Shown: positions 1 through 64,000 of the stretch, piece after piece
Position numbering within the stretch: the first letter of the stretch is position 1
How the letters are laid out: every line of letters starts with the position of its first letter
Source: Eledone cirrhosa
Lineage: Eukaryota
Reading direction: 5' to 3'
Assembly: GCA_964016885.1 (NCBI GenBank)
Contig: OZ024744.1
Span: 96,224,001 to 96,288,000 of the forward strand
Length of the DNA stretch: 64,000 nt
Position numbers and translations under genes: made by a program
Notes under the pieces: model-generated
The model's input: the letters and a program-made list of their open reading frames with translations, nothing else
Databases searched by the model: none
Told to the model about the DNA's origin: nothing

Positions 1-2932
1 AATAATGAAATATTACGTGTTATTGACGAAATATGGGATGAATATTTACGACGGATAAAAACCCCAACATTTTGGCAAATCAACGCCTGTTTATATGCCT
101 TAGCAACGACAGTGAAGCATTATCTTGGTGATAGCAGAGATATTAAAAAGAACAGAACACCACCAAAAATAACATCATATATAACTAAAATAGAAAAAAG
201 ATTGCTGACCTACGAAAAACCATAGGATATGTGACAATGCTCCTTACATGCAAACAAACACAAAAAACCTCACTCCTCACCAACAAAGAGTGAAAAGAAG
301 AATTTCAACCAAGATGCAGTGTGGCTAAGAGAAATCCGAAGGAACTATTGCTCCTACACTACAACAAAAACATACGAAATAAGTGAGGGTACCCTTGAGA
401 CTGTGATAGGAAAACTCCAAGATAAGAAAACACCAGGAAGAGACATGATAGTCGGCTACTGGTACAAAAAACTGATATTCTATCGGAGGTATCTTACTGA
501 CCTCTACCAACAAGTTCTTAAGGGAGATACACTTATACCAGAATGGTTGACATTAGCACAAACATTACTGGTCCCCAAGAACAAAGACACCCACTTGGCA
601 AAAATCTACCGACTCATTGGATACCAGAACCTGATATATAAGATGTATACAGCCTGCCTGAACCTATTCCTCCAAGATCACTGTGAAAATATTAACATCA
701 TCACAGATGAACAAGCAGCTGGAAAGAAAGGGGTTTGGGGATGTACTGAACAACTCCTAATCAACAAAACTGCGATGTCGGAGGTGCAACAACTTAGGAG
801 GAATATGGCTACAGTCTGACTAGACTACAGGAAAGCTTTCGATTCTGTTCCCTACTCTTGGATGATAGAGGCCCTTTAACTTGCTAAAGTCCCAGACATT
901 ACTGTCAGAGCCATAGAGAGGCTGTCTTCTTCTTGGGCTACTATCCTAAGGTTAAAGACAGAGAGGGAGGACTCTATTTTCACTGATAAAATAAAATATT
1001 GCAGGGGTATATTTCAGGGGGACAGTCTCTCTGTGATATTATTCATCTTGTCATTAAACCCCTTGTCCTTTCTGCTCAATAAATGTGAGGGATATATCAT
1101 TGGCTTACAGGAGGACAGAAATACGAACCCAACCCATAATTTCTTTGTGGACGATCTGAAACTCTATGCCAAGAACATGGATGGGATGAAGAAAAATCTT
1201 GACCTGGTTACAACGTTCTCAAAGGATATAGGAGTGGAGTTTGGCCAAGATAAATGCTCATACATGACTGTAAAGCAGGGAAAACAACAACCCAATCTAG
1301 CAACATTGTCATCAATAGCCTAACTGTTTCACCGATATCTGATGAGGACTGCTACAGATACCTGGGGATAGATGAGAACATATCCTATAATGGTATCTTT
1401 AATAAGGAACGCGTAACCAGGGAATACTACACCCGATTAAGAAAGATTTGGTCATCGGAACTCTCTGCGAAAAACAAAACAGTGGCTCACTATGTGTTTG
1501 CTGTGCCTGTCCTAACACCAACGTTTGGAATACTCAATTGGACGATAGACGAAATCCGAGCAGTTGATGTTGGAACTCGAAAAATACTGAACAACACCGG
1601 AAACTTCCACATCAACAGTGACATAGACCGCTTTTACTTGAAACGTAAGCAGGGAGGCAGAGGCCTAACATCAGTCCAGACAGCATTTGAATGTCGAATC
1701 ATATCTCTCCGACAACATCTACGAACCTCGAAGCGTAGGAGCCCGTCTCTCGAGCAAGTCTATCTGCATGAAACAGATAAGATCATGAGAGTTGGGAAGG
1801 AACTCCTCGAGAGATATTCCCTGTGTGATAATCAAAAACTCACACCAAGGGATGTCGCTCAGCAGTATCGCAGTGAATCCATGGATGAAAAACTGCATGC
1901 TTATCACTAAATAATGATGCATGGATATGTTGCCAGGAAGCTCCAGAATGCGAGTAATATAGATAAGGAAAGCAGTCTATCTTGGACCAACAACCGTTAT
2001 ATTGGCTCCCACTTTGAAGGATACGTTTTTGCAATCCAAGAGCAGGAGATTAACACGAAATACCTGATTCACAAAAGCGATAGGGATGCAGGCAAAACAC
2101 CTAGATGTGATAACAAGTGCAGACTCTGCAGAACTAACATCGAGGATATCACCCATGTCATCAGCAGCTGTCCAAAGATGTCATCGCGGTACTATCTACC
2201 TATGAGGCATGATGTAGTGGCCAAAACACTGTACAAAGCAGTTCGTAAAAAAGATAGCCCTGATAATAAACACTTTAAAAGCTACAGCAATGTGGAAGAC
2301 ATCCATGTACATAATATGAAAGAGTACTGGTGGAATGTTCCAGTAAAAACCCCAATAAAATGCAGGCATAACAGACCAGATATTATGATATGGGACAGGG
2401 AGAAGAAAGCATGCATAGTAGTGGAAATTTGCCGCCCAGCAGATGCCAATATAATATCAAAGATTAGCGAAAAAGAGAATATTTATGCAGAACTGATGAG
2501 AAATCTGCAGATACTCCACTCTGATTACACCTTCAGATTTATGCCTGTGATTATTGGGGCACTGGGATATGATAGTAACAATACAAATCTTGAGAAGCTA
2601 GGCTTCACAGGAACAGAAATAACACAACTAGTTAGGAAATTACAAGTACAATCCATTAAAGGAACAGTAAAAATATGCGAAACATTCCAAAAATTTAACA
2701 TCTAATAACAGCATATATACATGTACCGATACAAAGCATATACACATGCACACACAACTCAAAACATCCACATCCACACATACAATAACATCCATATCTA
2801 CACATGCATGCATGCATACATAATCTACCTAGTTGATGTTGTGTAAATTCCAATGAGAGTCTTGTGTCTATGTTAGAAACCGACCGTCTCTCAATTGGGA
2901 AAACTTTTGTGAAATTATAAAACCAGAAGAAC
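1..2932 (+). mobile_element. Degenerate R4/Dong-like non-LTR retrotransposon (RT + CCHC + RLE), 5' part outside window
   Basis: Broken ORFs 319-819, 1033-1323, 1254-1910 and 1914-2705 give KTPGRD, GIFQGDSLS, FFVDDLKLY, GGRGL, CRLC..HVISSC, RHD and NRPDIMIWD..E motifs. The 3' UTR ends at a CATA/TA tract. Confidence 0.9.
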
Positions 2933-3400
2933 ATACATATATACATGCATGTATGTATGTTTGTATTGTGTATATATATATATGTGTATATATATATATA
3001 TATGTATGTATATATATAAATATATATATATATATATTGGCTTTTTGCTACAATGTTTTCTATACCTTTCATTTATATACATATATATAGTAGAGACTGA
3101 GAATTTTGGTAAAATTTGTCTGCATATTTTCTTCTAACTTCAATTGTGTACCTAATTCCGTGTAGTTAACTATTTGTCTAGTCAATTTCTACAGGCTAGG
3201 AGAAATACTAGGTAAATGTCTATTGTTATCTATTGTTTCTTCATAAGTACATTTTCAACTTATAGCCTCGTTTAAATGATTTTTTGTGTGGTTAATTTAT
3301 ACTGATTGGGAGAGGAAATACTGTATATATTTTATCTAATGATTCTTTGGACTTTATATATATATATATATATAGGTATTTATATATATATATATATATA

Positions 3401-4759
3401 TTCCTTAAAGACTATTATAATCTTCATATTACTTTTGAAAAAACAAGTAAAGTAGTAAATTTCCTAGATATAACTTTAGATTTAGCTACGGGTATCTACC
3501 AACCTTACCATAAACCAAACCAAAACTTACATTACATACACTCACAATCTAATCACCCTAAATCTATCCTTAAAAACCTTGCATATAATATATCACTTAG
3601 AATTTCTAACCTTTCTTCTAACCAAGATGTATTTGATAAAAATGCAACCTTCTATAACGAAGCTCTAGATAGAAGTGGCCACAAAAATAGATTAGAATAT
3701 ATACCTTCTACTAAAAATACTAAAAGCATACAACCTAATATTACCAACAAACACCAAATGAAAAGTACACACCTAAATGCCACCCACACTATACCCCAAA
3801 ATACCAAATCTTCTAATATAAAATATAGTAACTCTCAAAAAACTACTCATCATACAACTCTAATAAATATTAATAATAAAACTCCTAATAAAAAAGATAA
3901 AACACCTAAATCTACAAATATAACTAAAAATGGTTGTGGTGAGATCATTAACATTAATCCTCCTAGTAAACATCACGATACAACCTATAAAAATAATAAA
4001 AATAATAAACAACATAGAAACCGTAATAGACGGGTTACTTGGTATAATGCTCCATTTAATTTACAAATTAAGGATAATATTGCTAAAAATTTTTTTTATA
4101 TCCTAGAGAAAAACTTCCCGCCAAACCACAAATACCATCAAATCTTAAATAGGTCTACAGTTAAATTCTCATACTCAACAACAAATAACATAAAACAAAA
4201 TATAAGTGCCTATAATGCATATAAATGTAAGAAAACCATAAGTATACCACCAATACATCAAATTAACCATAATATCTCCTCAAATACAGAATTAACGAAA
4301 GGTTGTAACTGTAGAAACAAAGCAAACTGCCCATTAAAAGGGAATTGTCTTGTTAACAACATAGTCTATAAATGTAATGTTAAAACTAAAGATTCTATTT
4401 GCTCATATATAGGAGCTACTTCTAACAATTTTAAGACAAGGTTTAATACCCACAAGCATAGTTTTAAAAATGCCGCACTGGCTAATACAACATCTCTAGC
4501 AGAAAAAATCAATAGTTATAAAAATAAGAATATAGAATATGATTTGACCTGGAGTGTGCTCAAAAGAGCCACCCCTTATCAAAATAATAGAAATGAATGT
4601 AGATTATGTTCCCAAGAACTATTTGAAATAATGAAATCTAAGGATATCCTATTAAATAAACGACAGGAATTAATTATATCGTGTAATCATAAACTAAAAA
4701 AAAAACATTTAAATATTATAAACCTAATTAATAACATTATTTTAGAAATTAATATATAA
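3401..4759 (+). pseudogene. 5'-truncated Penelope-like (Naiad-type) RT thumb + GIY-YIG endonuclease ORF
   Basis: VNFLDITLDL, YIHSQSNHP, WYNAPFN, CNCRNKANCPLKGNC, IVYKC...YIGAT..FKTRFNTH and CRLC..E motifs. Starts abruptly after (TA)n. Confidence 0.9.
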
Positions 4760-5229
4760 TTTAATTTAAATGTTAGTTAACCTATAAATTTAATTTAATT
4801 AAAATTCTACTACAGATGAGAATATAAAATATTGTGTAATCATAAATTGTGAAAAACCTTTAAATATTACTAATATATACTTAGTAATTTAATTTATAGA
4901 TTAATTTTAATTTATTTAACCCTTTATTAAAATTCCTTTACAGATAAAATATAACAAAATATCGTGTATCCAATGACAGAGAAATAATTTTTAGTATTAT
5001 AGACCTAATTAATATACATTTTAGAAATATATTTATAATTTGGTTTTAAATTTAGTCAACCTAAAAATTTAATTTAATTGGCTTAAAATTAGTATCCTAA
5101 TACAGACGGATTGCAGAGTGTCATGTAATCATAGAATGGGATGTGTTTTGGATGTATACCTAGTTAATATATTCTTTGCAATTTTTGAAAAAATATGTAT
5201 ATGTATGTATGTATATGTATGTGTATGTA

Positions 5230-5310
<81 letters not shown>

Positions 5311-5700
5311 TAATTTTGATTTCTATTTGCATATAATTATATTCTGCTATTGATAAAATACAATATCTGTTTTGTTTATTATATACCTAATTAACATATA
5401 CTATAGAAATTAATATATAATTTTTAATTTAGTTAACCTATAATTTATATTCTACTACCGATGTAATACTTTATTTGTTTTTTCCCTATTACTAAATTCA
5501 TTTCCTAATATTGATACCATAACGTTAATAACTTTAATTTAGTTATACTATAATTAATACTTTACTACTATTTAACTTCAAAATTCTGCTTCAAATATTA
5601 TAAACCTAACTAATTTACACCTTAGAAATCAATATGTTAACTATCTTTAGTTTAGTTAACATATAATTAATGGTATACTTATTTTGAAATGCATAATTTT
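4678..5700 (+). repeat. Degenerate AT-rich minisatellite (~130-150 bp unit) in PLE 3' UTR
   Basis: Recurring blocks atcgtgtaatcataaa / aatattataaacctaattaata / ttagaaattaatatataa / agttaacctataa / attctactacagat near 4678, 4830, 4960, 5117, 5380 and 5595. Confidence 0.6.
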
Positions 5701-5859
5701 GCCTTATTTCTTGCATTTCCTAACACTGAAACTATGTAAAAACATATATTGAGATCCAAATACAGATTAATATTCTATGTTTCTTGAAACATATATTTAC
5801 TATAATCCCCTTCTCCACCCCCCCCCCTTTCCCCCCATACTATTATCATCTGTGTTTGT

Positions 5860-6747
5860 AAGCGTGTATGTATGAATATATATGTAGGTAGGTGTATATA
5901 TGTTTGGGTGTTTATATCTGAGTATAAAAATACATATATGCGCATGCAAATAACAATGTATGATTGTGTGTATATATATATGTATATATATATATGTGTA
6001 TATATGCATGTGTATATATATGTGTATATATATATATATATGTGTATATGTGTATATGTGTGTGGGCGTGTATGTGTGTGTATATATATATATATATGTG
6101 TGTGTATGTATGTGTATGTATATATGTGTATGTATATGTATGTCTCTCTATATATATGTCTATCTTCGTATCTATGTGGGTATATGTGTGTATGTACATG
6201 TATGCACATGTATATGTTTATGTGTATATGTGTGTATGTGTATATATGTACGTGTGCGCACATATATATGTGAGTGTGTGTGTGTGTGTGTATATATATA
6301 TATGTATATCTGTGTGTGTATATATATATTCGTATGTGTATATATATATATTATTTATTATTATAATATAACTTATGTGTATATGTATATATGTGAAGGT
6401 GTGTATATGTATATATATGTATATATATATGTAAAAATATATATGTGTATGTGTGTTTTTGTGTGTGTGTATATATATGTATATATGTGTGTATGTATGT
6501 GTTTGTATGTGTGTTTATGGTTGTATGTGTGTGTGTGTATATATGTATATGTATATACCTTTTTCTTTGTATGTCTGAGTTGTGTGAGAGTGTAGTGGTA
6601 TTTGTATGTATATACGCATATATGGATGCGTATGTATTTGTATATATGCGTATATGTAAGTGCGTATGTGTGTATGAATATATATCTATGTCTATGTATG
6701 AGTATGTATGTGTGTGTATGTATGTGTGTGTGTATGTATGTATGTGT

Positions 6748-6779
<32 letters not shown>

Positions 6780-6836
6780 GTGTGTATATGTATGTATGTA
6801 TGTGTATGTATGTACATATGTGTGTATGTATATGTG

Positions 6837-6868
<32 letters not shown>

Positions 6869-7065
6869 TATATGTTTATTTTATATATATGTGTGTGTGT
6901 GTATGTGTGTGTATATATATCTTTATATATGTGTATGTGTATGTTTGTGTAGGTGTGTGTGTGTGTGTGACTATATATGTATGTGTGTATGTGTGTATGT
7001 ATGTATATGTATGTGTGTGTACATGTATGTATGTGTATGTGTATATATATGTGTATATATGTATG

Positions 7066-7099
<34 letters not shown>

Positions 7100-7576
7100 T
7101 GTATATGTATCTCTATTTGTATGTGTATATGTGTATATGTATATACCTTTTTCTTTGTATGTCTGAGTTGTGTGAGAGTGTAGTGGTGTTTGTATGTATA
7201 TACCGATATATGGATGCGTAAGTATTTGTATATATGCGTATATATAAGTACGTATGTGTGGGTGAATTTATATCTATGTCTATGTATGAGTATGTATGTG
7301 TGTGTATGTATGTGTGTATGTGGTTATGTATGTATGTATGTCTGTATGTATATGTGTGTATATATATGTATGTATGTGTATGTCTGTATGTATATAAGTA
7401 TGTATGTGTATGTATATGTGCGTGTATGTGTATATATATGTGTGTCTATATATGTGTGTGTGTATATATGTGTATATATGTGTGTATATATATATATATA
7501 TATGTATGTGTGTATATGTGTGTATATATATATATGTATATGTTTATATATGTGTGTGTGTGTGTTGTATGTGTAG

Positions 7577-7631
<55 letters not shown>

Positions 7632-7960
7632 CTTGATATATTTCTTTTTTCTTTTTTCTTTTTCTTTTCTTTTCTTTTTATTTATAAGTTTATAGATACA
7701 TCTATAAATAAGCAGTCTGCCCAAACCGTTGAATACTGACCTCTCCCCCCCTCCCACCTAATTTCTGTATCTTGATCTAAATGTGTGTGGCAGTGTTTAT
7801 GTGAGTGAATTAATATCCATGTGCTTATGATAATATTATATCCACATATATATGTGTGTGGGGGTGTGTGTGTGTATGTATGTTCGTAATTATGTGTATG
7901 TTTATGCATATACGCGCGCGTGTGTGTGAGTGTACGGATATGTGTGAGTATGAGAATATG
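5860..7960. repeat. Compound (TA/TG) microsatellite with an internal ~590-bp duplication
   Basis: The block ccttttctttgtatgtctgagttgtgtgagagtgtagtgg occurs at ~6558 and ~7146. Confidence 0.9.
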
Positions 7961-8241
7961 TGTATACACTTATTTCATATTTATGTGTCTATACGCATTT
8001 TATCTGTGGATTATAAACTTACAGAGACATTAGCCTTGAATTTTTGTATTTGCATACATCTTTTTGGCATGCGTATGCATGTTGAGCATATATCTTTGTA
8101 TAAATATATGTACGGGGTTAGTTACATGTATATACACACACCAAACTGCATAAAACTTTTTGTATTTTCATTGGTCAATTTTGAACTCCGTTCCCAAACG
8201 GACCTGAAATTTTGAATTGTTGTTATTATCAATAAATATAT

Positions 8242-8396
8242 TTCATTATTTCTGAAGACGGCATATATGTGTGTTTGGTATGTATATTTAATCTTGATAG
8301 TTTGTATAATTTTGTATAATTTTGTACATAGATCTGTTGAATATGCATGCCAATTCTAACACATATATATCCTAGAAACGATCGTTAAATAATGAA
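8242..8396 (+). ncRNA. Type I hammerhead ribozyme with long stem II (PLE pLTR)
   Basis: Stem I ttcattattt(8242)/aaataatgaa(8387) is a perfect 10 bp. Core CTGAAGA at 8252, GAAA at 8375, palindromic stem III ACGATCGT, cleavage triplet GUU. Confidence 0.8.
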
Positions 8397-8450
8397 CTTT
8401 TTTTGTTTAATATAAGGAACTGTTTCATTGTTTTATTCATTATTTGTTTA

Positions 8451-8554
<104 letters not shown>

Positions 8555-8559
8555 CACAT

Positions 8560-8591
<32 letters not shown>

Positions 8592-8716
8592 GTATATATA
8601 CTGTATTTTGCAATACACTGTATGCTTAATTATAAGCATTTTTAAGCCCTTACGCTATTGTTTTAAATTAGTGATTGTGTCACTTACTTCTATTTTCAGC
8701 AAACAAGGGGGAGATA

Positions 8717-8761
8717 AGCCGACAGAGTTCTGTTTCGTACTTGTTGGTACATATCAAAGCT
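8717..8761 (-). ncRNA. Hammerhead ribozyme, U3:A8 variant (A9 mutated), in a short PLE-derived repeat (~8590-8890)
   Basis: Minus strand reads agct TTGATAT gtac caacaa gtac GAAA caga ac tctg TC ggct. Homologous to 60689-60733. Confidence 0.65.
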
Positions 8762-8881
8762 CAGAACCCCTCCTGTTTGCTGAAAATTTATGAATGTTGG
8801 ATTCTTATAGAATTCCAGTAATAATCAGGAACTGATTATACAGAGCGATTGCTGGTCCAGCAAAAGTTGAAAATTAAATTC

Positions 8882-8950
<69 letters not shown>

Positions 8951-8953
<3 letters not shown>

Positions 8954-9387
8954 TATTTATAACTAAAAGTTAAACAAGGTTCATTTATTAATCAATGAAT
9001 AAAGTTTTACAATAGATTAGAAGCACTCAACAAAAAAGTTTTCTGGAGTTATTAATATTAATTCAAAATATTAATAAATGTATACATTCACGTAATAAAA
9101 ATATATTTTATTATATATTTTGAGCTGTTTTATCAGTACGTCCTCATCAGATAAAATACATAAATTGATGTATGACATACCTCAACTGTGCTGATATCCA
9201 GTGCTGATGTCCTGTGCTGATGTCCAGTCTTGCCAAGACTGGAATTGAACCATCAGCATCAATTTCTGTATTTTATCTGATGAGGACGTACTGATAAAAC
9301 ACCACGGTACCTCCGAAATATATATAATAAAATATATTTTGATTACGTGAATGTCTACATTTATTAATATTTTGAATTAATATAAGT
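8951..9387. mobile_element. Small fold-back PLE remnant between (TA)n tracts
   Basis: ~9050-9170 is the inverted copy of ~9257-9383 and contains an HHR. Confidence 0.7.
9269..9334 (+). ncRNA. Minimal type I hammerhead ribozyme
   Basis: Stem I tattttat/ataaaata, core CTGATGA at 9277, stem II ggacgtac/gtacctcc, GAAA at 9315, palindromic stem III ATATATAT, H=A9326. Confidence 0.8.
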
Positions 9388-9828
9388 ATATATATATATA
9401 TATAGAGAAAATTGAGGTTGGTAATGGCACATGGAATATATAAGAGACAGAATACTTTTTTGTGAAAAAACATAATTTTATAAGGTAAGGAAATAATAAA
9501 GGGTATAAAAAATGACCGGTTTCGATGGGTCTGCAAAAGCCATCTTTTCAAATGTTGATTAATATTAAGAAAAATTAATAATACGAAGAGTTAAAATTTG
9601 AGACTTGAAAATTCAAGTATAAAATTCATTGTGGGATTTCATAGCAGTTTTCATCTAGGTAGCAACAACAGGTTGACTGCTGTGTCCCTTTCTGGTAGTG
9701 AATGAGAAGTTATTTGGGGTGTGGGTTATTTTATAAAGGTCAGATTTAGCAATAGCCAGCTGCTGGTCAGTGAGGGGGTGGAAGCAATATACACACACAT
9801 ACCTTCATCCACACATACATGCACATAC

Positions 9829-9875
<47 letters not shown>

Positions 9876-9944
9876 CACACATACATACACACACACATAC
9901 ATATACATACACACATACACACACACACACATATATATACACAT

Positions 9945-10005
<61 letters not shown>

Positions 10006-10036
10006 TATATATACATACACATACATCCAGATACAC

Positions 10037-10139
<103 letters not shown>

Positions 10140-11043
10140 CCCACACATACATACACACACACATATATATATATACATACACACATACAAACATACACAC
10201 ACACACACACACACATATATATACACACATACACACATATATATACACACACACACACACACATGCATATATATATATATACACATACGCATACATCCAG
10301 ATACCCACATACATACACACACACACACACACACGCACACACAATACATACATCCACATGCACACTCATACTCACACACACACACACACACATACATACA
10401 CCCACACACAGAGAAATGGCCTTCAAATATATATATATATATATATACATACACACACAGACACATATATTTTTTCCATAATATAAGAAGTTGGGGCAGT
10501 GAAATTAAAATAATTCTGTGTGCGCATATATACATGGATATACGTGTGTGCACGTGCAGGGTTTAACATGGATGTGTTGGTCACACAAAGGCATGGTCTG
10601 TCAATGAATAAACCTGATTCTACAGAATTGGTCTCTGGTCTTTAATAGTAGTGATTCCGTGCGTATGTGTGTTTATATTTTATGACAATTCTATTGGGGT
10701 GATAACCCGTTTAGTTTTGGTTTAAATTTGTTAAGGAATAGATTTTCTTTGTTTATTCTTTGTTGTTGTGTGAACGAATCTGAGCACTTGTAGAAGGGGA
10801 AGATTTTAAAGTTGGGTAGTGTCATTCCTGCGCAGTTCGCAATATGGCTGCTCAAGGGGATTTTTCTTGTGTTAGCGTCCCGGATTTGTTGGCGGTGGAT
10901 GGTCATTCTTTTGCGTAATGAGGTGCCCGTCTGTCCTATGTAGTTGTGTTTGCACCCACCGCAAGTTATTGCGTAAATCAAGTTCTCCGAGTTGCAGGTG
11001 AAATTGTTTTTTACTGTAAATGTTTGGCCATCTTTGAATGTAA

Positions 11044-11583
11044 ATGTTTGTCCTTCAAATGAAGTCTATTCTTGAAACACACAAGATCCTTAAAAGTAAA
11101 AGACAACCCAAATCACTTAAACGCATTCTCACTGGACCAAATATACCCAAACCAATCCTCAACCCTACAGTTACCAAATGTGGTAGAACAAACTGTGGAA
11201 CGTGCCTCTACCTCACTGAAGGACAAACATTTACATTCAAAGATGGCCAAACATTTACAGTAAAAAACAATTTCACCTGCAACTCGGAGAACTTGATTTA
11301 CGCAATAACTTGCGGTGGGTGCAAACACAACTACATAGGACAGACGGGCACCTCATTACGCAAAAAAATGACCATCCACCGCCAACAAATCCGGGACGCT
11401 AACACAAGAAAAATCCCCTTGAGCAGCCATATTGCGAACTGCGCAGGAATGACACTACCCAACTTTAAAATCTTCCCCTTCTACAAGTGCTCAGATTCGT
11501 TCACACAACAACAAAGAATAAACAAAGAAAATCTATTCCTTAACAAATTTAAACCAAAACTAAACGGGTTATCACCCCAATAG
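11044..11583 (+). pseudogene. C-terminal PLE Zn-linker + GIY-YIG endonuclease fragment (mirror copy 10691-11057 on -)
   Basis: CGRTNCGTC, FTCNSENLIYAITCGGCKHNYIGQT, R..HR, R.NKE and P.LN motifs. Confidence 0.9.
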
Positions 11584-12138
11584 AATTGTCATAAAATATA
11601 AACACACATACGCACGGAATCACTACTATTAAAGACCAGAGACCAATTCTGTAGAATCAGGTTTATTCATTGACAGACCATGCCTTTGTGTGACCAACAC
11701 ATCCATGTTAAACCCTGCACGTGCACACACGTATATCCATGTATATATGCGCACACAGAATTATTTTAATTTCACTGCCCCAACTTCTTATATTATGGAA
11801 AAAATATATGTGTCTGTGTGTGTATGTATATATATATATATATATATATATTTGAAGGCCATTTCTCTGTGTGTGGGTGTATGTATGTGTGTGTGTGTGT
11901 GTGTGAGTATGAGTGTGCATGTGGATGTATGTATTGTGTGTGCGTGTGTGTGTGTGTGTGTGTATGTATGTGGGTATCTGGATGTATGCGTATGTGTATA
12001 TATATATATATGCATGTGTGTGTGTGTGTGTGTATATATATGTGTGTATGTGTGTATATATATGTGTGTGTGTGTGTGTGTGTATGTTTGTATGTGTGTA
12101 TGTATATATATATATGTGTGTGTGTATGTATGTGTGGG

Positions 12139-12241
<103 letters not shown>

Positions 12242-12272
12242 GTGTATCTGGATGTATGTGTATGTATATATA

Positions 12273-12331
<59 letters not shown>

Positions 12332-12400
12332 ATGTGTATATATATGTGTGTGTGTGTGTATGTGTGTATGTATATGTATGTGTGTGTGTATGTATGTGTG

Positions 12401-12449
<49 letters not shown>

Positions 12450-12721
12450 GTATGTGTATGTATGTGTGGATGAAGGTATGTGTGTGTATATTGCTTCCAC
12501 CCCCTCACTGACCAGCAGCTGGCTATTGCTAAATCTGACCTTTATAAAATAACCCACACCCCAAATAACTTCTCATTCACTACCAGAAAGGGACACAGCA
12601 GTCAACCTGTTGTTGCTACCTAGATGAAAACTGCTATGAAATCCCACAATGAATTTTATACTTGAATTTTCAAGTCTCAAATTTTAACTCTTCGTATTAT
12701 TAATTTTTCTTAATATTAATC

Positions 12722-12769
12722 AACATTTGAAAAGATGGCTTTTGCAGACCCATCGAAACCGGTCATTTT
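12722..12769 (+). ncRNA. Minimal hammerhead, U3:A8 variant (mirror at ~9509-9556 on -)
   Basis: aacat TTGAAAA gatgg..ccatc GAAA ccgg TC atttt. Stem I is weak. Confidence 0.6.
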
Positions 12770-12905
12770 TTATACCCTTTATTATTTCCTTACCTTATAA
12801 AATTATGTTTTTTCACAAAAAAGTATTCTGTCTCTTATATATTCCATGTGCCATTACCAACCTCAATTTTCTCTATAACCTTCGTTTTGTGTAGAAAATT
12901 ACACT

Positions 12906-12939
<34 letters not shown>

Positions 12940-12944
<5 letters not shown>

Positions 12945-13701
12945 AACCAGTAAGACCCCGACAGCTGAGCTCAAGCCGTTTCGACGGCTAATTCTGGACT
13001 AAATGAAAATTTATCCTGGTATTTAAATAGCCGATCTTCTCAAGGGGTAATTCCATATATGGTCAAAGTGATTGTCAAAAATCAGTAGTAATTCTGTGGT
13101 TGCAAATTAGTAGGGGAGATGGTGGCTAAACCTGCCAGTAGGAGAAAGAGGGGAGGGGGTGGAGTAGACCCAATCAAGCGTTGGTAGTGCCAGCTACAGC
13201 TGGGCATGAGGTCAAAGAAGATACAGGGGAGGGGGAGGGGGAGGAAGTCGGAACGGTAGGTAGAACAATGGGGGGTAGAAAATTTTCTACCCCCCATTGT
13301 TCTACCTACCGTTCCGACTTCCTCCCCCTCCCCCTCCCCTGTATCTTCTTTGACCTCATGCCCAGCTGTAGCTGGCACTACCAACGCTTGATTGGGTCTA
13401 CTCCACCCCCTCCCCTCTTTCTCCTACTGGCAGGTTTAGCCACCATCTCCCCTACTAATTTGCAACCACAGAATTACTACTGATTTTTGACAATCACTTT
13501 GACCATATATGGAATTACCCCTTGAGAAGATCGGCTATTTAAATACCAGGATAAATTTTCATTTAGTCCAGAATTAGCCGTCGAAACGGCTTGAGCTCAG
13601 CTGTCGGGGTCTTACTGGTTCCTATTACCCACTCTACTACCTCAAGTATTGAGTACTTTGGTGCGTTATGGTCCACCTGGTTCCTTACCACATTTCCTTC
13701 G

Positions 13702-13704
<3 letters not shown>
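12940..13704 (+). mobile_element. Perfect 686-bp spacerless palindrome + ~79-bp tail; non-coding PLE pLTR derivative
   Basis: Centre at 13282/13283 (gtagaaaa|ttttctac), arms 12940-13625, tail to 13704, flanked by (TA)n. Same family as 60311-60519. Confidence 0.85.
13517..13610 (+). ncRNA. Type I hammerhead, U3:A8 variant (mirror 12955-13048 on -)
   Basis: acccc TTGAGAA gatcggcta...tagccgtc GAAA cggct tgagctc agctg TC ggggt. Confidence 0.75.
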
Positions 13705-13747
<43 letters not shown>

Positions 13748-13753
<6 letters not shown>

Positions 13754-13965
13754 GAATACACACACACATATATGCTTACATACATATATACATACATACA
13801 TAATCACATATACATACATATACATGTATATGTATGTATATGTGTATATGTATGTGTGTATGAATATATGTATGTGTGCATGTATATATGTATGTGTGTA
13901 TGTATATGTGATTATGTATGCATGTATGTTCATATGTATGTAAGCATATATGTGTGTGTCTATTC

Positions 13966-13968
<3 letters not shown>
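13748..13968. repeat. Imperfect hairpin between (TA)n tracts
   Basis: catgaatacacacacacatatatgcttacatac ... gtatgtaagcatatatgtgtgtgtctattcatg. Confidence 0.6.
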
Positions 13969-14024
<56 letters not shown>

Positions 14025-14072
14025 TATACATATATATATATATAAATACTTATATATATATATATATAAATA

Positions 14073-14100
<28 letters not shown>

Positions 14101-14106
<6 letters not shown>

Positions 14107-14634
14107 TATGTATACGTACATATATATATGTATACAGACGTATATACATACATACATGCACAGATATATATATGTACGTATGGGTTTACCGAACATTTAT
14201 TATAATGCTCAGTTCGTTTGTAAACAAACAGCCCGAATTAATTTCATTTCATTTTTTCCATTTATTGTTTTCGGCACGTACGGCCGACTAACTTACTCGA
14301 TATGTAAATTAGGCTGCTCAGCCGTTAATATGCATAAGGAAAGTATATACTTTCAAACGTTTAATCAACTGACAGGAAGGTATACGGTCCTGATGACAGC
14401 TAATAAGCTTGAAACTAGTTCATCGTTCCTTTTTCAGTGTTGAACAAAAGGGCAACGATGGTTGCCGAACACTGTACGGCTTAATTCGGGCTGTTTGTTT
14501 ACAAACTAACCGAATATTGTAATAAATGTTCGGTAAACCCATACGTACATATATATATATGTGTGCATGTATGTATATATATATATACTACTGTACGTCT
14601 GTATACATATATGCATGTACGTATACATACTTAT
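14101..14634. mobile_element. Fold-back PLE remnant with internal hammerhead
   Basis: ~14101-14241 is inverted relative to ~14481-14634. HHR-like acggtc CTGATGA cagctaataagctt GAAA ctag TT catcgt lies at 14384-14426. Confidence 0.65.
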
Positions 14635-14802
14635 ATTTAAGTATCAGCTGTACTAAGAATGAGAAATGAAATTTCATTTTTTCCATATATATATATATAT
14701 ATAATACAATATGTTGAAAAGGTAACACACTAGAGAGAGATATATACACGATAATTAAAAATATAAATTAAAGCGTAAATAAATACCTCTATAACTATAT
14801 AA

Positions 14803-14883
14803 CACACGTACAAATCCAAAGTGATCTTATTTCGCCAGTAAGTTGTTGACAGAAATGAAATAACCCTGGTTCATCAGCGTCTG
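14803..14883 (-). ncRNA. Type I hammerhead (inverted copy)
   Basis: Reverse complement of the 15038 HHR with a few substitutions. Confidence 0.65.
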
Positions 14884-15037
14884 TAAGGCTATACATTTCA
14901 GACAACACTAAGAGAATTTTTAAAGCGACCGTCCAGCTACATGTGGGAGAGAGAAGTCACAGCGTATTTAAGGGCAGTGAACCAAAGTGATCTGTTTCGC
15001 CAGTAAGTTGTTGACAAAAATGAAATGTATAGCCTTA

Positions 15038-15116
15038 CACACGCTGATGAACCGGGTCATTTCATGTCTGTCAACAGCTTACTGGCGAAACAGATCACTT
15101 TGGATTTGTACGTGTG
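15038..15116 (+). ncRNA. Type I hammerhead ribozyme with full stem III
   Basis: cacacg CTGATGA accgg...ctggc GAAA cagatc acttt g gatttg TA cgtgtg. Predicted cleavage after GUA at 15110. Confidence 0.85.
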
Positions 15117-15534
15117 TTATATAGTTATAGGGGTATTTATTTACCCTTTAATTTATATTTTTAATTATCGTGTGTATACTCTGCCTTTCATAGGTTATAG
15201 ATTCCATACACTGGTGGTTTTTCCCTGTTTTATTGATAGCGCACTGTATCTCTCTCTAGTGTGTTACCTTTTCAACATATTGTATTTTAAAGAGCTCAGG
15301 ATTTCCTCTCCTTTGAGCATATTATTTACAGGGAATGACGAGAGTCTATGGCTCCGTTAATGTATCGTGATATTTCGCTCCTTATAACAGTCGTTCCTCT
15401 CTCTGTGTTTGGTTGAGCACACTTCTCTGAGTGGTTTTGGGCTGCCCTTTCTAGCAGCTCGGCCCTCAGAGGCCACTGGTTCACTGCCCTTAAACACGCT
15501 GTGACTTCTCTCTCCCACGTGTAGCTAGACGGTC

Positions 15535-17882
15535 TATAACAGAGTCTGGGTTGTATGAATATAACAAGACACTCGGTTGTATGTACAATGTTTATTTAAC
15601 AAGGTTCAGTTATGTAGAGCAGAATAGTTGACATGCCAAGAGAGATGAAAGAATGAATTAAAGTTATTTGTTACCCTTTTTGAAGTCATCTCGCAAGAGA
15701 CCAAGTGGTCTTTACATTACCATGTTCAGGTTGCCAGAGAATATAGCCTCGGCGAACGCACCTGGCCGAAGAGCCAGGCAGGTTAAAAGACAGGGAGAGA
15801 GCTGAAAGCTCTCTCCTTTATAGGGTCCCAGGACTAAGTGACAAAGAAGGTTCTGCCACCTCAACGGGAAGTAACTCCAGCTACTTCCTGTCTAGAGAGC
15901 ACTACTGGTGATAAGGGAGGCAACTGTTGCTACATTATCTCCCGCCAGATTTTTAAAACATAAAAATCGAATAAACCATGTATGAAGTATGATGGCGAGC
16001 ATGTAACACCAAAGTCCAGGCATGAGAATTACAAAAAAATAATGTTTGCAATAAAAGGAAAACAGCAAAATATAACCATGCAAAAATCAATGATAGATAT
16101 CAAGGTAGCCAACCGCTCTTGGCCAGAGAACGACTGGACATCTATCTATCTATCACTCAAAGATACAATGTAATCAATCTAAAAGAAGAGGTCAAAGGAG
16201 CAAAGAAACGTGCTCGAACATAGTTATTAAAAAAAAAGGTTCAAATGTTCAAAATACATTTCACAGATGACAGCAGGAAAGAAAGTGTGCCCTCAAGAGA
16301 ATATATGCAGGTGGTTTCTGGACTGTGGCACAACGTGAAATTCCCAACCTCCGAAGGGATTTTCTCACAGGAAGAGCGCTGAAAAAATAAATTCTGTTTT
16401 GTTCTGCTGGTTTTGGTTGTTGATAAAGCAAAGTTGAAGCTGTGTTGTTGTTGTTGATGTTGTCTCGCAGAGATCAGAATTGGTGATCACGTCGGGGTCA
16501 CCAATTATAACAGAGTCTGGGTTGTATGAATATAACAAGACACTCGGTTGTATGTACAATGTTTATTTAACAAGGTTGAGTTATGTGTAGAGCAGAATGG
16601 TTGACATGCCAAGAGAGATGAAAGAATGAATTAAAGTTATTTGTTACCCTTTTTGAAGTCATCTCGCAAGAGACCAAGTGGTCTTTACATTACCATGTTC
16701 AGGTTGCCAGAGAATATAGCCTCGGCGAACGCACCTGGCCGAAGAGCCAGGCAGGTTAAAAGACAGGGAGAGAGCTGAAAGCTCTCTCCTTTATAGGGTC
16801 CCAGGACTAAGTGACAAAGAAGGTTCTGCCACCTCAACGGGAAGTAACTCCAGCTACTTCCTGTCTAGAGAGCACTACTGGTGATAAGGGAGGCAACTGT
16901 TGCTACATTATCTCCCGCCAGATTTTTAAAACATAAAAATCGAATAAACCATGTATGAAGTATGATGGCGAGCATGTAACACCAAAGTCCAGGCATGAGA
17001 ATTACAAAAAAATAATGTTTGCAATAAAAGGAAAACAGCAAAATATAACCATGCAAAAATCAATGATAGATATCAAGGTAGCCAACCGCTCTTGGCCAGA
17101 GAACGACTGGACATCTATCTATCTATCACTCAAAGATACAATGTAATCAATCTAAAAGAAGAGGTCAAAGGAGCAAAGAAACGTGCTCGAACATAGTTAT
17201 TAAAAAAAAAGGTTCAAATGTTCAAAATACATTTCACAGATGACAGCAGGAAAGAAAGTGTGCCCTCAAGAGAATATATGCAGGTGGTTTCTGGACTGTG
17301 GCACAACGTGAAATTCCCAACCTCCGAAGGGATTTTCTCACAGGAAGAGCGCTGAAAAAATAAATTCTGTTTTGTTCTGCTGGTTTTGGTTGTTGATAAA
17401 GCAAAGTTGAAGCTGTGTTGTTGTTGTTGATGTTGTCTCGCAGAGATCAGAATTGGTGATCACGTCGGGGTCACCAATTATAACAGAGTCTGGGTTGTAT
17501 GAATATAACAAGACACTCGGTTGTATGTACAATGTTTATTTAACAAGGTTGAGTTATGTGTAGAGCAGAATGGTTGACATTCCAAGAGAGATGAAAGAAT
17601 GAATTAAAGTTATTTGTTTACCATTTTTGAAGTCATCTCGCAAGAGACCAAGTGGTCTTTACATTACCATGTTCAGGTTGCCAGAGAATATAGCCTCGGC
17701 GAATGCGCCTGGCCGAAGAGCCAGGCAGGTTAAAAGACAGGTAGAGAGCTGAAATCTCTCTCCTTTATAGGGTCCCAGGACGGAAGTGACAAAGAAGGTT
17801 CTGCCACCTCAACGGGAAGTAACTCCAGCTACTTCCTGTCTAGAGAGCGCTACTGGTGATAAGGGAGGCAACTGTTGCTACA
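15535..17882 (-). mobile_element. Tandem-array TRIM / non-autonomous LTR retrotransposon (LTR-int-LTR-int-LTR)
   Basis: LTRs ~400 bp at 15535-15934, 16506-16907 and 17479-17882 (TGTAGC...GTTATA on -). Non-coding internals are ~570 bp, with a PBS after the LTR and polypurine GGCGGGAGATAA before the next LTR. Confidence 0.85.
16486..16503 (-). promoter_or_regulatory. Primer-binding site complementary to tRNA-Trp 3' end (second copy 17459-17476)
   Basis: TGGTGACCCCGACGTGAT lies 2 nt after the LTR and complements ...AUCACGUCGGGGUCACCA of animal tRNA-Trp. Confidence 0.85.
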
Positions 17883-17928
17883 GTCGCTTTAAAAATTCTC
17901 TTATTGTTGTCTGAAATGTATAGCCTTA

Positions 17929-18007
17929 CACACGCTGATGAACCAGGGTATTTGATTTTTGTCAACAACTTACTGGCGAAACAGATCACTTTGGATTTGT
18001 ACGTGTG
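17929..18007 (+). ncRNA. Type I hammerhead ribozyme (second direct copy)
   Basis: cacacg CTGATGA accag...ctggc GAAA cagatc..gatttg TA cgtgtg. Confidence 0.85.
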
Positions 18008-18297
18008 TTATATAGTTATAGAGGTATTTATTTACGCTTTAATTTATATTTTTAATTATCGTGTGTATACTCTGCCTTTCATAGGTTATAGATTCCATAC
18101 ACTGGTGGTTTTTCCCTGTTTTATTGATAGCGCACTGCATCTCTCTCTAGTGTGTTACCTTTTCAACATATTGTATTTTAAAGAGCTCAGGATTTCCTCT
18201 CCTTTGAGCATATTATTTACAGGGAATAACGAGAGTCTATGGCTCCGTTAATGTATCGTGATATATATATATATAAATACTTATATATATAAATACC

Positions 18298-18430
<133 letters not shown>

Positions 18431-18499
18431 ATATATCTATATCTATATATCTCTCTCTATATATATATGTATTTATAAAGAGACACACACAGACATAAC

Positions 18500-18950
18500 A
18501 ATTTTAGCCATGGCTTTGCCACCGTTTTTTTCCAGCACAGTGTCAACATGTCCCTCTTTCGATATTATGACCAATGTGTTTAAAATCTTTCGAGGCCTGC
18601 TGGCTCTAGCTGTGATAGAAAGCCAAATGCGTCCAGGCTCCTTCTCAATATGTCATTTCAGAGCGGCTTGTCGGAGGAACCGGCCTACACTCTGGCGGAA
18701 AGACAGTGGGTGCAGGCCGAACTTGTCACCTTAGGAAGGATCCTGTGAGGTGGGATGCCTGTTGCAGCGGATGTAGCTGGTCAATGTCTACGTGAGTGCT
18801 TTTGCGGTCTTGTCCGCGCTCGCTCTAGGCCTAGAGGCTATCACCCTTCTCCTCCCCGTTTCCATTCTTCTGTGATCCTACAGCCCTTGCCTTTCTCTTC
18901 CTTTTCTGTTTTCATAATCACAAAAGACACTTTTTACAATAAAATATTCA
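18500..18950 (+). mobile_element. CRE-clade non-LTR retrotransposon 3' fragment
   Basis: A frame at ~18749 reads VGCLLQRM*LVNVYVSAFAVLSA, homologous to the CRE C-terminal LxQRxSxAxxRGN motif. A pyrimidine-rich 3' UTR follows. The 5' boundary is uncertain. Confidence 0.5.
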
Positions 18951-19091
18951 TTAACTGTTTTCAGGCTAATGCCGCCAATTCTGATATTTTTTGTGGTGTT
19001 GATATAGAGCTTGGTTGGAATATAGCAATTTTGTTTTTGTTACTTTGATATTTATATCGAGATCAAATTTCATTTTTACTTACAAATTAAG

Positions 19092-19311
19092 GACAGTGGA
19101 TTGTCAGTATCGGTAGAGGGTCGGACACCATGCTTTGCAGCATAGAATTACGGACCTTTACGGTTTGAGTTCAAATCCCGCCGAGGTTAACTTTGCCTTT
19201 TATCCTTACGGGGTCGATAAAATAAAGTACCATTAATGTACTGGGGTCGATTTAATCGACTTTCCCCTCCCCCCAAAATTTCAGGCCTTGTGCCTACATA
19301 AGAAACCATTT
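19092..19311 (+). mobile_element. tRNA-derived Nin-domain SINE (long form)
   Basis: A-box-like tgtcagtatcgg, B box GAGTTCAAATCC, gccttttatccttacggggtcgataaaataaagtacc, gtcgatttaatcgac hairpin and ccttgtgcc tail. Confidence 0.85.
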
Positions 19312-19319
19312 TTACTTAC

Positions 19320-19700
19320 AAATAAATATATTTTATTGCTATAGAGGTTAATGAAAATATAGATGAAATAGTTAAATGACATTAGAAATGGGGAACGAGT
19401 AAAGTAGGGCAGATTTGACTGTGAGGGTAAGTAGAGGAAAGGACTATAAAATCCATATATGAGAGGAAAAGGTTTGAAAAAAATGGACTCTAGGGCCACT
19501 GAAGAAAACAGGGGGATGGAATCTGTGCCTCGGGTGCGGTGGTTTTGTTGCTGAGCTTCGCGGACAAAACTGCGAAAACATTTCCGCGAATAATGGCTAG
19601 TGATACCCGCTGCAACAGCTACCCCACCTCGCGTGGATCCTTCCTCAGACGGGCTGCTGATATTCGATGTAATGGAGGACACATCCTTAACCCTCTGTAT
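19320..19700 (-). mobile_element. CRE-clade non-LTR retrotransposon 3' fragment
   Basis: Minus frame RKDPREVG*LLQRVSLAIIRGNVFAVLSA at ~19560-19655. Confidence 0.6.
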
Positions 19701-21964
19701 GTCTTTTGGTATATGAGTCAGTGGTTTGAGTGCTGTCATCTGAATACAGTAGTTTATTTTTGTTTTTATGGTTTTCATTTTTTCTCTCTAAAATCGATGA
19801 CATTGAAGAGATCTGTAGTTTGATGGGACTGTATATGTATATAGACTCCTACCTCAAGATAAAGAAAATGTCTATTACACTACACTTCAGACGATTCATA
19901 ACGGTTTGTCAGAGTGTGTCGTATGGTCATTAGTCAAATTGAGGATATATGGTGTAACAGGGAAGAGTGAACTGTAGGTCATTCCTGATATTTCTTCCGA
20001 TTGCTTGCATGCCACAGGACTGCTAAATAAGGGTTGATCCAGGTTCACACACCAACAGCATCAACAACAGAAAACAGATCTAAACAAAGAAAACACACAT
20101 TGATATTCTGATAAGAAAATGTTGACATCCTACATGCCTCTCAGAGTGGTTCGGTTCCTCATGGTATCAGTACAACCATGCTTGTAAAGTTTATCATAAA
20201 CTAGCAACCCCGACTTACTGTAGCACTGTTATGTCAAAGACCTCGTTGAGAAATTATCTATAATACTTCAACTGAAAGTTCTCCAGAAGAGGTTACTCAG
20301 ATCGTTCTCGTCATCGCCCCCCATAACACCATCGTTTATATCTTCTGGTAGCACTCTATAAAATCGAGGTTGATTTTCTACTGACTAAATATCCAATCTC
20401 AGCCTGAGTTTCACCCAGGACCACTGTAGTTCAATGAAGGAGGTAAGTTGCGAGAAAGCGTGGTGTACGAACGACGATCACATTTTTTCACCGTTGTTGT
20501 TTCCACGGAATCTCTGAAGATATACAAACCACAGTGCATGCCTGCCTGCATATCACTAGGGAAAGCATGCTGAGACATTCTTGTAATGAATGTGTGCAGC
20601 AGAGTGATCTTCTGGTCTGTCACTTTCACAAGAATCCAAAGAAAATAGTTCCAATTTCGCCAGTTTTTTCTTGGGACAATGCACGGCAGTCAGGTGGCAG
20701 TACATCAACGAAACAATATATATTATACGTTAACTTCTTCAACTTGAACTGCTACAGAACTATGTTGGAATATGACTTTTACAAAATCGACAACATCAGC
20801 AAAAATAATAATATTTTTATTTGCTCTAAGGGACATTATAAGGAAGAATTACAAAAATGATTGGTTTCGGCTTTACAAACGAATATGAAAAATTGCATGT
20901 AAAACAGCGTTAAAAAGCAAACAACCAAAGGATATTATTCCAACAAGACGTCAGCCATCTTGGGCTAAGCAAGGAATCCGACATAACTATCAGAGTGCCC
21001 TGTTTACCAAAAGCTTCCGGCTGATTCAAATTGATCAGTTCGGTGCCTCTTTGAAGCCAATTTTACTGTCCATTTGTCCCAGATCACGCATATCTGCGTT
21101 TTCCTGGTCATACTACTGATAAACATCAACAACCACTTTAATAGTATCTTGGCTAAAATAAGCATTCAACAATGTTATGGATATGAAATCTTAACTATAA
21201 TAAAGAAAGGAGTGCGGGACTGCAATATATTTTTTTATCCTATATTTTTTGTAAAATAACTTGGATTACTTTGAATAAATAATGAATAAATATTACATAA
21301 TTTATCTGCTAAATTTCTTAGCTTTTGATTAAATATATTTTATTGCTTATTTAAAGATTCACTTCTTTAAAATTTTCAAATGTCAACACTTCCGGCTAGC
21401 GATCACTTAAATAAACATTCATATATTTCCGTCACTAATTTTCTCCTAATGCAGTTTATATATAATATCGTCTTTTTTTAATGTATCATGGATTACTTTA
21501 CTGATTACATAAGACAGTGTAACGCAGTCTTTGTTCAATTTCTGTGTATATTGTCAATTACGATTTTATTTGATGTATCATATCTACATACATGTATACT
21601 TGTGTATGCACACTACACATGCTAGCAGAAAACCACGCCTTCACTGCTTGCAACTTTCCTTATAAATGCTACACCATCCCGCTCACAGAACAGAGAATTG
21701 TTCCGTATAATTGTTGTAGACATTTTCCAAGATGTCGGCGAAAAAAGAAATTAACATTTATACGTAAAACATGTTGCACCGATGACCTAAAAACAGTTAT
21801 TTTTCACATTCATATTGTACAATCCCTTCGTGCCAATGACATTTCATCTGTTGTTATCGGGTTTTCGAGGCCACAAGCCGCAACAATCGTCGAGATAAAC
21901 GTTGAAGTTCATTAACAAGTTGGTTAATGGATTTGTTCCGAATCATTGAGCAAATTGCCACTGG

Positions 21965-22420
21965 AAAGTTCCATAAACATCTGCTTCTTTTTGTTTTTCA
22001 TTGAAGAAATGGTCAAGGACCATTCACACTGCTATCATGTCAGTCTCAATGCCTCCTTTCTTAATCGCCTCTTCTAATTTACTCACTAACTCTTGTCTAA
22101 TCTATTTTCCTTTATTGCTACTTCTGTGCTAAATCCTATCGAGTCTACTCTTTTAACCCCCTTGAAAACGTTTTTGTTGTTGATAATTGCCTCTGTCAAC
22201 TTCCGCCTCCCTAATACTCTAATCCGGTCGCTGTAGGCTTTCAGCAATGGCAACAGTGTGCTCAACTTCCTGTCACTAGAGTTTTGTTTCTGCTTTCTAT
22301 CTGAGACCACCACACAGATAATAAATTTGTGACCTGTGTAGCCGACCTGTCGAAATTCTAGACATCTTACTCTACCAACATCCACTAGTCTAACAAGTAC
22401 TCTATCTAGATACGATCCAG
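21965..22420 (-). pseudogene. Old Tx1/L1-like ORF2 fragment (end of APE domain)
   Basis: SYLDRV...GYTGHKFIIC and SKLEEAIKKG..LDHFFNEK align to ORF2 at 30098-33517. Confidence 0.7.
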
Positions 22421-22569
22421 ATTACCCGATGTCGTAACTGGTGCTTTCGAAAAATCCAGTCGGTACATTTTAGAGAGTTGTTAGTATTGGAATAGGTTTG
22501 CGAGGCTTTTGCATTATCCTGTCGTATCAAGTAAAAGATAAAATGTTAAAGTCTGTCTCAAGTCCTGAG

Positions 22570-22744
22570 GCTCCTCAAACCAGAGCTTATCACAGTTTCA
22601 TAAACGTTAAGCTACTGAGAATACAAGAACCTACAACCCCCTACCTTGTACAGGGTACCAGTTCATCGCAGGGTTAACCTTCAGTCACTGCTGGCTTTCA
22701 TTTTCAGATGAGTTGACTGGAGTAACGGGAAATGAAGTATTCTG

Positions 22745-22745
<1 letters not shown>
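22570..22745 (-). mobile_element. Degenerate second SINE-like fragment
   Basis: ccagagcttat..cagttt..ccagttcatcgcagggttaac..gagttgactggag resembles metazoan SINE central domains. Weak support. Confidence 0.35.
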
Positions 22746-22779
<34 letters not shown>

Positions 22780-22788
22780 AATAACAAT

Positions 22789-22982
22789 AATTTCTTTATT
22801 GATCACAAGATCGAAAAAAAGGCAATACAAAATCAGGGACAGTGGGGTTTAAAAAAAGTATTTGGGCGCGGGGTGTGGCAGCACTCCTCTCTCCCCCTCA
22901 CTTTCCTTTCCAAGTGAAACTTGAAAAAGTTGATGAGGGATTGGCCGAAGAGAAAAGTGTCTGTCTTTAGTCCTTCATTGTG
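22789..22982 (-). mobile_element. Tx1-like 3'-end fragment
   Basis: GLKTDTFLFGQSLINFFKFHLERKVR matches the ORF2 C-terminus. Tail cttgtgatcaataaagaaattatt. Confidence 0.8.
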
Positions 22983-24842
22983 TTCTAAAAGCGACCAAGA
23001 GTTAGAAGGACTTTTTACAACTGTGAAGCAATTTAGTAATAACAATGGCATGCAATTTGGCCTTTACAAATATGCCAAAGAAACATTTAAAAGAGGAAAG
23101 CTAACAGAAACATCATTTGTTAAATCCGATATAGATACAACCATACCAGATTTAGACCCAGAAGGTATCTATAAATATCTTGGCATAAACAAAGGTGATG
23201 GAATTAAACATAATCAAATGAAGGAGAAAATAGGGAAAGAATATTACAGAAGAGTAAGGCAGATTCTGAAAACTGAACTAAATTCTGAAAACTGTTTCCA
23301 GGCTATAAACAACTTAGCTGTAGCAGTAGTACAATACTGTAATAACATCATCAACTGGAACTTATCTGATCTTCAAAGAATGGACACAAAACCTCGGAAA
23401 CTCCCTACAGCTAACAAAATATATCACACCAAAGCACACTCTATTCCAAGACAAGAAGGGGGAAGGGGGTTAATCCAAATGTAACTGTCATACAAACACA
23501 GCTACAATAGGTTTACAAACGTACCAATAGAACACCAATGACTGTTGATGATGGTGTTAGTAAGAGAACACGAAAACTAAAAGAAACACCATTCAGTACT
23601 CAAAGAGGCAGAAAAGTGGAGGAAAACTAAACAAAAAAAAAAAAAACAACAAAAAAACTGAAGACATACACCTAAATAATGAAGCTGAGCTAATTCCAAC
23701 TGGGGCAGCAAAAATCCACAGACGCAAATCAAAGATAGAAGGTCTAAAAATATTTAGAGATGACAAAAACCTCTGCACGGCCAATTCCAACTTCGCACGC
23801 AAGATGCTGATGTAGATCAAGCACAAACCCAGCAGTAGCCACGAAGTTTGGGATTGAAAGCTGAAACAGAAGGCTTTATTTTTGTTGCCCAGAACCAGAG
23901 CCTCTTTTCTAGGAATAAAGAAACCAATATTCTCAGAAATAGAGCAGACTCCAAATGCAGGATATGTGATGTACAGCTTGAAACAATTGACCATGTAATA
24001 TCAGGATGTCCCACTCTAGCACCAACTGAATATAAGATTAGACATGATGAGGTGAAGCAATATATCCACTGGATAATATACCAAAAATGCAATGCAGTAA
24101 CTGAAACTGAAGGAGCAACAATCCTTTGAGACTTTACCATTCGCACAGATCGCACTATTGATGCAAACCTCCCTGATATTATTATTAAAGATTAAAAAAA
24201 AAAACAAGACCTGTTTACTCATTGACCTGACTGTATCGTCTGATAGAAATATGTCAGCAAAAGAGTATGAGAAACTTGCTAAATATAAAGATCAAGAAAT
24301 TGAGATAAACAGAATATTTAAAATAAACTATTCCGGTAGAGATAGGAGTTTTAGGTGTCATAACGAAAGGTGTTCAAAAGTTTCTAGAAAACATACCTGG
24401 TACACCTAGAATCTATGAAATCCAAAAGATAGTTCTAACATGTATCGCCCACATACTTTGTAAAGTACTCTCTCTGTAATATATGTCAACACAATCTTTT
24501 CTGTTTAATTTTTAGAGCAAATTTAATTAATATTTAAAACCATTCAAATATCCTTAATGCAAAATTATTTCTCATCTTTTCTATTCCTTAATACTTCTTT
24601 TTATCTCACCCTACTCCTACCTTTTTATATTTTCTCTTTTTTTTTTAAACGTATTTACTTATCAACTTTTGTGATGTGATTTGTTAAGTAAATGTGAGGA
24701 CGTAATAAAAAAGAGGGAAAAAAGGGGAAAATGGGAAGGTGAAAAAAGCTAATGAAGCTATCAAAACCAACGATACTTGCCCTAAATATCTGGTTGATAT
24801 TCGGTAGTCATTGCACAGAAGGCGAAATCAAAGGAAAATATA
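22983..24842 (+). mobile_element. 5'-truncated degenerate R4/Dong-like LINE
   Basis: YKYLGI, EGGRGLIQ, GLKAETEG, CRIC..HVISGC, RHD and PDII motifs. Ends in aataataat. Confidence 0.85.
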
Positions 24843-24995
24843 ATGGCACAAGGCCAGCAATTTTGGGCGAGGGGAAGGTCGATTATATCGACCCCAGTGC
24901 GTAGACAGGTACTTTATTTTATCGACATGAAAGGCAGAATTAACACCGGCGGGATTTGAACTCAGACCGTGCAAAGAATGGCGTCCGACCCTCTA
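24843..24995 (-). mobile_element. SINE (long form, degenerate)
   Basis: ggcacaaggccagc..., ggcgggatttgaactcag (B box on -). Confidence 0.8.
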
Positions 24996-25119
24996 GTTAT
25001 GTTATCACGATAAAAACACTGGTAGTTGCGCAACCTAATAATCACTACTTCATATGTTAAATTAAAAATGTTCTACCCCATATGTGTGATTATGGTAAAT
25101 CAAAAAAGCATTTGAGAAC

Positions 25120-27856
25120 AATGGCATTAACGGGACTAGAACCCTCCATGGTGAAGGTATCGTGCCTGGCAGACATGGACCAGCCACCATGACGGAGGTG
25201 GAGTAAATAAGTAAATGTTGTGGTCATCCTGTAGATTAACATGAAGTCCCTCTCAAAGGATACTGACAACTAATGTATAAAAAATGGAGAGAAAGAGGCT
25301 TGGTTCAACTCACAGAGCAGAGGTTATGTGACTAAGTCAGAGGTTATGTGACTAAGTCAGAGCAATAAGAACAAATGATAGGTTGACAGAAGTGGAATTC
25401 GAAGCTATCAAAAGATGGGTATCAGGAAACAACAGTGTAAGAAATGGTGAAAATGAAGGTCTTACTGAGGAAAGGGAAACTACAGCCGGGGATAAAGGTG
25501 AAGAGATTTCTGGTAAGCCACAGAAACAGAGTAGAGATGGTTTGTTTGGTGAGAGAAATGTAGATGGTATGGAAGACAATGACATTAATTGTTTCTACGT
25601 TAGGCACAAGGCCAGCAATTACCCAGTGGTGCATTACTGGTACTTTATTTTATCGACCCCGTAAGGATGAAAGGCAAAGTTAACCTTGGCGGGATTTGAA
25701 CTCAGACATTGGAAGACAATGACATTAATGAAATCATGACAAGTGAACAGAAGGCAATATAGGACAGAATAAAGACAAGGTTACAGGAGGACAATAGGAA
25801 TCTTATTTGTAACCTAAAGATGGTTGACCAATGTAGGCTGAACCAAGAAACATATAAGGTGAACGATTTTCTGAAATACATCAAAACAAATAACACCACA
25901 GAAACAAATGACCTGATAAAGTCACAAGAATTTTTATAACAGGAATTTTGGGTGTAGATGTCAAAGCAAAGAATAACAATGATAAAGGAAAAAGAGCCAT
26001 GGTGGAAAAGGAGTATACTGGCCAGTATAGATACCCTATTGGAGGACATATCTGTCTTAGTCCGAAAAGAGAAGGGGGAAGCTTAGGAATGAAAAAGAAA
26101 ATACATAGCACTGGAAAGATAGTATGGTATTGCAAGAAAAGGGCCTAAAATTAGTAATGGAGGAACTGAAGTAACGTCTTGTAGCAAAAACATAAATAAA
26201 TAAATAAAAAGCAAAATTAGCTAGATAAAGAATAAAGCAATATCAGCAAAATAGACTATTCAGAGTAGACAATCAGATGTTACTGAGAAATAAATGGAGA
26301 GTGTACAGATGAAGTACAGATGGAGTAAAGAGAAGGAGCACAAGAAGGGCGCTGAATGATTAGAATAACTTAAACAAAGAACAGTTTTCCCACAACAGGC
26401 AGAACTAGTCATTTCAGTTAGGAATTTGAAGGAAGCCAGAAAAAAATATGAGCAGCTGGAAGTCTCCAAGACTAGATGGAGTTCAAGGCTACTAGATCAA
26501 AAGATTTAGCCAATACCATAAACGAATAACAGAACAACTCATTTCTAAATACAACTCATTTCTAAATACTGATCAAGTGATATCGAAGTGACTGACAAAA
26601 GGTAGGACAGTTTTTTGCTTAAAAAAATATTACTATAGGGAATATGGTAGACAACTATAGACCTATAACATGCCTACCACTTACGGGGGAATTATTGACT
26701 GGAATAATCGCAGAATCAATGTACAGGTATCTTGAAGAATAAGGAGCCTTACCAGATAAGCAGAAAGGGTGCAAGCGTAAGGGTAGAAGTAACAAGAACC
26801 AGCTTTTGATAGATAAAACAATACTTAAAGATAACATGAGGAGGAAAACCAACTTGACCATGGCGTGGATTGATTACCGCAAAGCCTATGACCTGATTCA
26901 GCATTCTTGGATTATGGAATGCTTTAACTTATTTGGTATTGCAAATCATTCTTAAGGAAATGTATGGAAGAGTGGAAAACTGAAGTAACAGCATATGGAA
27001 GAGATTTAGGAACAATAGAAATCAAGAGAGGTATATTCCAAGGGGACATCCTGTCACCACTGATGTTTGTACTGTGCATGATACCACTGACAATGATTTT
27101 GAGAAAAGCTAAGGCTGGGAAGGTATTCAAAGGTTGCCAGCAAAAAATCAACCACTTATTAATCATGGACGACCTCAAGCTTTATAATAAGAATGAATCA
27201 TACAGTGTATATTTTAGTACTGACATCAGAATGGAGTTAGGATTAAAAGTGGTGCGTGTTAATCTTGGACAGAGGCAAAATTAAAAGCATTGAGGGGTTG
27301 GTGCTGCCATCAGGAAAAGTTATGAAGCAAATAGAAGAGGAAGGTTATAAGTACTTAGGGATATTGGAAGTTGATGAGATAATGCAGGAGGAAATGAGAG
27401 AAAACTTTAAGGTAGAATACATGCACAGACTAAGACTTATTCTCGAGTCAAAACTGAATGGTCGGAATAAGATGGCAGCTATCAATACATGGGTGGTATC
27501 ACTCCTTAGATATGGGGCAGGGAGTGATCCCGTGGGCAGTGGAAGAACTAAACAGTTTAGACCGAAAGACAAGAAATATATTGACCAGATATGGGATATT
27601 TCACCCACAGAGCGACACAGACAAATTATATGTACCAAGAAAAAGAGGAGGAAGAGGACTGATGGGATGCGAAGACAACATTAGAACAGAAGAAAATAAC
27701 ATGGCGAGGTACATAAACATTTCCACAGAACCACTGTTGCTGGAAATATGGTATGGGCTGCGCAAAATAGAACATTGCAAAGAAAACACACACGCACACA
27801 CACGCGCACACAGACAGACACAGACAGACACAGACAGACACAGACAGACACAGACA

Positions 27857-27913
<57 letters not shown>

Positions 27914-28805
27914 CAAGCATTTGAAGATGAAACTGAAAGTAGATGGACAGAAAAAAGAATGTATGGACAATTCCATAGAGATGTTGAAGATAGGACAGCC
28001 AGAGAAAAAAAGGTGGTTAGGATGGCTAAAAGTGATCTAAAACCGGAAACAAAATCCCTTAATCTGTGCTGCCCCAGAACAAACACTAAGAACTAAGAAA
28101 CATAGAGTAGACCACACAGCAGAAAGTGATAAGTGTAGAATTTGTGGCATGAATGGAGAAACTATATGGCATATTACCATACCAGCCAATGTACATCACT
28201 AACTCAAAAAGAATATTAGAGACGACATGACAACATAGCAAGGATAGTCCATCGGGTACTTTGTGGCAAATATGCACTTGGCAGAACAGAAAAAAATACA
28301 AACATAACCCCGTGAGCGTTATTGAAAATGATGATGCAAAAATTCCTGTGGGACTTTGTGATACAGTGTAACCATGAGGTTACATAGAAGACCAGATATT
28401 GTATTAATTGAGAAAGAAAGTCAACAATGTTGGATCATAGATCAAAGCCTGTCCTGTTGATAACAAGGTATACGATAAAGAAAGTAAAAAAACAACGCCA
28501 ACAAAAATTGATAGATATCGCAGGTTAGCTTGGGAGGTTAAGCAGTTGTAGTCACTGAAAAAGGTGATGGTAATACCAACAATAGTTGGAGTCTTGGGAA
28601 GAGTGAGTAAAGTTCTTGAGAAGTACATTAAATAAATAGTGATTGTAATACAGATGGAACACTTACAAAAAACAGCATTGATTGGAACAGTTCGAATACT
28701 CTGGAGGGTACTCGAAAAATAAGGGGTATTACTTCAGTTCACTATTAGTGAACAGCTAACACTGTAATACATCTCCAGTGTTAGAAGCTGACCGAAGAAA
28801 CAACA
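25120..28805 (+). mobile_element. Near full-length, heavily mutated R4/Dong-like LINE
   Basis: [46 protein letters not shown] and PD motifs across broken frames. A (CA)/(CAGA) expansion sits at 27785-27910. Confidence 0.85.
25588..25709 (-). mobile_element. 5'-truncated SINE with 20-bp TSD
   Basis: tggaagacaatgacattaat at 25570-25589 and 25710-25729. Confidence 0.9.
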
Positions 28806-28807
28806 TT

Positions 28808-29425
28808 AATAATAATTGTTTCTACTTTTGGCACAAGGCCAGCAATTATCCCAGTACATTACTGGTACTTTATTTTATCTACCCCGTAGGGATGAAAGGC
28901 AAAGTGAACCTCGGCGGGATTTGAACTCAGAATGGGAAAGGCTGTAACTCTTTGCGTCAAAGCATGGCGTCCGACTCTCTACCGATACTGCCATCCACCG
29001 CCATTAATAATAATGGTTTCTGATTTAGGCACAAGGTCAGCAATTACCCAGAACATTACTGGTACTTTATTTTATCGACCCCGTAAGGATGAAAGGCAAA
29101 GTCAACCTTGGCGGGATTTGAACTCAGATCGTAAAGGGACGTAACTATGCTGGAAAGCATGGCGTCCGACCCTCTACCGATACTGCCAATCCACCGCCAT
29201 TAATAATAATGGTTTCTGATTTAGGCACAAGGCCAGCAATTTTGGGGGGAGGGGGATGTCGATGAAATTGACCCCAGTGCATTACTGGTGCTTTATTTAT
29301 CGACCCCGTAAGGATGAAAGGCAAAGTTAACCTCGGCGGGATTTGAACTCAGAATGTAAAGGGCCATAACTCTATGCTGCAAAGCAAGGTGCCTGACGTT
29401 CTACCGATACTGCCAAACCAGCACC
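28808..29425 (-). mobile_element. Three head-to-tail SINEs
   Basis: Units ~28810-29002, 29003-29198 and 29200-29425 are separated by attaataataat. Confidence 0.9.
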
Positions 29426-29427
29426 CT

Positions 29428-29789
29428 AATAATAATAATGATTTCTTTATTAACCACAAGGGTTTACATAAAGTAGACATTAAGGACAGTGCAGGACAAT
29501 GCAGGACGGTACAAATGGGCATTTCTGCGTGTAAAAAAACAAAAACAGAGGATGTAACAAAAAATAACAATGAAAAATTCCCCAATAGGGGGGGAGACTT
29601 CGGAGGGACATTTGTGGAGAAAGCCCAGTAAAAAGCCACAATGACCCTGACCACCAAGGCAAGTGCCCTCTCCCAGTTTTCCACCTTTAATTTACAGATA
29701 TATACTCAGAGTAGGCCCATTCACTCGGGCCATTCTTGCTTCTCTCACCCATCTTTCAACAAAATGCTGGGAAGAGAGCACTTCCCTCT

Positions 29790-29790
<1 letters not shown>
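29428..29790 (-). mobile_element. 5'-truncated Tx1-like copy (3' UTR + last codons)
   Basis: Near-identical to 29855-30197. Confidence 0.9.
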
Positions 29791-29840
<50 letters not shown>

Positions 29841-30097
29841 ATAATAATAATAATGTTTTCTTTATTAACCACAAGGGTTCACATAAAGTAGACATTAAGG
29901 ACAGTACAGGACAATACAGGACGGTACAAATGGGCATTTCTGCGTGTAAAAAAACAGAGGTTGAAATAAAATAACAAAGAAAAATTCCCCAATAGGGGGG
30001 AGACTTCCAAGGGACATTTGTGGAGAAAGCCCATTAAAAGACCACAGTGGCCCTGACCACCAGGGCAAGTGCCCTCTCCCAGTTTTCCACCTTTAAT

Positions 30098-33000
30098 TTA
30101 CAGATACATACTCAGAGAAGGCCCATTCATTCGGGCCATACTTGCTTCTCTCACCCATCTTTCAACAAAATGCTGGGAAGAGAGCACTTCCCTCTCTACC
30201 CTGATTTTCCTTTTCAAATGAAATTTGAAAAAGTTAATCAGGGCATCACCGAAGAGGTAAGTGCTCGTCTTCAGCCCTTTCAAACGTATCCACCATACTA
30301 TCTCTTTCGCCATGGCCACCAGACAGATAAAAACTGCCTGCCCTTCCAGGCTAAAGGAAGGGGGCGGGGCAATCCTCACGATGGACTCAGCTGATAGCTG
30401 GATCCGTCCTACACGTGACAGCAGGTGTTCGACATAAACCCACAAGTCAGCAATGCTCGGACACTGGACGAGTGCGTGCAGGACGGTTTCGTCGCCCTGC
30501 GCGCATCTCGGACATGCCCGGCTGACGGCACCTCCATGCCTGTAGAGTTTATCCCGAACTGGCAAAGCTCCTCGGTAGCACTGCCAGGCCAGGGATTTCT
30601 GGAAGTTGTCCATAGGCCCCGGCCCGAAAGTCCTTCCGAAGAGATTGGCTAGTTGATTTTCGTCGACGCCTAGAGTTTCTCCAAGTACGTCGTCGCTCTT
30701 CCCCTCCACTAATCCCCTATAGAACGCCAAGGTGGAGTTTCCACCGATCACATTGCCCGATTGGTCGAGGGCTGTGAGCGCCTGAAGACATTCCTGTCTC
30801 CAAGCGCTCCTTCTCGGTCTTCGCTTGACCCAGGACTGCAGCTCCGCCAAGGAGACGAGCTGGGGAAAAACGTGTCTTGCAAACGGCGACCACACCTGAT
30901 CACCGTCGAGGAAGAGGTGGAGATGTCGTAGCCTGAGCGCGTGTCTGCGAATCATCAGCCACGGCATGCCCAGCCCTCCACGTAGCGGGTGTTGACAGCA
31001 GATGGACCGCCTGACCATCGGAGCGCGTCCCTTCCACAAGAAGCGAAAGAGCAAACGCTCCAGCGCAGTCAGGCGGGGCTTAGGACAAGGTACGACGGTC
31101 AGGCGGTAGTAGATGACGGATGCGATGTACGCATTCGCCACCTCCGCTCGACCTTTCAGGGATAGCTTCCTCTCGGCCCATTTCTGGGTGAGAGAAGCCA
31201 CCCTGCTCGTCACCTCGTCCCAGTTTTTGTCCGTCTGGAGGTCTGGACCGAACCAGACCCCTAGCAATTTAACCGGTCCGTCCGTCCAGCGCCCGACGAC
31301 GCTGTTGGACGGCATGGACCTGCCTCTCCAGGTGCCGAGCTGCAGGCCCACTGACTTTTCCTGGTTGATCATTGCTCCTGTCACCGCTTCGTATTCTCTT
31401 AGTGTAGTGCCGATCGCCTCGATGTGTTTGGCGTTCGACACCACTACGGTGACATCGTCGGCATATGCTGACACGGATCTTCCGCATCCTAGTTCGCGCG
31501 GGACCCCCCTCAACGTCTCCAGTTTGTGCAGTAATGGCTCGAGAGTCAATACGTACAATAGGGACGAGAGGGGACATCCTTGGCGGACCGAGCGCATGAT
31601 GTTGAACGGTTCCGAAAGGTGACCGTTCACTCTCACTACAGAGCAGATGTCGCTGTGCATGGCAGCGATCCAGCCTCTGAAGACGGGCCCAAAGCCAGCC
31701 GCCCTCAGGACTGCCGCTAGGTAACGATGGTCGACCCTATCGAAGGCTTTCGACTGATCTAAATTGATCAAAGACCCACCCGTGCCAGGTTCCCTAGCTA
31801 CCCTCTCTACGATGTATCGCATGAGGTGGAGGTTGTCGTGGATGGATCTGTCGGGAATGGCGCATGTCTGTGCCTCTCCCACCAGACCACCAACGACAAG
31901 CGCCAACCTCTTTGCTAGCACCTTGGCCAAAATCTTGAACTCTGTGTTTAGCAGAGTTATGGGCCTAAAATTATCTATGTTATCCCCCTTGTTCGGATCC
32001 TTTCTCAGCAGCGCCACCGCTCCTCGGCTCACAGAGCTGGGAATTCTCCCGTTCTGTTGCCAGTTGCAGTAGACGTCCGCCAAGAGGCCTCCGAACAAGT
32101 TTGGCATTTGTACGTAAAGTTCATAGGGCAGACCATCCAAACCAGGCGATTTACCCCTTGTGCAACTAGTCATTGCATCCCGTACTTCAGCGGTTGTTAT
32201 CGGCTTTTCGCAACACTCCGCCTCAGTGGCCGAAAGCCGCGGCAGTCCGTCGAGGTAGACACTAAAGTCCATCCCTCGATCCGGCCCGCCACTGCCCCCG
32301 AACAGTTGAGCGAAGTGTCGCTGAAAAGCTTCACACATTTGCCAGGGATCGAGTAGCATGCGCCCGTCGTGGTCCACCAAAGACCGGATCGTGGCTTTGT
32401 TGCCACGACGCGCATCCGCCACTCGGGCCCATTGAACGGCTTTCGTCCCCTCGTGTCTGAGAGCACGCACCCTAGCTCTGACAACGCAGCCTTCGTGCTT
32501 TGCATTGAAGAATTGGTCAAGGGCCAATTTCGCTGCAAGTACGTCGGTCGCGATGCCTTTGCTAAGCACCTCATCTAATTTTCTAACTAATTCTCCCTCT
32601 GCTCTATTTTTCTCTATTGCTAAAGCCTTACTAAACCTAATGGACTCTATTCTAATTGCTCTTTTCAGAGCAAACCACCACTTGTTGTTGACGATGGCCA
32701 CCGTCAACGCCCGCTTAACTAGTTCGCTAATCCGGTCTCTGTAGGCCTTGCGCGCTGGTAAGGACGCGTTTAACTTCCAGTAGCCGGGTCCTCGTCTATG
32801 AAGCCTATCTAAGTCAAGCACACAGATCACGAATTTGTGGTCCGTGTAGCTGACTATCTTGAATTGTGGACAGCCTATGCTAGACCTATCTATTTCCCTA
32901 CAAAATACTCTATCTAGATATGATCTGGATGACCCTATGCGATTTGTCCAAGTCCACATTGGTGCATTCGGGAAATCCATTCGGTACCTGTCAGACAGTT

Positions 33001-33517
33001 CAAAACGTCTGAGCAGGTTGGTGAGACTCTTGCACCCTCCTTCCCTATCCACTAATCCCACACAATCCCAGCGTGCATCTAAGATCCCGTTCCAGTCGCC
33101 CACTAACACTAAAGAGCGGGACGTTCCAAGAAAGGTCTCCAGACGCCGGAAGAAATCAGGCCGCCCTGCTCCTGTCGGGGCATAGACGGCCACTAACCTG
33201 AAAGCTTGCCCGTCTCCGCTGGTCACGTCCAGCACCACCAACTTACCTTCTGGGTCCAGGAAGATGGCTCGTATGGCAAGATCCAAACCTCTCCGAAAAA
33301 GCACAGCAACTCCTCCCCCCGATCCCGGACGGCTGGGAGATGCGTACACATCGTAGCCGCCGAAGATCGGTGCGAAAGCCTGTGCTTCGGAGATTCTGGT
33401 CTCGCTGATGGCCACTACATCTATGTTTAGTGACCTAAGGTCGTTGAGCAGGTAGCCCTGCTTCTAAGACGACCCCAAGCCACGCGCATTTATGCTGCCT
33501 ATTCTGAGTGAGGTCAT
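30098..33517 (-). CDS. ORF2: APE endonuclease + reverse transcriptase + CCHC (one in-frame TAG at codon 18)
   Basis: MTSLRIGSINARGL, ISET, VYAP, GDWN, SYLDR, TDH, KSPGLDG, FRPITLLN, QGCPLS, YADD and CPRC..ETVLHALVQC. Confidence 0.9.
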
Positions 33518-33551
33518 GTTGAAAAGGAGTGGAAAAGATGGGAAAGACCAC

Positions 33552-35545
33552 TTACCTTACTTCTCGTAGGGGAAGGACGGCTTTTCCATCCTTTTCACTG
33601 CTTGTGGCCTCCTCAGGAAGGATGTCCTTATAAATCCTCCTGGAGAGTGCTTGTCGGAAGTCTCCGATGTCTTTGGGGAATTTTTGTTTTAGTGTCATGT
33701 ACGTTTTCTGTGTGATGCGAGTGATTTGTATGTGTGGAGGTGGTGTGAATTTTGGGGTTGTTGTGTAGTCTTTTTCTGTGATGCTGGTGTTGTGTTGGAT
33801 GTAGTGTAATAATTGGTTGTTGTTCAAATTTAATGCTGTGTAGTGTGTATCGTTTTGGTTGTTTTGTTTTGTTTGCGTTTGTTGTGGGTTTGTTTCTGTT
33901 TCGCATTTTGGTGACTTTTGTGGTGTAGGTGATGGTGGTGTTGGAGTTAATGATGGTGATGGTGTTGGTGTTTGGGTTGATGGGGTTGGTGATGCTGGTG
34001 TGGATGGTGGCATATCTGTCCTAACATTTTTGTTTCTTAGTTTATTTGTTTCCCTCTGTATTTTGTTTTTGGAGGGGGAAGGAAGAGAATTTTTTCTTTT
34101 TTGGTTTCTTTTTTTTTTCCGGATATCGTTTCCCACTCCTCGTCGTCACAATCTGTCTCCAGTTGTGATAGGCCGGGGAGTGGAAAATCCTCCACAGGCG
34201 TTAGTTTTGGTTGTGTCGTGGTGGATGGTGTAGGCGCTGGTGCTAGTTCTGAAGCGTTGGGTGGTGGTGGTGTTGGTTTTGCTGGTGGTGGTGGTGGTGG
34301 TGGTTTTGCTACTGTTGCTAGGGTTGTTGCTGTTATAGTTGCTTCTGTTGTTGCTGCTACAGTTGTTGCTGCCATCTCTGCTACTGGTCGTGTTGATGGT
34401 TGTGTCACTGGGGTGGGTAGGAGAGGTGGCCTCAACCTTTTAGCCTGAGGGCAGAAAGCCCTTAGGTGGGTTCCTTCACCACAAACGACACACCTAGGTC
34501 TTCTGCCCTCGACAATTACCGTGAGGTGGCTCCCGTCAGTGAGGTCTATTACCTCTGGGATCTCCTCAATGCTTTTTTGGTCCGCTTGGATCAGGAGCTC
34601 CATCCCAGATCCGGACCAGTTCTCCTGCTTTTCTTTTGCTATTGCTATTATTTTCGTGTTGGCTTCGATGCCGGCGAGGACGGCCGCTATTAGCCAGGGA
34701 ATTTCGATGGCCCGTGGAACGTGGGTCACCCTGATCTTTACGAGTCTCTGGCCACAATAGCTTGGGACGAGTGTGAAGTCGTCACTTCTTAATGGGGCCA
34801 CGGAGTGTTCTCTAGCCTCCTCTGGTGTTTCAAAGAACACGTCCACGGTTCCATACTTTTGCCCACGTCTGATGTGGGTTTTTCTTGCCCACACATGTCC
34901 CAAAGCTTTTTGGATTTGGGACTCGGATGCCCGTTCCACTCGGCGCGATTTTACATTTATTGTTCTATACGACACGGTGCATAGGCGCCGATGCTCCACT
35001 TTATTAGGTGGGGAGGGTGAGGCTGACCCTGTACCCATCTTCTTTACCATTTGTTTGGCATTTTCTAAATCCTCCTGAGTTACCGTAAATGCTTCGAACT
35101 GTTTTGCTACTCTGGCGAAACTGAGGGGTTTTTTTATAATGTCATTGTTGTTGTTGTTGCTATCGTTATTTGTGTTAATATTAATTTTAGTTTCAGTTGT
35201 GGTGGTGGTGACGTCAGTTGTCTTTGGTGGGGAAGAGTCCATTTTGCTTGATTTCATTTCGACATCACGAGTTAATTTATTTTTTTCTTCTTTTGTTTCT
35301 GTTGTCGCGGTGGTGGTGGGGGTGGTGGTTGTCGCGGTGGTGGTGGTGGTGGAGGATTTAACACCTGCAGTCATTGGTAATGGCGGGAAATGAATGTCTG
35401 CCTGAGACAAATTTAAAATATTGCTACTGCTTATATTTTTTGTCGTGTTGGCATACGTAGTAACATTTACAATGGTGGTGTCGGTGTGAGGTGTTAATTT
35501 GTGAGGAAGGCTTTCAGCTGCTTGGTGCAGAGGTGAATTAGCCAT
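33552..35545 (-). CDS. ORF1: RRM-like + single CCHC zinc knuckle + Pro/Thr-rich tail (frameshift in A-run ~34110)
   Basis: CVVCGEGTHLRAFC knuckle. ORFs 34037-35545 and 33552-34136 join at the poly-A run, supported by the homolog in the second copy. Confidence 0.75.
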
Positions 35546-35754
35546 TTTTTTTCAAAGAAATTTTTTGATAATAATAAAGGTTTAAATTTTGGGCACAAGG
35601 CCCCAATCTTTTTGGGTGTCCTTTTCGGAAAACAATGTATGTGCGCTTATATATGGTTAACAATAAAAATTTTCCATAAATGGCAATTTTTAACAAACGG
35701 AAATAACAAACCTTTGCGGAGCTCACGATGATACGATTTACTACGTAGGTCGCC

Positions 35755-35782
<28 letters not shown>

Positions 35783-35785
<3 letters not shown>

Positions 35786-38232
35786 GGAAATATAACAGTT
35801 GAACAGTTGCGCTTGGCTCTAAGAAAAACCAGCAAATGGAAATCCCCAGGAAAAGACAAAATACAAAATTTTTGGATAAATGCCTTCACAGAGTCTCATG
35901 AGCTGTTAGCACAACTTTACAATGAAATAGTTAAGGAGCCAGAAAAGATACCATCATGGCTAGTTATCGGCATTACATTCCTGCTTCCGAAGAATGATGA
36001 GACAAACAATCCCCCAAATTACAGACCGATAACTTGCTTGACCACAAGGTATAAAATTTTAACATCAGTCCTAACTGAATACACATATGACCACCTGATA
36101 ACAAATGACCTATTTTCCATTGAGCAGAAAGGATGTAAACGAGGCTCATATGGCTGTAAGGATCAGCTTTTGGTTAACAAAATGATACTGGAAGATTGTC
36201 ATAATAGACACAAAAATCTATCGATTGCTTGGATAGATTATAAAAAAGCATTCGATAGTTTGCCACACAGTTGGATTGAAAAATGTTTAGAGATTTTCAA
36301 AATATCCCCCGTTGTCAGGAGGTTTTTGTCATTCAGTATGAAGACATGGAAAACGACACTCCTTTTGAATAGTGAAACAAAATCACTGGAAGCTGGAGAA
36401 GTTGATATTAATTGTGGAATTTTTCAGGGTGACTCTTTATCACCGCTTTTATTCTGCATCGCACTTATACCATTAAGTAAAATGCTCAATGAAACAAAAC
36501 ATGAATATAAAGTCTATGACAAAACCATTAATCACTTGTTCTACATGGATGACCTGAAACTATTTGCAAAAAATGATGAACAATTGCAAGGGCTATTATC
36601 CACTGTGGAGCAGTTCAGTGATGACATTAAAATGGAGTTTGGACTAGATAAATGCGCCAAAGCAACGTTCACCAGAGGAAAGCTGCTGAAGAGTTCGGAC
36701 ATTAATCTTGATCGGGGGACCGTGATAAGAGAACTTGATCAAGAAAAAACTTACAAATATCTAGGTGTTTGTGAAGGAGACGGAATCAAGCACTCGACAA
36801 TGAGGGAAAGGATAAGGAAGGAATGTTACCGCAGAGTAAGAGCAATCTTAAGAACGGAATTGAATGCAAGGAATAGGATCGATGCCATAAACACGCTTGC
36901 CATACCAGTAGTAACCTACAGTTACAATGTCATCAACTGGTCAAGCACAGAGATCCGTAGGCTCGATACAAACATTCGAAAATTCTTAACCATGCACAGA
37001 ATGCATCACCCTAAGGCAGATATAGATAGAATATATCTCCCTAGGAAAGAAGGAGGACGTGGGTTAATCCAGTTAGACATTGCGTTGAAAACTGCAACAA
37101 TTGGAATATCTACATATCTAAGGGAATCACATGATTGGATGATCAAACTCGTTTTGAAACACGAAAGCATCAAAAGATCATATTCCATTACAAAAGATGC
37201 ACAAAGATACAGTAATGGACTACAAATTTCAGAAGTCCCATTTACTGCTGAAATGGAAAACACAGAAAAAGCAAAGCAGGTAAAAGTAACTGCAAAGAAA
37301 GAACTGCTACAGAAACTGGCTAAGAAATGGCAAGAAAAGCCTCTGTATGGAAAATACCCAGAGCGAGCAAATAATCCTGATGTTGACAAAACTTTAACCC
37401 ATCAGTGGTTGGCATCCTCTGGACTGAAATCGGAGACTGAAGGACTGATTATATCAGCACAAGATCAGTGTCTGCCAACAAAAAATTACCAAGCCAACAT
37501 AAAAATGGATGCAGCCCATTATGCCGTGTATGAAAAAACAACCAGAGACCATTGACCATATAATTTCAATGTACAGTCCTATAGCTCCAACCGAATACCT
37601 AAACAGGCATGACAGAGCTGCACAATACATACATTGGATAATGTGTAAGCATTTTGACCTGCCCCATCAAAAGAATTGGTGGGAGCATCAACCACCTCCC
37701 ATACTTGAAAAAGATCACATCTCAATCTTGTGGAACTTTAGCTTCCAAACAGACCGAAAAATAGATGCAAATAGACCTGATATAATATTGAAGGACTTTA
37801 AAAAGAGTGTATGCCTGCTAATTGATATGTCTGTTCCAATAGACAAGAATGTATCTATAAAGACATTTGAAAAATTGAGCAAGTATAAGGACCTGGAGAT
37901 AGAAATTGGAAAAATGTGGAAATTGAGAACTAAAACAATACCAGTGGTTGTAAGCGCTCTGGGAATGACAACTAAGGGGTCTAATGATTACTTATCGCAA
38001 ATCCCAGGAAACCCGCGTATAGGAGAAATACAAACGATAGTACTAATGGGAACTGCCCATATACTAAGGAAGATTCTGTCAATATAAGTACATCACAAGT
38101 CTAAACACTAAAGATGCATGTGTGAGTATGTATGTTCTTTCTTGAACATGGCGGACCTTGTTGTCTCTTGAGGTCACTGCTTGTGACTTGGTGATAACTC
38201 GTATGAACATAAAGCAAGATAAATGCAACTGT
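35783..38232 (+). mobile_element. 5'-truncated young R4/Dong-like LINE
   Basis: RT ORF 35783-37555 and RLE ORF 37509-38087, nearly identical to 42333-44790. (TAA)n on both sides. Confidence 0.95.
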
Positions 38233-38250
38233 AATAATAATAATAATAAT

Positions 38251-39822
38251 AAAATGAGAGCAGGATACAGGTTGGGAAAGGGAGGGCTTACCATCAATCA
38301 CCTCCTCTTCATGGACGATCTTAAGCTCTTCGGGAAGAGTGAGAAGGAGTTGGATGTGCTTGTTGACACTGTCCGTATTTTCAGCAATGATATATGTATG
38401 CAATTTGGTGTTAGTAAGTGTGGAGTCATTGTGATGAAGAGGGGTAAGTTGAGCAGAAGTAACGGAATCCAGGTACCAACAGGTGAGATGATAAAGGAAA
38501 TTGACTCTGAAGAAGGATACAAGTATTTGGGTGTTCTGGAGGCTGATGAAATGAAGAACAAAAAAATGAAGGAATTGATAAGAACTGAATACATTCTGAG
38601 TGTAAGGAGCGTATTAAAGTCACATCTGAACAGTAGGAATGCCATAGGTGCAGTAAATTCCCGAGCTGTGTCTATTATTAGGTACAGTGCGGGAATTCTG
38701 AGATGGAATGTTGCTGAACAAAAAGAAATGGATAGGAAGACTAGGAAGCTATTGACTATCTACAACATGTTCCACAAGAGGAGTTATGTCGATAGACTCT
38801 ACTTAAGGAGATCTGAAGGTGGAAGAGGTCTTATCAGCATAGAGGACTGTGTTCAGATGGAGAAAAACAACCTACACAAATACATGACTGATAGTAAGGA
38901 GCCAATGCTCAGAACTGTACTGAATGAGGGGACAATAGGCCAGGGGATGTCCAAGGAGGAAATAACATAAAGGAGAAAGAGCAGCCTTCAGGAAAAATCC
39001 CTTCATAGTACTTTCTTTGAGAAAACTGAATTTAGAGATCAACAGGCATGGAACTGGTTGAAAAGAGGAGACCTTAAAAAGGCTACAGAAGGAATGTTAA
39101 TGGCTGCGCAGGAGCAGGCCCTCAAAACGAAGTGGTTGAAACACCATATTTACAAGGAGGAGGCTAGCCCACTGTGCAGGATCTGTGGAGAGAGAGAGGA
39201 GTCTGTGGCTCACATTGTATCCGAGTGTAAACACCTAGCCCAGACTCACTATAAGGGCTGGAGACATGATGTGATGGGCAGGGTGATCCACTGGCACTTA
39301 TGCAAAGTAAACAATTTACCACATTGTGAGAAGTGGTATGGGCATAAGCCAGAGTCGGTGATAGAAAACCATCAGGCGAAGGTGCTGTTGGATTTTAGGA
39401 TACAGACGGACAAGAAACTGGAACACAATAGACCTGACCTGGTAGTTTTGGACAAAGAAAAAAGATCGTGCCTGATTGTGGATGTGGCCTGCCCATTCGA
39501 CACGAGAGTGCAAGAGAAGGAGAGGGAGAAAATTAACCGATACCAGGACTTAAAGTGGGAGGTAAAAAGGATTTGGAACTGCCATGAAGTCAAAGTGATC
39601 CCGATTGTCATAGGCGCACTAGGGACTATCTCAAAAAGTTTCCAGCGATGGTTAAAGAAAATTGACCCCTTCACGCTTTTTGGAACGCTTCAAAAGGCAT
39701 GCTTGCTGGGAACAGCAAGAACCCTCCGATACGTCCTGAATATATGAGGCTGCAGGTAGTGGCTTGATATTCATTTCAACAAACTTTCCAGTTAACTAAC
39801 ATCAATGACTGAGACTCAAAGA

Positions 39823-39824
<2 letters not shown>
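38251..39824 (+). mobile_element. 5'-truncated R4/Dong-like LINE of a different family
   Basis: FMDDLKLF, GGRGL, CRICGE..HIVSEC, RHD and NRPDLVV..D motifs. (TAA)n on both sides. Confidence 0.9.
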
Positions 39825-39863
<39 letters not shown>

Positions 39864-39890
39864 TATAATAATAATTATAATAATAATAAT

Positions 39891-40260
39891 GATTTCTTTA
39901 TTGGCCACAAGTGCTGACATCAAGAAAAACATTACAGACGGCACAACATATTTAAAACAATTGTGATATAACAATTCTTAGTACAAATGATACACAAAGC
40001 ACCAGACTCAACTCTCAGAAAATTCGGGTCCATAATATCCTGTTATATCGCTCAAATATTCAATTTTGTATTATAAATTTTATATTAAAAAAAGAAAATG
40101 GTTATAAATGGAAGAAAACCCCCTCTGTCTATATAGAACAGCCAAATAACAGCAATTTCACCAACACCACAAACTAGATACACCACCTATAACATCACCC
40201 CTCTGTGTACACTAAATACAACAGCCAGATAACGGCAATTTCACCACCACCAATCCCAGC
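39891..40260 (-). mobile_element. Probable 3' UTR of another Tx1-like family
   Basis: Tail cacttgtggccaataaagaaatcattatt, bracketed by (TAA)n. Confidence 0.5.
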
Positions 40261-40829
40261 ATAATAATAATAATTACTATTATTATTGTCTCAAGTTTTC
40301 ACAAAATGTTTAATTCAAATATTAAGAAAATATGTCAACACATATATTAAACATCCGCGACAAACGCATAGATACACAGATCAAACAAACTACAGTCTAT
40401 TCAACAAAACTCAGTAACGACAACGCCATCACTATAGTCACCGCCGCCACCACTCCATCATTGCTACCACTATCCCATCACCGCCGCCACCACTCCTTCA
40501 TTGCTACCACCACTATTCCCCCATTACCTTCTGTTAACTTAAGAAAGGGGAAGGTGGCGGTATCACTAGACAAGGGTGAGGCTAGCAAAAGATATAAATA
40601 GATTGACTTAGTGACTCGGTCAAATATATACGACTATGGCACTGCTGGCTCCCCCCTTCCCCACCAACAATAGAAAAATCCCCAGCACCACCACCGACAT
40701 AGCCAACAAGAATAACAGGCAACTTCAGCAAAAAGTATATTATATTATTCATAATTTCATTCTTAAGCCACGCAATGCTCACATTAAGGAACCACTCATG
40801 ATAATAACAATTTTAACAAACAACAAAAA

Positions 40830-43800
40830 AGAAAACCCCGTGACCAAGAAATACCGGGATGGCGGCCGGCGGGGAATAGCCGTGTCTCTAGGGGAGGACG
40901 ACCCCTCTAGTCTTGGTTGACACTCGTCCTAGAAGTGGTAACACGAAATGATTACCCCTTGGCGGATAAGGATAAAACGCGACAAAATAAAGTAAATGTC
41001 AAATGATAAAATCTCATACCGGATCGGCCGTCACCCGGGTCAAAAAGGGCCGCGTCCCTCAGAGAGGAACCAGACTGGCGTCTAAAAATCAGCTAATGGT
41101 TCAAACCTTCCCATCACTTCGGAGCTGGAGACCTCCCATAACCGGAATACTCCTACTGTTGGCCCTCCATGCTCACCACCAAGAAATCCAAAGAAAAAGA
41201 TAGAAAAATGGTCAAGGGAAGATAATAAAGAAGTCCTTGAGGCTTTCTACACTGCCATGTACTACCGATCAAATAGATCGAATACAGAACAGACATATAT
41301 CAACTGGAAAAAGAAACATCCCGAAAATAGAGGCTATATTGACAGTAACAAACTAGCCAATATACGAAGAAATATTGTTAAAAAAAAGTTACTAACTGAT
41401 ATAGAAATTGATCAGATCAAGCTATTAGCACACAGTCAGCGAAGGGAAAATGAAACATGTGTCAGTGAAAACGAGGTAAATTGTAACACTTCGAATCCTA
41501 GGGTTGGGGCGGATTCACTGACAACAGGACAAATTAAAGAAAGGATCGAAAAAGCGGAGGGAGTGCATGCTCAAGATGAAACTCAAAATGAAAACAATGA
41601 GATCGTAAATGATAAAGAAATGAATGAGAATGAACTTGCCAACTTGAAGGATGAAATTATGATGGAATAGATGAAAATGAAAGAATCTGACATGGGGGAA
41701 CGAGACACCCTCCCTAAGATCCAGAACTCCAAACAGAACCAAAAGATAATACACAAGACTATCATAATTTTCAAAAACATTATCATCACAAACAAACTAA
41801 ACATTGCTGATTTAAATCATCTCTATTATGCATCGGCTAAAGTCACCACTCACTTATGTGGAGTGAAAATGAAAAAATAAAGGAATTCCCACAAGAAATC
41901 TACTTGGCAAGAGAACATCAATCGCCAAATAAACCTTCTCCGATCTGACATAGAAATTTTAACAAACTACAAAGTAGGTGAACATATTAAACAAACTAAA
42001 CTTTGAAAATTGAAAAGAAAATACATTATAAAATCAACAAGTGGCATAGACATGCTGATAGAAATAATCAAGCAAAAAGTGTCGGCAAAAGCTGCTCGTA
42101 TAAGGCGCTTTGAAAAACGATCTAGATTCTATAAGGACAATATGTTCAAAAACAACCAAAGAAACTTCTACAGAAAAATTGGCAAGTCAACAATAACTGC
42201 TAAATCAATACCACCCAAGGAGGAAGTGCAAGAATTCTGGGAAAAGATCTGGGCCGAAGAAAAAGTTCATAATATACATGCCCCATGGATAGACAGACAA
42301 ATGAAAGATACAGCTCACCTTGAGGAACAAATATGGGAAAATATAACAGTTGAACAGTTGCGTTTGGCTCTTAGAAAAACCAGCAGATGGAAATCCCCAG
42401 GAAAAGACAAAATACAAATTTTTTGGATAAATGCCTTCACAGAGTCTCATGAGCTGTTAGCACAACTTTACAATGAAATAGTTAAGGAGCCAGAAAAGAT
42501 ACCATCATGGCTAGTTAACGGCATTACATTCCTGCTTCCGAAGAATGATGAGACAAACAATCCCAAAAATTATAGACCGATAACTTGCTTGACCACAATG
42601 TATAAAATTTTAACATCAGTCCTAACTGAATATACATATGACCACCTGATAACAAATGACCTATTTCCCATTGAGCAGAAAGGATGTAAACGAGGCTCAT
42701 ATGGCTGTAAGTATCAGCTTTTGGTTAACAAAATGATACTGGAAGATTGTCATAATAGAGACAAAAATCTATCAATTGCTTGGATAGATTATAAAAAAGC
42801 ATTCGATAGTTTGCCACACAGTTGGATTGAAAAATGTTTAGAGATTTTCAAAATATTTCCCGTTGTCAGGAGGTTCTTGTCATTCAGTATGAAGACATGG
42901 AAAACGATACTCCTTTTGAATAGTGAAACAAAATCACTGGAAGCTGGAGAAGTTGATATTAATTGTGGAATTTTTCAGGGTGACTCTTTATCACCGCTTT
43001 TATTCTGCATCGCACTTATACCATTAAGTAAAATGCTCAATGAAACAAAACATGAATATAAAGTCTATGACAAAACCGTTTATCACTTGTTCTACATGGA
43101 TGACCTGAAACTATTTGCAAAAAATGATGAACAATTGCAAGGGCTATTATCCACTGTGGAGCAGTTCAGTGATGACATTAAAATGGAGTTTGGACTAGAT
43201 AAATGCGCCAAAGCAACGTTCACCAGAGGAAAGCTGATGAAAAGTTCAGACATTAATCTTGATCGGGGGAATGTGATAAGAGAACTTGATCAAGAGGAAA
43301 CTTACAAATACCTAGGTGTTTGTGAAGGAGACGGAATCAAGCACTCGACAATGAGGGAAAGGATAAGGAAGGAATGTTACCGCAGAGTAAGAGCAATCTT
43401 AAGAACGGAATTGAATGCAAGGAATAGGATCGATGTCATAAACACGCTTGCCATACCAGTAGTAACCTACAGTTACAATGTCATCAACTGGTCAAGCACA
43501 GAGATCTGTAGGCTCGATACAAAAATTCGAAAATTCTTAACCATGCACAGAATGCATCACCCTAAGGCAGATACAGATAGAATATATCTCTCTAGGAGAG
43601 AAGGAGGACGTGGGTTAATCCAGTTAGACATTGCGTTGAAAACTGCAACAATTGGATTATCTACATATCTAAGGGAATCACATGATTGGATGATCAAACT
43701 CGTTTTGAAACACGAAAGCATCAAAAGATCATACTCCATTACAAAAGATGCACAAAGATACAGTAATGGACTACAAATTTCAGAAGTCCCATTTACTGCT

Positions 43801-44790
43801 GAAATGGAAAACACAGAAAAAGCAAAGCAGGTAAAAGTAACTGCAAAGAAAGAACTGCTACAGAAACTGGCTAAGAAATGGCAAGAAAAGCCTCTGTATG
43901 GAAAATACCCAGAGCGAGCTAACAATCCTGATGTTGACAAAACTTTAACCCATCAGTGGTTGGCATCCTCTGGACTGAAATCGGAGACTGAAGGACTGAT
44001 TATATCAGCACAAGATCGGTGTCTGCCAACAAAAAATTACCAAGCCAACATAATAAAAAATGGATGCAGCCCATTATGCCGTGTATGTAAAAAACAACCA
44101 GAGACCATTGATCATATAATTTCAATGTGCAGTCCTGTAGCTCCAACCGAATACCTAAACAGGCATGACAGAGCTGCACAATACATACATTGGATAATGT
44201 GTAAGCATTTTGACCTGCCCTATCAAAAGAATTGGTGGGAGCATCAACCACCTCCCATACTTGAAAAAGATCACATCTCAATCTTGTGGAACTTTAGCAT
44301 CCAAACAGACCGAAAAATAGATGCAAATAGACCTGATATAATACTGAAGGACTTTAAAAAGAGGGTATGCCTGCTAATTGATATGTCTGTTCCAATAGAT
44401 AAGAATGTATCTATAAAAACATTTGAAAAATTGAGCAAGTATAAGGGCCTGGAGATAGAAATTCGGAAAATGTGGAAATTGAGAACTAAAACAATACCAG
44501 TGGTTGTAGGCGCTCTAGGAATGATACCTAAGGGGTCTAATGATTACTTATCGCAAATCCCAGGAAACCCGCGTATAGGAGAAATACAAAAGATAGTACT
44601 AATGGGAACTGCCCATATACTAAGCAAGTTTCTGTCAATATAAGTGCATCACAAGTCTAAACACCAAAAGATACATGTGTGTGTATGTGTTCTTTCTTGA
44701 ACATGGCGGACCTTGTTGTTTCTTGAGGTCACTGGTTGTGACTTGGTGATAACTCGTATGAACATAAAGCAAGATAAATGCAACTGTAAT
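40830..44790 (+). mobile_element. Full-length R4/Dong-like LINE (N-terminal stops/frameshifts; RT-RLE ORF 42010-44643 open)
   Basis: GC-rich leader, WSREDNKEVLEAFY N-terminal motif, GIFQGDSLSP, YMDDLKL, CRVC..HIISMC, RHD and NRPDII..D..K. Confidence 0.95.
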
Positions 44791-45166
44791 GATAATTGTT
44801 TCTACGTTAGGCACAAGGCCAGCAATTAACCAGTGTATTATTGGTACTTTATTTTATCGACCCCGTAAGGATGAAAGGCAAAGTTAACCTTGGCGGGATT
44901 TGAACTCAGAATGGCAAGGGCCGTAACTCTATGCGTGAAAGCATGGCGTACGACCCTCTACCGATACTGCCAATCCAATAATAATAATTGTTTCTACTTT
45001 AGGCACAAGGCCAGCAATTACCCAGTGCATTACTGGTACTTTATTTTATCGACCACGTAAGGATGAAAGGCAAAGTCAACCTCGGCGGGATTTGAACTCA
45101 GATCGTAAAGGGACGTAACTATGATGGAAGGCATGGCGTCCGACACTCTACCGATACTGCCAATCC

Positions 45167-45168
<2 letters not shown>
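44790..45168 (-). mobile_element. Two head-to-tail SINEs in the Dong (TAA) tail
   Basis: Two units with B box and Nin domain. Confidence 0.9.
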
Positions 45169-45206
<38 letters not shown>

Positions 45207-45209
<3 letters not shown>

Positions 45210-48200
45210 TTTTCTTTATTAACCACAAGGGTTTACATAAAGTAGACATTAAGGACAGTACAGGACAATACAGGACGGTACAAATGGGAATTTCTGCGTG
45301 TAAAAAACAAAAACAGAGGATGTAACAAAAAAAAAAAATAACAAGTACGGGGGAGACTTCCGAGGGACATTTGTGGAGAAAGCCCATTAAAAAGCCTCAG
45401 TGATCCTGACCACCAGGGCAAGTGCCCTCTCCCAGTTTTCCACCTTTAATTTACAGACACATACTCGGAGTATTCACTCGGGCCATTCTTGCCTCTCTCA
45501 CCCATCTTTCAACAAAATGCTGGGAAGAGAGCACTTCCCTCTCTACCCTGATTTTCCTTTTCAAATGAAATTTGAAAAGGTGAATCAGGGCATCACCGAA
45601 GAGGTAAGTGCTCGTCTTCAGCCCTTTCAAACGTGTCCACCATACTCTCTCTTTCGCCATGGCCACCATACAGATAAAAACTGCCTGTCCTTCCCGGCTA
45701 AAGGAAGAGGGCGGGGCAATCCTCACGATGGACTCAGCTGATAGCTGGATCCGTTCTACACGAGACAGCAGGTGTTCGACATAAACCCACAAGTCAGCAA
45801 TGCTCGTACACTGGACGAGTGCGTGCTGGACGGTTTCGTCGCCCTGTGCGCATCTCGGACATGCCCGGCTGTCGGCACCTCCATGCCTGTAGAGTTTATC
45901 CCGAACTGGCAAAGCTCCTCGGTAGCACTGCCAGGCCAGGGATTTCTGGAAGTTGTCCATAGGCCCCGGCCCGAAAGTTCTTCCGAATAGATTGGCTAGT
46001 TGATTTTCGTCGACGCCTAGAGTTTCCCCAAGTACGCCGTCGCTCTTCCCCTCCACTAATCCTCTATAGAAAGCCAAGGTGGAGTTTCCCTGGATCAGAT
46101 TGCCTGATTGGTCGAGGGCTGTGAGCGCCTGAAGACATTCCAGTCTCCAAGCGCTCCCTCTCGGTCTTCGCTTGACCCAGGACTGCAGCTCCGTCAAGGA
46201 GACGAGCTGGGGAAAGACGTGCCTAGCAAACGGCGACCACACCTAATCACCGTCGAGGAAGAGGTGGAGAGGTCGCAGCCTGAGCGGGTGTTTGCGCATC
46301 ATCATCCACGGCATGCCCAGCCCTCCACGTAGCGGGTATTGACAGCAGATGGACCGCCTGACCATCGGAGCGCGTTCCTTCCACAAAAAGCGAAAGAGCA
46401 AACGCTCCAGCGCAGTCAGGCGAGGCTTAGGACAAGGTACGACGGTCAGGCGGTAGTAGATGACGGACGCGATGTACGCGTTAGCCACTTCCGCTCGACC
46501 TTTCAGGGATAGCTTCCTCTCCGCCCATTTCTGGGTGAGAGAAGCCACCCTGCTCGTCACCTCGTCCCAGTTTTTGTCCGTCTGGAGGTCCGGACCAAAC
46601 CAGACCAGACCCTTAGCAATTTAACCGGTCCGTCCGCCCAGCGCCCGACGACGCTGTTGGACGGCATGGACCTGCCTCTCAATGTGCCGAGCTGCAGGCC
46701 TACTGACTTTTCCTGGTTGATCATCCTGTCACCGCTTCGTATTCTCTTAGTGTAGTACCGATCGCCTCGATGTGTTTGGCGTTCGACACCACTAGGGTGA
46801 CATCGTCCGCATATGCCGACACGGATCTTCCGCATCCTAGTTCGCGCGGGACCCTCTCAACGTCTCCAGTTTGTGCAGTAATGGCTCGAGAGTCAATACG
46901 TACAAGAGGGACGAGAGGGGGCATCCTTAGCGGACCGAGCGCATGATAACGGTTCCGAAAGGTGACCTTTCACTCTCACCACAGAGCAGATGTCGCTGTG
47001 CATGGCAGCGATCCAGCCTCTGAAGACGAGCCCAAAGCCAGCCGCCCCCAGGACTGCCGCTAGGTAACGATGGTCGACCCTATCGAAAGCTTTCGACTGT
47101 TCTAAATTGATCAAGGACCCACCCGTGCTAGGTACCTTAGCTACCCTCTCTACGATGTATCGCATGAGGTGGAGGTCGACATGGATGGATCTGTCGGGAA
47201 TGGCGCATGTCTGCGCCTCTCCCACCAGACCACCAACGACAAGCGCCAACCTCTTTGCTAGCACCTTGGCCAAGATCTTGTTCAAAATCTCTGTTTAGCA
47301 GAGTTATGGGCCTGAAATTATCTATGTTATCCCCCTTGTTCGGATCCTTTCTCAGCAGCGCCACAGCTTCTCGGCTCACAGAGCTGGGAATTCTCCCGTT
47401 CTCTTACCAGTTGCAGTAGACGTCCGCCAAGAGGCCTCCGAACAAGTCTGGCATCGGTACGTAAAGTTCATAGGGCAGACCATCCAAACCAGGCGATTTA
47501 CCCCTTGTGCAGCCAGTCATTGCCTCCCGTACTTCAGCGGATGTTATCGGCTTTTCGCAACACTCCGCCTCAGTGGCCGAGAGCCGCGGCAGTCCGTCAA
47601 GGTAGACACTAAAGTCCATCCCTCGATCCGGACCGCCGCTGCCCCCGAACAGCTGAGCGAAGTGTCGCTGAAAAGCTTCACACATTTGCCCGGGATCGAG
47701 TAGCATGCGCCCGTCGTGGTTCACCGGATCGTGGCTTTGTTGCCACGACGTGCCTCCGCCACTCGGGCCCATTGAACGGCTTTCGTCCCCTCGTGTCTGA
47801 GAGCACGCACCCTAGCTCTGACAACGCAGCCTTCGTGCTTTGCATTGAAGAATTGGTCAAGGGCCAATTTCGCCGCAAGTACGTCGGTCGCGATGCCTTT
47901 GCTAAGCGCCTTGTCTAATTTTCGATCTAGTTCTCCCTCTGCTCTATTTTTCTCTATTGCTAAAGCCTTACTAAACCTAATGGACTCCATTCTAATCGCT
48001 CTTTTCAGAGCATACCACCACTTGTTGTTGACGATGGCCACCGTCAACGCCCGCTTAACTAGTTCGCTAATCCGGTCTCTGTAGGCCTTGCGCGCTGGTA
48101 AGGACGCGTTTAGCTTCCATTAGCCGGGTCCTCGTCTATGAAGCCTATATAAGTCAAGCACACAGAATACGAATTTGTGGTCCGTGTAGCTGACTATCTT

Positions 48201-50043
48201 GAATTGTGGACAGCCTATGCTAGACCTATCTATTTCCCTACAAAATACTCTATCTAGATATGATCTGCATGATCCTATGCGGTTTGTGCAAGTCCACATT
48301 GGCACATTCGGGAAATCCAATCGGTACCTGTCAGACAGTTAAAAACGCCTGAGCAGGTTGGTGAGGCTCTTGCACCCTCCTCCCCTATCCGCTAATCCCA
48401 CACAGTCCCAGCGTGCATCTAAGATCCACTTCCAGTCGCCCACTAACCCTAAACAGCGGGACGTACCAAGAAAGGTCTCCAGACGCCGGAAGAAATCAGG
48501 CCGTCCTGCTCCTGTCGGGGCATCGACGGCCACTAGCCTGAAAGTTTGCCCGTCTCCGCTGGTCACGTCCAGCACCACCAACTTACCTTCTGGGTCCAGG
48601 ACGATGGCCCGTATGACGAGATCCAAACCTCTCCGAAAAAGCACAGCAACTCCTCCCCCGATCCAGGACGTCCTGGATCGGGGTCTGGTTCTGCTATTTT
48701 CTTGTCGTTGTTGCTGGGTGTGTGTGTTTTGTTGTGTTTGCGATGTTGGTGCTTGTGGTGGTGGTGTTGAAGGTGTTGTTGTTGTTGGCGGTGGGGTTGT
48801 CGCCGGTGGTGATGGTGGTGCTAGTATGGGTGGTGATGGTGTTGGTGGTGTTTCTGCTGTAAGTCTCTTTGCAGTAGCCTTTACCCTTTTTTCATTTCTT
48901 CCCTCCCCTTTCGAAGGCGACGATGCGCTGCTTCTGCGTTTGTGCCTTCTTGCGACCTTCTGCCATCCCTCTCCCACCTCACACCCCATGTCCGATTCTG
49001 TGAGGTCGGGGAGGGCTACCAGCTCCAATCTTTTACTTGTTCTTGTTGGTGATGGTTGCAGTGGAGTCTCTGTTGCAGCTGCAGTTGGTATTACTGTTGT
49101 TGTTGTTAATACTTCCACTGCTGCTGCTGTTCTTGATTTCCGTGGCGTAGGTGTGGGTGCCACGGACCTATACTTCCTGGTTTCCGCCTGTCCTGTTGCT
49201 GGTAGCAGTGGAGCCGGTTCCGGAAGGAGGGGGGGGTCTCCTTTCTCAGGTTCTTCTCATTGCAGAAGGCCCTGAGGTGAGTCTTCGACCCACAGCGAAA
49301 GCATTTCGGGCGTTTGCCCTCAACACTTATGGGCAGTTGAGTGCCGTTATCGGAATCTATCACATCCGGGATAGTTTCGATGCACTCCTGGTTGGTTTGA
49401 ATTAACATCTAAATGAAGGCGCCGACCCAATCTTCTTGTACTTTTTTCTGTACTTGCAGTACGGTTGTTTTGTCCTCGATTCCGACGAGGACAGACTCGG
49501 CCAGCCAAGAAGGGGCTATCTCGGGGTGGGGGTGGGGTGGGCAGTAGGAGGGCACCAACACAATTTCCTCGCTCCTTAGGGTCACTAAGGATTGAGCCTT
49601 TGCCTAACGGGGTGTGGCAAAAAGCACGTCCACGGTGTCATATTTCTTGCCTCGGGTGATATGCGTTTTCCGCTGCCACACAGACTCTAAGGCTTTTTGT
49701 ATTTGAGCCTCTGTAGCTCTTTCAACCCTACGTGATTTTGTGCTTACTGTACGGTACGTGACCGTACAGTGCTGTTGGGTTTCGAAAAATTCTTCGGCTG
49801 CCTTGCAGATTGCTCGGTGTCCGGTTTTCGTCTCCATCTTCTTTTCTTCCTGTAATTCCTCATTTGTTATAAGGATGGTCTCCAGGTTCTTTGCGATACC
49901 TGCAAACGAGATTGGTTTTTCTTTGTTGTTGTTGTTGTTGTCGTCAGAGCTGCTGTTACTTTTGTTGTTGCTGCTGTTACTACGACCGCCGCCGCCGCTG
50001 TTGTTGTGGTTGTTGTTGTTGTTGTTGCTGCTGCTGCTTTTGT

Positions 50044-50074
<31 letters not shown>

Positions 50075-50640
50075 TATGCTGCTGCTGATGTTGTTGCGGC
50101 TGCTACTAGTGTTTTCCTTGTCACTGTTGCTGCTGCTGCTGGTATTACGGCTGCTGCTGTTATTCTTCAAGACGTCAGACGAATGAAATGGCTTTCCGTA
50201 TTTACCGCACACATTTTTCGTCGTTGTCGGCGTCGTGGAGAAATGTTTTACGGTATGCACGTTCTCTTGGTGAAAGCTACAAAAAAACTATATTTTTCTT
50301 TTTCTTTAATGGCGTTGCTTGCGAAAGAGGCGACACCACATTTTTTTCTCTGACGTAATGGCGATTGGGGAAGAAGAAGACTAAAAGAGTGGGAGTGACT
50401 TGTGAAAATTCTTTCTTGTAGCCATGTTTTTTTCCGGTTTAAAATGAATATTGGGCAGAAAACCCCAATAAGCGGTTATTTAACCCCGAAGGGCCAAATA
50501 ACGAGTAGGAAGACCCCTCTCACGAGGAGGAGGGTGTTTTTATCTACAATTTGGTTCAAGTTTTAAACAATTTACAATTGTTATAGCGGTTAAAAATGAC
50601 TATACCTTACAGAGCCGAGCCTCCGTCAACCATAGCATTC
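45207..50640 (-). mobile_element. Second Tx1-like LINE, frameshifted, with ORF1-ORF2 junction deleted and a divergent ORF1
   Basis: ORF2 pieces 45451-48660 are highly similar to copy 1. ORF1 pieces 48684-50260 include CFRCGSKTHLRAFC. (ATT)n at both ends. Confidence 0.9.
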
Positions 50641-50656
50641 AATAATAATAATAACA

Positions 50657-50855
50657 ATGCTTTCTTTATTAACCACAAGGGTTGACACAAAGTATAACAT
50701 TAAGGACAATACAGGACAATACAGGACGGTACAAATGGGCATTTCTGGGTGTAAAAAACAAATAAAAAACTGAGGATGTAACAAAAAAAAGAAATAATGA
50801 AAAATTCTCCACTAGTGGAGAGACTTCCGAGGGACATTCGCGGAGAAAGCCCATC
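50657..50855 (-). mobile_element. Tx1-like 3' UTR fragment
   Basis: Same tail, tttctttattaaccacaagg on +. Confidence 0.85.
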
Positions 50856-50856
50856 A

Positions 50857-51472
50857 ATAATAATTGTTTCTACTTTTGGAACAAGGCCAGCAATTATCCC
50901 AGTGCATTACTGGTACTTTATTTTATCGACCCTGTAAGGATGAAAGGCAAAGTTAACCTCGGCGGGATTTGAACTCAGATCGTAAAGGCCCGTAACTCCA
51001 TGCTGCAAAGCATGGCGTCCAACCCTCTATTTAATAATTGTTTCTACTTTAGGCACAAGGCCAGCAATTACCCAGTACATTACTGGTACTTTATTTTATC
51101 GACCCCGTAAGGATGAAAGACAAAGTTAACCTTGGCGGGATTTGAACTCAGATCACAAAGGGACGTAACTGTGCTGCAAAGCATGGCGTCCGACCCTCTA
51201 TTTAATAATTGTTTCTACTTTAGGAACAAGGCCAGCAATTACCCAGTACATTACTGGTACTTTATTTTATCGACCCCGTAAGGATGAAAGGCAAAGTTAA
51301 CCTCGGCGGGATTTGAACTCAGACTGTAAAGAGACGTAACTATGCTAGAAAGCATGGCGTCTACCGATACATTTAATAATTGTTTCTACTTTAGGCACAA
51401 GGCCAGCAAATTACCCAGTGCATTACTGGTACTTTATTTTATCGACCCCGTAAGGATGAAAGGCAGAGTCAA
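50857..51472 (-). mobile_element. Four tandem 5'-truncated SINEs
   Basis: Units start at ~50857, 51032, 51202 and 51373. Confidence 0.9.
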
Positions 51473-51547
51473 CAATGATAGCTATTTCTATTCTCTTCCT
51501 CTTATTCAGCAGGTTCCAAAAGTAGAAAAAATTATATTATATTATAT

Positions 51548-51730
51548 AGGCAGTATCGGTAGAGGGTCTGACGCCATGCTTTGCAGCATAGAGTTACGAC
51601 CCTTCATGTTCTGAGTTCAAATCCCGCCGAGGTTAACTTTGCCTTTCTTTCTTACGGGGTCGATAAAATAAAGTACCAGTAATTCACTGGAATAATTGCT
51701 GGCCTTGTGCCAAAAGTAGAAACAATTATA
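51548..51730 (+). mobile_element. SINE with (ATTAT)n TSD
   Basis: attatattatattatat on both sides. Confidence 0.85.
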
Positions 51731-51904
51731 TTATATTATATCACGTTACTATATATATATATATATGTTAGTATACAATATATTGTATTACATTATATTA
51801 TATTATATTATATTATATTATATTATATTATATTATATTATATTATATTATATTATATTATATTATATTATATTACATTATATTACTATATAAATATATA
51901 TATA

Positions 51905-54900
51905 TTTTAGTAATTTATATTCCTGCTCTGTAAAACTCCTGATGTTCTTACATTGAGCTATTTCTCTTACTGGTAATAAGGTAGTAATAAATTACTGACC
52001 TTTCCTGTTTATAGTTGTTTATAGTATATACATAACTATAAATAGTATCATTATTATTATTAACTTCTCCATACTCTTGAGTTAACATACATTAAATTAC
52101 CAGTATGAAAATCAAAGATTACCTTCCTATGTCTACTAAGAACATACCAATACCATCTAAAGATACATATGAAAAAGTATTGATTAATAGTGTCAACTCT
52201 TTTATCAATAGAGTGAGATGGAGGACATTCCATTACGATAGAAACTGATCAGACAAAAACAGAGATACAAACAATTTCGACTCTTACGGCTTTAAAACTT
52301 TTAAAAGCCCTCCTCATTAAACTCTTCTGAAAATGACCTAATAAAACTAGTTAAGAACATTAAATATAAAAAGCATCGAAATAGAAACAACACCTTCTTA
52401 AACAACCTTAACTCCACTATTAAAGGATTTAATAAAAAAAAAATTCTAGTACATGCAGATAAAACTAATAATATATATAGCTTAGATTACGATACTTATA
52501 GAACATTTATATATAAAGAACTGCATAGGAGCTATAAGAAAACTACTATAAAAAACCTAGAAGATATAAATATAGAAGGCCGTAGTATAGTGTGTAAATT
52601 AAGACTTCAGAGACATACACAGTCATACACCCCTAACCCCCCCAAGATTCTCTCTGAAGGACTATAAAGAAGACTTCATTAGTAACCCTTCAATAAGACT
52701 AATCTGCCCTTCCAAATCTGACATTGGTATTATCAGCAAGAACATTTTAGATAAAATCATCCCACAGATTAAGCACAAAATATATCAACCAGTGGGGAAA
52801 TACGGGTGAAGTTATTGAATGGTTCAAGGATATTAAAAAGAATAAAAAAAAAAATTTATACAATTTGATATCAATTCATACTACACCTCTATTTCCCTTA
52901 TCCTATTAAATAAGGCATTGAGTAAGGCCATGAACAATAGTGACCTGACAAGATCCCAAATTGATGTGATACTTGCGGCCCGAAAAACCATAATTACATT
53001 TGAAGATCAATTATGGACCCGCAAGGATACGCACAACTTTGACATAACTATGGGATCTAGTGACTCGGCGCAGATCACTGATTTGGTGGGCCTATATCTA
53101 CTAAATGGAATTCATAAGAACCTACCCTACCTCAATGGTGGTTTATACCGCGATGATGCACTACTCCTTATAGACTATAAAAAAATTAATATAGAAAGAA
53201 CTAGGAAACAATTACATAACATTTTCAAAAACTTCAACTTAAGTATCACCTTAGATAAAAACACTAAAAACATTAACTTCCTTGATGCTACCCTTTGGCT
53301 GGACTCTAAAATATATATACCCTTTCATAAACTAAACGAAAAACTAATTATGTGGATATCAACTCTAACCACCCTAAATCCATATTAAACTCAATTAATA
53401 AAGGAATATCTAATAGAATCTCTAATCTATCATATAACGAAACCATATTTAACAATAATTCCCAATACTATAATGAGGCCTTAGTTAAATCAGGCCATAC
53501 AAATGGGATTGAATTCCTACCTATAAAATCACATAGTTACATTATTTCTCACAATATGGCCATGAGGAAAAATAATAAAAGTACTAGCCACTCTAACTCT
53601 AATACGAAGGGTAATATCAAACTTAACTCGCACCAAAGTAAACAACCACAATAATAATATAAACAGAAATACAAATACCTAAAAAAACATTACAAAAAAC
53701 AAAATAATACATTCTTCAATCCCCCTTTCAATATAAACGTCTCTACCAACTTACCTAAGGCTTTCTTCTCAATACCGGAAAAAAACTTCCCATCCGGCCA
53801 CAAATACCATAATCTTATCAATAAAAATACCATTAAAATCTCTTACTCTACCACACCTAACATCGCAAACCATATAGCTAGTAGCAAGAAAAGGAAGATT
53901 AATAATTATTTGCAACTAATTAAAACACAACAGGAGGTAAACGTACAGTACAACATAGTACCTGTAAATCCTAGTATCAATAGTAATAATTGTTTCTACT
54001 TTAGGCACAAGGCCAGTAATTACCCAGTGCATTACTGGTACTTTATTTTATCGACCCCGTAAGGATGAAAGGCAAAGTCAACCTCGGCGGGATTTGAACT
54101 CAGATCGTAAAGGGACGTAACCATTATTACTCTAATGCTATCCCTAGCAACCAGACTTCTAATAACCGGCAAGCAAACATCCAGAATATATGTAATTGTA
54201 GAACAAATAGAACTTGCCCCTTAGGTAATAATTGCTTAATTAAAGACATCATTTACCGATGCACGGTCAACACAAACAATTCTTCTAAAACATATATTTG
54301 CTCTACTTCGAACTGCTTCAAGACGAGATACAACTCGCACCTCCACTCTTTCAAAAAACACAATCTAGCCAACTCCACTTCTTTATCTAGCTACATACAC
54401 TCTCTGAAAACTAGCAATAGACCATATACACTTCAATGGGAAGTAGTAGGTAGAGCCACATCGTATAAACCACCGAATAAATTGTGTAACCGCTGTCTTC
54501 TAGAAACCCGTACTATAATCTTTTCGAAACTAGATCTCCTAAATAGAAAACCAGAGGTGCTTTCCTCATGCCAGCACCACTACCGACACTCGTTCCATAA
54601 CTTTAAACCTAGCTGCTAGTATATAACAATGTCAGATTTGAATTCCTCACCACCATTAACACTTCACCTCTAGGACTTATCAGCCCCACAGCATCACACT
54701 CTTTGATCAGCTCTTTCCTCTACACAACTCCTATTTATCTCAAACCTTATACTCTACAATAACTATTAGAAATAAACAATAAATGATCACCTTTTAATAT
54801 AACTACTATAGCTTACTTATTATATACAGTAATGTGGATTGGCAGTATTGGTAGAGGGTCGGACACCATGCTTTGACGTATAGAGTTACGGCCCTTGCCT

Positions 54901-56148
54901 TTCTGAGTTCAAATCGGGGTCGATAAAATAAAGTACCAGTAATGCACTGGGTAATTGCTGGCCTTGTGCCTAACGTAGAAACAATTATATACAGTAATAG
55001 ATATATAATATGTAGAGACATTTAATGTTATATGTGATAAGAAATTATATATACATTAATAATTAAATATATAAATTAATAGCATTGTATATAAGGGATT
55101 AACTTTTAACACAATATTATATATATTATTAACACAAATGATTTAACTAATTGTTCATGTTAAAAGCTTTTTCCATAACTTATATCTTGTCCAGTAATGG
55201 ATAGATAACGATCTAATGAGACCTTTAATGTATTATAGGAAAATAGACTGTATTTAAAATTAAATATAAATATATAACATTATGTAGAAGGGATCACTTG
55301 TAACACAATGTATTATATATTAGATCAAAGAATTTAAATAATTGATACTTTCCTATATAATTTAATTTAATTTAATTAGCTAGTTACCTCCCCTTACGCA
55401 TTAGCTCCCCTTAATTTTGGATCTCGTACTCACTTCCCGAAATTAAACCGTTAGAATAACTCGCTGTAGAACAACTCTAATCAATGAATAAGAATACAAT
55501 AAGACCAATTTACAATCCATTGCTGAAACTAACTAAAATCATTCAATATAAACATTAACTAAAATATAATTTAACATATGTAATGGAAAAGAAAACAATA
55601 ACTTTGATACTCTCAACACATACAGATTTGAACACTACGGAAACAATCATCACATTACATCCACCGTAAATTTTAATGCACTAACACATTTGCTTAATAT
55701 GCTTATATTTTATGTAATACCTTGCCATACAGTATTTATATATGCCTAATACTTTGCTTGTTTCCTTCTCATATATATGACTAACGCATGTGCACTCTCT
55801 ACATGTTTGCATATGTACTGCTAGTGTCCTCATTCTTTCTCAATGCCTCTTTAATTATTAGACTATTCTCTTGTATTTTCTGTCGCATGTATTCCACTCT
55901 GCTTTTAACGTTAATTTGAATTATTGTACAATTCTCGTATAATATATGTCGTATCCATTACACCCTGTAAATACGAAACTGTTGTTCACAACATCAATAT
56001 ATATGTATCTATATGATTGTTCAGTTGAATAGGAGGTTAATTATATGTAAAAACATTGCTAATGCTCCGATGATTCCAAACGAAAGTTTGGAAGAAATGA
56101 TTGTCAGCAATAACATGATTTGAACATAACTTTGATAATTGTGTAATT
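51905..56148 (+). mobile_element. Degenerate Naiad-like Penelope element (RT + GIY-YIG ~52129-54619, long 3' UTR)
   Basis: STKNIPIPS..FINRVRWR, QFDINSYY, FDITMGSSDSAQ, GGLYRDD, SNHP and CNCR..CPL..C motifs. SINEs are inserted at ~53986-54121 (-) and 54834-54987 (+, 15-bp TSD attatatacagtaat). Confidence 0.85.
56063..56109 (+). ncRNA. Decayed minimal hammerhead at PLE 3' end
   Basis: tgct CCGATGA ttccaaac-gaaa-gtttggaa GAAA tgattg TC agca. U4 is mutated, and stem III looks like CpG-decayed cgatcg. Confidence 0.65.
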
Positions 56149-56248
56149 TATATATATGTTAGTATACAATATATTGTATTATATTATATTATATTATATT
56201 ATATTATATTATATTATATTATATTATATTATATTATATTATATTATA

Positions 56249-57803
56249 TTAGCAGTTTAGCCCGGTGTTGCTCGGGTTTGTTCATTTGCTTTGAAAAGTT
56301 ACATACAGGTAAACGTGGCTTGAAAGCGAATAAGCTTATCAATTAAGTGCATAAAGCAGTTGAACCGGTTATTAAAAGTTACGAACCAATGATGGGTTAA
56401 TAATCTTCCAATAGCGAATTTAGCAGACCAAAGTTGCAAGATGGTGGCCCGGATGCCGCTGGGTGTCAGATCTTTCCGCTATGGGTGACCCTACCAGGAA
56501 ATAGTTTTCCAGACGGCATAGCTCCAACACCTTCAACACCTGCACCAACATCTATAGCACCTCTTTGTAGACGATATTGCGTGTCATCCCTTGAGGAGTG
56601 CAAGCAAAAAGTCCATTCCCGCTCCCTACGCGGGAACAGGCAACATAAGTTGGCCATGGGAGAAGCATGGGTCCCCCAAATGGATGCCCTTGTGACTTGT
56701 TAATGAACATGGCAAAACATGGTCTCACCGGGAATTGGGATCGCCGGAAATTGAACGGGATATCTGACGCCGAGGGGAAAAGGTTCATCCTTGGCAGTGT
56801 ATTCGGCAGAATTGCCAGAAGTACAACACTATGGGTGTTATCATATTAATATTTAACCAGTGAAAGTCGTAAAAAATAAATAATTTAAACATTCCAATTC
56901 ATATGTCTATAGCATTAATCTGTTATATGAAGTATTATTTTTCGGGTTGTTATTTGCAATAAGCCGATTTAAAATGCCCCAGAAAAGCCGTATGTCAATA
57001 CGGAACTCCAATGACTCCCCCAGCAGTTAAATTATAGAGAGGGGGAATAATCTATTATAGAGAGAGGGAAGAGCGACGGAGAGAGTAACGCTAAGAAACT
57101 ATAGGGAGGTGTGTAAAACAGTGTTGTCATATAGAGAGTGAAGAGCGCCAGAGAGAGTAAAGCAGTTAAATTATAGAGAGGGGAAATGATCTATTATAGA
57201 GAGAGGAAAGAGTGACGGAGAGAGTAAAACTAAGACACAGGTGTGTTAAACCTCAAAGCATGAAGAGAGTAAAGCAGTTAAATTATAGAGAGGGGGAATG
57301 ATCTATTATAGAGAGAGGGAAGAGCGACGGAGAGGGTAAAGCTATGTTTGCTGTTGTATAAATTGATGTGTTGCTTAGTTTTCAAAGTTTATGTCGCGTT
57401 CCTGAACGAAGTTTTGACGCTGTTGTAAACTGTAATGGTGATAGGGTAATAGAGGGAGGAATTAACTTTTTAAAGAGAGTTGCAGAGGAGATTGAGAGGG
57501 GAGTAGAGGGAGGGATGAACCTTTTAAAGAGAGTTGCAACATGTATGTAGTTTCATAGATTGTTGAGGGTAGTAGAGAGAGGGATTAAGCGTGTAAGAGA
57601 GAGGGTTACAGCATGTATTTAGTTTTATCGATTTTTTTCATAGACGCAGGAAATATTTGGCAAAGTTTATTACGCGTTGAGCATCGTTGGTAAATTTGGA
57701 GCACATTGGAAAAAAAAAATCATCAAAATCGGTAGAGAAATGTGGAAATGCATAAAAATCATACACACACAGACAGACATCTTCCGTTTTATATATATAG
57801 AGA
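56249..57803 (-). mobile_element. Non-autonomous Helitron with Pif1 helicase C-terminal remnant
   Basis: 5' TCTCTATATATATAAAA, 3' hairpin cccgagcaacaccggg then CTAA (CTRR), inserted at A|T. ORF 56552-56788 reads PFNFRRSQFPVRPCFAMFINKSQG..YVACSRV..TRNIVYKEVL. Internal minisatellite at 57022-57345. Confidence 0.9.
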
Positions 57804-57990
57804 TGGATTGGCAGTATCGGTAGAGGGTCGGACGCCTTGCTTTGACGCAAAGAGTTACGGCCCTTTCCATTCTGAGTTCAAATCCCGCCGAGGTTAACTT
57901 TGCCTTTCATCCTTACGGGGTCGATAAAATAAAGTACCAGTAATATACTGTGATAAATGCTGGCCTTGTGCCAAAAGTAGAAACAATTAT
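57804..57990 (+). mobile_element. SINE
   Basis: A box tggcagtatcgg, B box, Nin domain and tail. Confidence 0.9.
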
Positions 57991-58107
57991 ATTATATTAT
58001 ATTACATTACTATATATATGCTAGTATACAATATATTGTATTATATTATATTATATTATATTACATTACATTACTATATATATATATGTTAGTATACAAT
58101 ATATTGT

Positions 58108-60270
58108 GCGAAACATGTGTAAGAGCTTTATAAAGATATGATTTAACGGCTTGTAACTCTTTCATTAATTATTTTGCCTATCACCGCTCTGCTTAATCCT
58201 GTTCACTAAATATAAATTTTCTCTAATATTTAACCCTGATAACCCAAGCATCGAGCACTTACGCACCCGCTTTTGGCATGTAATACTCCGTGTCGCACCT
58301 CTTTATACCTCTTCTTTCCATCCTCTTTTACGATACTGTAACATTTTATTATTGCGCTCCTTTCAGTAGAGCCCAACTTACTACTTGCCATCATGTTGGA
58401 GAAACAACCGTTAGCTATGTATCTCAAGTCTATACCTATACCTAGCAGAAAAAAAACTTACCTTAAACAACTCATTGCCTCTACGAATTCGTTTATACGT
58501 AGGGTCAGATGGAAGGCCTACCATTTGGATAAGGATACTGATAATCTTCCAGCACCTAAAGAAAAATACGGCTTTAAGACCTACCAGAACCCACTGCACA
58601 ATACACTGTTGGACTCATTTGAGGAAGATTTACTCAGAATGATAAAAAAGATCAAGTTTAAGAATAGACGCAAATGCAGCAATACATTCCTGACATCCCT
58701 GGACTCTCTCATCACTAAAATCAAGAACGAAGACACCTTTTCGTTGCCTCTGATAAAACTAAGAACTTGTATAAGTTGGATGTAAGTAGATATAGACAAA
58801 TCATCTATAATGAATCAAACAAAAATTACATGAAAACGCCTATTAGCACTTTAAACGACATTACTAGATTAGGCAAAGACATTGTAACTAGCTTAGATAT
58901 AGATAAATACACTAACCCTTATGTACCTATGGCACCAACATTTTCTCTTAAGGATCACAAATATAATTTTAACGAAAGCCCCTCTATTAGATTAATATGC
59001 CCCTCCACTTCAGATATAGGTAGAATTAGCAAAGTGATCCTCGATAGGATAATACCCGAACTTAATAGTAAAGCTAAGGTCCGTCTCTGGAACAATACCG
59101 ACCAGGTCATTAAATGGTTCACAGGTTTACCTGATAAGGTATCTCTGAAATTTATCCAGTTCGACATAGACAATTACTACACCTCTATTTCCTCTGTACT
59201 TCTAAATAAGGCCTCCATCTTAGCTAGATCTAACACTAGTTTAACTAAATAAGAAATAGATATAGTGCTTGCAGCGCGAAGAACCATTGTTCATTTCGAG
59301 GGCTCCTACTGGACCAGAACCAACCGTCCTGATAACTTTGATATCACGATGGGGTCATGTGACTCAGTGCAGGCAACTGACCGGGTCGAGATTTACCTCC
59401 TGCACAGACTTAGAGACGAGAGGTCTGTGCTACAAGGAGGCGTGTATAGGGACATGCCCTATTCACTGTAAAGAACCATAGCCCCCGTAGGATAGAAAAC
59501 CTTAATAAACATACACACAAGTTCTTTAAATCATACAGCCTCTCTGTAACTATCGACCACAACCATAATATAGTTAACTTCTTAGATGTTACGTTAGAAT
59601 AAGGTACCTCTTAAACATACCATAACACAAGCCTGGTGAGGTCCTTTCCTACATCAACTATGCTTCTAACCACCCTAAATCTACGCTCAACTCTATTATG
59701 TATAGCATCTCACATAGAATCTCGAGGCTTTCTGCTAATGAAGACCTCTTCATTGGCTGATTCAGGTTATAACAGCAAAATTTCATACCTCCATGGCGCA
59801 AGCTCTATAAAGCCGCCCCCCCCCATGTATGACCAGTGTTATAGTGAGCCATACCTGTAACCAACGCCACAGCGGCCTTACAAGCGTAAAAAGTATTAGA
59901 AGAGCTAATAATTATTTCTACTTTAGGCACAAGGCCAGCAATTACTCAGTACAATTACTTACTACTTAGGTTAATTCCTTTTAAATACTAAAATAAAACA
60001 TTTTACATAGCTGGTAGAGGTCATTAGTTAGAGAAGAAACGTTTTACTAGCACCGGTAATTACCTCCCTTAGCATACTAATCTCTTCCCACCGTGTTTTA
60101 TACTTAACCACGTATATTTAATATACACTGTAATGTAAAATTATTATTTTACCCGAATAGGGTATATAATTAAAACTTTGCCTTAATATCTGCCTCAATC
60201 GAGCTCCATTGGGCGAAACATGTGTAAGAGATTTATAAAGATATGTTTTAACGGCTTGTAACTCTTTCAA

Positions 60271-60275
<5 letters not shown>
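58108..60275 (+). mobile_element. Degenerate Naiad-like Penelope element with direct terminal repeats (pLTR), endonuclease deleted
   Basis: LKSIPIPS..FIRRVRWKA, QFDIDNYY, FDITMGSCDS and GGVYRD motifs. The ~65-bp direct repeat gcgaaacatgtgtaagag... is at 58108 and 60213. Confidence 0.8.
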
Positions 60276-60310
<35 letters not shown>

Positions 60311-60315
<5 letters not shown>

Positions 60316-60514
60316 CGAAGGAAATGTGGTAAGGAACCAGGTGGACCATAACGCACCAAAGTACTCAATACTTAGGGTAGTAGAGTGGGTAATAGGAACG
60401 AGTAGGACCCCGACGGCTGAGCTCAAGCCGTTTCGACGGCTAATTCTGGACTAAATTTAGTCCAGAATTAGCCGTCGAAACGGCTTGAGCTCAGCCGTCG
60501 GGGTCCTACTCGTT

Positions 60515-60519
<5 letters not shown>
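60311..60519 (-). mobile_element. 128-bp spacerless palindrome + tail, same family as 12940-13704
   Basis: Centre 60455/60456, arms 60392-60519, tail 60311-60391, (TA)n flanks. Confidence 0.85.
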
Positions 60520-60570
<51 letters not shown>

Positions 60571-60688
60571 TTGGAACTCTGAAATAGCAATATATATATG
60601 GATGTATATATAATGTATTTTGCAATACACTTTATGCTTAATTAAAGAATATAACATCAGTAATCTCGGTAGACAGGAGGGAGTAGTT

Positions 60689-60733
60689 AGCCTTGATAAG
60701 CTTCAACAAAAGCGAAACAAGGCCTTGTCGGCT
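60689..60733 (+). ncRNA. Hammerhead ribozyme, U3:A8 variant, inside fold-back repeat ~60566-60850
   Basis: agcc TTGATAA gctt caacaa aagc GAAA caag gc cttg TC ggct. The inverted repeat is 60612-60646/60813-60848. Confidence 0.8.
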
Positions 60734-60856
60734 TATCTCCCCTGTTTGCTGAGATTAAAGTAAGTAAATTTGTCACTACTCTAAAACAATAGCATACGGT
60801 CTTCAAAATGCTTTTAATTAAGCATAAAGTGTATTGCAAAATACATTATATATACA

Positions 60857-60954
<98 letters not shown>

Positions 60955-61416
60955 GTCTCTCTCTCTATATATATACACAATATATCATATTATATGATAT
61001 ATTATATTACATTACATTATATTATTTTATTTTATATTATATTGCAAACAATATGTAAACAAATTCCAAAGTTATAAATCAGCAACATTAGCAACAACAT
61101 TAGCAACAACATTAGTAACAACAACAACAACAACAACAACAACAGCTATAGAGACAATAAAACTAACAACAGTCTTGACTATTGTATATACAGATTATAC
61201 AGGCTACTATGTGTCTAATTGTAGTTTCTTTATGCAAAGAAATATTATGTGCTCAGCTTATCTATTCATGCCTTATCAGACTATAAGGTCAGGAAATCAA
61301 TAACATTGTCTTCGAAGGAACCTTCACTAAGTGATCGATACCCGTTGAAGATTCGAATGTGTTTTCTTTTATGTTTTTTTATTATTAATTTCACTTAGGG
61401 TGGAGGATTGACAATA

Positions 61417-61535
61417 TTTTTAGGGCATCGGACACCATGATTCGAAGCATGGAGTTACGGCCCTTTACGTTCTGAATTCAAATCCCGCCGAAGTTAGCTT
61501 TGCCTTACAGGATCGATAAAATAAAGTGCCAGTTA
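61417..61535 (+). mobile_element. Degenerate SINE fragment
   Basis: gaattcaaatcccgccg and gtcgataaaataaagt motifs. Confidence 0.7.
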
Positions 61536-61709
61536 TCGGTCAAAATGCTTTGCGGTAGACACGTAGTCTCTAGAAAGAAACAATGCAGTTATTCATAAAA
61601 GTTGAAATTATTGAATTCAACATTTCACAGCTCTAGTATTACTCCTTCACAGTCAGCCTATAAACTCTTCAGCCCATCTTCGTTACATCTTTGATTCGTT
61701 GAATACATT

Positions 61710-62795
61710 GTCTTAAGAAATAACGATAAGTGATGCAAAGAATACTGAATTGAAGATAGTGAGTTTGGCTTTTACACCTACCTCCCTTCTGATTACTGAA
61801 TGCTGAAGCTGGTACATTACTGTACCAGCAATTCTTGCATTTAATTCAGTCTCCTGCCTTCCATCACTCGTCAATACAGCCCTGAAATACACGAAGCTCC
61901 CCACCTGCTTCAGTGGAACTTCATTTACATGTAGAGTGCACTTGAGAGGACGAGTGTCTTTGTTTTCGCAGCACCAATTTTCATTCCAGCCATGCAGCAC
62001 TCGGCATCAAACCTATCAAGTGCATGACAGAGATCACCTTCTGTCGTGTAACACCATGTCGTCTGCAAATTCCAGCCAACTGATTTTACACCTGCCAGTC
62101 ATGATACCACTTCCAACATGGCTGCACATGTCAATCCTGTTCATGAAAATAATGAATAATGAACAGGATAGGTGACAGTATGCACCCTTAGTGGAATCCG
62201 ACTCCTACATTGAATGGTTTCGATTTAGCACCATTTATCCAAACACAAATACTCAGGCATTCGTATGGAGACATCAGGGCAGCAAGAAGCTGACCATCAA
62301 TCCCATACTCCTGCAGGTATCGAGGAACGCGGTCATATGCCTTTTCAAGGTTGACAAAACAAGAATGTACCTCTTTGCAATACTTCCACAATTTCTCGAA
62401 GACCTGCCGCAGCGTGAATATTTGGTCCGCTGCTGCGTCCGAAAGGGACCTCGTGTACCTCAGAAGATGCTGTTGTGATCAGGTTTAGGAGCTCAGCAAA
62501 CTATTCTCTCCACCTGGCGAAGATGCACCTCTCTGAAGAAAGGAGAACCCCAGGCACGTTCTTGATAGCAGGTGTGGAGGAAGACCTCTTATTACGAAGT
62601 CGACAGATGCTGATCTGAAGTCGGATTCCTGCTTAAATCCAAAGTTCTCCAATGTCTTAACATTGGACGCCTTTACTGTCTCTGCTGCGATTCTTCGTGC
62701 CTGTTTGTACTGAATAGGCAAGATGAGGGACTTAGTTCCAAGCCAAGCTTTGTAAATCTCCTTGGCTCCGATGGCATCTTTGACACCTTGATTGA
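61710..62795 (-). pseudogene. RTE-clade LINE RT relic
   Basis: CFVNLEKAYDRVPR, PFNVGVG, FADDMVL, LKQVGSFVY and ELNARI motifs. Confidence 0.75.
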
Positions 62796-62825
62796 ACCAA
62801 TTATTATTACTATTATCCTTTAAAT

Positions 62826-63022
62826 TGGCGGTGGATTGGCAGTATCGGTAGAGGGTCTGACGCCATGCTTTTCAGTAAAGAGTTACGGCCATTTATGGTC
62901 TGAGTTCAAATCCCGCCAAGGTTAACTTTCCCTTTAAGCCTTACGGGGTCGATAAAATAAAGTACCAGTAATACACGGGGATAATTGCTGGCCTAGTTCC
63001 TAAACTAGAAACGATTTTTATT
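62826..63022 (+). mobile_element. Full-length SINE
   Basis: Starts ggcggtggattggcagtatcgg; B box and Nin domain present. Confidence 0.9.
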
Positions 63023-63123
63023 ATGATAGTTTGTTTTCCTTCCGTTTTGTTTCCGTTTTGTTTCCTTTTTTACCGAGTGTCTTCCTGACACCTAGGGCAA
63101 ATAAGCTCACTGTATCCAGTAAG

Positions 63124-63273
63124 GGCGTCCAAAGTTAAGACATTGGAGAACTTTGGAGTTAAGCAGGAATCCGACTTCAGATCAGCATCTGTCGACTTCG
63201 TAATAAGAAGTCTTCCTCCACACCTGCTATCAAGAACGCGCCTGGGGTTCTCCTTTCTTCAGAGAGGTGCATC
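63124..63273 (+). repeat. Inverted duplicate of RTE segment 62522-62671
   Basis: Near-identical reverse complement (ORFs 62485-62721 and 63143-63328 share sequence). Confidence 0.85.
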
Positions 63274-63275
63274 AT

Positions 63276-64000
63276 TTCTCTATATTATCGATACTCCTGA
63301 ACAAAGCCTTGATATTTGCCAAAAATAGATCAGACTTAACTATGGATGACATCAATATTATCACGTACGCTAGACAAACACTACTGGAGTTTCAGAAGGA
63401 ATACTGGACCAGAAATACATATAGTAATCTCTTCGACATAACTATGGGCTCTAGTGATTCTGCCCAAATTACCGATCTTTATGACATCTTTCTGCTATTT
63501 AACATTAATTCATCTTTTCCCCACCTTAAAGGTGGTTTATATCGTGATGACTGTCTTCTTCTATCCACTAATCTTAGCCTATCAGAAATTGAAATAAATA
63601 AAAAACTTATTAGAACTTTCCTCAAAGACTATTATAATCTCACTATTACATTTGAAAACACCAGTAAAATAGTAAATTTCCTAGATATAACTATGGACCT
63701 ATCTACGGGTATCTACCAACCTTACCATAAACCTAACCAAAACTTGCATTTCATACACTCACAATCCAATCACCCTAGATCTATCCTTAAAAACCTAGCA
63801 TATAATATCTCACTCAGAATCTCTAACCTTTCATCAAATCAGGATGTATTCGATAAAAATGCGTCCTTTTATAACGAAGCTTTAGCTAGAAGCGGATACA
63901 AAAACAAATTAGTCTATATACCTTGCACCAATAATATTTCAAACATACAACCTAATATTACCAACAAACACCAAATGAAAAACCCACACCTAAATGCCAC
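63276..64000 (+). mobile_element. Naiad-like Penelope RT fragment, same family as 3401-4759, runs off window
   Basis: FDITMGSSDSAQ, GGLYRDDC, VNFLDIT and SNHP motifs. 63619-64000 aligns at nucleotide level with 3401-3783. Confidence 0.9.

What the first reader, a model, noticed from the sequence alone, without database searches (positions are those of the whole stretch)
12940..13704. Spacerless ribozyme palindromes with fixed outer ends but variable fold-back centre
Seen: 12940-13625 is a perfect 686-bp palindrome and 60392-60519 is a perfect 128-bp palindrome of the same family. In both, the short arm ends at the same base (...gttcctat|(AT)n, about 20 nt 3' of the predicted HHR cut). The long arm carries the same ~80-nt tail ending ccttcgtta|(TA)n. 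Only the centre differs. The copies differ from each other by substitutions, yet each is internally symmetric. Inference: insertion uses two defined priming points in a (TA)n target, and a prematurely ended cDNA snaps back on itself. This would be a reproducible hairpin-forming integration route for a non-coding PLE RNA. Established: inverted pLTRs and 3' tails are known for Penelope, but usually with a spacer.
Basis: partly seen in the sequence, partly recalled or inferred. Interest (0 to 1): 0.75.

Follow-up and report, generated by a model that had tools for sequence, protein, structure and literature searches.

The report
Twin-primed Penelope stumps record capped RNA
These DNA palindromes are truncated copies of a very abundant protein-coding Penelope-type jumping gene, likely built when both cut DNA strands copy one RNA to its start and the two copies join head to head, and the bases left at the joins likely record where that RNA was capped or cut by its own predicted ribozyme.

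Summary
Both palindromes are perfect and share two outer ends, which recur about 20,000 times in the genome and in raw reads of three other samples of the same species label.

The interpretation needs changing. The sequence is the end repeat (pLTR) and tail of an autonomous Hydra-clade Penelope-like element with an intact 719-aa ORF, not a non-coding RNA. Perfect palindromes are only 5 of 67 two-arm copies. The short arm reaches further 5' than the tail arm in 32 of 67, which snap-back of the tail cDNA cannot give, yet both arms carry the same subfamily alleles.

Centres are not free: 53 of 67 lie in a 13-nt zone behind a TATA/initiator-like site. Joins at its A283 carry extra C/G (22 against 2 A/T; cap-like). 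Joins at the predicted hammerhead cut carry A/T (12 against 1; p=6e-7).

Best model (inferred): twin priming on one RNA, run-off at its 5' end, head-to-head joining. The insertion shape is published. This scan reached twin priming earlier on other DNA; I found no note or paper on the cap signature.

The parts
12910..12942 (.). (TA)n target, left flank of the 686-bp copy; shared with the tail of a neighbouring PLE of another family
12940..13281 (-). Short (inverted) arm: pLTR e2-e343, where e = window position minus 13282 on the long arm; ends at priming site 1
13282..13283 (.). Centre dinucleotide AT; the matching full element (L030/L101) has A, not T, before e2, so likely one untemplated A on each cDNA; this centre occurs once in the genome by exact pattern
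13284..13625 (+). Long arm, pLTR part e2-e343; the whole long arm e2-e422 is 100% identical to the pLTR and tail in L030/L101
13517..13610 (+). Predicted type I hammerhead: stem I ACCCC/GGGGU, U3-A8 core UUGAGAA at 13522-13528, long stem/loop II, GAAA, stem III with palindromic loop, GUC cut after 13605; mirror copy on the minus strand at 12955-13048
   Evidence: read by eye from the sequence, fold, alignment; no Rfam hit here; U3-A8 variant known from PMC4209133
13536..13565 (+). Predicted internal promoter inside hammerhead loop II: TATTTAAA at 13536-13543, initiator-like A at 13561 (e279) and 13565 (e283)
   Evidence: junction peak and extra-G signature; no RNA data
13626..13704 (+). 79-nt tail (e344-e422), ending at priming site 2; in the full element it lies in the 5' leader, about 90 nt before the first ATG
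13703..13750 (.). (TA)n target, right flank
60313..60455 (-). Second copy, long arm e280-e422 including the tail (60391-60313)
60456..60519 (+). Second copy, short arm e280-e343; centre 60455|60456 at the e279 initiator-like site; the same 26-nt centre is 17 of 50 listed loci among 948

Best explanation
The palindromes are 5'-truncated insertions of an abundant protein-coding Penelope-like element, likely made when both nicked strands of a (TA)n site prime reverse transcription on one RNA at two fixed internal sites, both copies run to the RNA's 5' end, and their 3' ends are then likely joined head to head. Shown from sequence: the autonomous source element, the two fixed outer ends, the clustering of inner ends, the asymmetry in both directions, the allele match between arms and the junction bases. 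Inferred: the RNA starts at e279/e283 from a promoter inside the pLTR, so priming at the 5'-proximal sites (61 and 140 nt from e283) gives the dominant ~200-bp stumps; an extra sense G at e283 is copied from the cap; a minority of RNAs begin at the hammerhead cut (e324), are uncapped and receive A instead; the cDNA ends pair through 0-4 nt and each templates the other's second strand. A perfect palindrome results when both cDNAs stop at the same base. The 128-bp copy is of the start-site class. The 686-bp copy needs an uncleaved read-through RNA across the whole pLTR and tail (as a tandem such as L101 would give) that ended or stalled at e2.
For: Source: L101 holds a 786-codon open frame (719 aa from the first Met) between pLTRs 99-100% identical to the window copy; 2,054 homologues, mostly about 700 aa; model pLDDT 89.7 with telomerase RT as the two best fold matches. 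Outer ends: 96 of 100 tail-selected loci run into (TA)n, 88 at the exact base; 87 of 100 listed hits of a pattern that excludes the intact tail run from e343 straight into TA repeats and 6 more do so with one changed base (23,356 hits); raw reads of three other samples show the same ends in 2,596-2,907 and 7,398-10,149 reads each. Two cDNAs: short arm further 5' in 32, tail arm in 26, equal in 9 of 67; 5 loci with no overlap; joints of that lopsided kind in raw reads. One template: alleles match between arms at three variable sites in 50/50, 51/51 and 49/51 against 25, 30 and 22 expected; equal inner ends 9 against 3.3 in shuffles, p=0.004. Cap-like signature: of 50 listed e283/e283 joins (553 in the genome), 22 have a single C/G, 2 CG, 11 C-(A/T)-G, 9 none, 2 a single A/T, 4 other (counted by hand). 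At the predicted cut, of 50 listed (315 in the genome), 13 are blunt, 12 have a single A/T, 1 a single C/G, 3 have two A/T bases, 12 longer mostly A/T-rich inserts and 9 are templated (by hand). Single inserts 22:2 against 1:12, Fisher p=6e-7. In vitro precedent: a lizard PLE protein nicks and extends both strands from two internal RNA sites (PMC11167929). An extra G marks cap copying in full-length L1 (PMC11702581, passage).
Against: No RNA data: the start site, cap and ribozyme cut are inferred from DNA junctions only. An unexplained G also precedes C286 in 9 of 100 listed control hits, so extra G is not confined to e283. TATTTAAA is intact in only 5 of 11 aligned long copies, and 4 of 11 have C3 opposite A8 in the ribozyme core. 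Rfam does not detect this hammerhead. Blunt CCCCGGGG joins at the cut (13 of 50) can also be read as CG microhomology at e323. The neighbouring-position control (223 loci) was not clean, as many hits again had one arm at or near e324. Allele identity between arms also fits snap-back or later gene conversion. The sample is the first 100 exact tail hits, all on contig C1, favouring young copies; 27 had no short arm within 800 bp and 6 were dropped as mis-parsed, tandem or read-through (L010, L029, L056, L074, L081, L094). For the single 686-bp copy, snap-back cannot be excluded.
Confidence: 0.75

Rival explanations
1. Snap-back or self-priming: one cDNA primed at the tail end stops early, folds back and copies itself to e343 (first reader; close to the self-priming model of PMC3846280, which invokes an antisense template).
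For: Arms always share alleles; in 26 of 67 the tail arm is longer, as a hairpin loop would leave; equal ends are enriched; perfect palindromes exist (5 of 67).
Against: 32 of 67 have the short arm longer and 5 have no overlap; zero- or one-base loops with C on both sides are hard to form by folding one strand; it does not explain why the copy stops at e343. It may still account for a subset.
Confidence: 0.12
2. All copies began as symmetric palindromes, and later hairpin processing, deletion and gene conversion made the asymmetry and kept the arms alike.
For: Long palindromes are known to be unstable (general knowledge, recalled); many joins have 1-5 nt microhomology.
Against: Non-overlapping and lopsided copies include ones 99-100% identical to the active element (L012, L021, L045); deletion would not leave site-specific C/G at e283 and A/T at e324; older copies do carry arm-arm differences (41 in 2,898 nt).
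Confidence: 0.07
3. A separate non-autonomous hairpin or retrozyme-like family that multiplies as a finished unit.
For: The ~200-bp form dominates, and some joins recur hundreds of times.
Against: Joins are heterogeneous within each subfamily; most recurring ones match self-complementary or microhomologous ends, two of them explained by variants seen in long copies (C282, A286); short copies lack the TATA-like box and the ribozyme's 5' half.
Confidence: 0.04
4. Fold-back library or assembly artefact.
For: No listed record bridges the 686-bp centre; polishing could have evened the arms.
Against: Flanks differ on the two sides and the tail is one-sided; both outer ends and opposite-strand joints are in raw short reads of three other samples, and the short-arm end is in contigs of four runs under three organism labels.
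Confidence: 0.02

Closest known systems
EN+ Penelope-like insertions with inverted pLTR and one-sided tail (PMC3846280, passages; PMC8557442, passages and section 11)
   Same: Head-to-head 5'-truncated copy directly adjacent, tail on one side, palindromes at the inverted junction, AT-rich or (TA)n targets.
   Different: Tail is 79 nt rather than 30-40; most copies are ~200-bp stumps whose joins cluster at one site; published explanation is self-priming, whereas the joins here point to two cDNAs.
Hydra clade of PLEs (PMC8557442, section 11 read whole)
   Same: C-terminal EN, RW(K/R), DKT, CxCX5C linker, CxxC and CxH around E and N, no internal CCHH, (TA)n insertion, single ORF.
   Different: RWR instead of RWK; repeat unit 3.1 kb against 'generally <3 kb'; hammerhead has the U3-A8 core and a long loop II; no tree was built with named Hydra families.
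Poseidon element of Anolis carolinensis in vitro (PMC11167929, parts 1-2 of 4 and passages)
   Same: Both strands nicked and extended; two internal RT start sites that delimit the tail; AT-rich target.
   Different: The passages seen do not treat inverted junctions; that paper found no RNA reads at the ribozyme cut, whereas joins here peak at the predicted cut.
L1 twin priming and cap-derived extra G (PMC11702581, passages)
   Same: Two primed cDNAs from one target break give an inversion; extra G at complete 5' ends.
   Different: L1's second priming site varies and the two segments barely overlap; here both sites are fixed and the segments usually overlap fully, giving a palindrome.
Non-LTR retrozymes (bioRxiv 10.64898/2026.07.22.740005, part 1 of 5)
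   Same: PLE-related type I hammerhead in dispersed short copies.
   Different: Retrozymes are head-to-tail tandem units with complete ribozymes; these are head-to-head stumps, mostly with half a ribozyme.

Membership tests
EN+ Penelope-like element | Single ORF with telomerase-like RT | tested here: met
   L101 ORF; YRDDGL invariant in 37 sequences; best fold matches are TERTs, E 3e-8, TM about 0.33. Pfam and PDB sequence searches found nothing.
EN+ Penelope-like element | C-terminal GIY-YIG endonuclease | tested here: met
   VIY...YIG motif with downstream R, H, E, N, conserved in the alignment; top homologue P0001 has Pfam GIY-YIG. The L101 protein itself has no Pfam hit, so this rests on motif and homologue.
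EN+ Penelope-like element | pLTRs from partial tandems, adjacent inverted copy, one-sided tail | tested here: met
   L101 structure; 75 of 102 loci have an inverted arm within 800 bp.
Hydra clade | RWK, DKT, CxCX5C linker, CxxC and CxH flanking E/N, no CCHH | tested here: met
   RWR (RWK in most homologues), DKT, CNC-x5-C, CNLC, CKH; no cysteine pair inside the GIY-YIG core apart from one C.
Hydra clade | Insertion into (TA)n | tested here: met
   96 of 100 tail ends; 62 of 67 short-arm ends.
Hydra clade | Phylogenetic placement with named Hydra families | not tested
   No named Hydra sequences were at hand; the paper's supplements were not opened.
Type I hammerhead ribozyme | Three stems around the conserved core with an NUH cut site | tested here: inconclusive
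   Stems I-III, GAAA and GUC present; U3-A8 core in 7 of 11 long copies, C3-A8 in 4; no Rfam hit at this site.
Type I hammerhead ribozyme | Self-cleavage | not testable with these tools
   Indirect only: 41 of 50 listed joins have both arms starting at the predicted cut (13 of them ambiguous blunt joins), mostly with A/T inserts.
Non-LTR retrozyme | Head-to-tail tandem of units each with a complete hammerhead, non-coding | tested here: not met
   Head-to-head arrangement, coding parent; the one short tandem seen (L094) lacks the ribozyme's 5' half.

The most novel reading that the evidence does not exclude
The junctions of tens of thousands of insertions are a fossil record of the unsolved Penelope cycle: one RNP nicks both strands, primes one RNA twice, copies the cap on both cDNAs and lets each cDNA template the other's second strand, while about 300 insertions copied from ribozyme-cut, uncapped RNA show that a metazoan PLE hammerhead cleaves in vivo and that its promoter sits inside the ribozyme's loop II.
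Probability: 0.6. Interest if true: 0.72.

Novelty: new variant of a known kind. Interest (0 to 1): 0.56.

Why it matters
[quoted passage not shown] The junction statistics give base-level predictions: start site at e279/e283, cap copied on both arms, A-tailing at the ribozyme cut, both arms from one RNA. These can be tested with CAGE and with the existing in vitro PLE system. The palindrome shape itself is ordinary for the class.

Tried and rejected
DNA search of the genome returned nothing because the family's words are too common; patterns were used instead. Rfam gave only microRNA-hairpin noise and no hammerhead at the finding. Pfam and PDB sequence searches missed the ORF. The first junction parse had an off-by-one reference and was redone. 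An apparent cluster of ends at e1-e2 was an artefact of query length: the element continues upstream and the 686-bp centre is unique. I first read the commonest join as cap-related; it fits the C282 variant with 4-nt microhomology better. The e287/e287 control (442 loci) was dominated by templated overlaps and one recurring TA centre, so it did not test the cap idea. The e331 control was confounded. RAD reads start at AATT sites inside both arms, so symmetric hot-spot joins could not be seen. The protein atlas gave no result. Paper searches listed no paper that, by title or abstract start, proposes twin priming or cap copying for PLE palindromes; the library lacks most subscription journals, and supplements of PMC8557442 and PMC11167929, which may list this family or its junctions, were not opened.

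Full report
Observation. Both palindromes are as described: 12940-13625 (686 bp) and 60392-60519 (128 bp) are perfect, the copies are 96.5% identical over 144 nt, both short arms end at the same base and both long arms carry the same 79-nt tail into (TA)n. Below, e is the position on the long arm (window position minus 13282): the short arm ends at e343, the tail at e422 and the predicted hammerhead cut follows e323.

The family. A 28-nt tail motif has 18,916 exact hits in the 3.0-Gb genome. I fetched the first 100 places listed. One, L101, is a complete element: an inverted truncated copy ending at the tail, then a partial tandem, a pLTR with tail, a 786-codon open frame and a pLTR ending at e343 in (TA)n. 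Its pLTR is 99-100% identical to the window's long arm. The 719-aa protein from the first Met has 2,054 homologues among 7,996 candidates scored, mostly about 700 aa. It folds confidently and matches telomerase RT best, and it carries the Hydra-clade motifs listed in PMC8557442 section 11. The window copies are therefore 5'-truncated pieces of a coding element, and the tail lies in its 5' leader.

Outer ends. Of 100 tail-selected loci, 96 run into (TA)n, 88 at the exact base. A pattern anchored at e324-339 that excludes the intact tail has 23,356 hits; 87 of the 100 listed run from e343 into TA repeats, 6 more do so with one changed base, 3 end 2-3 nt later, 3 are tail variants and 1 is other (counted by hand). 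Raw RAD-seq reads of three other samples of the same species label show loose (AT)n ends at both positions in thousands of reads each. Contigs of four runs under three organism labels show the short-arm end (X1 may be the assembly's own source).

Centres. Of the 100 loci, 73 had a short arm within 800 bp and 67 were kept after dropping six mis-parsed, tandem or read-through loci. In 53 of 67 at least one arm ends at e279-291. Only 5 of 67 have a perfectly palindromic junction. The short arm reaches further 5' in 32, the tail arm in 26, and they are equal in 9 (3.3 expected by shuffling, p=0.004). In 5 the arms share no sequence, and lopsided opposite-strand joints are in raw reads too. Long spacers are rare among the kept loci: most joins have 1-5 nt of overlap, none, or a short insert. 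The 128-bp centre is a recurring class (17 of 50 listed among 948 loci); the 686-bp centre occurs once.

One template, two cDNAs. At three variable sites the two arms of an insertion agree in 50 of 50, 51 of 51 and 49 of 51 pairs, against 25, 30 and 22 expected from random pairing. A cDNA primed at the tail that folds back can only give a short arm contained in the long arm, which fails for about half the copies. Two cDNAs primed at e343 and e422 on one RNA fit all classes. This matches the in vitro behaviour of the Anolis Poseidon protein, which nicks and extends both strands from two internal sites delimiting the tail (PMC11167929).

What the hot spot is. TATTTAAA starts at e254 and initiator-like adenines lie at e279 and e283, 25 and 29 nt later, inside loop II of the predicted hammerhead. 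Where both arms end at e283 (553 loci), the 50 listed have between them a single C or G in 22, CG in 2, C-(A/T)-G in 11, nothing in 9, a single A/T in 2 and other in 4. That is an untemplated sense-strand G before e283 on one or both arms, the mark that cap copying leaves in L1 (PMC11702581). Where both arms end within a few bases of the predicted ribozyme cut (315 loci), 41 of 50 listed start both arms at e324; single inserts there are A/T in 12 and C/G in 1. The contrast, 22:2 against 1:12, has p=6e-7 and is what a capped versus an uncapped 5' end would give.

Limits. There are no RNA data. Extra G also appears before e286 in 9 of 100 control hits. The TATA-like box is intact in 5 of 11 long copies and the core is C3-A8 in 4 of 11. 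Thirteen blunt joins at the cut have another reading, the e331 control was confounded, and Rfam does not see this hammerhead. The locus sample favours young copies on one contig. Neither of the window's own centres was bridged by an independent record.

Mechanism (inferred). RNA starts at e279/e283. The endonuclease nicks both strands of (TA)n, and each 3' end primes at one of two fixed sites, with 2-3 nt of TA pairing. Priming near the RNA's 5' end gives cDNAs of about 60 and 140 nt that run off the cap; their 3' ends pair through 0-4 nt and each is extended on the other. Equal stopping points give a perfect palindrome. The 686-bp copy needs an uncleaved read-through RNA over the whole pLTR and tail; its central AT fits one added A per cDNA. 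Snap-back remains possible for that copy alone.

What is known. Inverted pLTRs, one-sided tails and palindromes at the inverted junction, explained by self-priming, are in PMC3846280 and PMC8557442; opposite-strand hammerhead pairs 100-700 bp apart and the U3-A8 core are in PMC4209133. My searches listed no paper proposing twin priming or cap copying for these junctions. Earlier agents of this scan reached twin priming, run-off and stops at the ribozyme cut on other DNA, including this genome (read after I had formed my reading); a word search for the cap signature found no note.

Verdict. Interest 0.56.

Noticed in passing
window 9401-12909: A second PLE family in the same layout, directly beside the finding: 1.66-kb inverted arms at 99.4% identity, a 159-nt unpaired centre, a GIY-YIG reading frame at 11059-11580 (Pfam E 5e-5) with CxxC motifs, a 3' region rich in microsatellites and a tail of about 32 nt.
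   Followed up: partly
window 60599-60860: A third inverted insertion next to the 128-bp copy, with arms of about 48 nt and a weak hammerhead hit at 60686-60742 that also appears to have a U3-A8 core.
   Followed up: partly
window 3401-4708, 52084-54610, 58396-59751, 63264-63926: Broken ORFs of other families related to the L101 protein, 33-52% identical.
   Followed up: no
L094, about 720 bp upstream of the tail end: [quoted passage not shown]
   Followed up: partly
window 9055-9383: Another short inverted pair (127 nt, 89%) between (TA)n tracts, possibly an older PLE stump.
   Followed up: no
window 25585-59999, e.g. 28793-29210, 44772-45184, 50841-51473: A dispersed and tandem SINE-like repeat of 170-200 bp following (AAT)n tracts.
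   Followed up: no
window 48656-48683: Isolated perfect 28-bp GC-rich palindrome.
   Followed up: no
G000:C2:276983735-277001127: Six near-identical tiny palindromic stumps within 18 kb, suggesting local duplication.
   Followed up: no
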